From positions 186,001-250,000 of the forward strand of contig JAANOX010000099.1 of assembly GCA_020184695.1 (NCBI GenBank): 64,000 nucleotides of DNA, read 5' to 3'. Of this stretch, positions 1-64,000 are shown piece after piece. The position numbers and the translations under genes were made by a program. The stretch comes from Histomonas meleagridis 2922-C6/04-290x (Eukaryota; Protista; Parabasalia). The first letter of the stretch is position 1. The number at the start of each line of letters is the position of its first letter. The notes beneath the pieces were generated by a model. The model made no database searches. It saw only the letters and a program-made list of their open reading frames with translations, and was not told the DNA's origin.

Positions 1-421
1 ATGAACGGATTGGTGCTGGGAATTTACCTGTCTTGTTGAATGCTGGACCTAATGTCTTGTTAAGGTTCTTGATGATGGTATCAGAAGCAAGGAAAAGATG
101 ATGCTTCTTTGCCCAGTACTTGATTGTCTTCTTGTCCTTGTTGAAGTTTGTAAGGGTTTGGAGGTCATAGTATGGAACATTGATAGCAGCAGCTTGTTCG
201 CAGTGAATCTTATCACCCATGATACCAATGCGAAGGCCTGGACGGATAACATTTGGAAGCTTGATGCTACCAATGAAACGCTTATCCTTTGCGATGTTAT
301 AACCCTTAAGACGGATTTGAAGTTCGATAGTTTCGGTGAACTTCCTCTTCTTCTTGTTGTTAGAGTAGTCAAGGATTTCAGCAATAGCAGACCTAAGGTT
401 CTCCTGATGAATGCGAGACAT
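1..421 (-). CDS. RPL10A: 60S ribosomal protein L10a (uL1), 3' end runs off the window
   Basis: Manual translation from ATG at 421: MSRIHQENLRSAIAEILDYSNNKKKRKFTETIELQIRLKGYNIAKDKRFIGSIKLP...GPAFNKTGKFPAP, the uL1 signature. It is absent from the ORF track; the listed 49..477 and 98..460 ORFs are shadows. Confidence 0.95.
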   Translation of the reverse strand, partial: MSRIHQENLRSAIAEILDYSNNKKKRKFTETIELQIRLKGYNIAKDKRFIGSIKLPNVIRPGLRIGIMGDKIHCEQAAAINVPYYDLQTLTNFNKDKKTIKYWAKKHHLFLASDTIIKNLNKTLGPAFNKTGKFPAPIRS

Positions 422-428
422 TTTGCAG

Positions 429-448
429 AAAGGACGGACCATAACCGC
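429..448 (-). promoter_or_regulatory. M3 (Myb-like, GCGGTTA) plus M5 (CCTTT) core promoter of RPL10A
   Basis: Minus strand reads GCGGTTATGGTCCGTCCTTT, ending 7 nt before the ATG. It matches the trichomonad M3 and M5 core-promoter motifs. Confidence 0.7.
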
Positions 449-626
449 TTTAACCGATGAAAAATAAATTGTGTCAATTTAAAAACTCACAAATATTTTT
501 GCCAAGAACTTGTTTAAAAACACATTTTTCTCATAACACATAACGGAAATGTTATAATCGTCTAAGATTAGTCGCAAAAAGTATGTCACAATTTTTTAGG
601 ATTGATAGCGAACAAAAATAATATGA

Positions 627-1496
627 TTAGATATTTCTGGACGATTCCTCAATTTCTCTTTTGAGCCCTTCGTTTGTGAATGTTGGGTATATGATCTCCT
701 TCCAATCAGGATTTGAGTATTTTTTGATCCATGGAATAACAATCTTCATCCATTTGTAAACGGGCTCCACTTCCTTGGTGACTGGGTCAATACGCGTGTA
801 GTGAATTATTGCGGCGTTTTTGAGTTTTTCTGACTCGTCATTGTTTACCAGCTTTTTTCTGAACTCTGATTGGGGGATCATCTCTATGCGGGTTCGCAGG
901 ACTTGCATCACATGGAAATGTGTAACTATAATCGCCGAACTTGGTTGAATTGGAAACTCAGAAAGTTGGTCAAGAATATAATCAACTCGAAGAGCAACAT
1001 CAGCAAGTGATTCACCAGAAGGAGGTTTCCAATAAAAAGCATCGCGCTCACGCCACTTGAGTTGCGCTTCAAATCGCTTTTGACGTACGGCATATGAGAG
1101 TCTTGAGAGTTTACCAAAATTTCGCTCATGAAGAAAAACATTACGAGTCCAATTGGCATGAGGGAGATTGAGAAGAGCTGCTGTTTCAAGCGCTCGAATG
1201 TATTCACTGCAAAGATATTGTCCAAAAAAATATGATACATTTTTTTTTATCCATTCACCTGCCGCTCTACTTTGTTCTCTACCTTTAGATGTAAGGCGCC
1301 ATTGTGATTCATGTGTTTCAAGGAATTTTGGTGAGAAAAATTGGTAATTTCCTTTTTTTTCTTCAGCATAGGCTTTGTTTCCTTCTGCATATCCATGCCG
1401 AACAAGAATCAAATCTTTGGGCATGTTAATCAACCCTACAAGAGGAACTTTTTGTGATTTTGCTAAGAAACGCCCAAAAGAACATGATTTTATCAT
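627..1496 (-). CDS. Histidine phosphatase / phosphoglycerate mutase family protein
   Basis: LILVRHG motif, LHERNFG, PPSGESLADVALRV, IIVTH. The start may be the internal M of MPKDLILVRHG. Confidence 0.88.
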   Translation of the reverse strand: MIKSCSFGRFLAKSQKVPLVGLINMPKDLILVRHGYAEGNKAYAEEKKGNYQFFSPKFLETHESQWRLTSKGREQSRAAGEWIKKNVSYFFGQYLCSEYIRALETAALLNLPHANWTRNVFLHERNFGKLSRLSYAVRQKRFEAQLKWRERDAFYWKPPSGESLADVALRVDYILDQLSEFPIQPSSAIIVTHFHVMQVLRTRIEMIPQSEFRKKLVNNDESEKLKNAAIIHYTRIDPVTKEVEPVYKWMKIVIPWIKKYSNPDWKEIIYPTFTNEGLKREIEESSRNI

Positions 1497-1824
1497 ATGC
1501 CGATAAAAGCCGATAGAATGGGTATTTTCGACCGTTTAAAGTATATCGGTAACGTCACTTTTGGTTTATGAAAAACTCAATCATGACAGAAAACACCACA
1601 AATGAATAAAATGAAAATGTCTTTATTTTGTTATATAAAGAACAAATTATAAAGTAAGTTTAATAAAATTTTTTTTTATGAATGTAAAATATAAATAAAT
1701 CTATCTAAAAAATCATGTGAATATCTTTACGAAAAAATTGAAGGAATCAACAAAAAATATGATATTAATGTTCATGTTTTGTAGAGGGATGTTATGATAT
1801 CTTATTGTTAAAGAATATGGGAAA

Positions 1825-2126
1825 TTTGAGTGGTTTAAATATTCCCTAATATCACTTTGATATATCAAAATAATAAAATAAATTTCAAATAAAACAAATA
1901 AATATCTTTGGTATTAATTTCAATTCATTCTTGTTCATGAAGTAGTTGAACGATTTCTGTATACCCATTTTCAGATGCATACATAAGTACTGTCAAAAAT
2001 AATTTCGTTTATTATTTTGAAACATCAAATTGTTAAAATAAATTTTGAATATAAAAATATCTTTAGCATTAATATCAATTCCTTCTTGTTCAAGAAGCAA
2101 TTTAACTATTTCTGTATAACCATTTA
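1825..2126 (-). pseudogene. Orphan decayed fragment of the split-ankyrin array
   Basis: NGYTEIVKLLLEQEGIDINAKD, a 65-nt damaged spacer, TVLMYASENGYTEIVQLLHEQE*IEINTKD (in-frame TGA), then a spacer-like sequence with no following repeat and no N-terminal domain. Confidence 0.85.
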
Positions 2127-2569
2127 AACTTTTTAATTTGTGTTTTCTATTGTGAGAGATAATTTCAAAATGTTTGTTGATTTTAAGAACGTTCAAATCA
2201 AATTTTATTTAACAAACAATACTATTTTATGGGATTTCATAATATATATAGGTTATTTATTTTATTACATTTTATTCATTTAATCAACTTCTTCAACGCG
2301 TGAATGATAACTAATTACATAATTTGTGTTATTTTATTTGTTTTCTAATTTCTTTTGCTTAGCTTTCAAATGACAATTGTTGAACCTTCAACTAACACTG
2401 TGTATCTGTTGCATCTGATCTAGATCGTTTAGATCTCTTAAAACTTGTACAATCCATAAATCTTAAAAAAAAAAAAAAAAAAATCGATAAATCATTAATT
2501 TTGCAAAATTAATTTATTTGGATTTTTATCCATTTTTGATTTTTTACACGACCGTTAACAAGAAGTTAT

Positions 2570-2589
2570 AACGGTTTTGTTGGGCCTTT
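2570..2589 (+). promoter_or_regulatory. M3 (AACGGTTT) plus M5 (CCTTT) core promoter of the NAC gene
   Basis: AACGGTTTTGTTGGGCCTTT ends 9 nt before ATG 2599; a second ACCGTT lies near 2550. Confidence 0.6.
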
Positions 2590-2598
2590 GATCAAGCA

Positions 2599-3012
2599 AT
2601 GTCACCAGGAGTTGGTATGAAGACCGGAGGACGCGGCTCATGGCGTCGTAAGACAAAGAAAACACAAAAGAATGGAAACCAAAATGGACTTAAAGTTTGG
2701 TTAGCAGCACAACGTCTTGGATGCCGTGAATTTGGAGAATTAGATTCAGCATCAATAATTCTTCAAGGCAGCGAAGAAGCACTTTCCTTCCAAAAACCAG
2801 AACTTGCATTCAACATGCATGCAAATACATATGCTATAATGGGAAAGGTTGAAAAGAAACCAATTGTTGAAGTATTAACTGATCTCATTTCAGGAATGAA
2901 TCTTTCTGGACTTAATAAGAAAGCAGAAGAAGAAAATAATGATCTTGGAGATGTTCCAGAAGATGTTGATTTCTCTAAAACAGAAGAAGAGCCAAAGCCT
3001 GATTCTGAGTAA
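2599..3012 (+). CDS. Nascent polypeptide-associated complex beta-like subunit (BTF3/EGD1 family)
   Basis: MKTGGRGSWRRKTKK N-terminal basic motif, NAC-domain-like middle (FQKPELAFNMHANTYAIMGKVEKK), and an acidic tail with DVPEDVDF. Confidence 0.85.
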   Translation: MSPGVGMKTGGRGSWRRKTKKTQKNGNQNGLKVWLAAQRLGCREFGELDSASIILQGSEEALSFQKPELAFNMHANTYAIMGKVEKKPIVEVLTDLISGMNLSGLNKKAEEENNDLGDVPEDVDFSKTEEEPKPDSE

Positions 3013-3157
3013 ACATTTATTTACATCAAAAACAGACTTTAAACAAACAATACACCAATCGAAACATTTGACATTATTAACCGTTAAAATATTGAAATTT
3101 TTTATGGTTTTCAAATTTGGTACACCCACAGAATTTGTGTGAAAAATGATCGTTTAG

Positions 3158-6100
3158 ATGTCATCAGAAATCGGAGTACCTTTATTCCAATGGATCCAAA
3201 GTTTAAGAGCTGATATCTTGCAAATACTTAAGCTCTACAAGTCTGTCGTTATACATAGAACTAAACTTGCTTGCGTTTGTTCAGAATTACATGCATTCGT
3301 CAAAAAGTTAGCAGTCATGAAATGCGGCAATAAAATTGCTTCTCCTACTGAAAGCATAGCTCTTCGTCAAGCATCCCAGTTAATATCTGATCTTCATGAA
3401 CTATTTACCAATTTATTTGAAGAAAATTACATTAGAATATTACTTGAACATCCATTACTATACATTAATGATAAGCTCAACGAGTTCAAGAACGATTTTA
3501 ACAAAGCTATTGAAGATTCAAAAATTATTGAATCAAATGTCTTTCGACTTTCAAAAGAACAAGAAAATGTAGATGACCAAGTAGATTGTTATGATTTACG
3601 CGATAAAGTTGAAACAATCATTTCAAATGATCAATCAATTTCTCAAGAAGAATCACAAAAACTTCAAGACAAACTAGAAGAAATTAACCAACGCATCAGT
3701 GTACTTGACGACACCAAAGATTCACGTGTTCTTACTGCTGAGGAGGTAGCACAAGGTTTTTCACAATTCAGTGAATTTGCATATGATCATTCCGCTTTTG
3801 AGTTACGAAAACGCATTGGCTCTGGTGGTTTTGCAGATGTGTATCTTGGTTATCACATCAAAGAGAAACGTTTTGTTGCCATCAAGAAGATGAATGCATC
3901 ACAATTCGACAAGCACACATTTGAAATGCTTCAACGTGAGATTAAAATTGCGTCCACACTTAACCACTTTGCCATTTTACCATTTATTGGCATAACTCTT
4001 GAGCCTCCATATTACATCATCACCGAATACATGTCGGGGAACTCACTCTTTAAACGGCTTCACTCTGATTCAAATCCACTTTCACCGACCAAACATACTA
4101 TTATAGCATTAGGTGTTGCATGTGGGCTTTCCTTTATCCACAAAAAAGGATTAGTTCATCGTGATATTAAGTCACCTAATATCTTATTGGATGCTGATGA
4201 TTATCCAAAAATTTGTGATTTTGGTTTGAGTCGAATGATTAGTAATGATTCTGAAGTAATGACAGGTGGTACAGGTACAGCACAATGGATGGCGCCTGAA
4301 GTCCTTGATTCCAAACCTTATGGTAAGAAAGCCGATGTATATTCATATGGAATTCTATTCTGGGAATTACTTTCGCATGAAATCCCTTACAGAGGTCTCC
4401 GGGATTATCAAGTTGTTGTTGCAGTGATGCAAGGCTCGCGACCATTAATTCCGACGACCTGCCCCAGGCGAATTGCGCAGTTTATTGAAAAGTGCTGGGA
4501 CAAAAATCCAGAAAACCGCCCTGACTTTGACATTATTGTTAAAGCATTTGAAAGTGGGCAATTAGATTTTCCAGGCACGAATCATAGTGAAGTTGAAGCA
4601 TATTTGAATCAATTTATTAAGCGGAAAGAAACAGTCTTTAATCCAGGTGCACCATCATCAATAACATTATATCGAATTTTAGATGATTTAACTAATAATA
4701 TCTCTAATTTGAAGACGATTATAGATGATGAGAAATGGCTAGAATTATTTTCTAATGAAAAATGCATTAAAATGTTTATTGATTCAATGAACAAATGTAA
4801 TACATTACAACTTGCATTTGATTTCTCACTAATTATTAATACCATTTTAAAGAATAATAGTTTGTCCACGATATTTATCGAGAATAATGGAACTAATTCA
4901 TATTTAAACTTATTCTTAAAGTATGGAGTTTCATCAATGCCATTAGCGATTTCTAATTTATTAATGTTACCATTAACTAAACTTAACAAAGAACATTTCA
5001 TTAAACTTGCTCCATTTTTAATTACATCAGATTTATCGAATCGAATTAATTGTTCCATTTATATAATCAAATTATTACAAGGTAAATATTATGAAAATGA
5101 TTCAGCAATATGTCAAATAGTACAAAATGTTTTAGTGAACGTTGTACCAGAATCGCCAATCGAATTACTTAAGTTATCACTCGAGTTGTTGAAGTATTTA
5201 ATCGAAATACCTAAGGCTTGTCGAATGATGGAAGCTTATGATTTCACATCTAAAATATGCGCATTGTTATTATGTGATGACGATTATATTGTTTCATGTT
5301 CACTTGAGTTATATACTAAAATCGTTACGACGACAATACTTATTCAAAAGAGTATAATTACTTTCGTTGATATGTTCCCAAATTTAATTAATAAATTCAA
5401 TGATCAAAATCAACGAAAATTAATTTATATATTAGCAAAAATGATATTTAAATCTCCTAGTGCTATTAATAAATTCATTAATTCAAACGAAGCGTGTGAA
5501 GCTTTAGAAAAATGTTTGGAGAGCGATGATTCAAATGTTGTTATGTTATCATTAAAAACAATTGCTGGCTTACTGATAAAAAGTGGCTGCTATTCAACAT
5601 TTGAAAAAGTTTATCCAAAATTGAACAAATTCTTTGCTTCTGAATATGATTCAATGAAAGGTATCGTTGCTTCAATTTACACGTTAATCCTTCAGAAATA
5701 TGACATTGAAAAGTTCAAAACATTTGAACTGAAAAAGTTCATCTTAGAAAATTTGAACGAAGGTGAATTGACCACACAAGCTTTGAATTTATGTGGTGTA
5801 ATCTCTTCAACTTTAAACGGTGTGTTGTTCATTCAAGAAGCAATACCTTCTATCGTACGGTTATTGAAAACTAAAGAATACGCTAAAACCGCTCTGATGG
5901 TTTTGGCGTTTGTATCGGTCGTTGAACCGATGTCAAAACCGTTGTCAGAATGTGTTTCTACGGTTTTCGGTTTTTTGGGTGACCCCGAAATGACACAATA
6001 TGCTTTGATTCTAATTGCTAATATTACTATAAATCCTTATGCTGCAATAGAATGCGCAAAGAACTTGGAGGGTCTGGTGAATATGATTAAGAGTGATGAT

Positions 6101-6412
6101 GAAATGAACGTGAAAAGAACTTTCATTGCATTAGAAAGAACGTTTGGAGTAAATGAAATCGAAAGTTACGTTGACGAACAAGGCATCGAAAAGTTAATTG
6201 GTTGCGTTGATGAATATTTGAAAACTGATCAGGCATCTCAGATCTTGCTAATTTTGGACGCAATTTCTAGTATGAAGATTGGAAAGGAAGTCATCATTAA
6301 CTCATCCCTTCCGAAGTTCTTGCAGAGCCAATTGGAGCAATCAGCCGTAAAAGGATTAGCTCGATCATATTATCAAAGGATTCTTTTGCGGACTTTAAAT
6401 TCCACTGAATAA
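3158..6412 (+). CDS. TKL-family protein kinase with N-terminal helical domain and C-terminal ARM/HEAT-like region
   Basis: IGSGGFADV, VAIK, HRDIKSPNILL, DFG, GTAQWMAPE, DVYSYG; the C-terminal half is Leu-rich and helical-repeat-like. Confidence 0.92.
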   Translation: MSSEIGVPLFQWIQSLRADILQILKLYKSVVIHRTKLACVCSELHAFVKKLAVMKCGNKIASPTESIALRQASQLISDLHELFTNLFEENYIRILLEHPLLYINDKLNEFKNDFNKAIEDSKIIESNVFRLSKEQENVDDQVDCYDLRDKVETIISNDQSISQEESQKLQDKLEEINQRISVLDDTKDSRVLTAEEVAQGFSQFSEFAYDHSAFELRKRIGSGGFADVYLGYHIKEKRFVAIKKMNASQFDKHTFEMLQREIKIASTLNHFAILPFIGITLEPPYYIITEYMSGNSLFKRLHSDSNPLSPTKHTIIALGVACGLSFIHKKGLVHRDIKSPNILLDADDYPKICDFGLSRMISNDSEVMTGGTGTAQWMAPEVLDSKPYGKKADVYSYGILFWELLSHEIPYRGLRDYQVVVAVMQGSRPLIPTTCPRRIAQFIEKCWDKNPENRPDFDIIVKAFESGQLDFPGTNHSEVEAYLNQFIKRKETVFNPGAPSSITLYRILDDLTNNISNLKTIIDDEKWLELFSNEKCIKMFIDSMNKCNTLQLAFDFSLIINTILKNNSLSTIFIENNGTNSYLNLFLKYGVSSMPLAISNLLMLPLTKLNKEHFIKLAPFLITSDLSNRINCSIYIIKLLQGKYYENDSAICQIVQNVLVNVVPESPIELLKLSLELLKYLIEIPKACRMMEAYDFTSKICALLLCDDDYIVSCSLELYTKIVTTTILIQKSIITFVDMFPNLINKFNDQNQRKLIYILAKMIFKSPSAINKFINSNEACEALEKCLESDDSNVVMLSLKTIAGLLIKSGCYSTFEKVYPKLNKFFASEYDSMKGIVASIYTLILQKYDIEKFKTFELKKFILENLNEGELTTQALNLCGVISSTLNGVLFIQEAIPSIVRLLKTKEYAKTALMVLAFVSVVEPMSKPLSECVSTVFGFLGDPEMTQYALILIANITINPYAAIECAKNLEGLVNMIKSDDEMNVKRTFIALERTFGVNEIESYVDEQGIEKLIGCVDEYLKTDQASQILLILDAISSMKIGKEVIINSSLPKFLQSQLEQSAVKGLARSYYQRILLRTLNSTE

Positions 6413-6815
6413 ATTTCCATATTTTTAAATATCGATTTCAAAATCTCTTTAATTCAATTGTTCATTGATTATTATCATTTGTTTGCAATTTTTGTTATTA
6501 ATTTTATTTTATCGGAATTTATTTTATTTATTTATTACGCCTTTTATGTGCGCGTGCGCTTTCGGTAGTTTAGAAGCTGTTAACGAATATTTGAAACTGC
6601 TTTTACTCAAGCAATAAAGAATGATCGTGTAGAAGTTGTTAAATTTTTATAAAGTGGTTGCAGAAAGTTCTCTCCCAAACACTTCAGTTTTTGAATATAA
6701 ATCCGATGATTTTTCATTCATTCGGTTCTATCGTTGGGAAACCTTATAATCTAAAAGAAATAGAAAGCCGAATTTGATGAAAATGATAAACGGTCGATGA
6801 TTAACGTATTTTCAA

Positions 6816-7295
6816 ATGTTTTCTTTGGCGATTTTGACTCTTTTGGCTTTTGATTTCTCAAAAGATTCATATGAGGAAAGAAGGAAAACAGGTAACGAAT
6901 GTAATGTTGTGGCTGATGGATGTTCATTCTCTCAAACATATCAAGATCAGGTTTTATTTCCTTTGATGTTTGGTTCTTCATGTTCAATAACATTAGAAAC
7001 ATGTAAAGTTGGAAGATGTTATGGAATTATTGATTGGACTTATAATTTAAAATGGGCATATGTTGATAACATTCAACAATCTATTTTTGCAAATTTTTCA
7101 ATTACAAATGCAAGGTCCGTTAGGATATTGCCAACAGGAGTTTTATTTACGCCAGCATCTTCTATTGTACATATTAATTTCACTGTTCATTCATGTGAAG
7201 ATTTTTACAGAATGCATCCATATGAACCTATTGAAGAATGCGACAGAGCAATTGCTAACATAAGTTCACCAATCAGAGGTTCACAGTTTTGTTAA
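6816..7295 (+). CDS. Hypothetical small secreted Cys-containing protein
   Basis: 159-aa ORF with a signal-peptide-like N-terminus (MFSLAILTLLAF) and spaced cysteines; no family recognised. Confidence 0.6.
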   Translation: MFSLAILTLLAFDFSKDSYEERRKTGNECNVVADGCSFSQTYQDQVLFPLMFGSSCSITLETCKVGRCYGIIDWTYNLKWAYVDNIQQSIFANFSITNARSVRILPTGVLFTPASSIVHINFTVHSCEDFYRMHPYEPIEECDRAIANISSPIRGSQFC

Positions 7296-7359
7296 TTTGT
7301 TTGTAAATAATAAATTCATAAATTCTTTTCAAATTATGTTTTAGCCAAAACTGAAATGT

Positions 7360-7809
7360 TTATTGAACCTTTTCACATGCACCTCCTGCAGCTTTGATCT
7401 TTCTTTCAGCAGATTGTGAGAAATCTTTGGCACGAACAATTAATGGAATTTGTGGGAGTTCACCACGACCAACAACTTTGAAATATCCATTGGCAACGCA
7501 ATCAATGACTGGAACTGCATCGCCTTGTTTTTTAGAAGCAGCTTGGTTGCGAACTTCTTCAGGAACTAATGTCCAAAGTTTGTCAATATTGATGATTGGT
7601 TCCCATTCGCGGCACTTGAATACATGAAGACGGCGCATACCAACCTTACCGAAGTATCCTGGGTGATAACGATCGAACCAAGTTCTTTGATGATGTTGAC
7701 CACCAGCATTACCGCAACCTCCTGGTGACTTCCTGTGCTTTCCAACACGACCGTAACCCATTGATTCTTGGCCACGAAGCTTCCTTGACTTCTTGAAACG
7801 AGTTGGCAT
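7360..7809 (-). CDS. RPL27A: 60S ribosomal protein L27a (uL15)
   Basis: [13 protein letters not shown]...[21 protein letters not shown]...[11 protein letters not shown]. Confidence 0.97.
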
Positions 7810-7815
7810 CCCGAA

Positions 7816-7833
7816 AAAGGACGGCCAAACCGC
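7816..7833 (-). promoter_or_regulatory. M3 plus M5 core promoter of RPL27A
   Basis: Minus strand reads GCGGTTTGGCCGTCCTTT, ending 6 nt before the ATG; the layout matches RPL10A. Confidence 0.7.
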
Positions 7834-7870
7834 CGATAACCTCCGAAGCCATTATAATAAAATTAATTTT

Positions 7871-10800
7871 ATGAATGATAATCAAGTTTTTCACGATGTT
7901 AATGCAAATTTCTCTAAAAAATCAAAAAAGAACTCAAAAGATTCTGGTGTATATTTAACATTACTTACTTCACTTCAAAAAATCATATTTAATTTAACTG
8001 ATGAAAATTTTGATTTAGCTATTGAACAAACAATAAAATTATTTGATAAGAAATTTCCATATTCATTTAATGTTACTATAAGTAATTTGATATATTTATC
8101 ATTTTATTCACATAAGAATTCATATTTAAGTGATTTATATATCAAATATTTAGAAAAAATTCAAACAAAAGAAGAAATAGAACAAAGTTATCTAAAAGTT
8201 ATTACAATTTTTATTGATTATATATGTGGAATTAAATCACAAGAATCATATTATTTAATTGAGAAAATGATTGAACAAAAAATAATTGAAACAAATATTA
8301 TCAAAAATATAAAAACAAATTATTTCATCCATCATAGATCAAAAAAGTATCCACATATTTATTCCAAAAATGATCCAATATATATTTTTCTTATGAAAAA
8401 CTATAAAGAACTTTCAAAGAATGATTGGGAAATTCATAAACAATTAATTCAAGAAGGACAAAATCCAAATGAAATTGCGAAAATAATTCGAAATGATGAA
8501 ATAGAAAAACTTCAAGAAATATCATCACAAAATGATTTTTATTTTAACCAAAGAATTAAACCATCACTTTATGAAAGGTGTTCATTTATTAATCAAGAAA
8601 ATGTTACATTAATTGATTATGCAGCATTTTTTTCTGCTGTTAAATGCTTTAAATATTTACTTATGAATGATTCTAAAATAGATAACACAGGTAAATATGC
8701 AATTGCAGGTGGAAATTTAGAAATTATTCATTTATGTGAACAAAATCATATCTCTTTTCAAAATGCATATGAAACAGCAATTATATTTCATCAAAATGAT
8801 ATCTTTAAATATCTTTATGAAAATAAAATAGAAGAATACGCTCAACAAAAAGAAAATGATTTAAAATTTCTTTGCATTAAATATGGAAACTATGAACTTC
8901 TATCATTTTTAGAAGACATTTCCAGTAAAGGATTTAATGATTCTATCTTCAAAGAGTCAGCAAGAACTGGTAACTTGTATCTTGTTAAACATTTTCTACC
9001 AAGAAATATCATTACAGTGGATCTTTTATGTAAATCTTCGGAATCAAAAAATTTTGAACTTGTTCAGTATATTCTTAAACAGAAAAGAAGTAATATTAAT
9101 GCTAAAGACTTAAATTTATTTTGTTTTATTTTCGTTTTAATAATTTTATGTTTCATAATAATATTAGGAAAATATTTAAATCATTTTCAACAGCACTTAT
9201 GTATGCAACTCAAAATGGTAATACAAGAACAGTTAAATTACTTCTTGAACAAAAGGGAATTAATATTAATGACAGAAATAATATTTGATTTGTTAAAAGG
9301 AAATTTGGAAATAATTTTTGGAAATTTTTTCAAATATTTAAAACAGCACTTATATTGGCATCTGAAAAACGATATACAGAAATAGTTGAATTACTTATTG
9401 AGAAAGAGGGAAAAGATGTTACAATTAATGATAGTTATTTGTTATGATTAATGCTTCCCTGTTAAATTTAATATTGTTAAATTTGTTTTGGGAATTATTA
9501 AAATTATTTGAAAATGCACTAATGAAAGCATCGCGTTATGGTTATATTGATATAATTCAATTACTTTTTAAACAAGGGGAAATTGATATCAATTCAAAGG
9601 ATTTTTATATGTTATATTTAAAATTTAATTTATTTTATTGTTGTTTGATAATAAAATTTAAAAATTCTTCCATTTTTTTAGAACAGCGCTTTTTCATGCA
9701 TCTTCAAAATATCAGACAAAAGTAGTCAAATTACTTCTTGAACAAGAAGGAATTGATATTAATGCTAAAGATATTTATTTGTTTTATTTAATATTTATTT
9801 TAATAATTTTATATTTCAAAATAATAATTGGAAATTATTTAAATTATTTCTAACAGTATTAATATTAGCATCTAAAAAAAGTTATATTGAAATAGTTAAA
9901 TTACTTATTGAACAAGAAGGAATTGATATTAATGCTAAAGATATTTGCTTGTTTTATTTAATATTTATTTTAATAATTTTCTATTTCAAGATAATATTTG
10001 GAAATTATTTAAATTATTTTATACAGCACTTATTTGGGCATCTTATTACGGTAATACAGAAATAGTTAAATTACTTCTTGAACAAGAAGGAATTGATATT
10101 AATGCTAAAGATATTTATTTGTTTTATTTAATATTTATTTTAATAATTTTATATTTCAAAATGATATTTGGTAATTATTTAAATTATTTAAAACATCACT
10201 TATTTTAGCATCTGAAAATGGTCGTACAGAAATCGTTAAATTACTTCTTGAACAAGAAGGAATTGATATTAATGCTAAAGATATTTATTTGTTTTATATG
10301 AAATTTATTTTAATAATTTAATATTTCAAAATAATATTTGGAAATCATTTAAATTATTTTGGACAGCACTTATGTGGGCATCTTATAATGGTCATACAGA
10401 AATAGTTAAATTACTTCTTGAACAAGAAGGAATTGATATTAATGCTAAAGATATTTATTTGTTTTATTTAATATTTATTTTAATAATTTTATATTTCAAA
10501 ATAATATTTGGAAATTATTTAAATTATTTAATACAGCACTTATGTGGGCATCTAAATATGGTCATACAGAAATAGTTAAATTACTTCTTGAAAAAGAGAA
10601 TATTGATATTAATGCTAAAGATATTTATTTGTTTTATTTAAAATTTATATTTCAAAATAATATTTGGAAATTATTTAAATAATTTAATACAGCACTTATT
10701 TATGCATCTGATGAAGGTTATACAGAAATAGTTAAATTACTTCTTGAACAAGAAGGAATTGATATTAATGCTAAAGATAAAATTTATTTGTTTTATTTAA

Positions 10801-11236
10801 AATTTATTTTAATAATTTTATATTTCAAAATAATATTTGAAAATTATTGAAATTATTTGATACAGCACTTATGTGGGCATCTTATAAAGGTCATACAGAA
10901 ATCGTTCAATTACTTTTTGAACAAGAAGGAATTGATATTAATGCTAAAAATGAAATTTATTTTAATAATTTTATATTTCAAAATAATATTTGGAAATTAT
11001 TTAAATTATTTAGAACAGCACTTATTTTGGCATCTTCAGAAGGTCATACAGAAATAGTTAAATTACTTCTTGAACAAGAAGGAATTGATATTAATGCTAA
11101 AGATATTTATTTGTTTTATTTAGAATTTATATTTCAAAATAATATTTAAAAATCATTTAAATTATTTAATACAGCACTTATGCATGCATCTTCAAGAGGT
11201 CATACAGAAATAGTTAAATTACTCTTAGAAAAGTAA
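7871..11236 (+). CDS. Split ankyrin-repeat gene A: DUF3447-type N-terminal region plus 13 interrupted repeats
   Basis: Open 7871-9109, then repeat blocks starting at 9190, 9343, 9513, 9683, 9853, 10023, 10193, 10363, 10533, 10689, 10862, 11015 and 11171 (the first 12 are 90 nt; all stop-free). Thirteen spacers (8x80, 83, 2x66, 2x63 nt). The last block ends LLLEK-TAA(A). About 846 aa if the spacers are processed as modelled. Confidence 0.8.
9110..11236 (+). repeat. 170-bp-period tandem array (90-nt ankyrin block plus 80-nt spacer)
   Basis: Near-identical units, e.g. GAAATAGTTAAATTACTTCTTGAACAAGAAGGAATTGATATTAATGCTAAAGATATTTATTTGTTTTATT recurring every 170 nt. Confidence 0.97.
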
Positions 11237-11519
11237 AACATTTATCCATTATGTAAAGCTTTTTATTTCTTTCCCATGAAAATCAGATTTGGAACAATTA
11301 ATTGGTTTGTTAAAATAAACAAAGAATAAAATGATTATTAATAGAAAGGAATTTTAAAAAATATTTGAGACTTTTGCCTAATTTGTTATATTTTAAATTC
11401 TTCATAATTGTTTCCAAGGAAAAAATCGTGTGAGCTTGATGGATATGGTTCTGTGCCATACTATGCCCATCATTCGATCGGTAATAGTATTCAAAAAGTC
11501 GAAATTTGATTGGTTAATT

Positions 11520-12040
11520 TTGTGTCTTTTTATGAAATTCTTTTAGCATTGTTTTCTTCGCTCTCTAAAACACAGGTATATTTTTGAATTTCTGAAATTC
11601 GTAGAGGAGAAAAGACCTTCAGATTATAGAGTCCCCTGGGAGACCGTTATAAGAAGATATATCTGAAAAAATTTTATACTGACTTGATATTGATCCATAT
11701 ATTTCAATTCAAAGATTAGCACACCTCTTTGGCCATCATCTATTTACTATCAAAACTCATTTAATTGAACATTTAGGGTACAAAAAATATTATAGACGGT
11801 GGTTCCCCCGCATGCCGACAAGTGATATGAAAAAGAAAAGGGTTTTCACTTTTAAAATTCCAAAAAGAAGGATATCGCCACATTATAACATGTAATGAGT
11901 TTTGGTTTTATTTAAGGTCCTTTCATAAATTTATTTATGCACAATCTCGAGAAAAAGTTGAAAATATTCCGAAAAGGTTAATTTAGGAACCAAGTAAACA
12001 CCAAAGATCCTTTTATATAATTTTGTGTTTCGCTATTAAA
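11520..12040 (+). mobile_element. Degenerate mariner-family transposase relic
   Basis: Frameshifted translation SLSKTQVYF*ISEIRRG...GRP...IDPYISIQRLAHLFGHHLFTIKTHLIEHLGYKKYYRRWFPRMPTSDMKKKRV...IITCNEFWFYL. This matches the mariner HTH region, the LGxxKxxxRWVP motif and the IxTGDESW first catalytic Asp motif (D to N). No TIRs recognised. Confidence 0.8.
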
Positions 12041-12282
12041 CCTTTTTTTAATTCTATAGCAAAACTTTCTCAAAAAGTTAATTTGGCACTCTTTTGCACT
12101 TACATGCACTTGAACAAAAGGTTTCCAAATCATTCATGAGGTAACAATTTATTTACTTAATGTATTTAACAAGCTAAATAATTCTGAAGTTTACAAATAC
12201 CACTTTTAGTTATCTTCACTTTTCAAAAGGGTGGTAACGGTCTTCAGAAACAAAGCGCCATTTAAGAAAACCTTTGCTTAAA

Positions 12283-13473
12283 ATGCTTTTTTTAACATTA
12301 TTAATTTATTCAAAGAGCTATTGCACACCATTATATAAACAAGCAGAAACACCGCCAGGGTATAATGTAAGACATGTTTCAATTATTTTTAAACATGGGA
12401 TGCGTGCACCTATTGACAAAATTCCAGGACATGACATACCTTGGAATTGCACCGGAGAAGAATGGCTTTACCCAGGAGGAAATTCGTTAAACGATGAACA
12501 TAAGTTTAAAAATCAATTTATTATTAAAACTATTCCACATCAGAGTTTTCTCCGCGGAACTTGTCGTGCAGGTGAATTACTTAACCAAGGGATTGAGCAA
12601 ATGAATAATTTAGGTGATTATTTACAATCAAATTACAAATCTTTATTATCAACTCTTGATTCTAGGCGATCTTTTTCATTTCGATCCACTTACACCAACA
12701 GATGTCTTGCATCTATTCAAACCGTTGCTCAAAAGCTATTACCAGGAGAAGATCCAGTTGATGTTTTCGTTGCAAACGAAGAGCTTGAATCACTCGTGCC
12801 AAATAGTTATTTATGTCCCAAGCTTGGTTCATTATATCGCGATGTTCAAACACCTAATTCCACCTTTTCCAAAAAAATGAAGATTTTCAATAATCACCTC
12901 AATCATATCAAAAACATTAGCAATATCACAGTCGTTCCACATTGGTCAAGAATTGGGGAGCTTCTCATCACTCGTCATTGTGCTAATCAACATCTTCCAG
13001 GGAAATTCACCAATGAATTTATGGCCGAATCTGCAAATCTTTTAGTAGATTTCTATATGGGTGTTATGAACCTTACAAAGGGTAGATCCTTTTCGTCCGG
13101 ATTATTATTATCTGACATATATTTGGACATGCGCGATTATCTTTCAGGTGCAAAGAAATCGCAATTTACGCTCATATGTGGCCATACATTAACAATAGTT
13201 TCGCTTTTAGCTTCTCTAAATGAGACAGTAACATTTCCTGAATTTGGGAAATTTGTTGCGTTTGAAGTCTTAGAAAAAAACGAAAATCCAAATTCTCATT
13301 TAGTAAGAATTTTATTAAATGGTGAAGTATTAAAAACAATGGAATTTAAAGAATTCGAAAAAATGGTACTTCAAATGAGGCCTAAAGAAGAAGAATGCGG
13401 AATTCGGTACCCGTTCTTAGAAAAAGATAAAGGGGATCCTGGAATTAAGTTACTCCATTACGCCTTCTCTTGA
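12283..13473 (+). CDS. Histidine acid phosphatase family protein (variant active site)
   Basis: Signal peptide; KHGMRAP in place of RHGxRxP; RSTYTNRCLAS; GHT in place of the HD motif. Confidence 0.85.
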   Translation: MLFLTLLIYSKSYCTPLYKQAETPPGYNVRHVSIIFKHGMRAPIDKIPGHDIPWNCTGEEWLYPGGNSLNDEHKFKNQFIIKTIPHQSFLRGTCRAGELLNQGIEQMNNLGDYLQSNYKSLLSTLDSRRSFSFRSTYTNRCLASIQTVAQKLLPGEDPVDVFVANEELESLVPNSYLCPKLGSLYRDVQTPNSTFSKKMKIFNNHLNHIKNISNITVVPHWSRIGELLITRHCANQHLPGKFTNEFMAESANLLVDFYMGVMNLTKGRSFSSGLLLSDIYLDMRDYLSGAKKSQFTLICGHTLTIVSLLASLNETVTFPEFGKFVAFEVLEKNENPNSHLVRILLNGEVLKTMEFKEFEKMVLQMRPKEEECGIRYPFLEKDKGDPGIKLLHYAFS

Positions 13474-13861
13474 GTTAAGATATTTTGTTTGTAAAAAAAT
13501 ATTTTGATGTAAATTGGATTACTTTTTGATTGTGAATGAGCGGTTTTGCATTCAAACGGTTTTATCGTTTCTTAAGCTTCTTAGTAAAGAACATAAAATA
13601 TCTTTTTCGTTAACAATCATTCCAATTTTGTATCTAAATCCACACGAAACGTATTGTGGTCACTTTGTTTTTCTATTGAAGAAAATATTTTTTGACTATT
13701 GTATTGTATTTACTTATTCACTTTTATAACCACATTTTAACATTGTTTTTAGAATGAGATATTATGAGGAATTGGATTTGTGCCTTAATATTTTTACTGT
13801 AATGCTCTTTCTTGCGTGTTGTTCGCACATTTTATGGCGGTTTCATTCAATTTTTCAAGTA

Positions 13862-16402
13862 ATGTCCGAAGAAGTAGAAGAATTAAAGCAGTTAGCTGAA
13901 ATACAAGCAAACCTTTATACAGTTGAACAACTTTTAAATTCTCAACAAGCTAAACATGATCAGTTAACAGAAGAAACACTTTCTTATTCGAATGATTTAA
14001 TTAGTGAATTAAGACTTCTGAGTTTAATCCGATATCGCTTTCTTTGCGATAAAACAGGCTATGAAAAAGGGATATTAAGATCCCAAGAGCTTCATGAAAA
14101 ACTTTCATTTTCTGCTCTAGAGTATTGTCCATCTTTTTTTGACTCAAATGTTTTAAATCACTATATTACATTTATTTCATTTCTTCGGTCACATCTTGAT
14201 ATACTTGCGGAATGTCTTTATTCTTATTCTCAAAAATATCCACAAAAAATCACTCGCATTTCGTCCTTATTTCTTAGTATTTTCCAACAAGGCTGGTGTA
14301 AAGAAGAAGATCATCTTTTATTTCTTACACTTAGACAATTAGCCATATTACAATTTGAACGAAAGTCACAAATCCAATTTAATGTCAAAGAAAATGTTCT
14401 TAATCCTCCACGGTTTTCACCTTCCAAAATTCTTTCCATGCTTGAACCACTTTCATCTTTTGTTACTTCATATTTGTTTAATGGAGCATCATTTTCATAT
14501 CTTCAATGTGCTCTTAGTCATGTTGTTACTATTCTTCATTCGTTATCACGCCTACGAAATCTTCGTAATCAATTTTCGACCAATTCTGAAAGCAACACTT
14601 ATGCTGCCATGGAATATTGGACGGTTATTTGCGACAATGCACTTTTATGTTTTGACTCGCTTATTCGCTGTATGGATTTGCTTCCTCCTGGGGTACCCCA
14701 ACTTTTTCGGTTTATCCGACAATTTGAGAATGGCAATGAAAAATGCATGTTATTATTTTTTGAATCATTTGTCTGTCGTGCCCTTGACAATCCACAATTA
14801 TTAGGATTGTTACCATGGCATCCAGGCAATGTAGAATGGTCACCAACGCGAGATATAACAGCAGTCTTTCGATCTAAGTATGGGAAATATTCGATTTCAT
14901 CATATCGAAATTGTTTAGACATCTTTCAAAACCCACTTACGCATGTATTATCATTAATACCTGCGTATGAAAAGATTAATTTCGACATATTTTTAGACGC
15001 GTTAACAAACACTAAGAAACGTCATGATCAATTAATATCAGAATGTGAACTTTTATATACGAATCCGAACTTTCCAAAAGAGTTAGTAATTACTGCTCGA
15101 GATCTTTGTGTATTACATTTAGCAGCGCTTTCAATCCCTAAGAACAAAGTCAACAACAAAAACTTCGAAAAGATTTTAGATCTCTTAAATAACATTCCAG
15201 AGAAGAACGAATATATTAATGAACATTTTAAAATTGTATTGTTACGACAAAAAGAAGTAACAATTGCAGCTAAATCAGTCCGAACTAAATCACTTTTCTC
15301 ATTTGATGAAGAAGTTAGCACAACGAATTTACTTAACTTTCCATTCGAGAATTACTTCTGTGACATCATTGCTAATTTCCCATCATTTGCAGTAAGTATA
15401 TCATCATTTAAGCCGAAGAATGCGAAAGAGTTCTTTGAGAAGATGCGAATTGTTGCTCCGTATTTTGTCTCCGAGAAATTATTAACACAATCGGATGCAT
15501 TATTTTATTATGCGATTAATAACACTAAATCAATCTCATCATTATTTCCTAAGATATATGAAATCATTAATCAACGTAATTCATATGCAATGAATTCCGC
15601 TGATAAAACGTCGGCATTACGAATACATTATCAACGTATTACATCATCATTATCCGCTGTGAAGAAAATGCGTGAGAATGTACAAGGTTATATGTTATCG
15701 AATGTTGCACGATATTTAATACGTAATGACTTAAACTATTGCTTCAAAATCGTAATGTCGAAAAGTATTAACTTCTTATCAAACACTGAAATCCTTAAGC
15801 AATCATTTTTGGACTTAAAAGAAATCGCATCGAATGTATTAGAGCCTTATAAACTATTACCACAACAATGTTCATTAATATATCGAATATTGTTTTTTTT
15901 GATGACTGATCACGTATCATTTCGTAGATTCGTATTAAGTGATCAAAGCGTTTGGAAGAAGTCAGTGATCATCTCAACAATAATCGAAAACAATCACGAC
16001 GAAATTATTAATGAAATACTTTCGAATTGTAAAGAACAATTCGTATTAAGAGAAAAGTACTTGCAAAGAGCAAGTGACTTACTCGGACACATTCAGCCCA
16101 ACTCTGGTATAGCTGTCATTCTTTATTACGTAGTGGAATCGATTGACATTTTGACTGAGTTGGAATTATATTGTGAAAATATCCAAATTAATAACTTCAT
16201 ACTGTGGGTTTTGGTGTCTGCGAGAGTAAAACATATTTATGGAATCGCAAAGTTCATAGAACACTTCTTCTTGAAGAGCTCGTTCTTGGAAACTTTGCTC
16301 TCGAACGCTGAGATGAAATACTTGGGAATATTCTGCTCGTCGGTTTCGATGATTTTGGGAATTTGTGGAAAATATGACAAAAGAATTAGATCGTGGAAAT
16401 GA
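13862..16402 (+). CDS. RasGAP-like plus VPS9-like domain protein (GAPVD1/RME-6-like architecture)
   Basis: LLPPGVPQLFRF...LFFESFVCRALDNPQLLG is RasGAP-fold-like; the C-terminal region (ILWVLVSARVKHIYGIAKFIEHF) resembles VPS9. The start at MSEEVEEL is inferred; the ORF is open from 13754. Confidence 0.55.
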   Translation: MSEEVEELKQLAEIQANLYTVEQLLNSQQAKHDQLTEETLSYSNDLISELRLLSLIRYRFLCDKTGYEKGILRSQELHEKLSFSALEYCPSFFDSNVLNHYITFISFLRSHLDILAECLYSYSQKYPQKITRISSLFLSIFQQGWCKEEDHLLFLTLRQLAILQFERKSQIQFNVKENVLNPPRFSPSKILSMLEPLSSFVTSYLFNGASFSYLQCALSHVVTILHSLSRLRNLRNQFSTNSESNTYAAMEYWTVICDNALLCFDSLIRCMDLLPPGVPQLFRFIRQFENGNEKCMLLFFESFVCRALDNPQLLGLLPWHPGNVEWSPTRDITAVFRSKYGKYSISSYRNCLDIFQNPLTHVLSLIPAYEKINFDIFLDALTNTKKRHDQLISECELLYTNPNFPKELVITARDLCVLHLAALSIPKNKVNNKNFEKILDLLNNIPEKNEYINEHFKIVLLRQKEVTIAAKSVRTKSLFSFDEEVSTTNLLNFPFENYFCDIIANFPSFAVSISSFKPKNAKEFFEKMRIVAPYFVSEKLLTQSDALFYYAINNTKSISSLFPKIYEIINQRNSYAMNSADKTSALRIHYQRITSSLSAVKKMRENVQGYMLSNVARYLIRNDLNYCFKIVMSKSINFLSNTEILKQSFLDLKEIASNVLEPYKLLPQQCSLIYRILFFLMTDHVSFRRFVLSDQSVWKKSVIISTIIENNHDEIINEILSNCKEQFVLREKYLQRASDLLGHIQPNSGIAVILYYVVESIDILTELELYCENIQINNFILWVLVSARVKHIYGIAKFIEHFFLKSSFLETLLSNAEMKYLGIFCSSVSMILGICGKYDKRIRSWK

Positions 16403-17397
16403 TAATTTGTGGTTTGGAATTTTATAAAGAAATAAAAGAAATTGTTTAATAAATTCGTTCGTTTTTGGCGTCGATGTAAAACCTTTTTTCCGTACGGTAG
16501 AATGTTAAACAAAAATATATTGGAAAATGTTCATTATTATGGAGTTATGGATAAAATAATTTATAAATTCATTTCTATCAAAATTGTAGAAGATTAACAT
16601 TTTGAATTTTTTGTAAAAAATACAAATGAATAATTTAATCCTTCTATTCGATAATATAATTCTTTAAAAAAATTCAGGAATTGTATGAATTATAGAAGAT
16701 ATTTAATAAATTTTGCATCCGATATTCTTAAAGCAAAAATTGACTACATAATTGTTTTTTGCTTATTAATATTCTTTGATGTTTTATGATTTTCATATGT
16801 TTTTGACTAAGTGTGTTAGATATTGGAGAGAATTAACGTTCGCTTTTTTTTTCTAATCGAAAAATCTTACCTAAAAATCATTTTAATGACTCAAGATGTC
16901 TCGTTCTGATGAATGATAACTACCCGTTGTAGCAAAATCAAACAAAATATTTTTGATGATATAGAGAAAAAATGTAATCTTAAAAATAATTGAATCAAAA
17001 AAATTTTAAAATTAAAATATCTCAAAATCATCAGGATAATTTCCAAAAATACTTGAGTCTTCCGGAAAGAAAACTAGAATATAATATTTTATTTTATTAG
17101 TTAGCTAAAGGTCAAAATGTCAAAACCGCTTTATACCTTTGTTGCAGTAAAATTCGAACAAAGTTAGTCAATTCACAAACCTTTTTTATGTTTCCATAAT
17201 TTTCTATTCAATTATCACCAAACTAAAACAAGAATATCTTCCAAAACAAAATAGATCTCACGAAATAGGTAGAACTCGAAAAATCTCATTTTTTTATTTT
17301 TTATCATATATCGACATCATACAAAAAATCATAATTTTGGAGCTGTTATGAACTGTGCATTGACTAAACGATCAGAAACGATAGACTACGATCTTCC

Positions 17398-19422
17398 ATG
17401 TCACACCCAAACAGAACAACAATTTTGAAGTACTTTATCAAACCTCATCATTTTGTTTTAAGAGCTTCAAAAACCCAAGACTTTATTCTTCTCATTTTTA
17501 TAAGTAAAATAGTTTTCACCTTTGTTTTTAATAAACATTTACAATTCCAGCAACAAAATCAAATTGAAAACCAATGTAATTTTGCGTCTACTAATACAAG
17601 TTCTTTATCACCATTTAATCATCTTTTTAACAACAAAAATTTCAACACATTTGATGATCAACAACCTGCTAACATTTTGGTAAAATCAAAAAAAACATGT
17701 TACCAAACATACCTTATTGATCTTATGCGATCAAAAAACATATTATTATCAACGCAAACAAAAAAAGAAATTTTCATTTTTTGGGCAAAAATTCATAAAT
17801 TCATTAAATTTTTTTCATTAAATGAAAGCAATTTTTCATTTTTTAGAAATGATAACATTTATATAGTTTCATTTATTGTGTTTTTGATTAAATTTCACTT
17901 ATCGAAAACTTTTTTGCGACATAAAAACATTAATTTGTTTTTAGTGTTTTTTGTTTTACTGTTCGCAAATGGTTTCTCAACTTTTGATAACTCAACTAAA
18001 ACACTTACTATTTCAAATTCAACAGATTATGATAATAGAATGTTATATAAAAATGAAACAATTCATGTTATTATTGGAGGTTCCATCACTGGAATTGGAG
18101 ATAATTGTTTTTATGAGTGGAATAATTTGGAAAGTATCAAAATGAATGAATCAATCACTTTAATTGGAAATTCTGCATTTTCATCATGTTCTAATTTGAG
18201 AATAGTTTTAATTGGAGAAAATGTAACAACAATTGGAATTTCTGTATTTTCATATTGCACATCATTAGTAAATATTACAATTCCAAACAAAGTAACAGAA
18301 ATTGGAAATTATGTATTTTCATCATGTTCTAATTTGAGAATAGTTTTTATTGGAGAAAATGTGGAAAGAATTGGAACTTATTTATTTTCATATTGCACAT
18401 CATTAATAAATATTACAATTCCAAACAAAGTAATAACAATTGGAGATTATGTATTTTCATCATGTTCTAATTTGATAATAGTTTTTATTGGAGAAAATGT
18501 GGAAAGAATTGGAACTTCTGCATTTTCATATTGCACATCATTAATAAATATTACAATTCCCAATAAAGTAACAGAAATTGGAAATTATGTATTTTCATCA
18601 TGTTCTAATTTGAGAATAGTTTTTATTGGAGAAAATGTGGAAAGAATTGGAACTTATGCATTTTCATATTGCACATCATTAGTAAATATTACAATTCCCA
18701 ATAAAGTAACAGGAATTGGAATTTCTTCATTTGAATTTTGTACCAACCTTCAAATGATTAAAGTTTCCAGCGAAAATGCAAATTATTGCAATTATAACGA
18801 AGATGGGATTTTATATAACAAAAACGTCACTAAAATCCCACCGACGCAATCGTTCACACGATCGAACACATACTCAAACACATTTACTCAGTCGAATACG
18901 TTCACTAAGTCGAATACATTCACTAAGACGAATACATTTACTCAGTCGAATACATTATTACCTTCGAATGTAACGCTGACACTTTCGTTTACGAATTCAT
19001 ATTCCATCACTGAAACTGTTACAATTTCTGGTACATATTCTTATTCATATGTTTTGACTTTAATTGGAGTTAGTAGTACATATGTCAGAACAGATTTAAT
19101 TTATTATGAATATATTGTGACTCGTTATTCGACGTTATATAGTTTTTATTCGAATTTCTTCACAATTATCGACGTCATAAATCCTGTTGGAAATGGTATT
19201 TCTCAAAAGGCTTTGATAGGTATTATCTGCGGCACAATAATTGCAGTTTTGCTGATTATGGGAATTATCATATTCCTTGTGAAGAAATCAAAGAAAAGTA
19301 ACAGCGAATCAACAGCGATAAAATTCGAAACTAAAAATTCAACTGGAAGCGATATGAGATCAGATGAAGTAAATCAGGAATATAATGAACTCGTGTTGGA
19401 AGACCAGGACCAATGGCTATAA
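17398..19422 (+). CDS. BspA-like (TpLRR) surface protein 1 with long N-terminal leader, S/T/N/F stalk, TM segment and cytoplasmic tail
   Basis: Four 46-aa units SCSNLRIVFIGENV..IG...FSYCTSL.NITIPNKVT, SNTFTQ repeats, TM ALIGIICGTIIAVLLIMGIIIFLV, tail LEDQDQWL. Confidence 0.9.
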   Translation: MSHPNRTTILKYFIKPHHFVLRASKTQDFILLIFISKIVFTFVFNKHLQFQQQNQIENQCNFASTNTSSLSPFNHLFNNKNFNTFDDQQPANILVKSKKTCYQTYLIDLMRSKNILLSTQTKKEIFIFWAKIHKFIKFFSLNESNFSFFRNDNIYIVSFIVFLIKFHLSKTFLRHKNINLFLVFFVLLFANGFSTFDNSTKTLTISNSTDYDNRMLYKNETIHVIIGGSITGIGDNCFYEWNNLESIKMNESITLIGNSAFSSCSNLRIVLIGENVTTIGISVFSYCTSLVNITIPNKVTEIGNYVFSSCSNLRIVFIGENVERIGTYLFSYCTSLINITIPNKVITIGDYVFSSCSNLIIVFIGENVERIGTSAFSYCTSLINITIPNKVTEIGNYVFSSCSNLRIVFIGENVERIGTYAFSYCTSLVNITIPNKVTGIGISSFEFCTNLQMIKVSSENANYCNYNEDGILYNKNVTKIPPTQSFTRSNTYSNTFTQSNTFTKSNTFTKTNTFTQSNTLLPSNVTLTLSFTNSYSITETVTISGTYSYSYVLTLIGVSSTYVRTDLIYYEYIVTRYSTLYSFYSNFFTIIDVINPVGNGISQKALIGIICGTIIAVLLIMGIIIFLVKKSKKSNSESTAIKFETKNSTGSDMRSDEVNQEYNELVLEDQDQWL

Positions 19423-19490
19423 AAATGATATGTGAATAATTTCTTTAAATAGAAAGTACTTTGATAAATGTTAAACATTAATAAATGAAT

Positions 19491-19964
19491 TCATGAAATA
19501 ATTTTCGTTTTTATATAATTTGTATGTTTATAATTAACATTTAACTTCTTTATTATGCGTATGTTATTGAAAAATATTGACATACTTGCAATGATGTTGT
19601 AAATGTATTTGATTTTATGAATATGTTGGACAGAGTAAATGTATTCGTGTGTGAATGCATTTGATCTGAAAAAAATATTTGAATTAGAAAATAAATTTGA
19701 TTGTGTGAAAGTTTGTGTTGACCAAGTAATATATCCTTCAACAGTTGTTTCTTTTGTAACATTAAAAGGACCAAATGTTATATCGTTATAATAGTATAAT
19801 GACATAACATTTATTGATTCAATACATGTAAAAGCTGGTGATGAAATGTTTGGTTCTGATTTACCATGATAATAAATACATCTAAGCTGTCCACAGATAT
19901 CAAATGTATCATCGTTAATGCTTTTGACATTTTCTACAATAATAATTGTACTAAATCTGTACAT
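19491..19964 (-). pseudogene. BspA-like C-terminal relic
   Basis: ENVKSINDDTFDICGQLRCIYYHGKSEP...TQTFTQSNLFSNSN resembles the post-LRR cap and stalk of BspA2; it lacks an N-terminus and TM segment. Confidence 0.65.
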
Positions 19965-20294
19965 GATCGAAATTGTTTAATTAAGTACAATCTTTAACTT
20001 CATGAATTGCAAATTAATGTTTTAAGATCCAAAAATCTGAGAAATGAATATTATGTTAAGAAGTTTATCATATATCCGCTCTCTTTATCGATTCTTCGGC
20101 CAGAAAATCAAAAGAATTTCTAACACATTTACACAATTTCATTTCGAAATAAAAAATAATTTAAAAAAAAAAGTTTGTATTAAAAAAACATATCCAATAT
20201 AAAAATTGGTTTTTATATCTTTAGGAATATTTTCCTAATAGTCATTTTTTACCAATACATTAATTAATTGGTTTTTCATATTAATTTATTTATT

Positions 20295-20990
20295 TTAAAG
20301 CAAAGACTCAAGTGCACTGATAACTTTGTCAGAGTTTGGTCTTTTGCTTGATTCCTTATCAGTCATTTTGCTGATAAGTGATTTTGGTTTTTCGGCAGCA
20401 TTTATGTTCGCTTCGCCGTTGTCCTGAAGTTGTTTTATAGTTTTTATTTTCGACATTTGAGTATTAAATGAACCAAAAACTTCGGGGAAAATGATTCCAA
20501 GGCTATAAATATCAAATTTAGGAAGTTTGATCATAACTCCAATTGAATATATAATGATATGTTGTCCTTTTGTGGATTGTGCTCAAATCATATGTCAAAA
20601 CATTTGATAACATTGGGGTGCGAAATTTGTGATAATATCTAGATTTCATTAAAAACATTATCAAAAGAAATATTTTTAATGGGTTTTATCCATAACTTTT
20701 CCCAGAAGAATTGCTAATATCTGGGGAATCAGTTCCATTCATTCCTTTTCCAATTTCGCTTTGAATTGTAAACTATGTTCAAAATCGTGAAGTTAAACTC
20801 AAATTCGAATTGTATTTCTGTAATAGATGCATTTTGTCTTTTGCACTTGATGTTGGGTCTGCTAAATTTCCCGTAGACATCAAAAAAAATATAAGTCGAT
20901 GCAACCAATGGCAGAAATTCAATCTTTGCTAAACGGTCGTGCGCAAAGTGGATCATAACCGTTTTATTGTATAAAAGTGACATATTTATC
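20295..20990 (-). pseudogene. PEK/eIF2-alpha-kinase-like pseudogene with internal deletion
   Basis: LSQISHPNVIKCFDI*FEH...LYIQLEL joins almost directly to DIYSLGIIFPEVFGSFNTQMSKIKTIKQL...LISKMTDKESSKRP; subdomains VI-VIII are missing. Confidence 0.7.
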
Positions 20991-21281
20991 AAAAAGTGAG
21001 TATTAAAATGTTTACTTATGTAAACTAAACGAATTCTATCAATTCCTTAGTTTTTTAGGATGGGTTCAGTCGTTGTTTTGTATTCAAATATTCCGCAATT
21101 AAAACAAAAATATCTTCTAAACCAATGCACGTTCTGAATAGCAAAGCAGCAAGCAAAGGCAAAATTTTTTATTCATTATTATATTTCGATATATAAAAAA
21201 AATTTACATATTTGGAACCTGCAAATTGTCAATTTCAGTTACTGTAACCAAGAAACCTGAAACTGACGACCGCAACTCTTT

Positions 21282-23598
21282 ATGTCATTTCAAACCAGAA
21301 CGAACATTTTGAAACACACGAATAAAACATCATATCTTGCTACAAGGACATCGCTTTCCCATACCTTCTTCTATGTTATCACTCTAAGTAAAACTATTTT
21401 CAATATTATTTGTAATTATCATTTAAATTTTCAATATCAACTACACCAAATCAAAAAAGGGCAGATCCTATCGCCTCTTAGGAACATGCTTTTGTCATTT
21501 AATCATACTTCCTCCAAAAAATTCAACAGTTTGATTTATGATTATCATCAATCTTTAAATTTTCATAACAAATTATATTTCCCTTTAATTTTTTTAACAA
21601 ATTGTTCTTTTTATTTCAACCAAGCATATGCCCATTCATTACCTTTTCATTCTCATTTATCAAATCATAAAATTTTCAAATCTCAAATATTTGATTTTAT
21701 TTTTAATATTATTTTAAAAGAAAACAATTTTTGTATCTTTAAAATCAATGTCATTTATTTGATTTTATCTTTTATCTTTTTGCTTTTATATAATTTTTGT
21801 TCAATTACATCTTTTTTACTATATAAATTCCATAAAATACATCGAAATGAAAATTTTTGTTTGATTTTTCTTTTTACATTTTTCACAAAATGTTTCTCAA
21901 CTTTTGATAATTCAACTAAAACACTTACTATTTCAAATTCAACAGATTATGATAATAGAATGTTATATAAAAATGAAACAATTCATGTTATTATTGGAGG
22001 TTCCATCACTGGAATTGGAGATAATTGTTTTTATGAGTGGAATAATTTGGAAAGTATCAAAAATGAATGAATCAATCACTTTAATTGGAAATTCTGCATT
22101 TTCATCATGTTCTAATTTGAGAATAGTTTTTATTGGAGAAAATGTAACAACAATTGGAATTTCTGTATTTTCATATTGCACATCATTAGTAAATATTACA
22201 ATTCCAAACAAAGTAACAGACATTAGAATTTATGCATTTTATTCATGTTCTAATTTGATAATAGTTTTTATTGGAGAAAATGTAACAACAATTGGAACTT
22301 CTGTATTTTCATATTGCACATCATTAGTAAATATTACAATTCCAAACAAAGTAACAGAAATTGGAAATTATGTATTTTCATCATGTTCTAATTTGAGAAT
22401 AGTTTTTATTGGAGAAAATGTGGAAAGAATTGGAACTTATGCATTTTCATATTGCACATCATTAGTAAATATTACAATTCCCAATAAAGTAACAGGAATT
22501 GGAATTTCTTCATTTGAATTTTGTACCAACCTTCAAATGATTAAAGTTTCCAGCGAAAACGCAAATTATTGCAATTATAACGAAGATGGGATTTTATATA
22601 ACAAAAACGTCACTAAAATTATATGTTATCCATGCGGGAAAACAAACGAAACATATACATTCCCAACAAATGTCAGTGTAATTGATATTAATGCATTCTG
22701 TAATTGTATTTCATTAAGGAACATTGAAATTCCATGCAATATAACGTCAGTTGGAAGCAAAGCATTTGCATCATGCTGCAATCTCACATGTATTTTTTAT
22801 TATGGCGAAACAGTCCCAACGAATACATCGAATGTATTTGATAACAACAATTTAATCAGAAGTGTCATGACAATCGATTCATATAACGGCCAAACATTCT
22901 GCGGTATAAAAGTCAGTAAAGGAAAAGTCATTGATGAATGTCTCCCACCGACGCAATCGTTCACACGATCGAACACATACTCAAACACATTTACTCAGTC
23001 GAATACGTTCACTAAGTCGAATACATTCACTAAGACGAATACACTAACAAAGTCATATGAAATTTCATTTGTTGTTTCGAATTCATTTACTTTTTCATAT
23101 TCGAATGGTATAACATTAACGAATACAATAACATTAACACAATCATTATCTATTACGCAAACAATAAAAATTTATAATTCGACGTATTCGAATTCATTTT
23201 CTGTTTCTATTTTTAATTCGGCATTAACTTATGTTTTGAGTGAATTTATTTATTACGAATATACTGTTGTTGTATATTCGACTTATTACATATATTATAG
23301 TAATTTCTTTACAATTATATATCAAAATGAAAATATTAATGATGATAATAGAAACACAATTATAATTATAAGTGTTTGCGTTGCAGTTGTCGTAATTGTA
23401 ATAATTGCAATACTTATCATAGTTTTGATGCGAATTCATAATAAGAAACAAATAAGTAATGAACAAGAAGCAAAAAGTTTCGAAGAAAATCAAAATGAAA
23501 AAGAAAATACATTTGCAATGGGAACATCAACGAATAATATTGATGAAGATCCATTTGCTGATGATTTCAAAAAAGAAAAATTCATTAATCATATTTAA
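21282..23598 (+). CDS. BspA-like surface protein 2, with one +1 frameshift at the A5 run 22059-22063
   Basis: ORFs 21282..22070 and 21904..23598 join if one A is removed (the paralogue has A4 at 18139-18142). Three 46-aa LRR units, cap, stalk, TM segment, tail DEDPFADDF. Confidence 0.8.
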
Positions 23599-23938
23599 CA
23601 TAAAAACATTTGCTTATTTAAGTAAAAAAAAATCGGTGAAACTTAAATTTATAATTTGAATAATATTTTTATCATGAGATATGTTGTGTTTTTAATTAGC
23701 TGCATAATATCACTGCTAACCTGTTAAATATGGGCACTAATATATCAAAATCAGAACTTCAGCAAAATATAAATTTTCAAGAAATTTTTGATGCAATTGC
23801 ATAACACTGAACACATGTTCGATATGGATATAATTTTTATTTTGTATTCTATTCATTTATCAAAACAGAACTTCAACAAAATTTAAATTTAAAATTTACT
23901 TAAACGAATTTTCACTTTGAATAATTTCTTTATTAAAA

Positions 23939-25111
23939 TCATTGATTCAGTTTCCCTTCGAGGTAATTCCTTACCCAATTTGCGGGTGTTTTCTCGTTTG
24001 GCTTCCCCTTCTCGTTGAGCAGTCCTGCCTTTATCATCCTCTTCTTCTCCTGTGCGACTGGGCCCTTGCCCCAACACTTCGGATATGTGCCTCTGTCCAT
24101 GATGACTCGCTTAATCTTTGCAGCGAACCCATGGTCACTATTGTACATTTGCTCTGTCGTCATTAACGCAATCCCCAATGCGATTGCTTCTCCTTTCGTC
24201 GTTATGATCACAACAACTTCGTCAACTTCGATTCCGTTCTCAAATCGAAGTATACCAGGAATCATAACTTTAGCGCCGTGACACACTGCGTCGACTGATG
24301 AGTCCTTCATTACAATTCGTTTGTATTGAGTTAACATCCATTCTAATGGCTTGACGACTCGGCGAAGATACGATTCGTCGCCTTTGGTGTCTAAGAGCCA
24401 TTTGGCATCTAAGACATCGTACATTGTGTTCATGCCGGTGTTCTCTGTGATGTGCCCTGTGCGCGTACGTCGTAGCTCTGCCATTTCACCACCAACTCCT
24501 AAGATCAACCCTAAATGTTCACATAAAACTCGAATGTATGTGCCTGCTTCACACGATACTTTGAGAATGGCTAAATTATTCTCTTGGTCAAATTCTATAA
24601 CTTCATCTTTGTATATATTTCGAACACGAAGTTCTTTCTTGACAGCTGATATTAATGGTGGACATTGATATACACGGCCTGTAAGGAATTTAACAGCATT
24701 CTCAAGATCAGGTAAAGTGACATGATCAAATAACTTGAGAACAGCAACATACTCTTTACCGGCATTTTGTTGGGCTTTGGCAATACGTGTGGCACGCTCT
24801 AAACAGATAATAAGAACACCTGTGACTTTGGGATCTAGTGTGCCTGAATGTCCGGTCTTTTCAACTTGTAATATTTGTTTGACCCAGGAAACAATTTCAT
24901 GGGATGATGGATTGGATGGCTTGTCAAGATTGAGAACACCATATTTAAGATGTTCACGAATTGGTCGTTTTAATGGTGAATGGCCACTTCCAATTGGTGT
25001 GAAAAAATTGGTTTTACATTGAAGATTGGAATAGTTTTTAAGAAGCAATGGCCATTTGGATGTGTCAGGAGTTGCTGGCTGTTCGTTTGATGGCTGAATA
25101 ACGTCTGTCAT
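23939..25111 (-). CDS. CBF5: H/ACA snoRNP pseudouridine synthase Cbf5/dyskerin
   Basis: [46 protein letters not shown] domain, [11 protein letters not shown]. The start at MTDVIQ is inferred. Confidence 0.97.
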
Positions 25112-25426
25112 TTGAGCTCTGGTCTTGGAATTCAAACAGAGTCCTGTCAATTCTCACTGTTGGACCATATGGGGATACTGCTTACAAAATGAACAATAAA
25201 AATTGTTTTATTTGTTGAATGAACTCCATATGTTACAAGGCAACCTTTGTTTTTATTAAAAAATTGCGATTTAAATTCATCGAATTTATATCAAAAATAA
25301 AATCAATTTTAATTGTTACAACTTCTTACAAAAGAAAATGCAAGTTGAATCGAATCTTAGTAACTTCCTAGAGTTAAACAACATACTTGTTAAAAAAAAT
25401 CCTTTAACACTAAAAAAATCAAAAAA

Positions 25427-25508
25427 TGGTACCAGTGGGGTTCGAACCCACGCACCTCTCGGTAATGGGACTTGAATCCATCGCCTTAGACCACTCGGCC
25501 ATAGTACC
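25427..25508 (-). tRNA. tRNA-Leu(CAA), long variable arm, no intron
   Basis: GGTACTATGGCCGAGTGGTCTAAGGCGATGGATTCAAGTCCCATTACCGAGAGGTGCGTGGGTTCGAACCCCACTGGTACCA followed by T6; the acceptor, D and T arms pair. Confidence 0.95.
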
Positions 25509-25674
25509 TCTGGTTTTTTAATGAAATGTTTTATAGAAAGTCAATACATTCATCCCCATCTGTCTATTTGCATTAAAGATTTAAATTTTAATTATTGTAT
25601 TGATTTTCAGAAAAAATATTAAAAACCCATTAAAGAAAGATTTAATTATAAATAAAGAAAAAATGTAAAAATAT

Positions 25675-26322
25675 CTATAATTTCCGTAAAATGTATATAT
25701 AGTAGTAGCCACTTCCAGATGGCTTAAGCACTTTTTCTGTTTGAACTAAGGTTATTAGATTTTCTTGTGTCTTGAAAAGAGCTTCTCGAAATTGTGGCTC
25801 TCCATGTGAAATAGAAAAGAAAACACCTGAAGGCTTTAAGATTCGTGAAATTTCTGCAATTGCATGTTTAGCTTTTTTTGTGTTGAATTTGGAACAGAGT
25901 AATGAATCAATTGTTCCTTTTTCAAAGATTGCATCAAATGAATTTGAAGGGAAATTGGTTTTTAAAATATTTCCAACTATCCACACTAAGTTGTTGTTGC
26001 CTTGGTAAGTTTCCTTCATTTGTTTAATTACATTTTGTGAAATATCTATTCCATAAACTTTCTGAAAAAAATCTTTTTGCAAATCTGCTGCTAAAGATGA
26101 ATTACCACAACCAACATCAAGTGCTGCTCCTCCTTTACGAAGGAATTTTGCAATACTATCTTTGAATTGCTCCCAATCGAGATACCATTCAAACTCTTCA
26201 TCATTGTTTGCTAAATACTTTTCTTCCCAATATGTCTGTTCGTCATATTTAATAGCTGTGTAAGGTATTATATTATCAAGTTGAGCTTCGAGTGCTTCAT
26301 AAGCCAACGAAGCTTCGTTCAT
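25675..26322 (-). CDS. Class I SAM-dependent methyltransferase (EEF1AKMT4/METTL13-N-like)
   Basis: YWEEKY...FEWY, LDVGCGNS, GIDISQNVI, FEKGTIDSL, LKPSGVFFSISHGEP. The start at MNEAS is inferred. Confidence 0.85.
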   Translation of the reverse strand: MNEASLAYEALEAQLDNIIPYTAIKYDEQTYWEEKYLANNDEEFEWYLDWEQFKDSIAKFLRKGGAALDVGCGNSSLAADLQKDFFQKVYGIDISQNVIKQMKETYQGNNNLVWIVGNILKTNFPSNSFDAIFEKGTIDSLLCSKFNTKKAKHAIAEISRILKPSGVFFSISHGEPQFREALFKTQENLITLVQTEKVLKPSGSGYYYIYILRKL

Positions 26323-26613
26323 TGACCAAATAAAAATAGAAAAGAAACACCCCCATAAAGCGAAATAGTTCTTTCGAGTAATAAAAATATGGTAACAAAA
26401 ATACACCACAACCAATGTGTAACAATGTGACGAAACATGACAATGCAAATGTTTCATATGAATCATCGAAAAATAAATTGCTTAATAACATATACCGTGC
26501 CAAAGTAAAAGAAACAGAAAGTTCAATTAACAAGTAGTTTTAAATAATATGGAGTCTAAGAGATGTTAACTTTTTTCTTATAAAAGTTTTCTTCCAAATA
26601 ATAAACGTACACC

Positions 26614-27177
26614 ATGAGTTGGAGTTACCTCTTGGAAACAGATACTCTCACACGAGAACAATTACGCAAATACAATGTCAGCGAGCTGCAAGAAATTTTA
26701 ACACAGTTAGGTTTGGATTCTACAGGAAAAAAACATGAGCTTGTTGATAGATTATACCAATTCTGGTTCGAAATTCAATCACCGTCTTCTACACACCGTA
26801 CATCTGCAAATGGAAAAATCATGGCATCGTGTTGCATTAAATTCCAACTTCCTCAAATAGATGACATTCTACTCTTTAGATCAAAATTAGAGTCTTATGG
26901 ACAAATAAACGGATTATTACTTGATCCAGAATTAAATTCTTGTTATGTCTCTTATAAGACTTTGAAAGCCGCTCAAACTTTTTTTGATGAATGTCAAAAA
27001 AACGAATTTCAAAACCAAGAATTTGTTACAGAAGCCGACTTCGAAAACCGCACAAAAGAACTCCAAATGCTTCCAAAAGAATGTCAACTTCACAACTATA
27101 TAAATAATAGATTCAAAAAAACTAACACAAAACCAAGGATTTTTTGGTGTCCAGGACCAAACTGTGAAGAAATATGA
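26614..27177 (+). CDS. Small Acinus-like protein (SAP domain, RRM-like region, RSB motif)
   Basis: SAP-like YNVSELQEILTQLGLDSTGKKHELVDRL; RRM-like middle; C-terminal RFKKTNTKPRIFWCP resembles the Acinus RSB motif FRKTKAAPCIYWLP. Confidence 0.7.
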   Translation: MSWSYLLETDTLTREQLRKYNVSELQEILTQLGLDSTGKKHELVDRLYQFWFEIQSPSSTHRTSANGKIMASCCIKFQLPQIDDILLFRSKLESYGQINGLLLDPELNSCYVSYKTLKAAQTFFDECQKNEFQNQEFVTEADFENRTKELQMLPKECQLHNYINNRFKKTNTKPRIFWCPGPNCEEI

Positions 27178-27703
27178 ATTACAGTGCGTTGATTTGTTAT
27201 TTATTTAAACATACATATTTTGAAATTATACTTTCGGTGTTAACGCTAATTGTCCAATAACTTTTTTAGGTTAATGGTCCTTGAAACGATCTATGGTTGT
27301 TTTGTGAAACAGTGAAATGCTTCGTAAATATTTTACTTCAAAATCAACACAGAAAATTTCGACGGTTTCCACTGTTGGCTTAAACCGACCACTTTAAATT
27401 TTTAAACGTTCACCTTAAACGATCCAGATATTTTTTTCTTTTTAACTTTCCCAATAAATATTTAAGAGAAACATATTTTATAGCAAATAAAATATTCTAT
27501 ATTATAATAACAAAATGATAACCCAAAAAATATCTCTATACATTTAGTAATTAGTGTATAATTCCAGTTTTAAAAACGATGTCAAAACAACGTGGAACGA
27601 ATTTGTTTGCGTTCAATTTTCAGAATCATTTTCAGTTAACTGAAATTATTCAAATATTGAGAGCATCGGTTGAGGAAAAAACAACAACTGTTGACATCAC
27701 AAA

Positions 27704-28648
27704 ATGTTACACTTGCTTGTTTCTCTTGCCTTCTCGGCATACTACCAAGCACACGAAGAAAAATCCTTCGTTTCATGGATGCGTTCCACAAACCAATTCT
27801 TCACTGGCGATGAATATCAAACACGTTTCGGTGTCTGGATGGCTAACCAACGTCTTGTCCAAGAACACAACCAAGCCCACTCATTCAAGCTTGCCATGAA
27901 CAAGTTTGCTGCTTACACACCATCTGAATACAAATCACTCCTTGGATTTGTTCCACAAATCAAGGCTAGCAAGGCTAAAAAGTCCAACTTCAAGGTCGAT
28001 GGTTCCCTCGACTGGCGTCAAAAGGGTGCTGTTAATGATATCAAGGACCAAGCTAGCTGCGGTTCATGCTGGGCATTCTCTGCTATCGCTGGTGCTGAAG
28101 GTGCTTACTTCTTAAAGACAGGCAAACTCCTCTCCTTCTCAGAACAAAACCTTGTTGATTGCGTTACAACATGCTATGGCTGCAATGGTGGTCTCATGAC
28201 ATCCGCTTATGACTATGTTATCAGGTACCAAGATGGTAAATTCATGCTCGAAGATGACTATCCATACAAGGCTGTCCAAGGCTCATGCAAGTTCGATGCT
28301 TCAAAGGCTGTTGGTTCAATCTCAGACTACCTCGAAGTTGCTTCATATGATGAAGATGATCTTGCTGCTAAGGTTACAAACAATGGCCCAACATGCATTG
28401 CTATCGATGCTTCACACTACAGCTTCCAACTCTACAGCAGTGGTATCTATGATGAAACACGCTGCTCATCAACATCCCTCGATCACGGTGTTGCTGCTGT
28501 TGGTTATGGCTCAGATGGTGCTACAAACTACTGGATCGTTCGTAACTCATGGGGCACATCATGGGGTGAAGATGGTTACATCCGCATGATCAAGGACAAG
28601 AACAACCAATGCGGTGTTGCATCAATGGCCTGCGTCCCAATTGCATAA
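27704..28648 (+). CDS. Cathepsin L-like papain-family cysteine peptidase
   Basis: Prodomain with MNKFA; QASCGSCWAFS (catalytic Cys), DHGV (His), RNSWG (Asn); strong codon bias. Confidence 0.97.
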   Translation: MLHLLVSLAFSAYYQAHEEKSFVSWMRSTNQFFTGDEYQTRFGVWMANQRLVQEHNQAHSFKLAMNKFAAYTPSEYKSLLGFVPQIKASKAKKSNFKVDGSLDWRQKGAVNDIKDQASCGSCWAFSAIAGAEGAYFLKTGKLLSFSEQNLVDCVTTCYGCNGGLMTSAYDYVIRYQDGKFMLEDDYPYKAVQGSCKFDASKAVGSISDYLEVASYDEDDLAAKVTNNGPTCIAIDASHYSFQLYSSGIYDETRCSSTSLDHGVAAVGYGSDGATNYWIVRNSWGTSWGEDGYIRMIKDKNNQCGVASMACVPIA

Positions 28649-29736
28649 ATAAGCCAATTGAATTGAATTTAACTTTTATGAATTTTAATTAACATTTTAA
28701 AACAGAACATTAGCTGAGTACAAATGTTACCTCGTGGGATAGTTGTTGTATGTGGTAAATAAATGAATGAATTTGAAACACAATTTGCGACAAATTTTTC
28801 GAATTTATTTATTTTGATATTCGCTTTTTTCATGTTTTGCTTATGGTATGGCACTGTGTTTAGTGGTTTCATGAGTAATTATTATGTATATTTCTATAGA
28901 AGATACAACAAAAGTCATTGGGAAATTGAGTGTTTCAAAAAGATTACAAAAACGACATCCAGGAATTGTTTAAAGTTCGTTTTGAATTCATTTTCTCGAC
29001 TTTTGAGTTCATCAGGGAACGATTTTGCAATCTTTTTACACAAAAATATTTATCATCAATATTTATTTGATAGTTTAACATTATTTCCTTTTCAAAATTG
29101 AAATTTAACCAAACGAACACAACATTTTGCGATATATTGTTAACTTTCTGAGAAATGCCGTAATGATGGTGAAATTGGGATTTATTTCATGAAATTATGT
29201 AAAAACTTGCATAATCAGACCAAAATATCTTAAAACGAAAACATTAATTTGAATTCATAAATGGTCTGAGTATTTGAAAAATTGAATCCGAACGATAAAA
29301 ATGCTTTACACCTAAAAAATATTTTTTTCTCTTAGGTTGCATATATTTTGGTTAAAAATAAATATAACACTTCTAAATTTTTATAATATGTAATTATTTT
29401 TTATATTAACAGTCCGGTTCATTACTAAAAAGCCATATTATGTGATTGAAAATATTTCAAGCATGATTTTTTCCCACTTAAATATAATTTTAAAAGCTTA
29501 TTTTTACTATCTACTACACTTATTATTAACTATAATTCATCCAAATAAATATCGAAAATATGCAAATCAGCTGATTTATTGAAAAATTGCAATCCAGATA
29601 TTACAAACCTTAGTATGACATCTCCAGATAGTCCTTATTCTTTGATTTTGGAGTAATATTATTCAGTATCGAAACTCAATTGATTGTGTCCTTCTTAAAA
29701 GATTTAGTACATTTGTATTTTTTACTATTAAACGCT

Positions 29737-30051
29737 TTACCAACGGCGAGGTGGTCCTGGAGGTGGCGGTGGATGGAAGAAAGGTCCAGGTGGTGGTGGA
29801 GGTGGAGGTGGATGGAAGAAAGGTCCAGGTGGTGGTGGAGGTGGGTGATGATAAACTGGTGGAGGAGGTGGTGGCGGATGATGATAAACTGGTGGAGGAG
29901 GTGGTGGTGGTGGATGATGATAAACTGGAGGAGGTGGAGGAGGAGGACGGAACCCTGGATGTGGTGGAGGTGGATGATGGAATGGAGGAGGTCCTGGTGG
30001 GTGGTGATGAGGTGGTCCTGGGTGATGATGTGGAGGTCCTGGTGGAGGCAT
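29737..30051 (-). CDS. Small Pro/His-rich repetitive protein
   Basis: MPPPGPPHHH...(PPPPPPPVYHH)x3 (PPPPPPGPFFH)x2...GPPRRW; a GC-rich island in AT-rich flanks; ATG at 30051. Confidence 0.7.
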   Translation of the reverse strand: MPPPGPPHHHPGPPHHHPPGPPPFHHPPPPHPGFRPPPPPPPVYHHPPPPPPPPVYHHPPPPPPPVYHHPPPPPPGPFFHPPPPPPPPGPFFHPPPPPGPPRRW

Positions 30052-30696
30052 CTTTGTTTGTGAAATGTTATATTTTGTCAACAACAACAATAATTCAATA
30101 ATTTGAAAGCACCGAGTTTGGATGGTTTTACCCGATAATTCAATAAATGACTTTGTTAATTCTTTGCAATAAACAAAATTATTCAAAATTTGAAAGCAAA
30201 AAGTGGTTATTGTTCAAATCATCGATGATTTTTAGGTGAAATTTCAACACCAAGAATTCTTGCAACGATATTGTTGATTTCACCTCAATTAAAGTATTTT
30301 TTGTTCTTCATTTTTGTTTGAATTATTTTGTTATGTAGCATGCAACCTATACAATACTTTTCAACTATAACCACATGATCTTTCTTTATTTTTTATTAAA
30401 TTGATTTCTCCTTCTCACAACCAAGCCACATCCCATCATGGGATGATAAAAATTTTTATCCATCATGTTAGACTGAGTGGTTATTTTTTGACATTGTTGT
30501 AATTATTGATAAAAATAAATAATTGTGATTATTACCGAAAATTATGGGAAACATAACTTTTACATTACGCGTATAATATAAAAATATAATTTAATTTATA
30601 AATTTTATAAACATTTAGAGGAATTACTGGGAATTAATTTTTAATATGGCAAAATAATTTGTGAACTTTTAAATTGTCTTTTTTCTGTTGGTCGCA

Positions 30697-33600
30697 ATGG
30701 AACAATTGAAAACTTTTTTTTTAGAACATGAAGAAATTACAACTAAAAATGTACAAATGTTTGTTGATTTCCTCAGAGACTCTCTTAATGAAAACGAGAA
30801 TTTAACAATGAATATTTTAGCAGATCGCATTTGCGGAGAAAACTCATTCTTTGTTCTTCAAACTATGTCAACAAAAGTAAAAAACATAATGCGAAAAATA
30901 AATAAATTGAAGGAATTCCAGAATATTTGTATTGAAACAATCGAAAAATCATTTTGGAAGTCATCAAATCCAAATTTCCAATCGGCCAATAATTTCATAT
31001 TAATATTTGGAAAGGAAGTATTTTTTGAATCAAAGAATGAAGAATTTCTTGTTTTTATATCATCTGGAAAAGATATTCCATCATGTTCTAAATTAATTGA
31101 ACCATATTTAAGATCACAACAAGCGCCAATTCCCATTAGTTCAGGCATAAATCATTTCCCACATGTTGAAACAAATTCATATTCAATTTTAGGCTCATAT
31201 ATTCTTGATGTTATTTCTAATGAAACTAACTTTGAAACTATTTATTCTTTAACAAGAGCCCTTTCAGAAATCATTCTAACTATTATTAACATCAATGATA
31301 TTCTTAATCTATATTCTGAAACAAAATCTCCATTATTATTGATGCTTAAATCTAAACTCAATAGGAACTGTTTTTATTTGTTTTTATCAATAACAGTCTC
31401 AGGAATTCCAGAAAAATCCGAAATCACAAATTCAATATACAATAAACTTCTCAATTTTCTATCGTCCGAATCTTCTATTGAAGACAAAATCTTTGGATAT
31501 GTGTCATTAATGCGTTTGACCAATTATATTCAAGACTTTGAATCATTTGTTTCCAATTCGATTGCTTTTATGATTCTTGACTTTGATTCACGAAATGCAA
31601 ATATACATAATTCCTTAGAGAATTTATATTTATCCATTATTAAGCGCTCCAAAAAAGACAAAACGTTAAATCAATTAGGGAAACAATTATATTTATCAGT
31701 TGAACAACTTTCATATCAAACACATTTCAAATCTTTTGTACTTCCCGACATTATAACATTTTATACTGATTTTCCATCGATTACAAATGAGTTAATTGAG
31801 CTATCACAAGATGCATCTGATTGCTCATTAGTTAACAAATGTATTAAATCATTTTGTAAGAACAACAAATTAAAATCCGAAAATTTAATTAAGTCAATCA
31901 TTGAATATTCGGTTCAACATGATGATAATTATAACTTTAAAACATTTGTTTCGATATTTCAGCCATTTTATAACTTACAGCCACAAATGATAACAAAAGC
32001 ATTTGAATTATTTAATGATATTAAATCGAATTCTATAAAAGTTTGGCTACGATTAGAAACACTTTCAACAATACCAAAATCGAAATGGCCGAATTATGAT
32101 ATATATAATGATTTAAAGTATGGAATTCGACATTGTAATTATGACTTAAAACTTTTATCATTTCAAGTATTACTTAAAACAGATTTTTTAGCTTCTGAAA
32201 AGTTATTAAAATTAATAACAAAATATTTCATTAAAATGATTTATTGTGATTCATCGAAACATATACAAATTATATTCAATTTATTTAATGATTTTATTAA
32301 TATATTTAAATCCTTTTCGAATAAAGAAGTTGTTCATAATGTATTAAACTCATTTTTAAATGAATTTGTTTATTTAATGGCACCTGATTCAGTAACAACA
32401 CAACGAAAATTTGGATTTGATTTAACTTTAATAATTTGGAAACATTTCCCAAATATTTATAATGAAACATTACTTCATTCAATATATTCATTGTTATTTG
32501 ATCCATCGACGAAATTTAGTAAAAATGTATACAATATAATATATAATGAAATATATAAAAAAGATAACAAAAAAGCGGAAATTTTACGTAATTTTGGATT
32601 TAAAGAACAAAATGATAATAAAATTAACGTTAAAAATAATGAGGAAACATTAAATAAATATATTAATGAATTAAAAGAAAATAATTCCGAAACTATTCAT
32701 ACTCTTGAGCGCTTTTTAAAGGATAAAACAATTGTTTTCACTGAAACATTTCTAAATGAAATTGTTGACAAATTTTTCGATGTTTTTATTAATACGAAAG
32801 ATGTCGGAATTTCATATCATGGACAATTTGTCTTTGAATCATTATTTAAGTTAATAAACAATATCGAAATTTCTCAAACAAAACTTAATAATTATACAAC
32901 GCAATTATTAACAATTTTAAGTAATTTCGATATGGAAAATATGCGAAGAAGTGCTTCATTACCATTTGTAGCTTTATCATTAATTAGAATATATAATAAC
33001 AAAAACAATGATAAAGTTAACTTAAATCAAAATCAAATTAAAATATTAAACGCTTTAATTAACTTATTAAAAAATACTTCGAATGAAATCGAAGCTACAA
33101 ACACATTAAATGTTATTCGATTTGTTCTCAAAGATAAAATTACTTCTTCTTATGAAGAAACATTTTTACCAAAAATATTCCAAATAATATTCGAAACATC
33201 CGAAAAATTCCATTGTTGGGACTTCATAAGTGCATTAAACTTATGTTTTGCGACTTTATTACAAAAGCTTTGGAAGCGAAGTGAAAAGACAATAAATTTA
33301 ATGATATTTTTCCAAAAGTTTCCAAACTCTAAAGAAATATTAATTAATGCATTAAAGTCTATTAATAATCATACTATATACTTTGCGATAACTGTTTTAT
33401 CATTATTTAATTCGACTAAAAAAGAAACTGAAATATTAAACTTGTTAATAAAACATATTGATAATAAGTCGTCAAGAATTAGAAGACTTATTTCTAAGTC
33501 AATTATAAATGTTATACCTGAAAGTGATTATAATTTACTTTATGAGCAAATATTTTATATATTAAATGATTCGAAATATTTCGAACATAAAAATATTTAT

Positions 33601-34059
33601 AATTATTCGAATAATTATTTTGAATTTGATCAAATTATTACTTCAAATTCATTAAATACTTTTATTAACATATTAAAAATATTAATAATCGAAAAACAAA
33701 TAAAAATTAATGAGTTTCCACAAATTAAAATCCATTTAGTTCCGCCTTTTATATATTCTGATCTCATTTTGATATATAATAAGTTAAATATGAAAATACC
33801 TAAAATTAATATAAAACAAAATTCGTTATTTTATTATGATGAATCAATTTTATTATATAATCAAAATGAAATTATTTGTAATGTTTCTGATTCATTATTA
33901 ATATCAATTTTAAATAAATCAAGTGAAATTAAGTCATTAAATGAAACTTTTATAAATATAATTAAAAATAGAATTGCCCAAAAAAATGTCCCTTATATGT
34001 TATTATTTAAATGTATCGATTCGAAAATGAAAATTTTGAAAATTTGCGGTCCCGATTGA
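30697..34059 (+). CDS. THADA/Trm732-like HEAT-repeat protein (DUF2428)
   Basis: MRRSASLPF (cf. RRSAGLP), NTLNVIRFVLKDK, CWDFISALNLCFATL; long helical-repeat protein. Confidence 0.8.
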   Translation: MEQLKTFFLEHEEITTKNVQMFVDFLRDSLNENENLTMNILADRICGENSFFVLQTMSTKVKNIMRKINKLKEFQNICIETIEKSFWKSSNPNFQSANNFILIFGKEVFFESKNEEFLVFISSGKDIPSCSKLIEPYLRSQQAPIPISSGINHFPHVETNSYSILGSYILDVISNETNFETIYSLTRALSEIILTIININDILNLYSETKSPLLLMLKSKLNRNCFYLFLSITVSGIPEKSEITNSIYNKLLNFLSSESSIEDKIFGYVSLMRLTNYIQDFESFVSNSIAFMILDFDSRNANIHNSLENLYLSIIKRSKKDKTLNQLGKQLYLSVEQLSYQTHFKSFVLPDIITFYTDFPSITNELIELSQDASDCSLVNKCIKSFCKNNKLKSENLIKSIIEYSVQHDDNYNFKTFVSIFQPFYNLQPQMITKAFELFNDIKSNSIKVWLRLETLSTIPKSKWPNYDIYNDLKYGIRHCNYDLKLLSFQVLLKTDFLASEKLLKLITKYFIKMIYCDSSKHIQIIFNLFNDFINIFKSFSNKEVVHNVLNSFLNEFVYLMAPDSVTTQRKFGFDLTLIIWKHFPNIYNETLLHSIYSLLFDPSTKFSKNVYNIIYNEIYKKDNKKAEILRNFGFKEQNDNKINVKNNEETLNKYINELKENNSETIHTLERFLKDKTIVFTETFLNEIVDKFFDVFINTKDVGISYHGQFVFESLFKLINNIEISQTKLNNYTTQLLTILSNFDMENMRRSASLPFVALSLIRIYNNKNNDKVNLNQNQIKILNALINLLKNTSNEIEATNTLNVIRFVLKDKITSSYEETFLPKIFQIIFETSEKFHCWDFISALNLCFATLLQKLWKRSEKTINLMIFFQKFPNSKEILINALKSINNHTIYFAITVLSLFNSTKKETEILNLLIKHIDNKSSRIRRLISKSIINVIPESDYNLLYEQIFYILNDSKYFEHKNIYNYSNNYFEFDQIITSNSLNTFINILKILIIEKQIKINEFPQIKIHLVPPFIYSDLILIYNKLNMKIPKINIKQNSLFYYDESILLYNQNEIICNVSDSLLISILNKSSEIKSLNETFINIIKNRIAQKNVPYMLLFKCIDSKMKILKICGPD

Positions 34060-34431
34060 TTGCTATTCTTTAAAAATAATCTTACCCTAAAGTTTTAAGA
34101 AAATAATCAAAATTGAATGTAAAGGAATCCTTCGTCCATCCTTTAGTACTTTTGCAAATATATCCAGACTTATAAATAAAATATGGCTTTTGCAAAACAA
34201 AAATAAAAAAAAATATTATATAATTTTTAACAGTGAAACAAAATTAAATTTATATGAAATATAAATTATCCCAATTCGAGGAAATAAAAACCAAAATTAT
34301 ATAAGCGACCGTTAAGGTATTGTTCACATCAAACATTTTGATGTTCTAACACAAATTATCATAAACATCAAAAAATCATTGCTAGTTCTCTATTCTTACA
34401 TTTATATTCTGTCTTTTGGCTCATATTCATA

Positions 34432-35721
34432 TTACCCAACGAACTCAAACATGCTATCTAAGTATGCAAGTAATTTCGTAGGGAAAAGACTGCATTCCTT
34501 TCTTACTGTCAACGTTAGTATACAACATTCGAAATCATCACAATCCACTAGATCAAAAGAAGCCGAAGAATCATCATCAACTTGGTTCAATACAATAGTT
34601 CTATTTAAAGTTGCAGCTGTTGATATACAGCAATTAAAAGGTAACAAAAATCCATTAATTGCCTTCATCAAAGCACAACTATGAGCTCTATATTTTTTCT
34701 CGATGAAAGTATCGAATACTTTTTTGTTATTAATTGGACATGATTTAAATCTCTTGAATAGATGTCTTGATTGTAATTTTTGGAAGAACAAATAATAAAG
34801 TAATTTCTCGATACATGGTTCAGGCTTTGACAATTGATTATTAACTTCATTCGGTGCAACGCTAATCAATTGTGAAACTCTTGAGACAACATCCATTTTT
34901 GGGTGTTGAATTGGCACGTCAAAATCAAACGGTGACATATAAGGAGGGGTTCGAACTGGAATTGAATTGAAAACATCAAATTTACGGCACTCTTTGGCCG
35001 TCGGACGTTTTTTTGGATCTATGTTAAGCATAGCCGATATCAGCGGGCGGACGTCAGCGGGGAGCGCGTCGAATTTGATGTTGGTTGGAGGCTCATTCTC
35101 TTTGTATGGAAATCGTTTCGAGAAAATTGAGAAGAAAAGAACCCCGCAACTCCATATATCGGCTTTAAAGCCATCATAAAAGCGTTGGGTAAGAACCTCA
35201 GGGGCAACGTATTGATAAGAGCCGCATTTCCCTGTTACTTTATCATCAAAAGTGACATATGCAAGGCCAAGGTCTGAAAGTCTAACGCCCATTTTATCTG
35301 TGAGGAGTACATTTTCTAGTTTTATGTCTCGGTGACAAATATGATTCTCATGTAGATATTCGATAGCTGCAAGGATTTGATCTGCTATTGAAATTATGAC
35401 TTGCTTTGATAGCCCAGATGTCCTAAGGAGCTGGAGAAGGTCACCTTTTTCATAAAGATCTGATATTTGGAATGTTTGTGATTTTCCTTCAATAACTTCG
35501 TGAATGGCTAAAATGTTTGGATGGCAAAGTAGAGGAGAAAGAGTTTTCTCGTTGAAATCTATTCTATTGCCATCTACTAAAGAGGCAGCGACTTTTTTGG
35601 ATGTGATTTTTGCAACCAGTGGATGTTCACCGGCTGATTTAAAGCAGAGCCGGATGGATGAAAATGAGCCGGATCCAATCTTCTGACCCACGAGATAACG
35701 ATGAACCTTGAAGAAGCTCAT
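34432..35721 (-). CDS. CAMK-group (CAMKL/SNF1-like) protein kinase
   Basis: IGSGSFSSI, VAK, HRDIKLENVLL, DLG, CGSYQYVAPE, DIWSCGV; start at MSFFKV inferred. Confidence 0.9.
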   Translation of the reverse strand: MSFFKVHRYLVGQKIGSGSFSSIRLCFKSAGEHPLVAKITSKKVAASLVDGNRIDFNEKTLSPLLCHPNILAIHEVIEGKSQTFQISDLYEKGDLLQLLRTSGLSKQVIISIADQILAAIEYLHENHICHRDIKLENVLLTDKMGVRLSDLGLAYVTFDDKVTGKCGSYQYVAPEVLTQRFYDGFKADIWSCGVLFFSIFSKRFPYKENEPPTNIKFDALPADVRPLISAMLNIDPKKRPTAKECRKFDVFNSIPVRTPPYMSPFDFDVPIQHPKMDVVSRVSQLISVAPNEVNNQLSKPEPCIEKLLYYLFFQKLQSRHLFKRFKSCPINNKKVFDTFIEKKYRAHSCALMKAINGFLLPFNCCISTAATLNRTIVLNQVDDDSSASFDLVDCDDFECCILTLTVRKECSLFPTKLLAYLDSMFEFVG

Positions 35722-36312
35722 TTTATGTAATTTCCTGTAAAGCTGCAATAAATTGAAATTTGAATTATATTTGAAAATTGTTATGGTTTTGATCGTCGAC
35801 GATAGAATTATCACAAAAAATAATAAGAAAGATAATATGAGTTAATGATCATTTTTTTAGTACAAAGAAATCATTTAATTATGTATTAAAAAGGAATTTT
35901 TCAAAATTTGATTGTATTTATTATAAAGAGTTGTTTATTTTTACTTTAGAAATTTCATAAAATTTTTTTGTTTTTGTTAGGTTGATAATAAAATGAAATA
36001 TTATTGGAATTGCGCATGTTGAAAGTCAAATGAATTTGGTTTTCATAGAATTTTTGATTACTTTAAGATTTTTTCTATTCATATATAAAAAGTTTTACAA
36101 CAAATATATCTCTTCAGTTTAAGATATCTTAATAATATGTTAATGTTTTAGGAATTTATTAATATTAATATAAGTAAAAAGTTTTTGTTTAATGGATTTT
36201 CTTTTTTTTTTTATAAGTTTAAATGATAAGAATTAGGTTTTGATAAAATATATCAAAAAGAATTTATTTATATTAATTTTTATTATATCTATTAACGATC
36301 CGTAATATTGAG

Positions 36313-39300
36313 TTAGTTATTTTTATCAGCTATTTCAATTCCTCCATGTTCAATTAGTATTTTTACTATTTCGTTGTGTCCTGTTTCAGAAGCAATCATA
36401 AGTGCTGTTTCAAAAATTATCAACAATTTTCATGCATTATTGTGAAATATTATATTATTAAAACAAATTTTAAATATAATAAATTAATATCTAATATATT
36501 AATATCAATTCCTTTTTGTTCAACAAGCAATTTAACGATATTAACATGCCCATTATAAGATGCGCAAATTAATGCAGTCCAAAATTGCTTAAACAATTTC
36601 CAAATATTATTTTTTAATTCCAAAGTATTTAAATAAAAATTAAACAGAATACGTAAACATAATCAACGGCATTAATATCGATTCCTTTTTGTTGGATTAA
36701 TAATTTAACTATTTCTGTATAACCTTCTTCAGATGCAATCATAAGTGCAGTCCAAAAATATTTAAACAATTTCCAAATATTATTTCAAAATTCCAAATAA
36801 TTAAAATAAATTACATATGAAATAAAGTAAATATCTTTAGAATTGATATCAATTTCTGTTTGTTCAAGAAGTAATCTAACTATTTCGATTTTACAATTTG
36901 AAGAAGCACAAATTAGTGCTGTTTGAATTAATTTATATTAATTCCGAATTTTTTTATAATATTTTAAATTACCAAATAAAAAATCAAACAAAACAAATAA
37001 AAATCTATAGCATTGATATCAATTCCTTTTTGTTCAAGAAGTAATTTAACTGTTTCTATATTACCATCATATGAAGCATAAATTAATGCATTCCAATAAC
37101 TTTGGAAAATATTCCAAATATTATTTTGTAATTTCAAATTATTTAAATAAAATTTAAATAAACAAAAACAACATCTCTATCATTAATATTAATTCCTTCA
37201 TTTTCCAGAAGTAACTTAACTATTTCAGTATGATTTTTTTCAGATGCTTTCATAAGTGCTGTTTGAATTAACATGAATTAATTCCAAATGATATTATAAT
37301 ATTTCAAATTATTAAATTAAACATTAAATTAAAGTAATAAATGTTTTTCGCATTAATATCAATTCCTTCTTGTGCAAGAAGTAATTTAACTATCTCTGTA
37401 AAGCCATTATATGATGCATAAATTAGTGAGCTCCAATTTATTTAAAAAATATTCCAAATATTATTTTGTAATTTCAAATTATTTCTATAAAATTTAAATA
37501 AAACAAGTTAACATCTCTAATGTTAATATCAATTTTATTTTCAAGAAGTAACTTAACTATTATCGTATGATTTCTTTCAGATGCTTTTATAAGTGCAGTT
37601 TGAAGTAGTTTAAATTATTTCCAAATGTTATTATTATATTTCAAATTATTACATGAAAAATCAATTAAATCATGTAAACATCTATAGCATTGATGTCAAT
37701 TGTTTTTTGTTTAAGTAGTATTTCAACTATTTCTGTTTTACCGCTTGAAGATGCAAACATAAGTGCTGTATAAAATAATTTGAATAATTTCCATAAATTT
37801 GTTTGAAATAGCAAAGTATTTTCTGAAAATTTTTGTGACAGAAATAAATTTCTTTAGAATTAACTTCAATTTTTTCTTGTAAAAGAAGCATTTGAACTAT
37901 GTCTTTATGACCATTATCAGATGCAAACATAAGTGCTGTTCTAAATATTTTATATAATTTCCAAATATTATATTTTAATGTCAAATTATTTAAATAAAGT
38001 TTAAATAAGATAACTAATTATCTTTCGCATTAATATCAATTCCTTCTTGTTCAAGAAGTAATTTAACAGTTTCTGTATGACCATTTTCTGCTGCCAAAAT
38101 CAAACTTGTTTTAAATAATTTTAATAATCTCCAAAAATTATTTTGAAATATCAAATTATTAAATGAAAAATCAAATCAATCAAATATATGTCTTTAACAT
38201 TGATATCTATTCCGTTTTGTTCAAGAAGTAATTTTACTATTTCTGTGTATCCCTTTTCAGATGCTAAAATAAGAGCTGTGTTAAACAATTTGAGTAATTT
38301 CCAAACATTATTTTAAAACAAAAAATTATTGAAATTAATTTTATAATAATTAAATAAACATTTCTTGCATTGAAATCAATACCTTTTTTGTCAAGAAGTA
38401 ATTTAACTATTTCTATATATCCCTTTTCTGAAGCCAAAATGAGTGCTGTATCAAATAATTTAAATAATTCCCAAATATTATTTTGAAACATTAAATAAAA
38501 GAATCTAATTTTGATAAATATCAATATATATTTTTGATATTAACATCATTTCCTTTATGTTGGAGAAGTAATTTAACGATTTCTGTATTTCCATTTTGAA
38601 TTGCATGAAAACAAATTGTATTAAATATTACAAATAATTTCCATATTTTATTTCAAAACATTAAAATATTGTATTAAACAATGGGAAAAATTAACAAATA
38701 TTTTTGATATTAATATCAATTCTTTCTTGTTCAAGAAGGATTTTAACTATTTCGATGTGACCTTTTTTAGATGCCTTAATAAGTGCTGTTTGAAATAGTT
38801 CAAATAGTCTTCAAATATAATTTTGAAATATTAAATGGTTAAAACAAATATTAAACTAAATTAAAAAATATCTTTTGCATTGACATCAATTCCTTCATGT
38901 TTAAGAAGTATTTTAACTATTTCTATGTTTCCTTTAGAAGATACCCAAATAAGTGCTGTTTGAAACAACATAAATGAATTCCAAACATTATTTTGGAACT
39001 TCAAATTATAGAAACTTATATTAAATAATATAAATATATATCTTTTGAATTGACATCAATATCTTTTTGTTCAAGAAGCAATTTAACTATTTCTGAATTG
39101 CTTGTATAAGATGCACAAATAAGTGCTGTACTAAATAATTTGAATGATTTCCAATTATTACAATGAAACTTTAAGTTATGAAAATCAATTTTAATATAAA
39201 TAAACAAACGTTTTTAGCATTAATATCGATTCCTTCTTGTTTAAGAAGTAATTTAATTATTTCCATATGGACACAATCAGCTGCACAATTAAAAGGAGTA

Positions 39301-39549
39301 TTAAATAATTTGTATAATTTCCAAATATTATTTTGAAATAGAAAATTAATATAACAAATATAAAACACAACAAATAAAAATCTTTAGGATTATTATCAAT
39401 TTCTTCTTGTTCAAAAAATAAATTAAATATATCATTTTGATGATATTGAGATGCAATTATAAGTGCTGTATTAAATAATTAAAACAATTTCCAAATAATG
39501 TTTTGAATCACCAGATTATTAAAACAAATATCAAATAAAACAAATAAAT
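36313..39549 (-). repeat. Diverged 170-bp-period array of gene B
   Basis: AAGTGC(T/A)GT (plus-strand image of the TAL codons) and TTCCAAA recur at 170-nt intervals despite heavy sequence divergence. Confidence 0.95.
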
Positions 39550-40728
39550 ATCTTTAGCATTGATATCAATTCCATTTTGATTTAAAATGTATTGGATCAG
39601 TTCAATATTTCCCGATTTTACCGAAAAAATCAAAATATTTTTTGGAATTTGATATTCTTCAAGAAAATATTTAACAAGAAATATATTACCTATTTTAGCT
39701 GCGATATTAATAATGGAATCGTTGATTTCCATTCCTTCTTTTTGCAAAAAGGAAAAAATTTCATAATTATGATGCAAAATGCATTCAATACCTAATTCTT
39801 CTAAATTCTCAATATCAACAAATTTATTTTCATAAATATATTTCAAGATATCATTCCGATGAAATTCAATTGCTGTTTCATATGGTCTTTCAAACAATGT
39901 ATGACTTTGTTCACATAAATGAATGATTTCTTCATTTCCACCTGCAACAGCATATTTTCCTGTATTAATTAAATTTGTCCCATTCATAAGCAAATATTTA
40001 AAACATTTAACTGATCCAAAAAATGCTGCATAATCAATTAATGTAACACCTCTTTTGTTAATAAATGAATATCTTTCATAAAGTGATGGTTTAATTGTTT
40101 GATTAAAATCAAATTTTGTTTGTGATGATATTTCTTGAAGTTTTTCGATTTCATCATTTCGAATTATTTTCGCAATTTCATTCGGATTAACTCCTTCTTT
40201 AATTAATTTTTTATATAGTTTCCAATTATCTTGTGAAAGTTCTTCGCGACTTTCTTTGAAATCTTTACGTAATAAAATTTTGTTGTTTGCTTCTTTAAAA
40301 TTTTTATATAAAATGTAATGAAAAAAATATTTTTCGTTTTGACTTTCAAGCACTTTGGGCTTTAATACATTACGTTCAATCATAACTTCAAGGAGATAAT
40401 GTGATTCTTGTGATAATTTCCCGAGAAGAAAATGTGTAAATACAGAAAATATTTTGGATTTTATTTTATGTTTTTCTTCGAATATTTCAATTTCTTTCAT
40501 AAAATTAAAATATTTATTAAAATTATTATTCTGTAAGATAAATGATGAATATATTATTTGGCTAATAAGTAAGTTAAAAGAATATGCATAATTTTCATTA
40601 AACATATTAATTATTGAAAGAAATGATTGATTAGTGTTCTCTTCACTTAAATCAAGTATTATTTTCTGTAAAAATTGTAATTTTTCGAATCTATTGCCTT
40701 GATTTGATAAGTTTTCGCATTTTTCCAT
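36313..40728 (-). CDS. Split ankyrin-repeat gene B: DUF3447-type N-terminal region plus 19 interrupted repeats
   Basis: Open 40728-39550. Repeat blocks start (minus strand) at 39469, 39299, 39129, 38959, 38789, 38619, 38449, 38279, 38109, 37939, 37769, 37599, 37432, 37262, 37092, 36922, 36751, 36578 and 36408; all are stop-free (90 nt, one of 87; the last ends ADKNN-TAA). Spacers: 17x80, 81, 83 nt. About 1039 aa if processed as modelled. Confidence 0.8.
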
Positions 40729-40788
40729 TGGCCTTACAAAAAAGTGACAGACAAATTCCGGTTTAACAAAGCATTACACACTTGTAAA
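40729..40788. promoter_or_regulatory. 60-bp bidirectional promoter between ankyrin genes B and C
   Basis: Head-to-head ATGs at 40728 (-) and 40789 (+). Inr-like TCACTT on the minus strand and ACACTT on the plus strand lie shortly before each ATG. Confidence 0.6.
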
Positions 40789-42972
40789 ATGTCAACTAAA
40801 GAAAATGAAAACGATAAAACGTTTTTATTTCAAGATTTACAAGAGCTAGATGATATAATCTCAAATTTAAAAGAAGATAACATTGAATCAATAGTTGAAT
40901 CATCCTTTAATTTTTATGATCAAAATTTTCCATATTCATTTAATAACATTATTTCACAATTAGTTTATTCATATTTTGTTTCTCAGATGAAAGATGTTAA
41001 TATTTATCTTAATTACATAAAAGAAATTGATAAAAAAGAAGAAAATTCAAAGAATTTTCAAGGAATAATTGAATGTTTTTGTAGGTTTCTTCTTAATCTT
41101 GAAACTCATGAATCATATTATATACTTGAACATATGGTTGAACAAGAATTAATTAATCCAAAAGTAATAAAAAACAAAGAAACAGAATACTTTTCACATC
41201 ACAAGTCGCAAACAGAAATTAATAACTTAAAAGAAAAAACGATATTTAGTGGATATTTCTTTTCAAACATTCATGAACTTCAACGAAATGATTGGGAGCT
41301 TCATAAGCGATATCTTCATGAAGGGATAAATCCTCTTTCAATTTCTATTATTTTACGACATGATGATATTGATAAACTTCAACAAGAAGTTAAAAATGAT
41401 TTTAATCAAACAATTAGTCCATCATTATATGAACGATGTTCTTTTATTAACAAACTTAATGTTTCACTTGTTGATTATTGTGCTTTTTTTGGATCGATTA
41501 AATGTTTTAAATATTTAATAACTAAAGGCGCAACATTAAATAATACTGGGAAATTTGCAGTTGCAGGAGGAAACATAGAAATCATTAAAATATGTGAGGA
41601 AAATAATTCATCTTTTGTTGGTGCATATGAAGCAGCAATTGAGTTTCATCGAAATGAATTATTTCATTATTTTTATGAAAGGAAAATAATTGAAAATGTT
41701 GATAAAACAAAACTTGGAATAAAATGTATAGAATGTGGTAACTTTAAAATTTTATCATTTTTATTAAACGATGATATGAATGTCGATGAAAATGTTATGT
41801 TAGAATCAGCAATAATTGGAAATTTATATGTGACAAAACAATTTTTGGCTGATAATGAAATTCCAAATAGAATTTTGGTTAATTCTGTGATCTCTGGAAA
41901 TTTTGAACTTGTACAATGTTTCCTTGATATAACTGATATTGATGTAAATTTCAAAGATTTTTATTTGTTTTGTTTCCTGTTTGATTAAATGATTTTTTGT
42001 TTAGTTTTAACATTTGGAATTTAATTAAATTTTTCCAAACTGCACTTATGTATGCATGTTCTAAAAATTATCAGGAAATTGTTAAATTACTTCTTGAACA
42101 AAAAGGAATTGATATTAATATGAAAGAAGTTTTTTCCAACTTGTTTGAAGGAGGTGTTTTATTAATAAATTTGGAATTTATACAAATTATTTAGAAATGC
42201 TTTAATTTTGGCATCAGAAAGAGGAAATACAGAAATTGTTAAAATACTTCTCGAACAAGAAGGAATTGATATTACATTAAAAGGCATTTTTTTGGTTAAT
42301 TTTTTGTTTGTTTTAATGTTTTCGAGTTTGTTTTTAAATAATGAAATTTAATTAAATTACTTAAAACAGCTTATTTAACTGCATGTGAAAATGGTAGCCT
42401 TGAAATTGTAAAATTACTTTATGAAAGAGGTGGATTCGATATTACTGAGACTGATTTTAACTTAAATCAATTAAAATTTCTTTTTGTAAATTTTACGTTT
42501 CATAGTATTATTAGGAATTTATTCTTTTAGCTTTATAATGCACTTATGTTCGCTTGTTTAAGTGGTGATATTGAAACAGTAAAATTCATTATTAAAAATG
42601 GCGGAATTGATATTAATGCAATGAATTTTTATTTGTTTAATTTTATGTTTATTTATGTGTTTTTTGGTTTAGGTAAAATTTTTGGAGTTAAATTAAAAGT
42701 TATCAAACAGCATTAATGATTGCATGTAGAAATTGTACTGTTGATATAGTAAAATTGCTTCTTCAGCAAGAAGACATAAATATTAATATAAAAAATGTTT
42801 TTAATGTTTGTATAAAATTTATTAAATTGTTTTTTAGTTTCTAGATAATTTTTGATGTATTTTCGTTTCTCTTCAAACGGCTCTTACAATAGCTTCACAA
42901 TATGAAGCAAAAGAAATCGTTGAATTACTTCGTGAACATGCGAGGTTGAATAGAACATGCATTTTTTACTAA
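40789..42972 (+). CDS. Split ankyrin-repeat gene C: DUF3447-type N-terminal region plus 6 interrupted repeats
   Basis: Open 40789-41958; blocks at 42039, 42196, 42366, 42537, 42707 and 42877; spacers of 80, 67, 80, 81, 80 and 80 nt; ends TCIFY-TAA(A). About 595 aa if processed as modelled. Confidence 0.78.
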
Positions 42973-43455
42973 ATAAAAATATTTTAAATTATTTAAATTC
43001 TATATCCATTAATATTATGTAATTCACTTAAATTTCTTTTTCTCCCTTTAATTTAAAAAATATTATAATATTTTAGTTACTATATGTAAAATTTATAATT
43101 ATAAATTAATAATTAATAAAATGAATAACTTTTATCACAACAATTTGAATAATAACTCAAGTAATTTATTGTCAAAAGCAAATTTCATAACCAATCGTTT
43201 TTTTAGAATTTTTATTTTTAAGTAGTTTAACTTATTGATGTACATTTTTGAACTACAAAAAATAATATCGAAAATTGAAACTATTGATTTTAAATCGGCA
43301 CAAAAATTAAACGATATAAAATGCTATCTGATTTAACTGTTGTTGACTCAGTCAAATAATAAAGTTTTCAAACACCGCTATGGCAAATGCTATAACTTTG
43401 AAATTTAAGACTATATTTACTTAAAAAATATTTATTATTTTATATTTTTACTTTT

Positions 43456-44118
43456 ATGAAAGATCAATGGGATTATTTAATTGAAATAGATGATGAATCA
43501 TATAAATGTCTTCTTCCATCATCTTTACAAGATGAATGGTCTGAAAATTTTGATAACATTAATTTATTATTTGATGATAACTCAATAATTCCAAGAAATA
43601 ACGCACTATTATTTCCTCAAACTAAGCTGAGCTATTTCTTAATTAAATGTCATAAGAATCGAAGTGAAATTTGTTCAACAAATGAAAGTTTAAAGATTTC
43701 TATAGGTGATTATGTGATAATTGCTGCTACGAAAGGAATTGATATTGGAATAGTAATAAGTTATATTGAAAATCCAACAAATAAAGATTTAAAAACAGCA
43801 AAGAAAATAAAAAGAAAAGCATGGCAATGTGAGATTGATCAAGTTGAATTAAAAACAGAGCATGAAGAAAAAGCAGTCGAAATATGTCAAATTAAAGTGA
43901 GAGAAATGAACCTTCCAATGAAAATAACAGGGGCAGAATATCAATTTGATGGGAGAAAGCTCACGTTTTATTATACTGCTGCTAGATATGTGGACTTTAG
44001 AGAGTTGGTACGTGTTCTTTTTCAAGTATTTAATACAAGAATATGGATGGTTTGGCATGATGGAAAAGCTCCAGTGAAAGATGTGTTTACAAGAAATATC
44101 GAAAGTAATGATTTTTGA
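43456..44118 (+). CDS. PSP1 C-terminal domain protein
   Basis: IGDYVII...GIDIGIV; MKITGAEYQFDGRKLTFYYTAARYVDFRELVRVLFQVFNTRIWM. Confidence 0.9.
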   Translation: MKDQWDYLIEIDDESYKCLLPSSLQDEWSENFDNINLLFDDNSIIPRNNALLFPQTKLSYFLIKCHKNRSEICSTNESLKISIGDYVIIAATKGIDIGIVISYIENPTNKDLKTAKKIKRKAWQCEIDQVELKTEHEEKAVEICQIKVREMNLPMKITGAEYQFDGRKLTFYYTAARYVDFRELVRVLFQVFNTRIWMVWHDGKAPVKDVFTRNIESNDF

Positions 44119-44312
44119 AAATCATCATAATAAATAGTTAGTTGAAATTATTTAACCAAATTTTAAATAAAATGATCCTTGCTTCAGCAGAGTAATTCTT
44201 GCCTTATTTATGCCAACACTTATTATTGTCGGTTAGGGCAAGAATTGTTTGATTAATACAAAATTTTTATTCAATTTTAGGAATCTGTGTTTTACCACAT
44301 CACATAATTTTC

Positions 44313-45795
44313 ATGGAACAAAAACCAGGGTATGATCAATATCAAACTGCAATGGAACTTATGAAAAAGGAAGATTATCCTAATGCCATTATATTTTTCC
44401 AAAAATCATATGAACAAGGGTATGCAGATGCTCTTTTCCAAATAGGAGCATGTACATTTAATGGAAAAGGTGTTGAAAAAGATATTAAAAAAGGTCTTAG
44501 CATAATCCGTGAGGCAAGTAAAGCAGGTTCTATTGAAGCCAATTTATACTTAGCATCTCTTTATTTCCAAGGTATAAATGATTTACCAAAAGATATTAAT
44601 GAAGCATTTAACTATTGGCAAAAAGCAGCTGATCTTGGAAGTCCTCAAGCTCATTTTCAACTTGGTGTTTGCTATAATCGTGGCTATGGCTGTGAAGTCA
44701 ATGGACATAAAGCATTTGATCATTTTATGATTGCTTCTAAGGATGGAAATGCTCCTGCTATGGTTCAAATTGGTAATTTCTATCTTGCAGGGGAACAATG
44801 GGGCGTTGTTAAGAAGGACACTACTAAATCATTTGAATGGTTTGAGAAAGCTGCTAAAGCAGGACACATTGGTGCTTTGTTTAATCTTGGTAACTTTTAT
44901 GAATCTGGTGATGGTTGTCCTCAAGATGATGCTAAAGCATTTGAATGTTTTTGGGAAGCAGGTCAAAAAGGTCAAATACAAGCTCTGATGAAAGCAGGTG
45001 AGTTTCTAATGCAAGGGAAAGGTACATCTATTGATTATAAGCGTGCATTCGAATGTTTCCAAACTTGTGCTGAAAAAGGTGTTATCAATGCACGTTTTCA
45101 TTTGGGACGTATGTATAGTGATGGATTAGGTTGTGAACAAAATTACCTTAAAGCGAGAATGAATTATTCCATTGCAGCAGAAAGTGGATGTGTTCCTGCA
45201 ATGACAAATTTAGGTATTTTATTACATAAGGGATTAGGAGGTTCTGTTGATGATAACAAAGCAGTAATGTATTTTCGTGAAGCAGCAAATAGAGGAAGTG
45301 CAAGTGCAATATATAATTTAGGTTGTCTTTATATGAAAGGAGAAGGAGTTCCACAAAATGATGCTTGCTTTCAAATATTTGGGTGAAGGAGCTAGAAGAG
45401 GTGATGTTGGCGCATATAGTAATTTGGGTATAATGTATTTAAGTGGAAGAGGAACAAATCCAAATCCTCAAATGGCATTACATTGTTTTAAAATGGCAGA
45501 AAAAGCAGGCGATCCATTGACATATCGAAATTTAGGACTAATGTATTTGTCTGGTGTAGCTGGTGAAAAGGATGAAAAGAAAGGATTTCGATATATAAGA
45601 AAGGCAATAAATGGTGGAGATAATGATGCAAAGGATTCCGTTTTAGAATATTTTAAGATAATTAATCCAAATTCTGAAATGGAAGAAAAAGTTAAAGAAT
45701 TTTTTGAAAATGGTGCAATAGATGATGAAGAAAATGATAATACAGAAGAAGAAGATCAGCAACCACTCGATCAAAATTTATGTGAAATATATTAA
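44313..45795 (+). CDS. Sel1-like repeat protein with a frameshift near 45360
   Basis: Tandem Sel1 repeats (A.F.LG..Y..G.G...D...A..WF) continue across ORFs 44313..45386 and 45358..45795. Confidence 0.8.
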
Positions 45796-45993
45796 TATAT
45801 CTTCATTTCATGAAAAAATTTATATTTAAAGAAATATTTCATTTCAAGTAAAAAGTCATTTAATTCTTAAATAAGAAAGAGAACAAGTAGACATTTTTTT
45901 TTTTAAAATTATTTTTATTTACAGTTTTTTATGATATTTAATTAGATAAATAAAATCCTTATATCCAAACATTTATCTAATTCTTTATAAAAA

Positions 45994-47244
45994 TCATTTG
46001 CTTACAACATCATTCTCATTATCAGACTTTAGGCCATAAAATGCGAACACGAAAACCATTATTTCATCTACTATATCTGAACAGAAATATTTTACTGCTG
46101 ATCTATCTGAATAATTTCCACTTGAGTCCATTGTTTCCGATACCCAGAACGATAGCCACGATAGAACGACAACCGATAGAAAAAGTGACTTAAAGAATTT
46201 TGATGTTTTTTGTTTTGGCATAATTAAGAAATTTATCCATTTAAATGCGGTGAGCCAAAAGATAATGATGTCCATGAATGATTTAGCTAATTTAGAGCCA
46301 TCTGTTTTTGATTCTTGATAAGAAAGATTTGTTGCAATATAACAAATAGAAATTAACAAAAAAAATATTAATCGAAAAATTGGATTTTTGATAATGACAG
46401 GTGAATAATAACTAAGAATAAAGAACCAGACCATCCTAATAATGGAAATGGAGACCGAATGTGAGATATTTATGAATGTCTTAAAACCATTTGATGGAAT
46501 ATATCCGGCCATTTTTTCGGTTAATGAAAGGCGACTACCACCTGAAATCACAAGGAAAATAACACAGTATTGAAGAAAATGTGGCTGAATGCCGAAAGCA
46601 AAAATAACAACAAAATAAAATAATTGAATTAGAAACATAGCAACTGTGAAAAATATAAAACAAAAAGTAGTGTAGTAATCAAACCGTTCGCTTCCAAAAG
46701 TAACAGCAAAGGAAGCAGTGTTACAAAGAGTAAGATCACCTGATAATCGACATGAAACTGAAAATGTATCAGATTTGATTGGAACCGAGTCAAAAATCGA
46801 AAAAGATGTGGTGTTGGTGATGGGAAAAGGTTTTGGTGAGTCAAGAAAGAGAACATAATTTGAACGATAAAAGAACGTTGAATTGCATGAGAAATATAAC
46901 TTTGATGTTATAAAACTCGTTTGTTCTGTAACAATTAGTTGTATTTTAACACTTGATTTTTCGTTTATTTCATTATTTGCATATGCATCAATATTGAAAA
47001 TTCTTAAACTTCTTGCTGATTCTGGCCTATTTGTTTCATAGCTTGAAAGTGTGTACGCATTTAAATCACAATACCATGAAATTGAGAATAGAATTATGAG
47101 TAATAGTGCAAATAATATAAATGAAATATATACATCTGAGAAAGACTTATCAGCAATATTTAAATAAGAAAATTTTCCTTCAAATTTAATCTGTAATGTT
47201 TCAAAACAGCTGGGTTGAGAATTTTCATTAATTTCTTCCTCCAT
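45994..47244 (-). CDS. Multi-pass membrane protein (possibly Wntless/TMEM181-like topology)
   Basis: N-terminal TM segment, ~130-aa luminal domain, then about 6-7 hydrophobic segments. The family call is by topology only. Confidence 0.6.
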   Translation of the reverse strand: MEEEINENSQPSCFETLQIKFEGKFSYLNIADKSFSDVYISFILFALLLIILFSISWYCDLNAYTLSSYETNRPESARSLRIFNIDAYANNEINEKSSVKIQLIVTEQTSFITSKLYFSCNSTFFYRSNYVLFLDSPKPFPITNTTSFSIFDSVPIKSDTFSVSCRLSGDLTLCNTASFAVTFGSERFDYYTTFCFIFFTVAMFLIQLFYFVVIFAFGIQPHFLQYCVIFLVISGGSRLSLTEKMAGYIPSNGFKTFINISHSVSISIIRMVWFFILSYYSPVIIKNPIFRLIFFLLISICYIATNLSYQESKTDGSKLAKSFMDIIIFWLTAFKWINFLIMPKQKTSKFFKSLFLSVVVLSWLSFWVSETMDSSGNYSDRSAVKYFCSDIVDEIMVFVFAFYGLKSDNENDVVSK

Positions 47245-47318
47245 TTTGCGAGGAGACGTTTAGAGAATAATTGAGTATTCAATAATTTGAATGATTTATT
47301 TTATTTTCATCTGTTCCA

Positions 47319-48287
47319 ATGATTCGTCCTGAACTACGAAAAATGTACGATTACACTCTACAAGTACATGAAAACATTATAGATGTTTGTTTCCCTATTG
47401 TTGAAGGTGTTTCACCTGATAAGATTTCAATCGAAAATGACAATTCAAATTCTGAAATTATTTGCAAACTTGAAAATCACATACCTTTTTTCGCTGGTCA
47501 ACTCGCTAAACCTGCAGAATCAATACAAACATTTATTAGAGATGGGAACTATGTTATTCAACTTAAGGGAATTTCCATAAATGAGCCAAAAATTGTCATC
47601 AATGGCCCAACCAAAGCTAATATCATTGATCCTCGTTCTGCTTTCTTAGCCTCAATGTTATATTACGATAATGACTCACTTTCAAATCGTTATTTAGACA
47701 TTGCTCTTTCCTTCAATTACACAAAAGCCATTTGTTGGAAGTGCCGCAAGCTTATCTACGACGAGAGCTCACAAGAAGAAGGTTATCAATTACTTAAAAA
47801 GATATTTGATATATATCATGATGAAGACACATCATTGCTTATTGGACTTTATCTTCTTCAAACTGATGTCCAAAGCTCCATCAAGTACTTTGAAATCTCA
47901 TATTCACAAGGGAACAATGAAGCCGGAATTGCCATAGCCGAAATTTATAGTCCATATTCAACTGTTGTATATGAACACAAAGATCCCCAAAAGTCTTTGA
48001 AGATTCTTGAGAAAGTTCACGAAGAAATGCGCGAGAATCCCTTCGTTTGCTATGACCTCGCTCAATTCTATGAAAAAGGAGAGTACGTTAAAAAAGACAT
48101 TGAAAAAGCTGAAGAGATGCGCGAATTTGCCATTTCACTGGTGCCTGAGCTAGGGAAGAACGATACGTTGTGTGCAAAGAAGGAGGAAGGTAATTCGAGA
48201 TTATGTAAGACATTGGCAATCGTGGCTGGTAGTGTTTTGGTAATTGGAATTGGAATAGCTGTATACAGAAGGTTTAGAAGGAAATGA
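47319..48287 (+). CDS. Tail-anchored protein: Hsp20/CS-like N-terminus, Sel1/TPR-like repeats, C-terminal TM segment plus basic tail
   Basis: Ends TLAIVAGSVLVIGIGIAVYRRFRRK; AGIAIAEIY and YDLAQFYEKG are Sel1/TPR-like. Confidence 0.7.
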   Translation: MIRPELRKMYDYTLQVHENIIDVCFPIVEGVSPDKISIENDNSNSEIICKLENHIPFFAGQLAKPAESIQTFIRDGNYVIQLKGISINEPKIVINGPTKANIIDPRSAFLASMLYYDNDSLSNRYLDIALSFNYTKAICWKCRKLIYDESSQEEGYQLLKKIFDIYHDEDTSLLIGLYLLQTDVQSSIKYFEISYSQGNNEAGIAIAEIYSPYSTVVYEHKDPQKSLKILEKVHEEMRENPFVCYDLAQFYEKGEYVKKDIEKAEEMREFAISLVPELGKNDTLCAKKEEGNSRLCKTLAIVAGSVLVIGIGIAVYRRFRRK

Positions 48288-48583
48288 ATAAAGAATTGAA
48301 TAAGTAATTTTTTTTGATGTAAATTATTATTTAAGAAATAATCACAGCAGCAATTCATCAACGCTTATTACACACAGTTTCAAAAATTAGAGCTGTGTTA
48401 ATGATTTGAAAAAAGTTATCAAAGTGCTTATTTACAATTTTTTCATTGTTTCCTTCATCATTGTACAGAGCAAACAAACAAAACACTTGCACAACCATTT
48501 AAGATAAAGATTTTTTCTCTGGACTTAATAAAATCACGAATAAAAAAAAATAATGAAATCATAATTAGACATAAATAAAATGT

Positions 48584-49747
48584 TTATGGAAGTTCTTTAC
48601 AATATTGGTACACTTCATTTGTTTTTTCTACGAAATCTTCCCATTTCATGTATTCATTTGTACCACCGAATATCTTCAACACCTCACCATTGAAAGACCA
48701 ACGCACATACCTTTGTTCACCACTTTTCCATATTTCCATTAATAAGTGAGAAGCATAAGGGGGAATAGTCTCAGTAGCTTGATATCCTAAATATGTCAAA
48801 AAAGTGCCAACGGTTGAGTCGTGAGATGACAAAAGTGAAAATTTGAATTGGTTTCCACCGTTTACGGCTTCCTTTGCGACTCTGAGGAGCTCACGCATGG
48901 CATAAGACACGAAAACAGTTGTGTTCTTCTTGAATGCAATGTACATAAGGTCAGCTGTGATCCTTTGACATAGTTCAAGGTCTTCTGTCTTGACAAAGGA
49001 TGGAAGTTGTTGTCCATTACACTCAAGAGTAACAACCCAATTAGCAACAAGATTAAGATTAGAGGAGCTATATGTAACACCAAATTCATCAGCAATGTGT
49101 TTGATTTTGTTCCACATGGTATTGGTATAATTAAGATAATCGGGATCTGCATCAAGTTTGGTATAAATGTCTTTGATATCTTGGCAAAAGTCACTGCTGG
49201 GACGTAGAAGTTCTAAATATTCACTTCCACGGTTTATTGTGATTTTTTCAAATGGTTTTAATGGTGGAAATGCTCCTCCTAAGAAAGACTCGGCACTTCT
49301 AAGAGTTCTGTCGAAATCGGTAGAACGAGCAAAGACATAATTGTTATTATTTGCATCATTTGAATCAAATAATTTTGTGGTTTCAAAGAAATATTTGTGA
49401 TACATTTCACCAAGTTGATGATGTTGTTCCATTCCTTGAAGTAAAAGATCACCAGCTCTGCAATTTGGTAAAAATTCAACTAATCTTGGATCAAATATTT
49501 GCTTATATCTTCTATATTCAGAATCCTTTGATCCAATTAACCTTGGCGCGTATGCGTCTTCACCATCACAAACCCAGTGTCCTCTTTGTGCTAATGGAAG
49601 ATAAGCATTTTGTGGTGCTCTTGCGCCATGACGAATTACAACTGTTGCGTAAACTAACTTCATGTCTGGTATTGGAGCCGGCGTCAATAAAGGTGCTACG
49701 CACTGATATTTTAATGAATTTATTGCAGCAAGAAAAAGAACTAGCAT
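48584..49747 (-). CDS. Histidine acid phosphatase (canonical active site)
   Basis: Signal peptide MLVLFLAAINSL; IRHGARAP; RSTDFDRTLRSA; SSHDST. Confidence 0.92.
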   Translation of the reverse strand: MLVLFLAAINSLKYQCVAPLLTPAPIPDMKLVYATVVIRHGARAPQNAYLPLAQRGHWVCDGEDAYAPRLIGSKDSEYRRYKQIFDPRLVEFLPNCRAGDLLLQGMEQHHQLGEMYHKYFFETTKLFDSNDANNNNYVFARSTDFDRTLRSAESFLGGAFPPLKPFEKITINRGSEYLELLRPSSDFCQDIKDIYTKLDADPDYLNYTNTMWNKIKHIADEFGVTYSSSNLNLVANWVVTLECNGQQLPSFVKTEDLELCQRITADLMYIAFKKNTTVFVSYAMRELLRVAKEAVNGGNQFKFSLLSSHDSTVGTFLTYLGYQATETIPPYASHLLMEIWKSGEQRYVRWSFNGEVLKIFGGTNEYMKWEDFVEKTNEVYQYCKELP

Positions 49748-50139
49748 TGAAAGATGTATTCGACACAAAAGTGACATTTCAAATATCTGTCAAAAAGTCA
49801 AAATCATGAATACAAAAATGTTTTTTTGCGTATCTTCTGAAGAAATGAAAGAAATTCATTAAATATAACAAATATGATTACTCATGCTAAAATCATTTTT
49901 AAATTTTAAGCAAATTAAAGATGATATTTTAAATATTTTCATTACATCTGATAAAAAATTTTTTTTTAAGTAATTTTTTGGAAACCTGTTCGACCACTAA
50001 AGGAAAAGATAAAGTAATATGTGTGATAATGAAATTCTAAAATTAGATACCGAATATACATACATCATAATTTTGAATTATTATTGATCGTTCAGACCAC
50101 CCCATATTTTACCCTTCTCAAAAGGGCAAATCGCATTGG

Positions 50140-53100
50140 ATGGACACAGCTTATCGAACTATTTGTGATCCACCAGCATTTACCACAGCAACCAAATGCA
50201 TATTACCTTTTTCTCAAAACGAATGTATTGCAGCTGCTAGTGGTAGTAAACTTCAAATATATACTTTTGATGAAGAAGGATTTCATTTAATCTGGGAAAA
50301 GAACTTTTGGGCCAATATTTTTTCCGTTGTTCGACACAGGATGGGCGATTATGATATTTTAATTTTAGGATGTGATTATTCAAAAGTAGTTGCACTTCAA
50401 GCAGTTGGCGATATAGATCTTCAAGAAACGGAATTTCATCGTTTTGATGTTTGTGATACATCCACTTGTCTTCGTTATCCACCCAAAATGATCATTGATC
50501 CAAATGATTCTTGCATAGCTTTACTTTTAGGTGGTGATCAATTATTATTTCTTACTTTATTTGATCCAAATGATTTTTCCAAAAGCGAACGACCTATTTT
50601 AGAGACAGGTCAACATTCAGGTTGGAATATAATCACAGGAGCAATTCATCATAACTTATTACATGACTATGATCCACCTTTTTTCCGAACCATTGACATA
50701 CGTTTTTTAGAAGGTTATAATCGACCCACATTAGCAATAGTTCATGAGCCAATTCCTACATTTTCCGTTCGATTACCCATTCAAAAGTCGACGATCACAG
50801 TCTCCTTAATTTCCCCATTACTTATACGTCGTCGTGGTGAACAATCAGATCTTAAGAAATCATCATGGAACTCTCGACCAATACCACATAACTTCATATG
50901 TATTATTCCAGTCTTTGTACCTCATGGCGGGTTTATAGTATTAACCAAGAATGCCATTCTTTATATGACGCATACGTCAGGGTTTGCATATGGTTTAAAC
51001 TCATTAGCAGTCATTGATGATGAATGTCCATATGAAATCTCTGATCATTGTGAGACGCCACATGAAATATATTCATCGGCATATTGTGTCTTAGATTCTA
51101 ATCATATTTTAATCACAGTCGATCAACATGTCCCCGCCATATTAACATTACATGATAATGGTATTGATATTACAGGGATGTCATTATATGTTCATGAAGA
51201 TTTTGAATTCCATCCGAGTTTATTTTTACATTATAAGGACAACTTAATATTTGCAGCTTCTACAATTCAAGACACATATATGTTATCGTTAAATTATCAA
51301 ACAGAAGATATATCGAATAGTTATTTTAATGAATTCCAATTAACAGAATCACAAAAGACATTATTCCAAATGTTATATAAAGAATTACCAGAACCAGTTT
51401 CACGACATATTATTACAAAAATGGATATAACAATTGTTGGAGTTATATATCAAATTGGTACAGTTACATGTTCTACTCCATTTATTAACTTTGATGATAC
51501 ATCGATTACACAAGGAATTAATAATGAAGCTATTTCGATGGCATTAGGTTGTGGGTTTAAGAAAAGTAGTTGTTTACAATATTTAAGGACATCATTAACT
51601 CCAAATATTTTAGCTTCATTTAATATGACTGATGTAATTTCCATTTTTACATCGAATTATTTTGATTATGTTTTATTATCACAACAAACATCTACAGCAG
51701 TGCGCCAACTAAATATGAATAATTTCAACGAATTAGATGAAGAAACATTAAAAATATTTGTTACAAATGAGCCGACAATTATTGCAGGCGATTTTATGGA
51801 TTCTTTTGTACAAATTACTTCTACTTCAATTCGATTAATTAGAGATAATATTTTATTATATCAATTCGATCCACCTATAGGTCGAGAAATTAAAACAGCG
51901 AAAATATCGAAAGATTATATCATTATAATATTATCAGATCATACAGTATTAATATGTAGTGAAATTCTTAATGATGAATTATATTTTGTACCTTTAAACT
52001 TACCAGTAAATGCTACAACTGGTAAACAACCACAAATTTATCGATTAGCTATATATGATGATTATATATTTATGTTACAAAACAATCATACATTACATAT
52101 ATATTCGATATCAGAACAAAAAGTTATTGCGTTTTATGAACAATTTAAATATTTTAGTGATTTAATATATCCGCAATGTCAAATTAATAATTCCGGATTT
52201 CAATTAATTACTGTTGTAGATATGAACATAATTGAAATCGATAAAAAGCCATTTTTAATAATGTTAATGCGTGAAGGTAATCTTATTATATATCAAATAC
52301 ATTACTTTGGTAATTATAACTTTGGTTTCCGTAAGATTAAAACACGAAGATTTACATCGTCAGGTAAAACATGTAAATTTGGATCGATAATATCATTTAC
52401 AAATATTAATGGTTATTCAGGTGCATATATTTGTTGTGAACATCCAATGTATATTCTCTCTGAATGTGGTTATCCACGAATTATTCCATCACCTATTGGA
52501 ATATATTGTACTCAATATCATCAATCATTAATGTTAATTGATAACAATGATATTAAATTAATTAATTTCGATAACTTAACACAAAAAGAAACGCATATAA
52601 TTGATGGATGTATAGTTCAACGTATTAAAGTTGGCCAAACAATTCGATCAATGACATTTGCACCTTCATGGCGTGCGATTATCTTCTTTTCATCATATCC
52701 GATATTATTTACACATGAAAATGAACCGGACATTGATCCAGAAGCTTCATTAACACCACATTATCAAAAGCCACCAACTCCACCACGAGAATTTGATAGT
52801 ATTGATGGATTACCATTAAAATATGAAGAGCATTATGACTTAAATATTATTACTTCCGAAGGTATTATCAAAGCATTAAGTTTAGATAATCATGAATATG
52901 GTAATTGTGTCTCATTCATACGTACATCTGAAAATTATCAAGTCCCGAATTCGACATTATCGGAATATTTAGCTATAGGCACAGGTTATATGTGTCATGA
53001 AGAACGACTAATGAGAGGCCGATTAGCTATTTATAAAGGTTCCATTATTCAAAGCGATGAAAATAATGGTAATGAATATCAATTACAAGAATTATTTAGT

Positions 53101-53919
53101 AAGGTTTTCTTGGCGCCAGTTAATGTTATCACTGAATTAGATGGTTATATTGCAGCGTTTATTGGAGGACAACTTCAAATGTTAATGTTTGTGAATGAAA
53201 AACAATATAAAGTAGTGTCACAATTAAATGGACATTTTATCCCTTCGCAAATGTTATCATTGAAAAATTTGTTGTTTTATATCGATATATATAAAGGATG
53301 TCAATTAATTCGATGGAGGAATTATGGACACAAATTAATTACTATGGCAAAAGATTTCTTAACTTTCTCTCCAATAGCTGGAGCTTTACTTACAAAAAAA
53401 GGTGTTTTAGCAACTTGTTTATTCGATAATTTCGGTAATGTCCAAATCTCTGATATCGATGAATACGCAATACCAATTGATGCTTTCGTGAGGAAATCAA
53501 TTTTCTATTTGGGTTGTCGACCTTTAAATTCCGGATTCTTCCCAATAAAAAGCGCAATCAGTAATGAAATCGATGGACACTTCGGTTGGTTCGTTTCTGA
53601 CCATGGGAAATTCGGTATATTATCGCCAATTAATAACGAGTTGGACCGAAGAAGACTTTGTTTGGTCCAATCTTTGTTCGAAAAAACTCTGACAGGGTTC
53701 TCCCACTTGGAGTACAGATGTGGGAAGTTCCCTTTGCTGGAAAACCAAGAGCTGATGATCGAGCAGCCGAGGCTTGTCGTCGATATGGATTTGATGATGG
53801 ACTTCTTGGAGGCACAGCCTGACTTGCAAAAGCAATGTATGAAATCAATTGGTAGAAGTTCAATCGATTTGATCGCTTCAATTAATGAAATTTATGGAGT
53901 TTCAAAAATTTTCGAATAA
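50140..53919 (+). CDS. CPSF1: Cleavage and polyadenylation specificity factor 160-kDa subunit (CPSF A subunit family)
   Basis: IRFLEGYNRPTLAIVHEP; LAIGTGYMCHEERLMRGRLAIY; IDIYKGCQLIRW; 1259-aa beta-propeller-type protein. Confidence 0.85.
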   Translation: MDTAYRTICDPPAFTTATKCILPFSQNECIAAASGSKLQIYTFDEEGFHLIWEKNFWANIFSVVRHRMGDYDILILGCDYSKVVALQAVGDIDLQETEFHRFDVCDTSTCLRYPPKMIIDPNDSCIALLLGGDQLLFLTLFDPNDFSKSERPILETGQHSGWNIITGAIHHNLLHDYDPPFFRTIDIRFLEGYNRPTLAIVHEPIPTFSVRLPIQKSTITVSLISPLLIRRRGEQSDLKKSSWNSRPIPHNFICIIPVFVPHGGFIVLTKNAILYMTHTSGFAYGLNSLAVIDDECPYEISDHCETPHEIYSSAYCVLDSNHILITVDQHVPAILTLHDNGIDITGMSLYVHEDFEFHPSLFLHYKDNLIFAASTIQDTYMLSLNYQTEDISNSYFNEFQLTESQKTLFQMLYKELPEPVSRHIITKMDITIVGVIYQIGTVTCSTPFINFDDTSITQGINNEAISMALGCGFKKSSCLQYLRTSLTPNILASFNMTDVISIFTSNYFDYVLLSQQTSTAVRQLNMNNFNELDEETLKIFVTNEPTIIAGDFMDSFVQITSTSIRLIRDNILLYQFDPPIGREIKTAKISKDYIIIILSDHTVLICSEILNDELYFVPLNLPVNATTGKQPQIYRLAIYDDYIFMLQNNHTLHIYSISEQKVIAFYEQFKYFSDLIYPQCQINNSGFQLITVVDMNIIEIDKKPFLIMLMREGNLIIYQIHYFGNYNFGFRKIKTRRFTSSGKTCKFGSIISFTNINGYSGAYICCEHPMYILSECGYPRIIPSPIGIYCTQYHQSLMLIDNNDIKLINFDNLTQKETHIIDGCIVQRIKVGQTIRSMTFAPSWRAIIFFSSYPILFTHENEPDIDPEASLTPHYQKPPTPPREFDSIDGLPLKYEEHYDLNIITSEGIIKALSLDNHEYGNCVSFIRTSENYQVPNSTLSEYLAIGTGYMCHEERLMRGRLAIYKGSIIQSDENNGNEYQLQELFSKVFLAPVNVITELDGYIAAFIGGQLQMLMFVNEKQYKVVSQLNGHFIPSQMLSLKNLLFYIDIYKGCQLIRWRNYGHKLITMAKDFLTFSPIAGALLTKKGVLATCLFDNFGNVQISDIDEYAIPIDAFVRKSIFYLGCRPLNSGFFPIKSAISNEIDGHFGWFVSDHGKFGILSPINNELDRRRLCLVQSLFEKTLTGFSHLEYRCGKFPLLENQELMIEQPRLVVDMDLMMDFLEAQPDLQKQCMKSIGRSSIDLIASINEIYGVSKIFE

Positions 53920-54097
53920 ATAAAAAATAAATATATGACACTTTTGCTATAAATCAATGAAAAAATGCTGAAGTTTTGTTGTTCGTTTTCCCATAATAAA
54001 ATTATTTGGAGAAAATTAAAAATATGTTTAAAAGTTGTTGAATGGGACATTGAGCCAAAGTGAATTATCTGTCCTAAAAAGTACTGTCTATAAATAT

Positions 54098-55303
54098 TTA
54101 TTCATACAATTTATTAAGACCATCTGAGAGCTTCCATAACAAGTGATTATGCTTCATCATGATTTCCTCATCTGCCAAACATTGCTCTGGCCTCGTTAAA
54201 TAACATCCGACTAACTCTGCTACCCCACCAGGAATACAAAGCGCATGCAATCCAACATATAGACCGCTTTTGCAAACATCATTTTGCTTAGAGTCAACAA
54301 CCGCAAGCGAATACCCGAAATACTTTTTCCACAATGGATTCGACGGATCATTTTTTGTTGCTCTGTTTAAAGCGGATTCATACACAGCCTCAATAACATT
54401 TTTCTCATTTTCACATTTACACATTTTTATTGCTTCATCGAATGTCCGAATTTTAGGGTTCTTTCGAAGTGTTATTCTTTCTTCTTCTGTTAATACATGT
54501 GAAGAAGTCGTCTCAAGAATTGTTTTCATCTCATGAATGGAATCATCAGACAAAAGACATTCGTTTAAATGATCAATAACTCCTTCGATAATGTGCGAGA
54601 AATTATACAAAAAATCATTTTCCCGAAGTACAGTTAATATCGAAGAATTTTCAGTAAATGGAAGAAAAAGTCCGCGAGATGTAAATGTCGGTGTTGAAAA
54701 TATGTGATAATTGGATAAAAAGGAGCTTGAGGTGGAATGAAGTAGACGTGCAAAGGGAATATTATATGTGTTTGTGGAAAAATAAAGCTTATGACCACTG
54801 GAAAGATTGCGAATTTTTTGATTAGTAATTTCACCCCATTGCCAAATCATAAGATGAAATTTGGTCATTATGGATTGACAACCTCCTTTTTCTTCTTCAA
54901 TGCCCCATGAATAAGGCGAACAATTATAACCTATGCATTGAACATTATGTGGATCCTGTTTTGTGAGTAAAATAATATTTTCAGTAAGTTCTGTGATATT
55001 GGAAAATTCTGTTGAAGTAAATGAAGTTGGACTTGGAAGATACCTATTTGGACTGAGTTCAGTTATCATAACATGATTAAGAAGTGAATATGGTGAAAGA
55101 ACTGCTATAACTGATAAATGTGAATTTTGATAATTTAAGTCAAAAATAGATTCCTTTTGAAGAACATCAACAAGATAAGCAATGTCGAGTGAATGTTGTG
55201 GTCGCTGCCTTAAAGGAAGTTGGTAATCCTTTGGGTATTTTTCTCCATCAGGAAGAAGTGGAATTAAAGGGCATGATATAGGAAAAGCCTCGATTTCTTC
55301 CAT
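54098..55303 (-). CDS. Hypothetical 401-aa protein
   Basis: Long ORF with balanced composition; no family recognised (QSIMTKFHL is weakly HIT-like). Confidence 0.75.
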   Translation of the reverse strand: MEEIEAFPISCPLIPLLPDGEKYPKDYQLPLRQRPQHSLDIAYLVDVLQKESIFDLNYQNSHLSVIAVLSPYSLLNHVMITELSPNRYLPSPTSFTSTEFSNITELTENIILLTKQDPHNVQCIGYNCSPYSWGIEEEKGGCQSIMTKFHLMIWQWGEITNQKIRNLSSGHKLYFSTNTYNIPFARLLHSTSSSFLSNYHIFSTPTFTSRGLFLPFTENSSILTVLRENDFLYNFSHIIEGVIDHLNECLLSDDSIHEMKTILETTSSHVLTEEERITLRKNPKIRTFDEAIKMCKCENEKNVIEAVYESALNRATKNDPSNPLWKKYFGYSLAVVDSKQNDVCKSGLYVGLHALCIPGGVAELVGCYLTRPEQCLADEEIMMKHNHLLWKLSDGLNKLYE

Positions 55304-55610
55304 TTTACTCGAACGATTACCATACCGATCAATAAACTATTCAATAGCCACACCATTAAACTTGAAGAAAAATTCCATAAAACAAAGAATACAATTCTAA
55401 ATAATGAAAGAAACACTTACAAATTTTGAACTATTACTATATGAAATTTGTTCATTTCTAACAAAACAATGTTTCATGAAAACTTATGAAGTATTTTTTT
55501 TCTATAGCAAAATGTATTATTTATTATATAACTCTAAATTAACAGATACAAGGAGATATGTATGTAGAAATGAGGAAACCATTCATCATTTGCAGGTGCA
55601 CATAAACTTT

Positions 55611-56390
55611 TCATTGTGCTTCTTTGCATTGCTCATCATTCAGTTGTATTATGACACTGAACGTGGAGTTATTTGGGTAGGAGAAAAAGTTCCTGTAAAC
55701 CGGCAAAGAACGTAAAAAAAATGCGGAGTGAGAAGCGCAGCCGCAATTACCATCATCGTTTCCATCAACGCACTTTCCAACGCCATCGATATTTACTGAA
55801 TATCCATAATTTTCACAAACCCATGAGCACCAACAATAAAACTCAGTTCGGTTCAATTCAAACTTATGATCTTTGTGTCTGAATTTGCCGAATCTTCTGT
55901 CATGGCCAAATGATTTTGTTAATATGTCATTATATTCAATATTTGGAGTGGTAATATATATACAAAATGGACAAATACGATGGAAAATTTGGTAAAGAGC
56001 TAATTCTAAATCATTTGGTTCCAAATGTTCCATTAATTCTAACATTGTGATAAATGGACAACAGAGATTTTGATGAACAAAATCATTGCTAAAATTGGTA
56101 ACATCTTGGTTGAATAAAAATATTGGAAATGATCTTGAATTTGAATAAAAAACTTGTGGAGCAGATAAATAATTAGATCCTTTTTGAAGAGCTCTTAAAT
56201 CTTTGTCAGCTCCAACAATGAATTGTAGATTCCCCGGGTTTCGGCTTAAATAAAAAATAAAATCACAATCTGCACAACCAAGATCTAAAACATAATAGGG
56301 ATTTATTTCTTGAATATAACGTAACGCATGGTGGTATCTTTGTGTATGAAGAGGACAAAAAAAAGGATTTGTGATTTGACAGGAATCCAT
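55611..56390 (-). CDS. HEN1: Small-RNA 3'-terminal 2'-O-methyltransferase, HEN1/HENMT1 family
   Basis: VLDLGCAD, GAD, LELMEHL, ITTPNIEYN, FRHKDHKFELNRTEF, YGYSVNIDGVG, ASHSAFF. Confidence 0.88.
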   Translation of the reverse strand: MDSCQITNPFFCPLHTQRYHHALRYIQEINPYYVLDLGCADCDFIFYLSRNPGNLQFIVGADKDLRALQKGSNYLSAPQVFYSNSRSFPIFLFNQDVTNFSNDFVHQNLCCPFITMLELMEHLEPNDLELALYQIFHRICPFCIYITTPNIEYNDILTKSFGHDRRFGKFRHKDHKFELNRTEFYCWCSWVCENYGYSVNIDGVGKCVDGNDDGNCGCASHSAFFLRSLPVYRNFFSYPNNSTFSVIIQLNDEQCKEAQ

Positions 56391-56599
56391 TTCCTGGAAC
56401 AAAAAAGACCATTTTTGAATTTTTAAATACTTTATTTTAGTGAAAACAAAAAGTGCTGGTTCAAAGACAGAGATGATGAATATAAGTTTGTTTCATAAAA
56501 AAGATAGTTAATAAACTTCATAAAATATACCATAACTTTATCTAGTTGTTTTGGTTTACTTTTTTGATATAGATAAGCTTCTTTTTGGATGATCTATTA

Positions 56600-57150
56600 A
56601 ATGGCAATGCTTGATTGGAAAAAAATTCATCAATAAGAAATCTGATAATAAAATGCAAAAATTAAATTTTATCGAAAAATCAAGTTAAACATATCCATTA
56701 AATGCGATATAAATTGTTTTTGATTCATCAAATATTATGGAAAAAATATAACTTTCTCCAAAACAACAAATAGATTTTTACGATTCTTTGTACACTTAAA
56801 GTTGATAAGTTGATGATATTATATCCAAACAATGAAATAAAGTGCATTGCCAATTCCTCAAAAAAATAGGTTTAATCAAATAAATCCACTTTTTGTTCCA
56901 GAGCAATCAAAGATGTCTTTAGTAATTTCGCCAAAAAGAAGGATCAAAGTGCAGAATGTAGGTAATTTATGAATTTTGTATAGTTTACATAAAAGGTATT
57001 GAGTTCTTTTTACCAAAAGTGACATCTTTACACATCTTATCAAATTTCTGACAACCTACCGTCTATCAAAAATTGAATAAGATTTGAATTCAAATATTTG
57101 CGGTTGAGCATTCAATTAACGTTCTATGGAGAAAAGAAAAAAAGCTTTTT
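56600..57150 (-). pseudogene. Possible eroded BspA/LRR relic
   Basis: Short minus-strand pieces CKDVTFGKKNSIP, IFDCSG and IGNAL amid stops; weak support. Confidence 0.3.
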
Positions 57151-57336
57151 CCTGGGGTTAATAGAGAATTTCGAGGAAATATTTTGAGAATAAAAATACC
57201 ACTGTATCAATTAATAATATAAATAAGTTTAAATTGCACTTAAAATGTAGATATCAAAATAAAAAATGATTTTTTTATTATAACTAACTCAAATCCCTTT
57301 CAATTTTTCAGACATTAAACAAAAGATAGGAGGTTT

Positions 57337-60300
57337 ATGATTTTCTTGTTTCCTTGTCTTTCTTATGCATTATTTGAAATTATTATTGATAAAAAGATTC
57401 ACATTACAGCAGAAAGTTTGAATCAAGCATATTATGAAGCATTAAACATTGATAATTCGACAAACTTTTCAGATGTTGAAATCGTGAGTGGTGAAGTTAT
57501 TTATAATGAAATTGATTCTGACCAATGGGAAATGATTCTTAATTTTTCTGTTTCTGGAGATGTTAATATTAATTCCTATACATTATACCTAATTTTCTTG
57601 AATTTAATACATGTAGAAAACATTTACCTAGGTGTTACATTAGGAACTGATTCCGTTTTGAGTTTCATTTCTTGTAGAAATCTGAAATATATTTCTTTTG
57701 CAAATATTTTTCGAATTGAGCCATATATGTTTTTAAGGTATGTCAAATTGATAACAGTTGATCCTCCTACGTTGTCTTATGTTGGTGAAGGTGCTTTTCA
57801 AATGCGTGTAAGTTTTGAATCAAGCATATCATGAAGCATTAAACATTGATAATTCGACAAATTTTTCAGATGTTGAAATCGTTAATGGCGAATATATTTT
57901 CAATGAAGTCGATAATAATCAGTGGGAAATGATTCATAATCTTACTATTTCTAGTGATGTTAATTTTGATTCATATGACTTATTTTTGATTATCCCAATG
58001 TTAATACAAATAGAAAATATTTATTTGGGTATTACAATAAAACGTGATTCCTATTTGAATTTCGAGAATTTTGAGCATTTGAAATATATTTTTTTTGCAA
58101 ACATTTCCCAATTTAATACAAATATGTTTTCATATTGTAATAACCTGGTTACTGTTGAAGCTCCTACGTTGGCTTGTATTGGTGAGTATACGTTTCGAAT
58201 GTGTAAAAACCTTAAATCAATTTCATTTCCAAACGTTATAGAAATAGATGATTATGCATTTTCTTGCTGTGCAGCACTACAGAGTGTTAGTTTTCCTCAA
58301 CTCAAAAATTGTGGATCTAACGCTTTTGAATATTGTCCAATCACAACAATAAGTTTTCCATTTCTCAGCGAAGTTTCTCCATATATGTTTTCTTCATGCG
58401 GAAACATGGAAACTGCTTATTTACCAAATGTTACTACGATTGGTGCTTATGCTTTTTTGCATTGCTTCAGCTTAGTCGATGTAAACATCACAAAAGTTGA
58501 ATACATTTGTGAAGGAGCGTTCAATTATGCATACAATCTCAGAACCCTCGAATTACCTTCAATTATAAATGTTGGCGGACCTTTTCTTGTTGAATGTTCT
58601 AGGCTAATCAATATTTCTTTACCCAATGCAATTCGTGTTCCAGATTATATGTTTGCTAATTTATCAAACACGTTACATATATATATTCCAAAAGTTGTTT
58701 CTATTGGAAAACATTCATTTTGAACAATATTTTTTCGGTGAGAATACTTTTGAACAACTTAAAATCAAAGAAATTGATGATTACGCATTTTCAGGTTGTG
58801 TTTGTTCTGATGATTTAACATTTGATTATTGTGAATATGTTGGAAATTTTGCGTTTTGTAATACGCTTGTATTTGGTATTTCATTACCAAATCTTAAATC
58901 ATGTGGAAATTATTCGTTTTGTTCATTTGGTTATATTGAAGAATTATATTTTCCTAATCTTGAAAGTTGTGGTGATTATTCATTTTCATATAATTTTAAT
59001 TTGATTAATGTTACATTTCCTTCATTAATTACGATTGGAGATTCGCCATTTGAAGAATGTCCAAATTTAGAGATCATGAATTTACCAAATTTAGTTCAAG
59101 TAAATGATTATTTTATATCTAATGTTAATATGAATCATTTTGAATTTTTAAAATTAAAATATATTGGATCTAATTCATTTACGAAAGCATGTGACAAAGT
59201 TGAAAATATTAATTTTCCAGAAGTCATCTCAATTGGTGATTATTTTTTAAAAGATTGTCAACGAATTCGAAGTATTTCATTACCAAACGTAGAAAATATT
59301 GGTAAATATGCATTTTATAATTGTAGTAATTTAATTGAAGTTTCATTACCAAAATTAAAATATTTTGACTCAGAATTATTTTATTATTGTAATTTAATTG
59401 AAAATATTTCATTCCCAGCACTTGAAACTATTGGTAATAATTTTTTAATTCATTGTTATAATATTAAAATAATAAATTTACCAAAAGTTCGAAATATTAT
59501 TAATACAGCATTTTATAATTGTAGTTCGATTTATGAATTAAATTTAAATAATATCACGAATGTAAACGAAGGACCGATTGCTAAATATTGTAAGTCATTA
59601 AAAATCATTCACATGAATTCACTTGAAAGTTCACCAAGATTTTTTTATTTGCGCACATGCAAAGTCTTGAAGAAGTTTCATTAAGAAAAATTAAAAAAAT
59701 TACGAAAAGTTATTTATTTTTATAATTGCACAAATTTACGAAACATTAATATGCCAAACTTTGAAACAATGATTGAATCTGATTCAGGTTATGAATTTGC
59801 ATATTGTTCATCACTCGAAACAATAAAATTACCATCAATAGAAGAATTCTATGGTCGAAATACATTTCAGAATTGCACATCATTAGTAGCAATTAACTTT
59901 TCAAAAGCGATAAGAATTGTCGAATATATGTTTTTAAACTGTATTAATTTGATTTACATTGAAGTACCCAAAGTTACAATACTTTCATCATATTGTTTTA
60001 AAGATTGCATATCATTAAATGAAGCTGGATTTACAAGTGTTACCTTTTTTGAAGGCGATGGACATTTTTCAGGATGTGTTAACTTAGAAAAAATTTATCT
60101 TCAAAAGTTAAATGAAGTATCAAATAACGCGACAAAAATATTTGAGAATTGTAAACGCTTAACAATTATTTGGTTACCATCTTCTCCACCAAAAACATTT
60201 AATGAATATATATTTTCAACTATAAAAAAAGGAAACTTAAGTATTTGTTTGCCAGCTAAAGACGCTTATGAAAATTATGGAAACGATTGTGGTGTATCAA

Positions 60301-60551
60301 CATGTCCTAAAAATTATTGGAAAGGAATAAATATTGAAATTGATGATGATTTAATTCAGGAATGTATTTATTTACAGAATGATAATGGCAACAAAATACT
60401 ACTCATTGCACTCTTATGCATATTAATTCCGGCTTTTTTGGTAATATGTACTTATATACTGTTGCTTTACTTATTTAAAAAGAATAAACAAGAAAAAGAA
60501 TCACTCGAAACTACGCCTCACTTAAATATTTCGATCATTGATCCCATTTAA
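57337..60551 (+). pseudogene. BspA-like LRR surface protein 3, broken by at least 4 frameshifts, with a duplicated N-terminal segment
   Basis: LRRs (AF..C..L..VSFP) run through ORFs 57337, 57815, 58626 and 59751. Signal peptide at 57337; TM segment ILLIALLCILIPAFLVICTYILLLYLF. Breaks at T4 57813-16, near 58715-58760, T7 59640-46 and T5 59717-21. Confidence 0.75.
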
Positions 60552-60699
60552 AGAATTTCGGTTTTATTATTAAATATTATGTCTATTTTTTTAATTTTTT
60601 ATTTGGAATATAAGCAGAACTTATAGCATGAGAGTTTTGGTATAATAATTTGTAATTCAACATATTAAAATATTTTTAAATTAGTGGTCTAAAACATGA

Positions 60700-61510
60700 A
60701 AAATATTATAATGATGCAAGTGCAGCTGTTAATTCAGATGCAGTTGTAGTTAATAATTGGGACATTACAAATATTTGCACTGCTTATACAGCCTTTCAAA
60801 CCATTGGGTGTAAAATGATATTATTTCCACAAACATTAACAAACGGAATTACGTTATCCATTGTTCGATATGGACAATCTGTAGATGAATTAATTCAAAT
60901 TACTTCTTTAGATTCAGGATATGTATATGATTGTGATATTACTATGGATTTGATAACATAAACTTTTACGAAGTCAAATACTTTTTCTCATACATTTACA
61001 TCATCTAATACATTTTCGAATACTTTTACACAATCAAATACATTTTCGAATTCAAATTCATTTACTCAATCAAATGCATTCACCGAATCGAATTCATTTT
61101 CTAACACATTTACTATGTCAAACACGTTCTCACAATCAAATACATTCTCAAATACATTTTCAAATTAAGATTTATTTACTAAGTCAAATACATTTACAGA
61201 ATCATTAAAGTTTAATGAACGATATACGTATTCCATAACTATAATATATTCTATTGTATTTGAAGAGACTCATAGTATGACACAGGTGTATAATACAGCT
61301 ACAATAATAATAATCGTAGTCGTATGTATAGTTGTAGTTATTGTGATCATATGTTTAGTTGTCGTTTTATATATTCGTCATCAAAGAAATAACATACAGC
61401 AAACAGAAAAGGCTGAAAGTGTTGAATAGAAACTGAAACAACTAAAATGACTCATATTTGATGACCCATTTGCAGATGATTTCGTGGAAGATAATCGTAT
61501 AAACATCTGA
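60700..61510 (+). pseudogene. C-terminal relic of a BspA/Pmp-type surface protein
   Basis: ...CDITMDLIT*TFTKSNTFS... SNTF stalk repeats, TM segment IIIIVVVCIVVVIVIICLVVVLYI, tail FDDPFADDF; contains stops and frameshifts and has no N-terminus. Confidence 0.75.
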
Positions 61511-62159
61511 TAAATTAAATAGCTTTAGTAAACATTTATGGTTTGTATCTCAAAAATTTTTGGTTTCCAATATATTTGGGGGTGCCCACAACGATCGTGA
61601 TGACGGCCGTTTATTTCATAATTTTGAAGAATTCAACAATTGTTTTACACACTTTTTAATTGAGTTCAATATACCAATATATTTTCTTGCTATTAAGCAT
61701 AGAAATTAGGTGTGACATCTACAAAATGTGTATTCATTGAAGAATGTATGTTAACATGTAGCAAGAGCAAACTCATTCATATAATGATAAGAAATTGGAT
61801 GAGAAAAATATATAAAACAATTAATTTTTTTCAGTAAATGATTTTTGGATTTGTTCTTGGCTTTTGTTAAATCGATTTTGCAGCAAAAAACATAAAGTCT
61901 AAATTTGAGTGCTTTACCTGTTTCAAAAAAATTAAACCGACCGTATATAAACTTCCATTTTATGCGAGAATGAACACCAAAAATAAAAGCTTGATCAAAA
62001 AACTTTTTTGAGTGATACTAAGTATGGAAAAGCATATATCAATATCTTTTTGTTACTCTAAATAAAAAAGTTTTCCAAATTCAATTTATGATATCTTATC
62101 CAAAAAATTATAAATAATCATAAATATATAATTTATTAACTCAAATACCAAAAATAATA

Positions 62160-64000
62160 TCATACGATTTGTTTTATATTATCGAAACGATATTGTTTCC
62201 ATACCGAACTTTGACTGTTTTGGAACAACATCGATTCCAACTCATTATTCACAAACAAAACATTTAAAACAGCGTTTTCTGTATCGAACATAATTAACTT
62301 TGGTGTCAACTCCTTTGTATTATTTATGTCGCGTCTGATTTCGAAGATAGTTCTTTTCCCAGTTATGTCCCATCCTCTGATTACATTATCTCCGCCGCCC
62401 GTAAACAGAAACTCATGTCCAAAATAGTTACCATGTGTCAATGATATTATAGGGCCTTCGTGGATGAAGAATTGGTTTATTGAACAGAGGCTTTTAATGT
62501 CCCATTCATTGGCAGTCATATCTTTGGAACCGGAAAATAAAATTGTTCCATCTTTTGATGATAATGAAGTGATTCCATCAACATGTAAGATTAACCGGCC
62601 AACGATTTTGCCTCTTTCATTCATGAGATGTATCGTGGGATATTGATCGGATGCTACTGCTAAGACTCCATCTAATCCACAAATTGATGTAACAGGACTT
62701 CTGCCATTAAATGTGGTACAAAATGTATTATGTGGTTTCTTGCCGCGACTCCAATCAATTAAATCAAAATTTAAGCCTTGTCTACGGGCTATTTCTTCAT
62801 TTAAATTATTCTTAAATGTGTCTGGATTACTTGAATTTGTAGCGCCAGGTTGATCCTTGAGCCAAAGGGATATAACACGGTCTGTTCCAACAACTATATA
62901 TTGATCCCAAATACAAATGCATGATTGGGCTAAACAACGAGCACCAACTTCAAAGTTATCAATTGGCTCAAGCGTCTCCATACTAAATGATTTTAAGCGA
63001 CAATCAGCTTGAATCCATATTTTTCCATCGGATTCATCGATGACCATTGAATTTGCTTCTTTGAAAAACCCTGTTGATATCTCTTTCCCACCATATTTTA
63101 GAGTGTGACTACTGTTTACACGGTTCTTATAAACATAGGCAAATTTGCTCTGAGATGAAAAACAACCGCACTGGATGCCCGTTAACTCCTCTTCGTTTGT
63201 TTGGCACTTTCCTTTGTAAAAGTTGAGAAGGGGTTCGTTATTTTCTATACTTTTTGGGATTTTGCGGGAAATGGGCCATTCAAAGAGGATTTCGTCAGAT
63301 ATTTTCTCGCGTAAGGTTTGGATTTGATCATGTCTTTTACCCGCATATGATTCTGATGTAATAGATAACATACGAGTTACACCAAATGAACTTGGTGTAG
63401 CAATTTGATTGTTTCTGTTAATTGGCGAAATGCGATCAATTTTAAGTTGATCATGCATTTGTCGAAGAACTTCATTAAATCGAATTTCAATATCAAATAA
63501 CATTTTTAATCGATCATTATCTGGTTTCTTGATTTGAGAGTTGGCCCGATGACTCAAATCAAGAAGGACATTATAATGTGAAAATTTTAGAGAATCAAGG
63601 GTATCAAAATCTAAATCTTCTTTTGGAATTTCTGGAAGTTTAGGAATATCATCTTCTGCTTCATTTGTTTCTTCGCGCTCTGAAACATATAAATTAAAAT
63701 ATGTGTTTATTTCTTCTTTTGCTGGAATTTGAGGAAGAACAAATTGATTAGGAGAACTTCTTAGAGCCTGAACTTCTGCTGTTTCTATTGGGCGATCCTC
63801 ATTTTGCGTTGGCTCTGGTTCATCTACTTGAAAACTAGGTTTGATGTTTGGATCTATAGCAAATTGTGGAGTTATTTGTGGGGTTAGAATTCTGTCTGTT
63901 TTATTAAGGAATTTGGTTTTATTATTATTGAACCAAAGTCGGATTTTCTTTTGGGGCCATCTTTCTTTATCTCCAAGTTCGTTAAATGTTTTGTCAACCA
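62160..64000 (-). CDS. WD40-repeat protein with homeodomain-like N-terminal motif; 5' end lies outside the window
   Basis: The frame of ORF 62160..63557 stays open to the window edge (...ERWPQKKIRLWFNNNKTKF...). WD repeats: LFSGSKDMTANEWD, LFTGGGDNVIRGWD. Confidence 0.85.
   Translation of the reverse strand, partial: VDKTFNELGDKERWPQKKIRLWFNNNKTKFLNKTDRILTPQITPQFAIDPNIKPSFQVDEPEPTQNEDRPIETAEVQALRSSPNQFVLPQIPAKEEINTYFNLYVSEREETNEAEDDIPKLPEIPKEDLDFDTLDSLKFSHYNVLLDLSHRANSQIKKPDNDRLKMLFDIEIRFNEVLRQMHDQLKIDRISPINRNNQIATPSSFGVTRMLSITSESYAGKRHDQIQTLREKISDEILFEWPISRKIPKSIENNEPLLNFYKGKCQTNEEELTGIQCGCFSSQSKFAYVYKNRVNSSHTLKYGGKEISTGFFKEANSMVIDESDGKIWIQADCRLKSFSMETLEPIDNFEVGARCLAQSCICIWDQYIVVGTDRVISLWLKDQPGATNSSNPDTFKNNLNEEIARRQGLNFDLIDWSRGKKPHNTFCTTFNGRSPVTSICGLDGVLAVASDQYPTIHLMNERGKIVGRLILHVDGITSLSSKDGTILFSGSKDMTANEWDIKSLCSINQFFIHEGPIISLTHGNYFGHEFLFTGGGDNVIRGWDITGKRTIFEIRRDINNTKELTPKLIMFDTENAVLNVLFVNNELESMLFQNSQSSVWKQYRFDNIKQIV

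Follow-up and report, generated by a model that had tools for sequence, protein, structure and literature searches.

How can the ankyrin-repeat genes of Histomonas meleagridis, a parasite of poultry, be expressed when one repeat after another is interrupted by a spacer of about 80 bases? Our analysis suggests that each spacer is probably a tandem series of 17-nt mini-introns split by single codons, and that the mini-introns are cut from the RNA and the codons joined. We infer which 12 nucleotides remain, that four separate cuts would be made and what kind of machinery may make them; the codon positions are derived from boundary constraints set by RNA contigs.

Interrupted ankyrin repeats in three genes

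Three interrupted genes were found in the window, which is the whole stretch of 64,000 nucleotides that was analysed. Gene A (DUF3447 and ankyrin repeats; 7871-11236, plus strand) has 13 interrupted repeat loops, and its 48 predicted mini-introns would leave a spliced open reading frame (ORF) of 849 residues. Its paralogues are gene B (36313-40728, minus strand), with 19 interrupted loops, 76 predicted mini-introns and a spliced ORF of 1040 residues, and gene C (40789-42972, plus strand), with 6 interrupted loops, 23 predicted mini-introns and a spliced ORF of 596 residues. A BLOSUM scan for the heads and tails of repeats counted exactly 38 spacers (13, 19 and 6 in genes A, B and C). Twenty-nine of them are 80 nt long, and the others are 63 (two), 66 (two), 83 (two), 81 (two) and 67 nt (one). 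The same context is found in both genome assemblies compared, and the spacers are present in the DNA of both.

That these are ankyrin repeats is supported by the Pfam DUF3447 and Ank matches of the N-terminal ORF of gene A, and by single 30-residue exons that match the 33-position profile of Pfam Ank PF00023 from position 4 to position 32 (E 1e-9 to 3e-10). The repeats agree with the family as described by PF00023/PF12796, with a 33-residue repeat and an x-G-x-T-[AP]-L-H hairpin. The profile positions absent from single exons are the x-G-x of this hairpin, and would therefore be supplied by the second to fourth codons (c2 to c4) that we assign to the spacer. In the protein database, the N-terminal ORF of gene A found paralogues and relatives only, and a search with the unique gene A exon 8807-9109 gave no match.

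RNA contigs across three spacers of gene A

The RNA data were contigs assembled from four runs, rather than single reads, and the runs carry the label 'RNA?', which is itself a guess. Three unique spacers, all in gene A (S1, S3 and S4), could be read in them, the near-identical repeats being swamped by paralogues. At each of the three, contigs match both flanks with no mismatches, and between D and T/N-A-L they have kept exactly 12 nt. Agreement with the genome stops after 9110, 9433 and 9602; 8, 8 and 9 letters follow that align with neither flank, and the match resumes exactly at codon c4 (9187, 9510 and 9680). The divergence points are 9111, 9434/9509 and 9603/9679. A reading made earlier from the letters of the DNA, which we call the sequence-only reading, had proposed that the spacers are removed from the RNA, that the kept letters are discontinuous with the flanks and that removal restores a D-x-x-G-x-T-A-L hairpin and a 34-residue repeat. 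All three proposals are supported, with four codons kept in the contigs that lack the spacers.

For S1 (9110-9189, plus strand), record 9 of X2 aligns at 8807-9110, followed by eight letters and 9187-9260, with no mismatches, and the unspliced record 2 of X1 begins at 9081. For S3 (9433-9512, plus strand), record 26 of X4 aligns at 9340-9433, followed by eight letters and 9510-9602, and unspliced contigs span 9404-9539. For S4 (9603-9682, plus strand), record 19 of X3 and record 26 of X4 align at 9510-9602, followed by nine letters and 9680-9749, and an unspliced contig spans 9573-9709. The unspliced-only contigs begin at 9081, 9404 and 9573, each exactly 30 nt ahead of the divergence, as expected from 31-letter words. 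The same junction geometry is seen in four runs.

Gene A is transcribed, and its transcripts exist both with and without spacers. Depth falls to about 0 in the intergenic bin 7824-7947, next to a ribosomal protein gene where it reaches about 10^4, and we therefore take the runs to be RNA and the unspliced contigs to be pre-mRNA rather than DNA. Partly processed intermediates were not seen among the contigs, and the unspliced ones span whole spacers unbranched; concerted removal therefore fits as well as four independent events.

Proposed tandem 17-nt units and single codons

We propose that a spacer consists of three or four separate U-rich mini-introns of 17 (rarely 18) nt, all in phase 0 and parted by one-codon exons. 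The canonical 80-nt spacer would read 17|c1|17|c2|17|c3|17|c4, where c1 to c4 encode the four residues at the hairpin tip (D-[K/N/D]-x-G-x-T-A-L); the units would be transcribed and then excised, and the codons ligated. Among models with fixed positions, the first retained base is allowed only at spacer offset 17, 37 or 67. Of 57,155 three-block models only 40 pass, and among these (17,37,57) alone makes excisions of equal length. The layout 17|codon|17|codon|17|GGA|17|codon satisfies six of six boundary constraints as well as the letter counts. A single contiguous micro-exon of 8 or 9 nt was also tried; it has no register common to S1, S3 and S4, and no fixed 9-nt block passes.

Under the 17-nt layout, S1 would be divided into units 9110-9126, 9130-9146, 9150-9166 and 9170-9186, keeping TAT (9127-9129), TAT (9147-9149), GGA (9167-9169) and TCA (9187-9189). 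The prediction, GAC-TAT-TAT-GGA-TCA, encodes D-Y-Y-G-S-T-A-L, and the joined form would be GCTAAAGAC-TAT-TAT-GGA-TCA-ACAGCACTT. For S3, AAT (9450-9452), AAT (9470-9472), GGG (9490-9492) and GAA (9510-9512) would be kept, giving GAT-AAT-AAT-GGG-GAA and D-N-N-G-E-N-A-L. For S4, AAA (9620-9622), GTT (9640-9642), AAA (9660-9662) and AGA (9680-9682) would give GAT-AAA-GTT-AAA-AGA and D-K-V-K-R-T-A-L.

The spacer from which the sequence-only reading had argued lies further along gene A, and its landmarks were placed correctly: the D codon at 10450-10452, ATT at 10453-10455, TTTGGA at 10507-10512, a 17-nt piece at 10513-10529, AAT at 10530-10532 and ACA at 10533-10535. Parsed by the 17|3 rule on the plus strand, this spacer would begin with mini-intron 1 (ATTTATTTGTTTTATTT, 10453-10469), which holds the ATT that had been taken as a first kept codon. 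The one-codon exon c1 would be AAT (Asn, 10470-10472), at offset 17, one of the three allowed first retained positions; an A>G change at 10470 is the sole frequent difference in paralogue contigs aligned to this spacer. Mini-intron 2 (ATTTATTTTAATAATTT, 10473-10489) would be followed by c2, TAT (Tyr, 10490-10492), placed by the same parse and the RNA boundary constraints. Mini-intron 3 (ATTTCAAAATAATATTT, 10493-10509) ends in the TTT of the hexamer, and c3 would be GGA, the hairpin glycine (10510-10512), offset 59 being allowed as the last retained base. Mini-intron 4 (AATTATTTAAATTATTT, 10513-10529) coincides with the 17-nt piece. The variable loop codon c4, AAT (10530-10532), would be joined to the following exon, and it is at c4 that the RNA contigs resume in S1, S3 and S4. 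The loop would then read D-N-Y-G-N-T-A-L, and not D-I-F-G-N-T-A-L.

As previously claimed, a triplet lies 23-21 nt ahead of the T/N codon in all 38 spacers and encodes Gly in 31 and E, K or D in the others. Its conservation is far from chance, with G at positions 1 and 2 in 28 and 24 of the 29 80-nt spacers, against 5.7% G elsewhere in the spacer. The GGA half of the proposed TTTGGA exon is very probably retained. Its TTT half is better assigned to the 3' end of unit 3: TTT precedes the conserved triplet in 21 of the 29 (22 with TTC), and looks no more like a Phe codon there than at the close of the other three units (20, 25 and 20 of 29 for classes 1, 2 and 4). The RNA boundaries exclude the base after D as a fixed retained position, and so do not support retention of the first spacer codon. 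The D-I-F-G-x peptides predicted earlier are probably wrong at both positions after D; under the best model the loop would read D-[K/N/D]-x-G-x instead. The stop codons cited in support of the earlier model are present (a minus-strand TAG at 38016-38014 and a TAA at 10679-10681).

The layout extends to the rest of the family. All 38 spacers parse into sense codons and units of 17 nt or, for three of the window's 147 units, 18 nt, and removing the 147 units in silico yields uninterrupted ORFs of the lengths given above. Spacer lengths shift by units: 63 is 80-17, with unit 1 cleanly missing in both cases, while 83 is 80+3 and 66 is 80-14, which leaves an in-frame ATT. Composition follows a 20-nt period, with 57% T and 6% G in the units and 49% A and 24% G in the codons, and codon columns are more variable than unit columns. 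Stop codons do not separate the registers, since in these T-rich spacers none occurs at offsets 0 and +/-3; log-odds of the loops favour offset 17 for c1 and are not sharp for c2. Another H. meleagridis locus shares this layout, as do metagenome relatives, with diverged unit sequences. In the rest of the window, a search for lone 17/18-nt units that fuse long ORFs gave three weak candidates only, which are probably due to chance.

Other accounts of the spacer-free sequences can be weighed against this layout. The sequence-only reading had two excisions, of about 51 and 17 nt, with the first codon, TTTGGA and the last codon kept. It restores the frame, leaves no stops in the 29 80-nt spacers and accounts for a hexamer conserved at a fixed distance, but it predicts divergence at 9113, 9437 and 9607 with 6, 5 and 5 unaligned letters, where 9111, 9434 and 9603 with 8, 8 and 9 are observed, and the starts of the unspliced-only contigs confirm the observed points. 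Moreover, a terminal TTT is generic to all four units, and the D-[I/V/F]-F-G loops are hydrophobic and fit uninterrupted relatives worse than those of the 17-nt layout in 27 of 29 spacers; we consider this model hardly credible. A hybrid in which TTTGGA is kept as a 6-nt exon together with the upstream codon c2, with excisions of 37, 14 and 17 nt, is stop-free and passes the RNA boundary constraints as one of the 40 surviving block models. It is nonetheless improbable, for it leaves unexplained the 17-nt step in length, the matching RTTT...TTT ends of all four units and the 20-nt period of composition, and TTT precedes GGA in only about 2 of 16 paralogue transcript loops compared with about three quarters of genomic spacers.

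Two further accounts would do without RNA processing. Spacer-free DNA, either in gene copies (retrocopies or a second haplotype) or through programmed excision, is allowed by the guessed label of the runs. We judge it very unlikely: the near-absence of depth beside a highly expressed gene leaves little room for DNA in the runs, the context is shared by both assemblies, flanks identical over 304+74 and 94+93+70 nt would demand a very recent copy, and a retrocopy would itself mirror spliced RNA. Equally hard to uphold as the two-excision model is the notion that the genes are dead pseudogenes and that the gaps in the RNA reflect jumps of reverse transcriptase between U-rich direct repeats. The spacers are indeed of low complexity and rich in repeats, and the genes are unannotated, but a jump cannot keep specific, differing codons at four positions. 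The 147 removals, moreover, restore three full stop-free ORFs, the layout is conserved in diverged relatives and the junction geometry is common to the four runs.

Unit ends and possible machinery

Units with the consensus R-U-U-U-(A)...A-U-U-U begin with AT, GT, AA or TT, and carry a conserved A at position 14, four bases from the 3' end. Of the 116 canonical units, 84% end in TT, 21% start with GT and none ends in AG, as a U2-type intron would; 47% start with AT, but as ATTT rather than an ATATCC-like box, and none ends in AC as expected of the U12-type (AT-AC) class. Where a unit borders GGA, CAA or TGG, its boundary cannot be moved to give other dinucleotides. The units, of 17-18 nt, have no 5' or branch-site motif of the Trichomonas vaginalis type A or B introns, including the ACTAAC..CAG kind, and fall below the 23 nt that those introns measure at the least (PMC12316389). 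For a bulge-helix-bulge fold, RNAalifold on the 29 spacers returned no pairs, and a hand-picked 7-bp candidate helix between units 2 and 3 showed covariation no greater than shuffles (82/500). Group I and group II self-splicing introns need a ribozyme core of hundreds of nucleotides, and the units are of 17 nt. An ordinary GT...ACAG intron was also tried and rejected: the sole GT frameshifts a typical spacer, and a GT-AG pair in S4 would leave 9 nt where the RNA has 12.

As AG ends and a conserved fold are both absent from the units, recognition by the ordinary GT-AG spliceosomal route is unlikely. A spliceosome working in a specialised mode, on ultra-short introns that approach the minimum size and have degenerate ends, is a more serious contender, to which we give an appreciable but minor share of belief. 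The GT/AT 5' ends (on 68% of the window's units and 88% of those at other loci), the conserved A, the U-richness and the narrow range of lengths, as in other lineages with tiny introns, speak for it. Against it stand the canonical units, none of which has an AG or AC end, the missing trichomonad 3' motif, the many boundaries that are fixed, such as those between GGA and CAA or TGG, and tandem 3-nt exons, which are unprecedented. Our best guess at the machinery, and a tentative one, is a length-measuring endonuclease with an RNA ligase, resembling tRNA or HAC1 splicing. We put forward, with similar reserve, that Histomonas and its close relatives may have a dedicated system of RNA excision and ligation, independent of GT-AG recognition, which would measure fixed 17-nt U-rich segments, tolerate single-codon exons and have spread specifically among the hairpin tips of an ankyrin family that has expanded. 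Since skipping any one codon stays in frame, such a system could vary the length and sequence of the loops at the RNA level.

Each known system shares some of these features. Short introns that lack GT-AG ends (~14-26 nt) and are processed by protein enzymes are found in tRNA, in archaeal bulge-helix-bulge introns and in HAC1/XBP1; these are set by a conserved RNA fold, whereas the Histomonas spacers have no consensus structure or covariation and their single-codon exons are too short for the flanking helices of tRNA-type introns. Translational bypass (T4 gene 60 and the mitochondrial byps of Magnusiomyces) likewise involves short non-coding inserts in an ORF without intron signals, but bypass elements remain in the mRNA and the Histomonas RNA lacks the inserts. 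We know of no machinery for tandem 3-nt exons with [A/G/U]U...UU ends. Ultra-short spliceosomal introns elsewhere measure 15-23 nt (15 in Stentor and 18 in the Bigelowiella nucleomorph), with 23-25 nt for T. vaginalis type B (PMC12316389). They too are AT/U-rich, of fixed length and removed from mRNA, yet they keep GT...AG and, in trichomonads, a fused branch-site/3' motif, in contrast to Histomonas units with [A/G/T]T...TT ends and no AG, which stand in tandem with one codon between and are confined to ankyrin loops. Animal and plant micro-exons (3-30 nt; PMC13149111, PMC8831610) can also be as short as 3 nt, in frame, specify surface-loop residues and escape annotation and aligners; they occur singly between ordinary, usually long GT-AG introns, while in Histomonas up to three 3-nt exons would lie in series, 17 nt apart, in every repeat of the family.

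If the layout is right, the units would rank with the shortest known introns and the codons would be the first tandem runs of one-codon exons; we found no description of these 17-nt units in the literature. As the units follow the end and fold rules of none of the intron classes that can be tested, the layout would then suggest a hitherto unknown route for cutting and joining mRNA in a eukaryote. The peptides and junction sequences predicted earlier need to be corrected before RNA or mass-spectrometry searches. The annotation of H. meleagridis misses or truncates these genes, so that a large ankyrin family with variable surface loops is absent from proteome and expression analyses of this pathogen: gene A is absent from the gene calls of GCA_020186115.1, and the published annotation cuts a paralogue at the first spacer.

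Three ankyrin genes with interrupted repeats

Genes A (7871-11236, +), B (40728-36313, -) and C (40789-42972, +) are three paralogues, each beginning with a DUF3447/ankyrin N-terminal part and continuing in ankyrin repeats. A repeat pairs a 30-aa coding block (T-A-L ... N-A-K-D), one of which matches positions 4-32 of 33 in Pfam Ank, with an AT-rich spacer between the D codon and the T/N-A-L codons. Scanning for the heads and tails of blocks returned exactly 38 spacers; 29 are 80 nt long and the others 63 (n=2), 66 (n=2), 83 (n=2), 81 (n=2) or 67 nt (n=1). Two ORF products of the window are residue-for-residue identical in GCA_020186115.1 (contig WSYJ01000149.1), and one is shown in GCA_020184695.1 too; for the other, a second contig was counted. 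In the annotation of GCA_020186115.1 (comparison locus L005, 10653-15242), gene A falls in a gap from the L27a gene to the next gene and is unannotated, and a paralogue (L002 6001-7521) is truncated, its annotation stopping where the first spacer brings an in-frame stop. According to the H. meleagridis genome paper, 5.2-5.7% of genes contain one intron at most; ankyrin genes go unmentioned there (PMC8529796).

The sequence-only reading proposed two excisions per spacer (~51 and 17 nt) that keep the first spacer codon, a hexamer TTTGGA and the last codon. Its coordinates and the stops it cited are correct, and a recount confirmed that 31 of 38 spacers have a Gly triplet 23-21 nt ahead of the T codon, as it had stated.

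Processed RNA and the layout of the spacers

Contigs assembled from four RNA runs (X1-X4) were placed on 7700-11400. Depth was 0-2.8 in the intergenic bin 7824-7947 versus 6,000-43,000 in the adjoining ribosomal protein L27a gene; the libraries are therefore RNA with little DNA. In a gene A stretch of unique repeats, contigs match both flanks of three spacers, S1 (9110-9189), S3 (9433-9512) and S4 (9603-9682), all on the plus strand, with 0 mismatches, yet do not match across them. At S1 the aligned flanks are 8807-9110 and 9187-9260 with 8 unaligned letters between (X2 record 9), at S3 9340-9433 and 9510-9602 with 8 (X4 record 26), and at S4 9510-9602 and 9680-9749 with 9 (X4 record 26, X3 record 19). 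From the D codon to the T/N codon, the spliced contigs hold exactly 12 nt at all three. Since 8-9 of these 12 letters match neither flank, a single intron is excluded: the spacers are transcribed, are missing from part of the RNA, and leave 12 non-contiguous nt behind.

Unspliced contigs are also present at roughly 1/4 to 1/2 of the depth. Their starts (9081, 9404, 9573) and ends (9539, 9709) are each 30 nt from 9111, 9434, 9603, 9509 and 9679, respectively. This offset is expected for 31-letter word graphs branching where the two forms part, and so gives exact divergence points: the last genome-matching bases of spliced RNA are 9110, 9433 and 9602, and the match resumes at 9187, 9510 and 9680. 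No partly processed forms were seen; the unspliced contigs span whole spacers without a branch, so that the whole spacer could be removed in concert.

All 38 spacers parse as 17-nt units (18 nt three times) and sense codons. In the basic arrangement (4x17), each of four units is followed by a single loop codon (c1 to c4). Deleting the 147 units yields single ORFs from ATG to natural stop of 849 (gene A), 1040 (B) and 596 aa (C). Spacer length variants change in unit steps. The 63-nt spacers (9280-9342, 10952-11014) lack exactly unit 1 (17 nt), with the first loop codon fused to the upstream exon, as if one mini-intron had been cleanly lost (or never gained). The two 83-nt spacers have one codon extra, and in the 66-nt spacers (10623-10688, 11105-11170) 14 nt of unit 2 are gone, with a 3-nt remnant ATT in frame; their predicted loops would be one residue longer (D-K-I-Y-G-N, D-R-I-Y-K-N). 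The 18-nt units of the best parse are at 36832-36815 (-), 42129-42146 (+) and 42476-42493 (+), where the frame is kept through the codon number of their spacers.

Spacer composition is periodic at 20 nt, and every unit has the form R-T-T-T-(A)...A-T-T-T. T makes up 57% and G 6% of the units, against 49% A and 24% G in the intervening codons. That the TTT of the hexamer is a unit end and not the proposed Phe codon follows from its frequency before GGA (21 of 29 spacers), as the other three units end in TTT comparably often (20, 25 and 20 of 29). The 4x17 loops (D-N-Y-G-N, D-K-E-G-W, D-D-E-G-Q, N-K-N-G-D and similar) correspond to the hydrophilic ankyrin hairpin and match uninterrupted relatives more closely than the earlier D-I-F-G loops do, in 27 of 29 spacers. 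In paralogue transcripts not assigned to source genes, and hence a weak indication, the codon preceding GGA is AAT, TAT, GAT, CAT or CTT, and TTT in ~2 of 16; this agrees with the codons seen at c2, where TTT occurs in 2 of 29, and not with the ~3/4 expected if TTT were kept.

The RNA boundaries discriminate between the two arrangements. At S1, 4x17 predicts GAC-TAT-TAT-GGA-TCA, where the T of TAT chances to match 9110 and 8 letters follow; at S3, GAT-AAT-AAT-GGG-GAA, where A matches 9433, then 8 letters; and at S4, GAT-AAA-GTT-AAA-AGA, where nothing matches past 9602, then 9 letters. The three right ends fit as well, making 6 constraints satisfied with zero free parameters. The two-excision arrangement predicts GAC-TTA-TTA-GGA-TCA at S1 and analogous sequences at S3 and S4, so that RNA would track the genome to 9112, 9436 and 9606 and leave 6, 5 and 5 letters unaligned; the contigs show nothing of this. 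A single contiguous micro-exon of 8 or 9 nt was also rejected, as all boundary-compatible cases, when listed, share no common register at S1, S3 and S4. Among fixed-position models, in which the same spacer offsets are retained in all tested spacers, the first retained base is possible only at offset 17, 37 or 67, two of which are predicted codon starts. No single fixed 9-nt block passes the boundaries; 40 of 57,155 three-block models do, and (17,37,57) is the sole equal-excision survivor. A caveat remains in that a hybrid retaining c2 and TTTGGA is among the 40, and we infer the codon identities under 4x17 from boundaries and letter counts rather than from letters read. From the boundaries, these tests reject the 6-nt micro-exon variant and, with no parameter to fit, confirm 4x17 at three window spacers. 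The original proposal is thus partly supported: it was right about processing, the retention of 12 nt, the Gly codon and the restoration of the hairpin, and wrong about the architecture and two of its four predicted residues.

In run X1, S3 appears in unspliced form only, and in three runs spacer S2 lacks an unspliced branch. The second unit of S3 begins with an atypical GCTTCCC; removal efficiency may depend on unit sequence. In spacer 10453-10532, A>G at 10470 (AAT to GAT, N to D) is the sole frequent difference in unspliced paralogue contigs; as the first base of the predicted c1, it fits coding variation within the spacer.

Class and removal of the units

The 4x17 layout also occurs at H. 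meleagridis locus L002 and in metagenome relatives (L001, L006), where unit sequences have diverged and unit lengths are kept; 47% of the units there begin with GT and 41% with AT. In a metagenome relative, the split ankyrin gene is followed ~2.5 kb downstream by a gene for an IS1595-type DDE transposase (L006 4380-5279, L007 4622-5521).

Both 3-nt micro-exons and 15-25-nt introns have precedents, each separately (PMC13149111, PMC12316389); we found no description in the literature of tandem one-codon exons 17 nt apart, nor of introns with such ends. GT opens only 21% of the units and neither AG nor AC closes any of them; the trichomonad branch-site/3' motif is absent as well. The units are shorter than the minimum Trichomonas intron, reported as 23 nt (PMC12316389), and far too small for a ribozyme; they have no consensus fold, and a candidate helix lacks covariation. 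The units miss the defining features of every intron class that could be tested.

We infer four separate excisions per spacer, and likewise the machinery. Unit length is strict and the end motifs are weak, which suggests a measuring step, for which reason we tentatively place first a route in which units would be removed by a length-measuring endonuclease plus ligase, although we would not put it at even chances. A specialised spliceosomal mode, ranked second and a possible but less probable explanation, is favoured by the R-T start, the A four bases from the unit end and the U-richness of the units.

Other repeats and a unit-like piece in the window

Outside the ankyrin genes, a 17-nt T-rich piece, CTTTTTGTTTTATATTT, lies at 46667 (-), and taking it out would fuse open frames of 80 and 218 codons; it is probably a chance occurrence, because it is inside ORF 45994-47244, which is open already. 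Tandem 69/138-nt repeats in two long ORFs (18162-18721 and 22083-22515) look like leucine-rich (BspA-like) surface protein repeats, and LRR-like repeats of a similar kind occur in ORF 58626-59684. At 29749-29947, GGT/GGA-rich units of 33-39 nt form a short tandem array that would give Gly-rich or Pro-rich low-complexity coding, depending on the strand.
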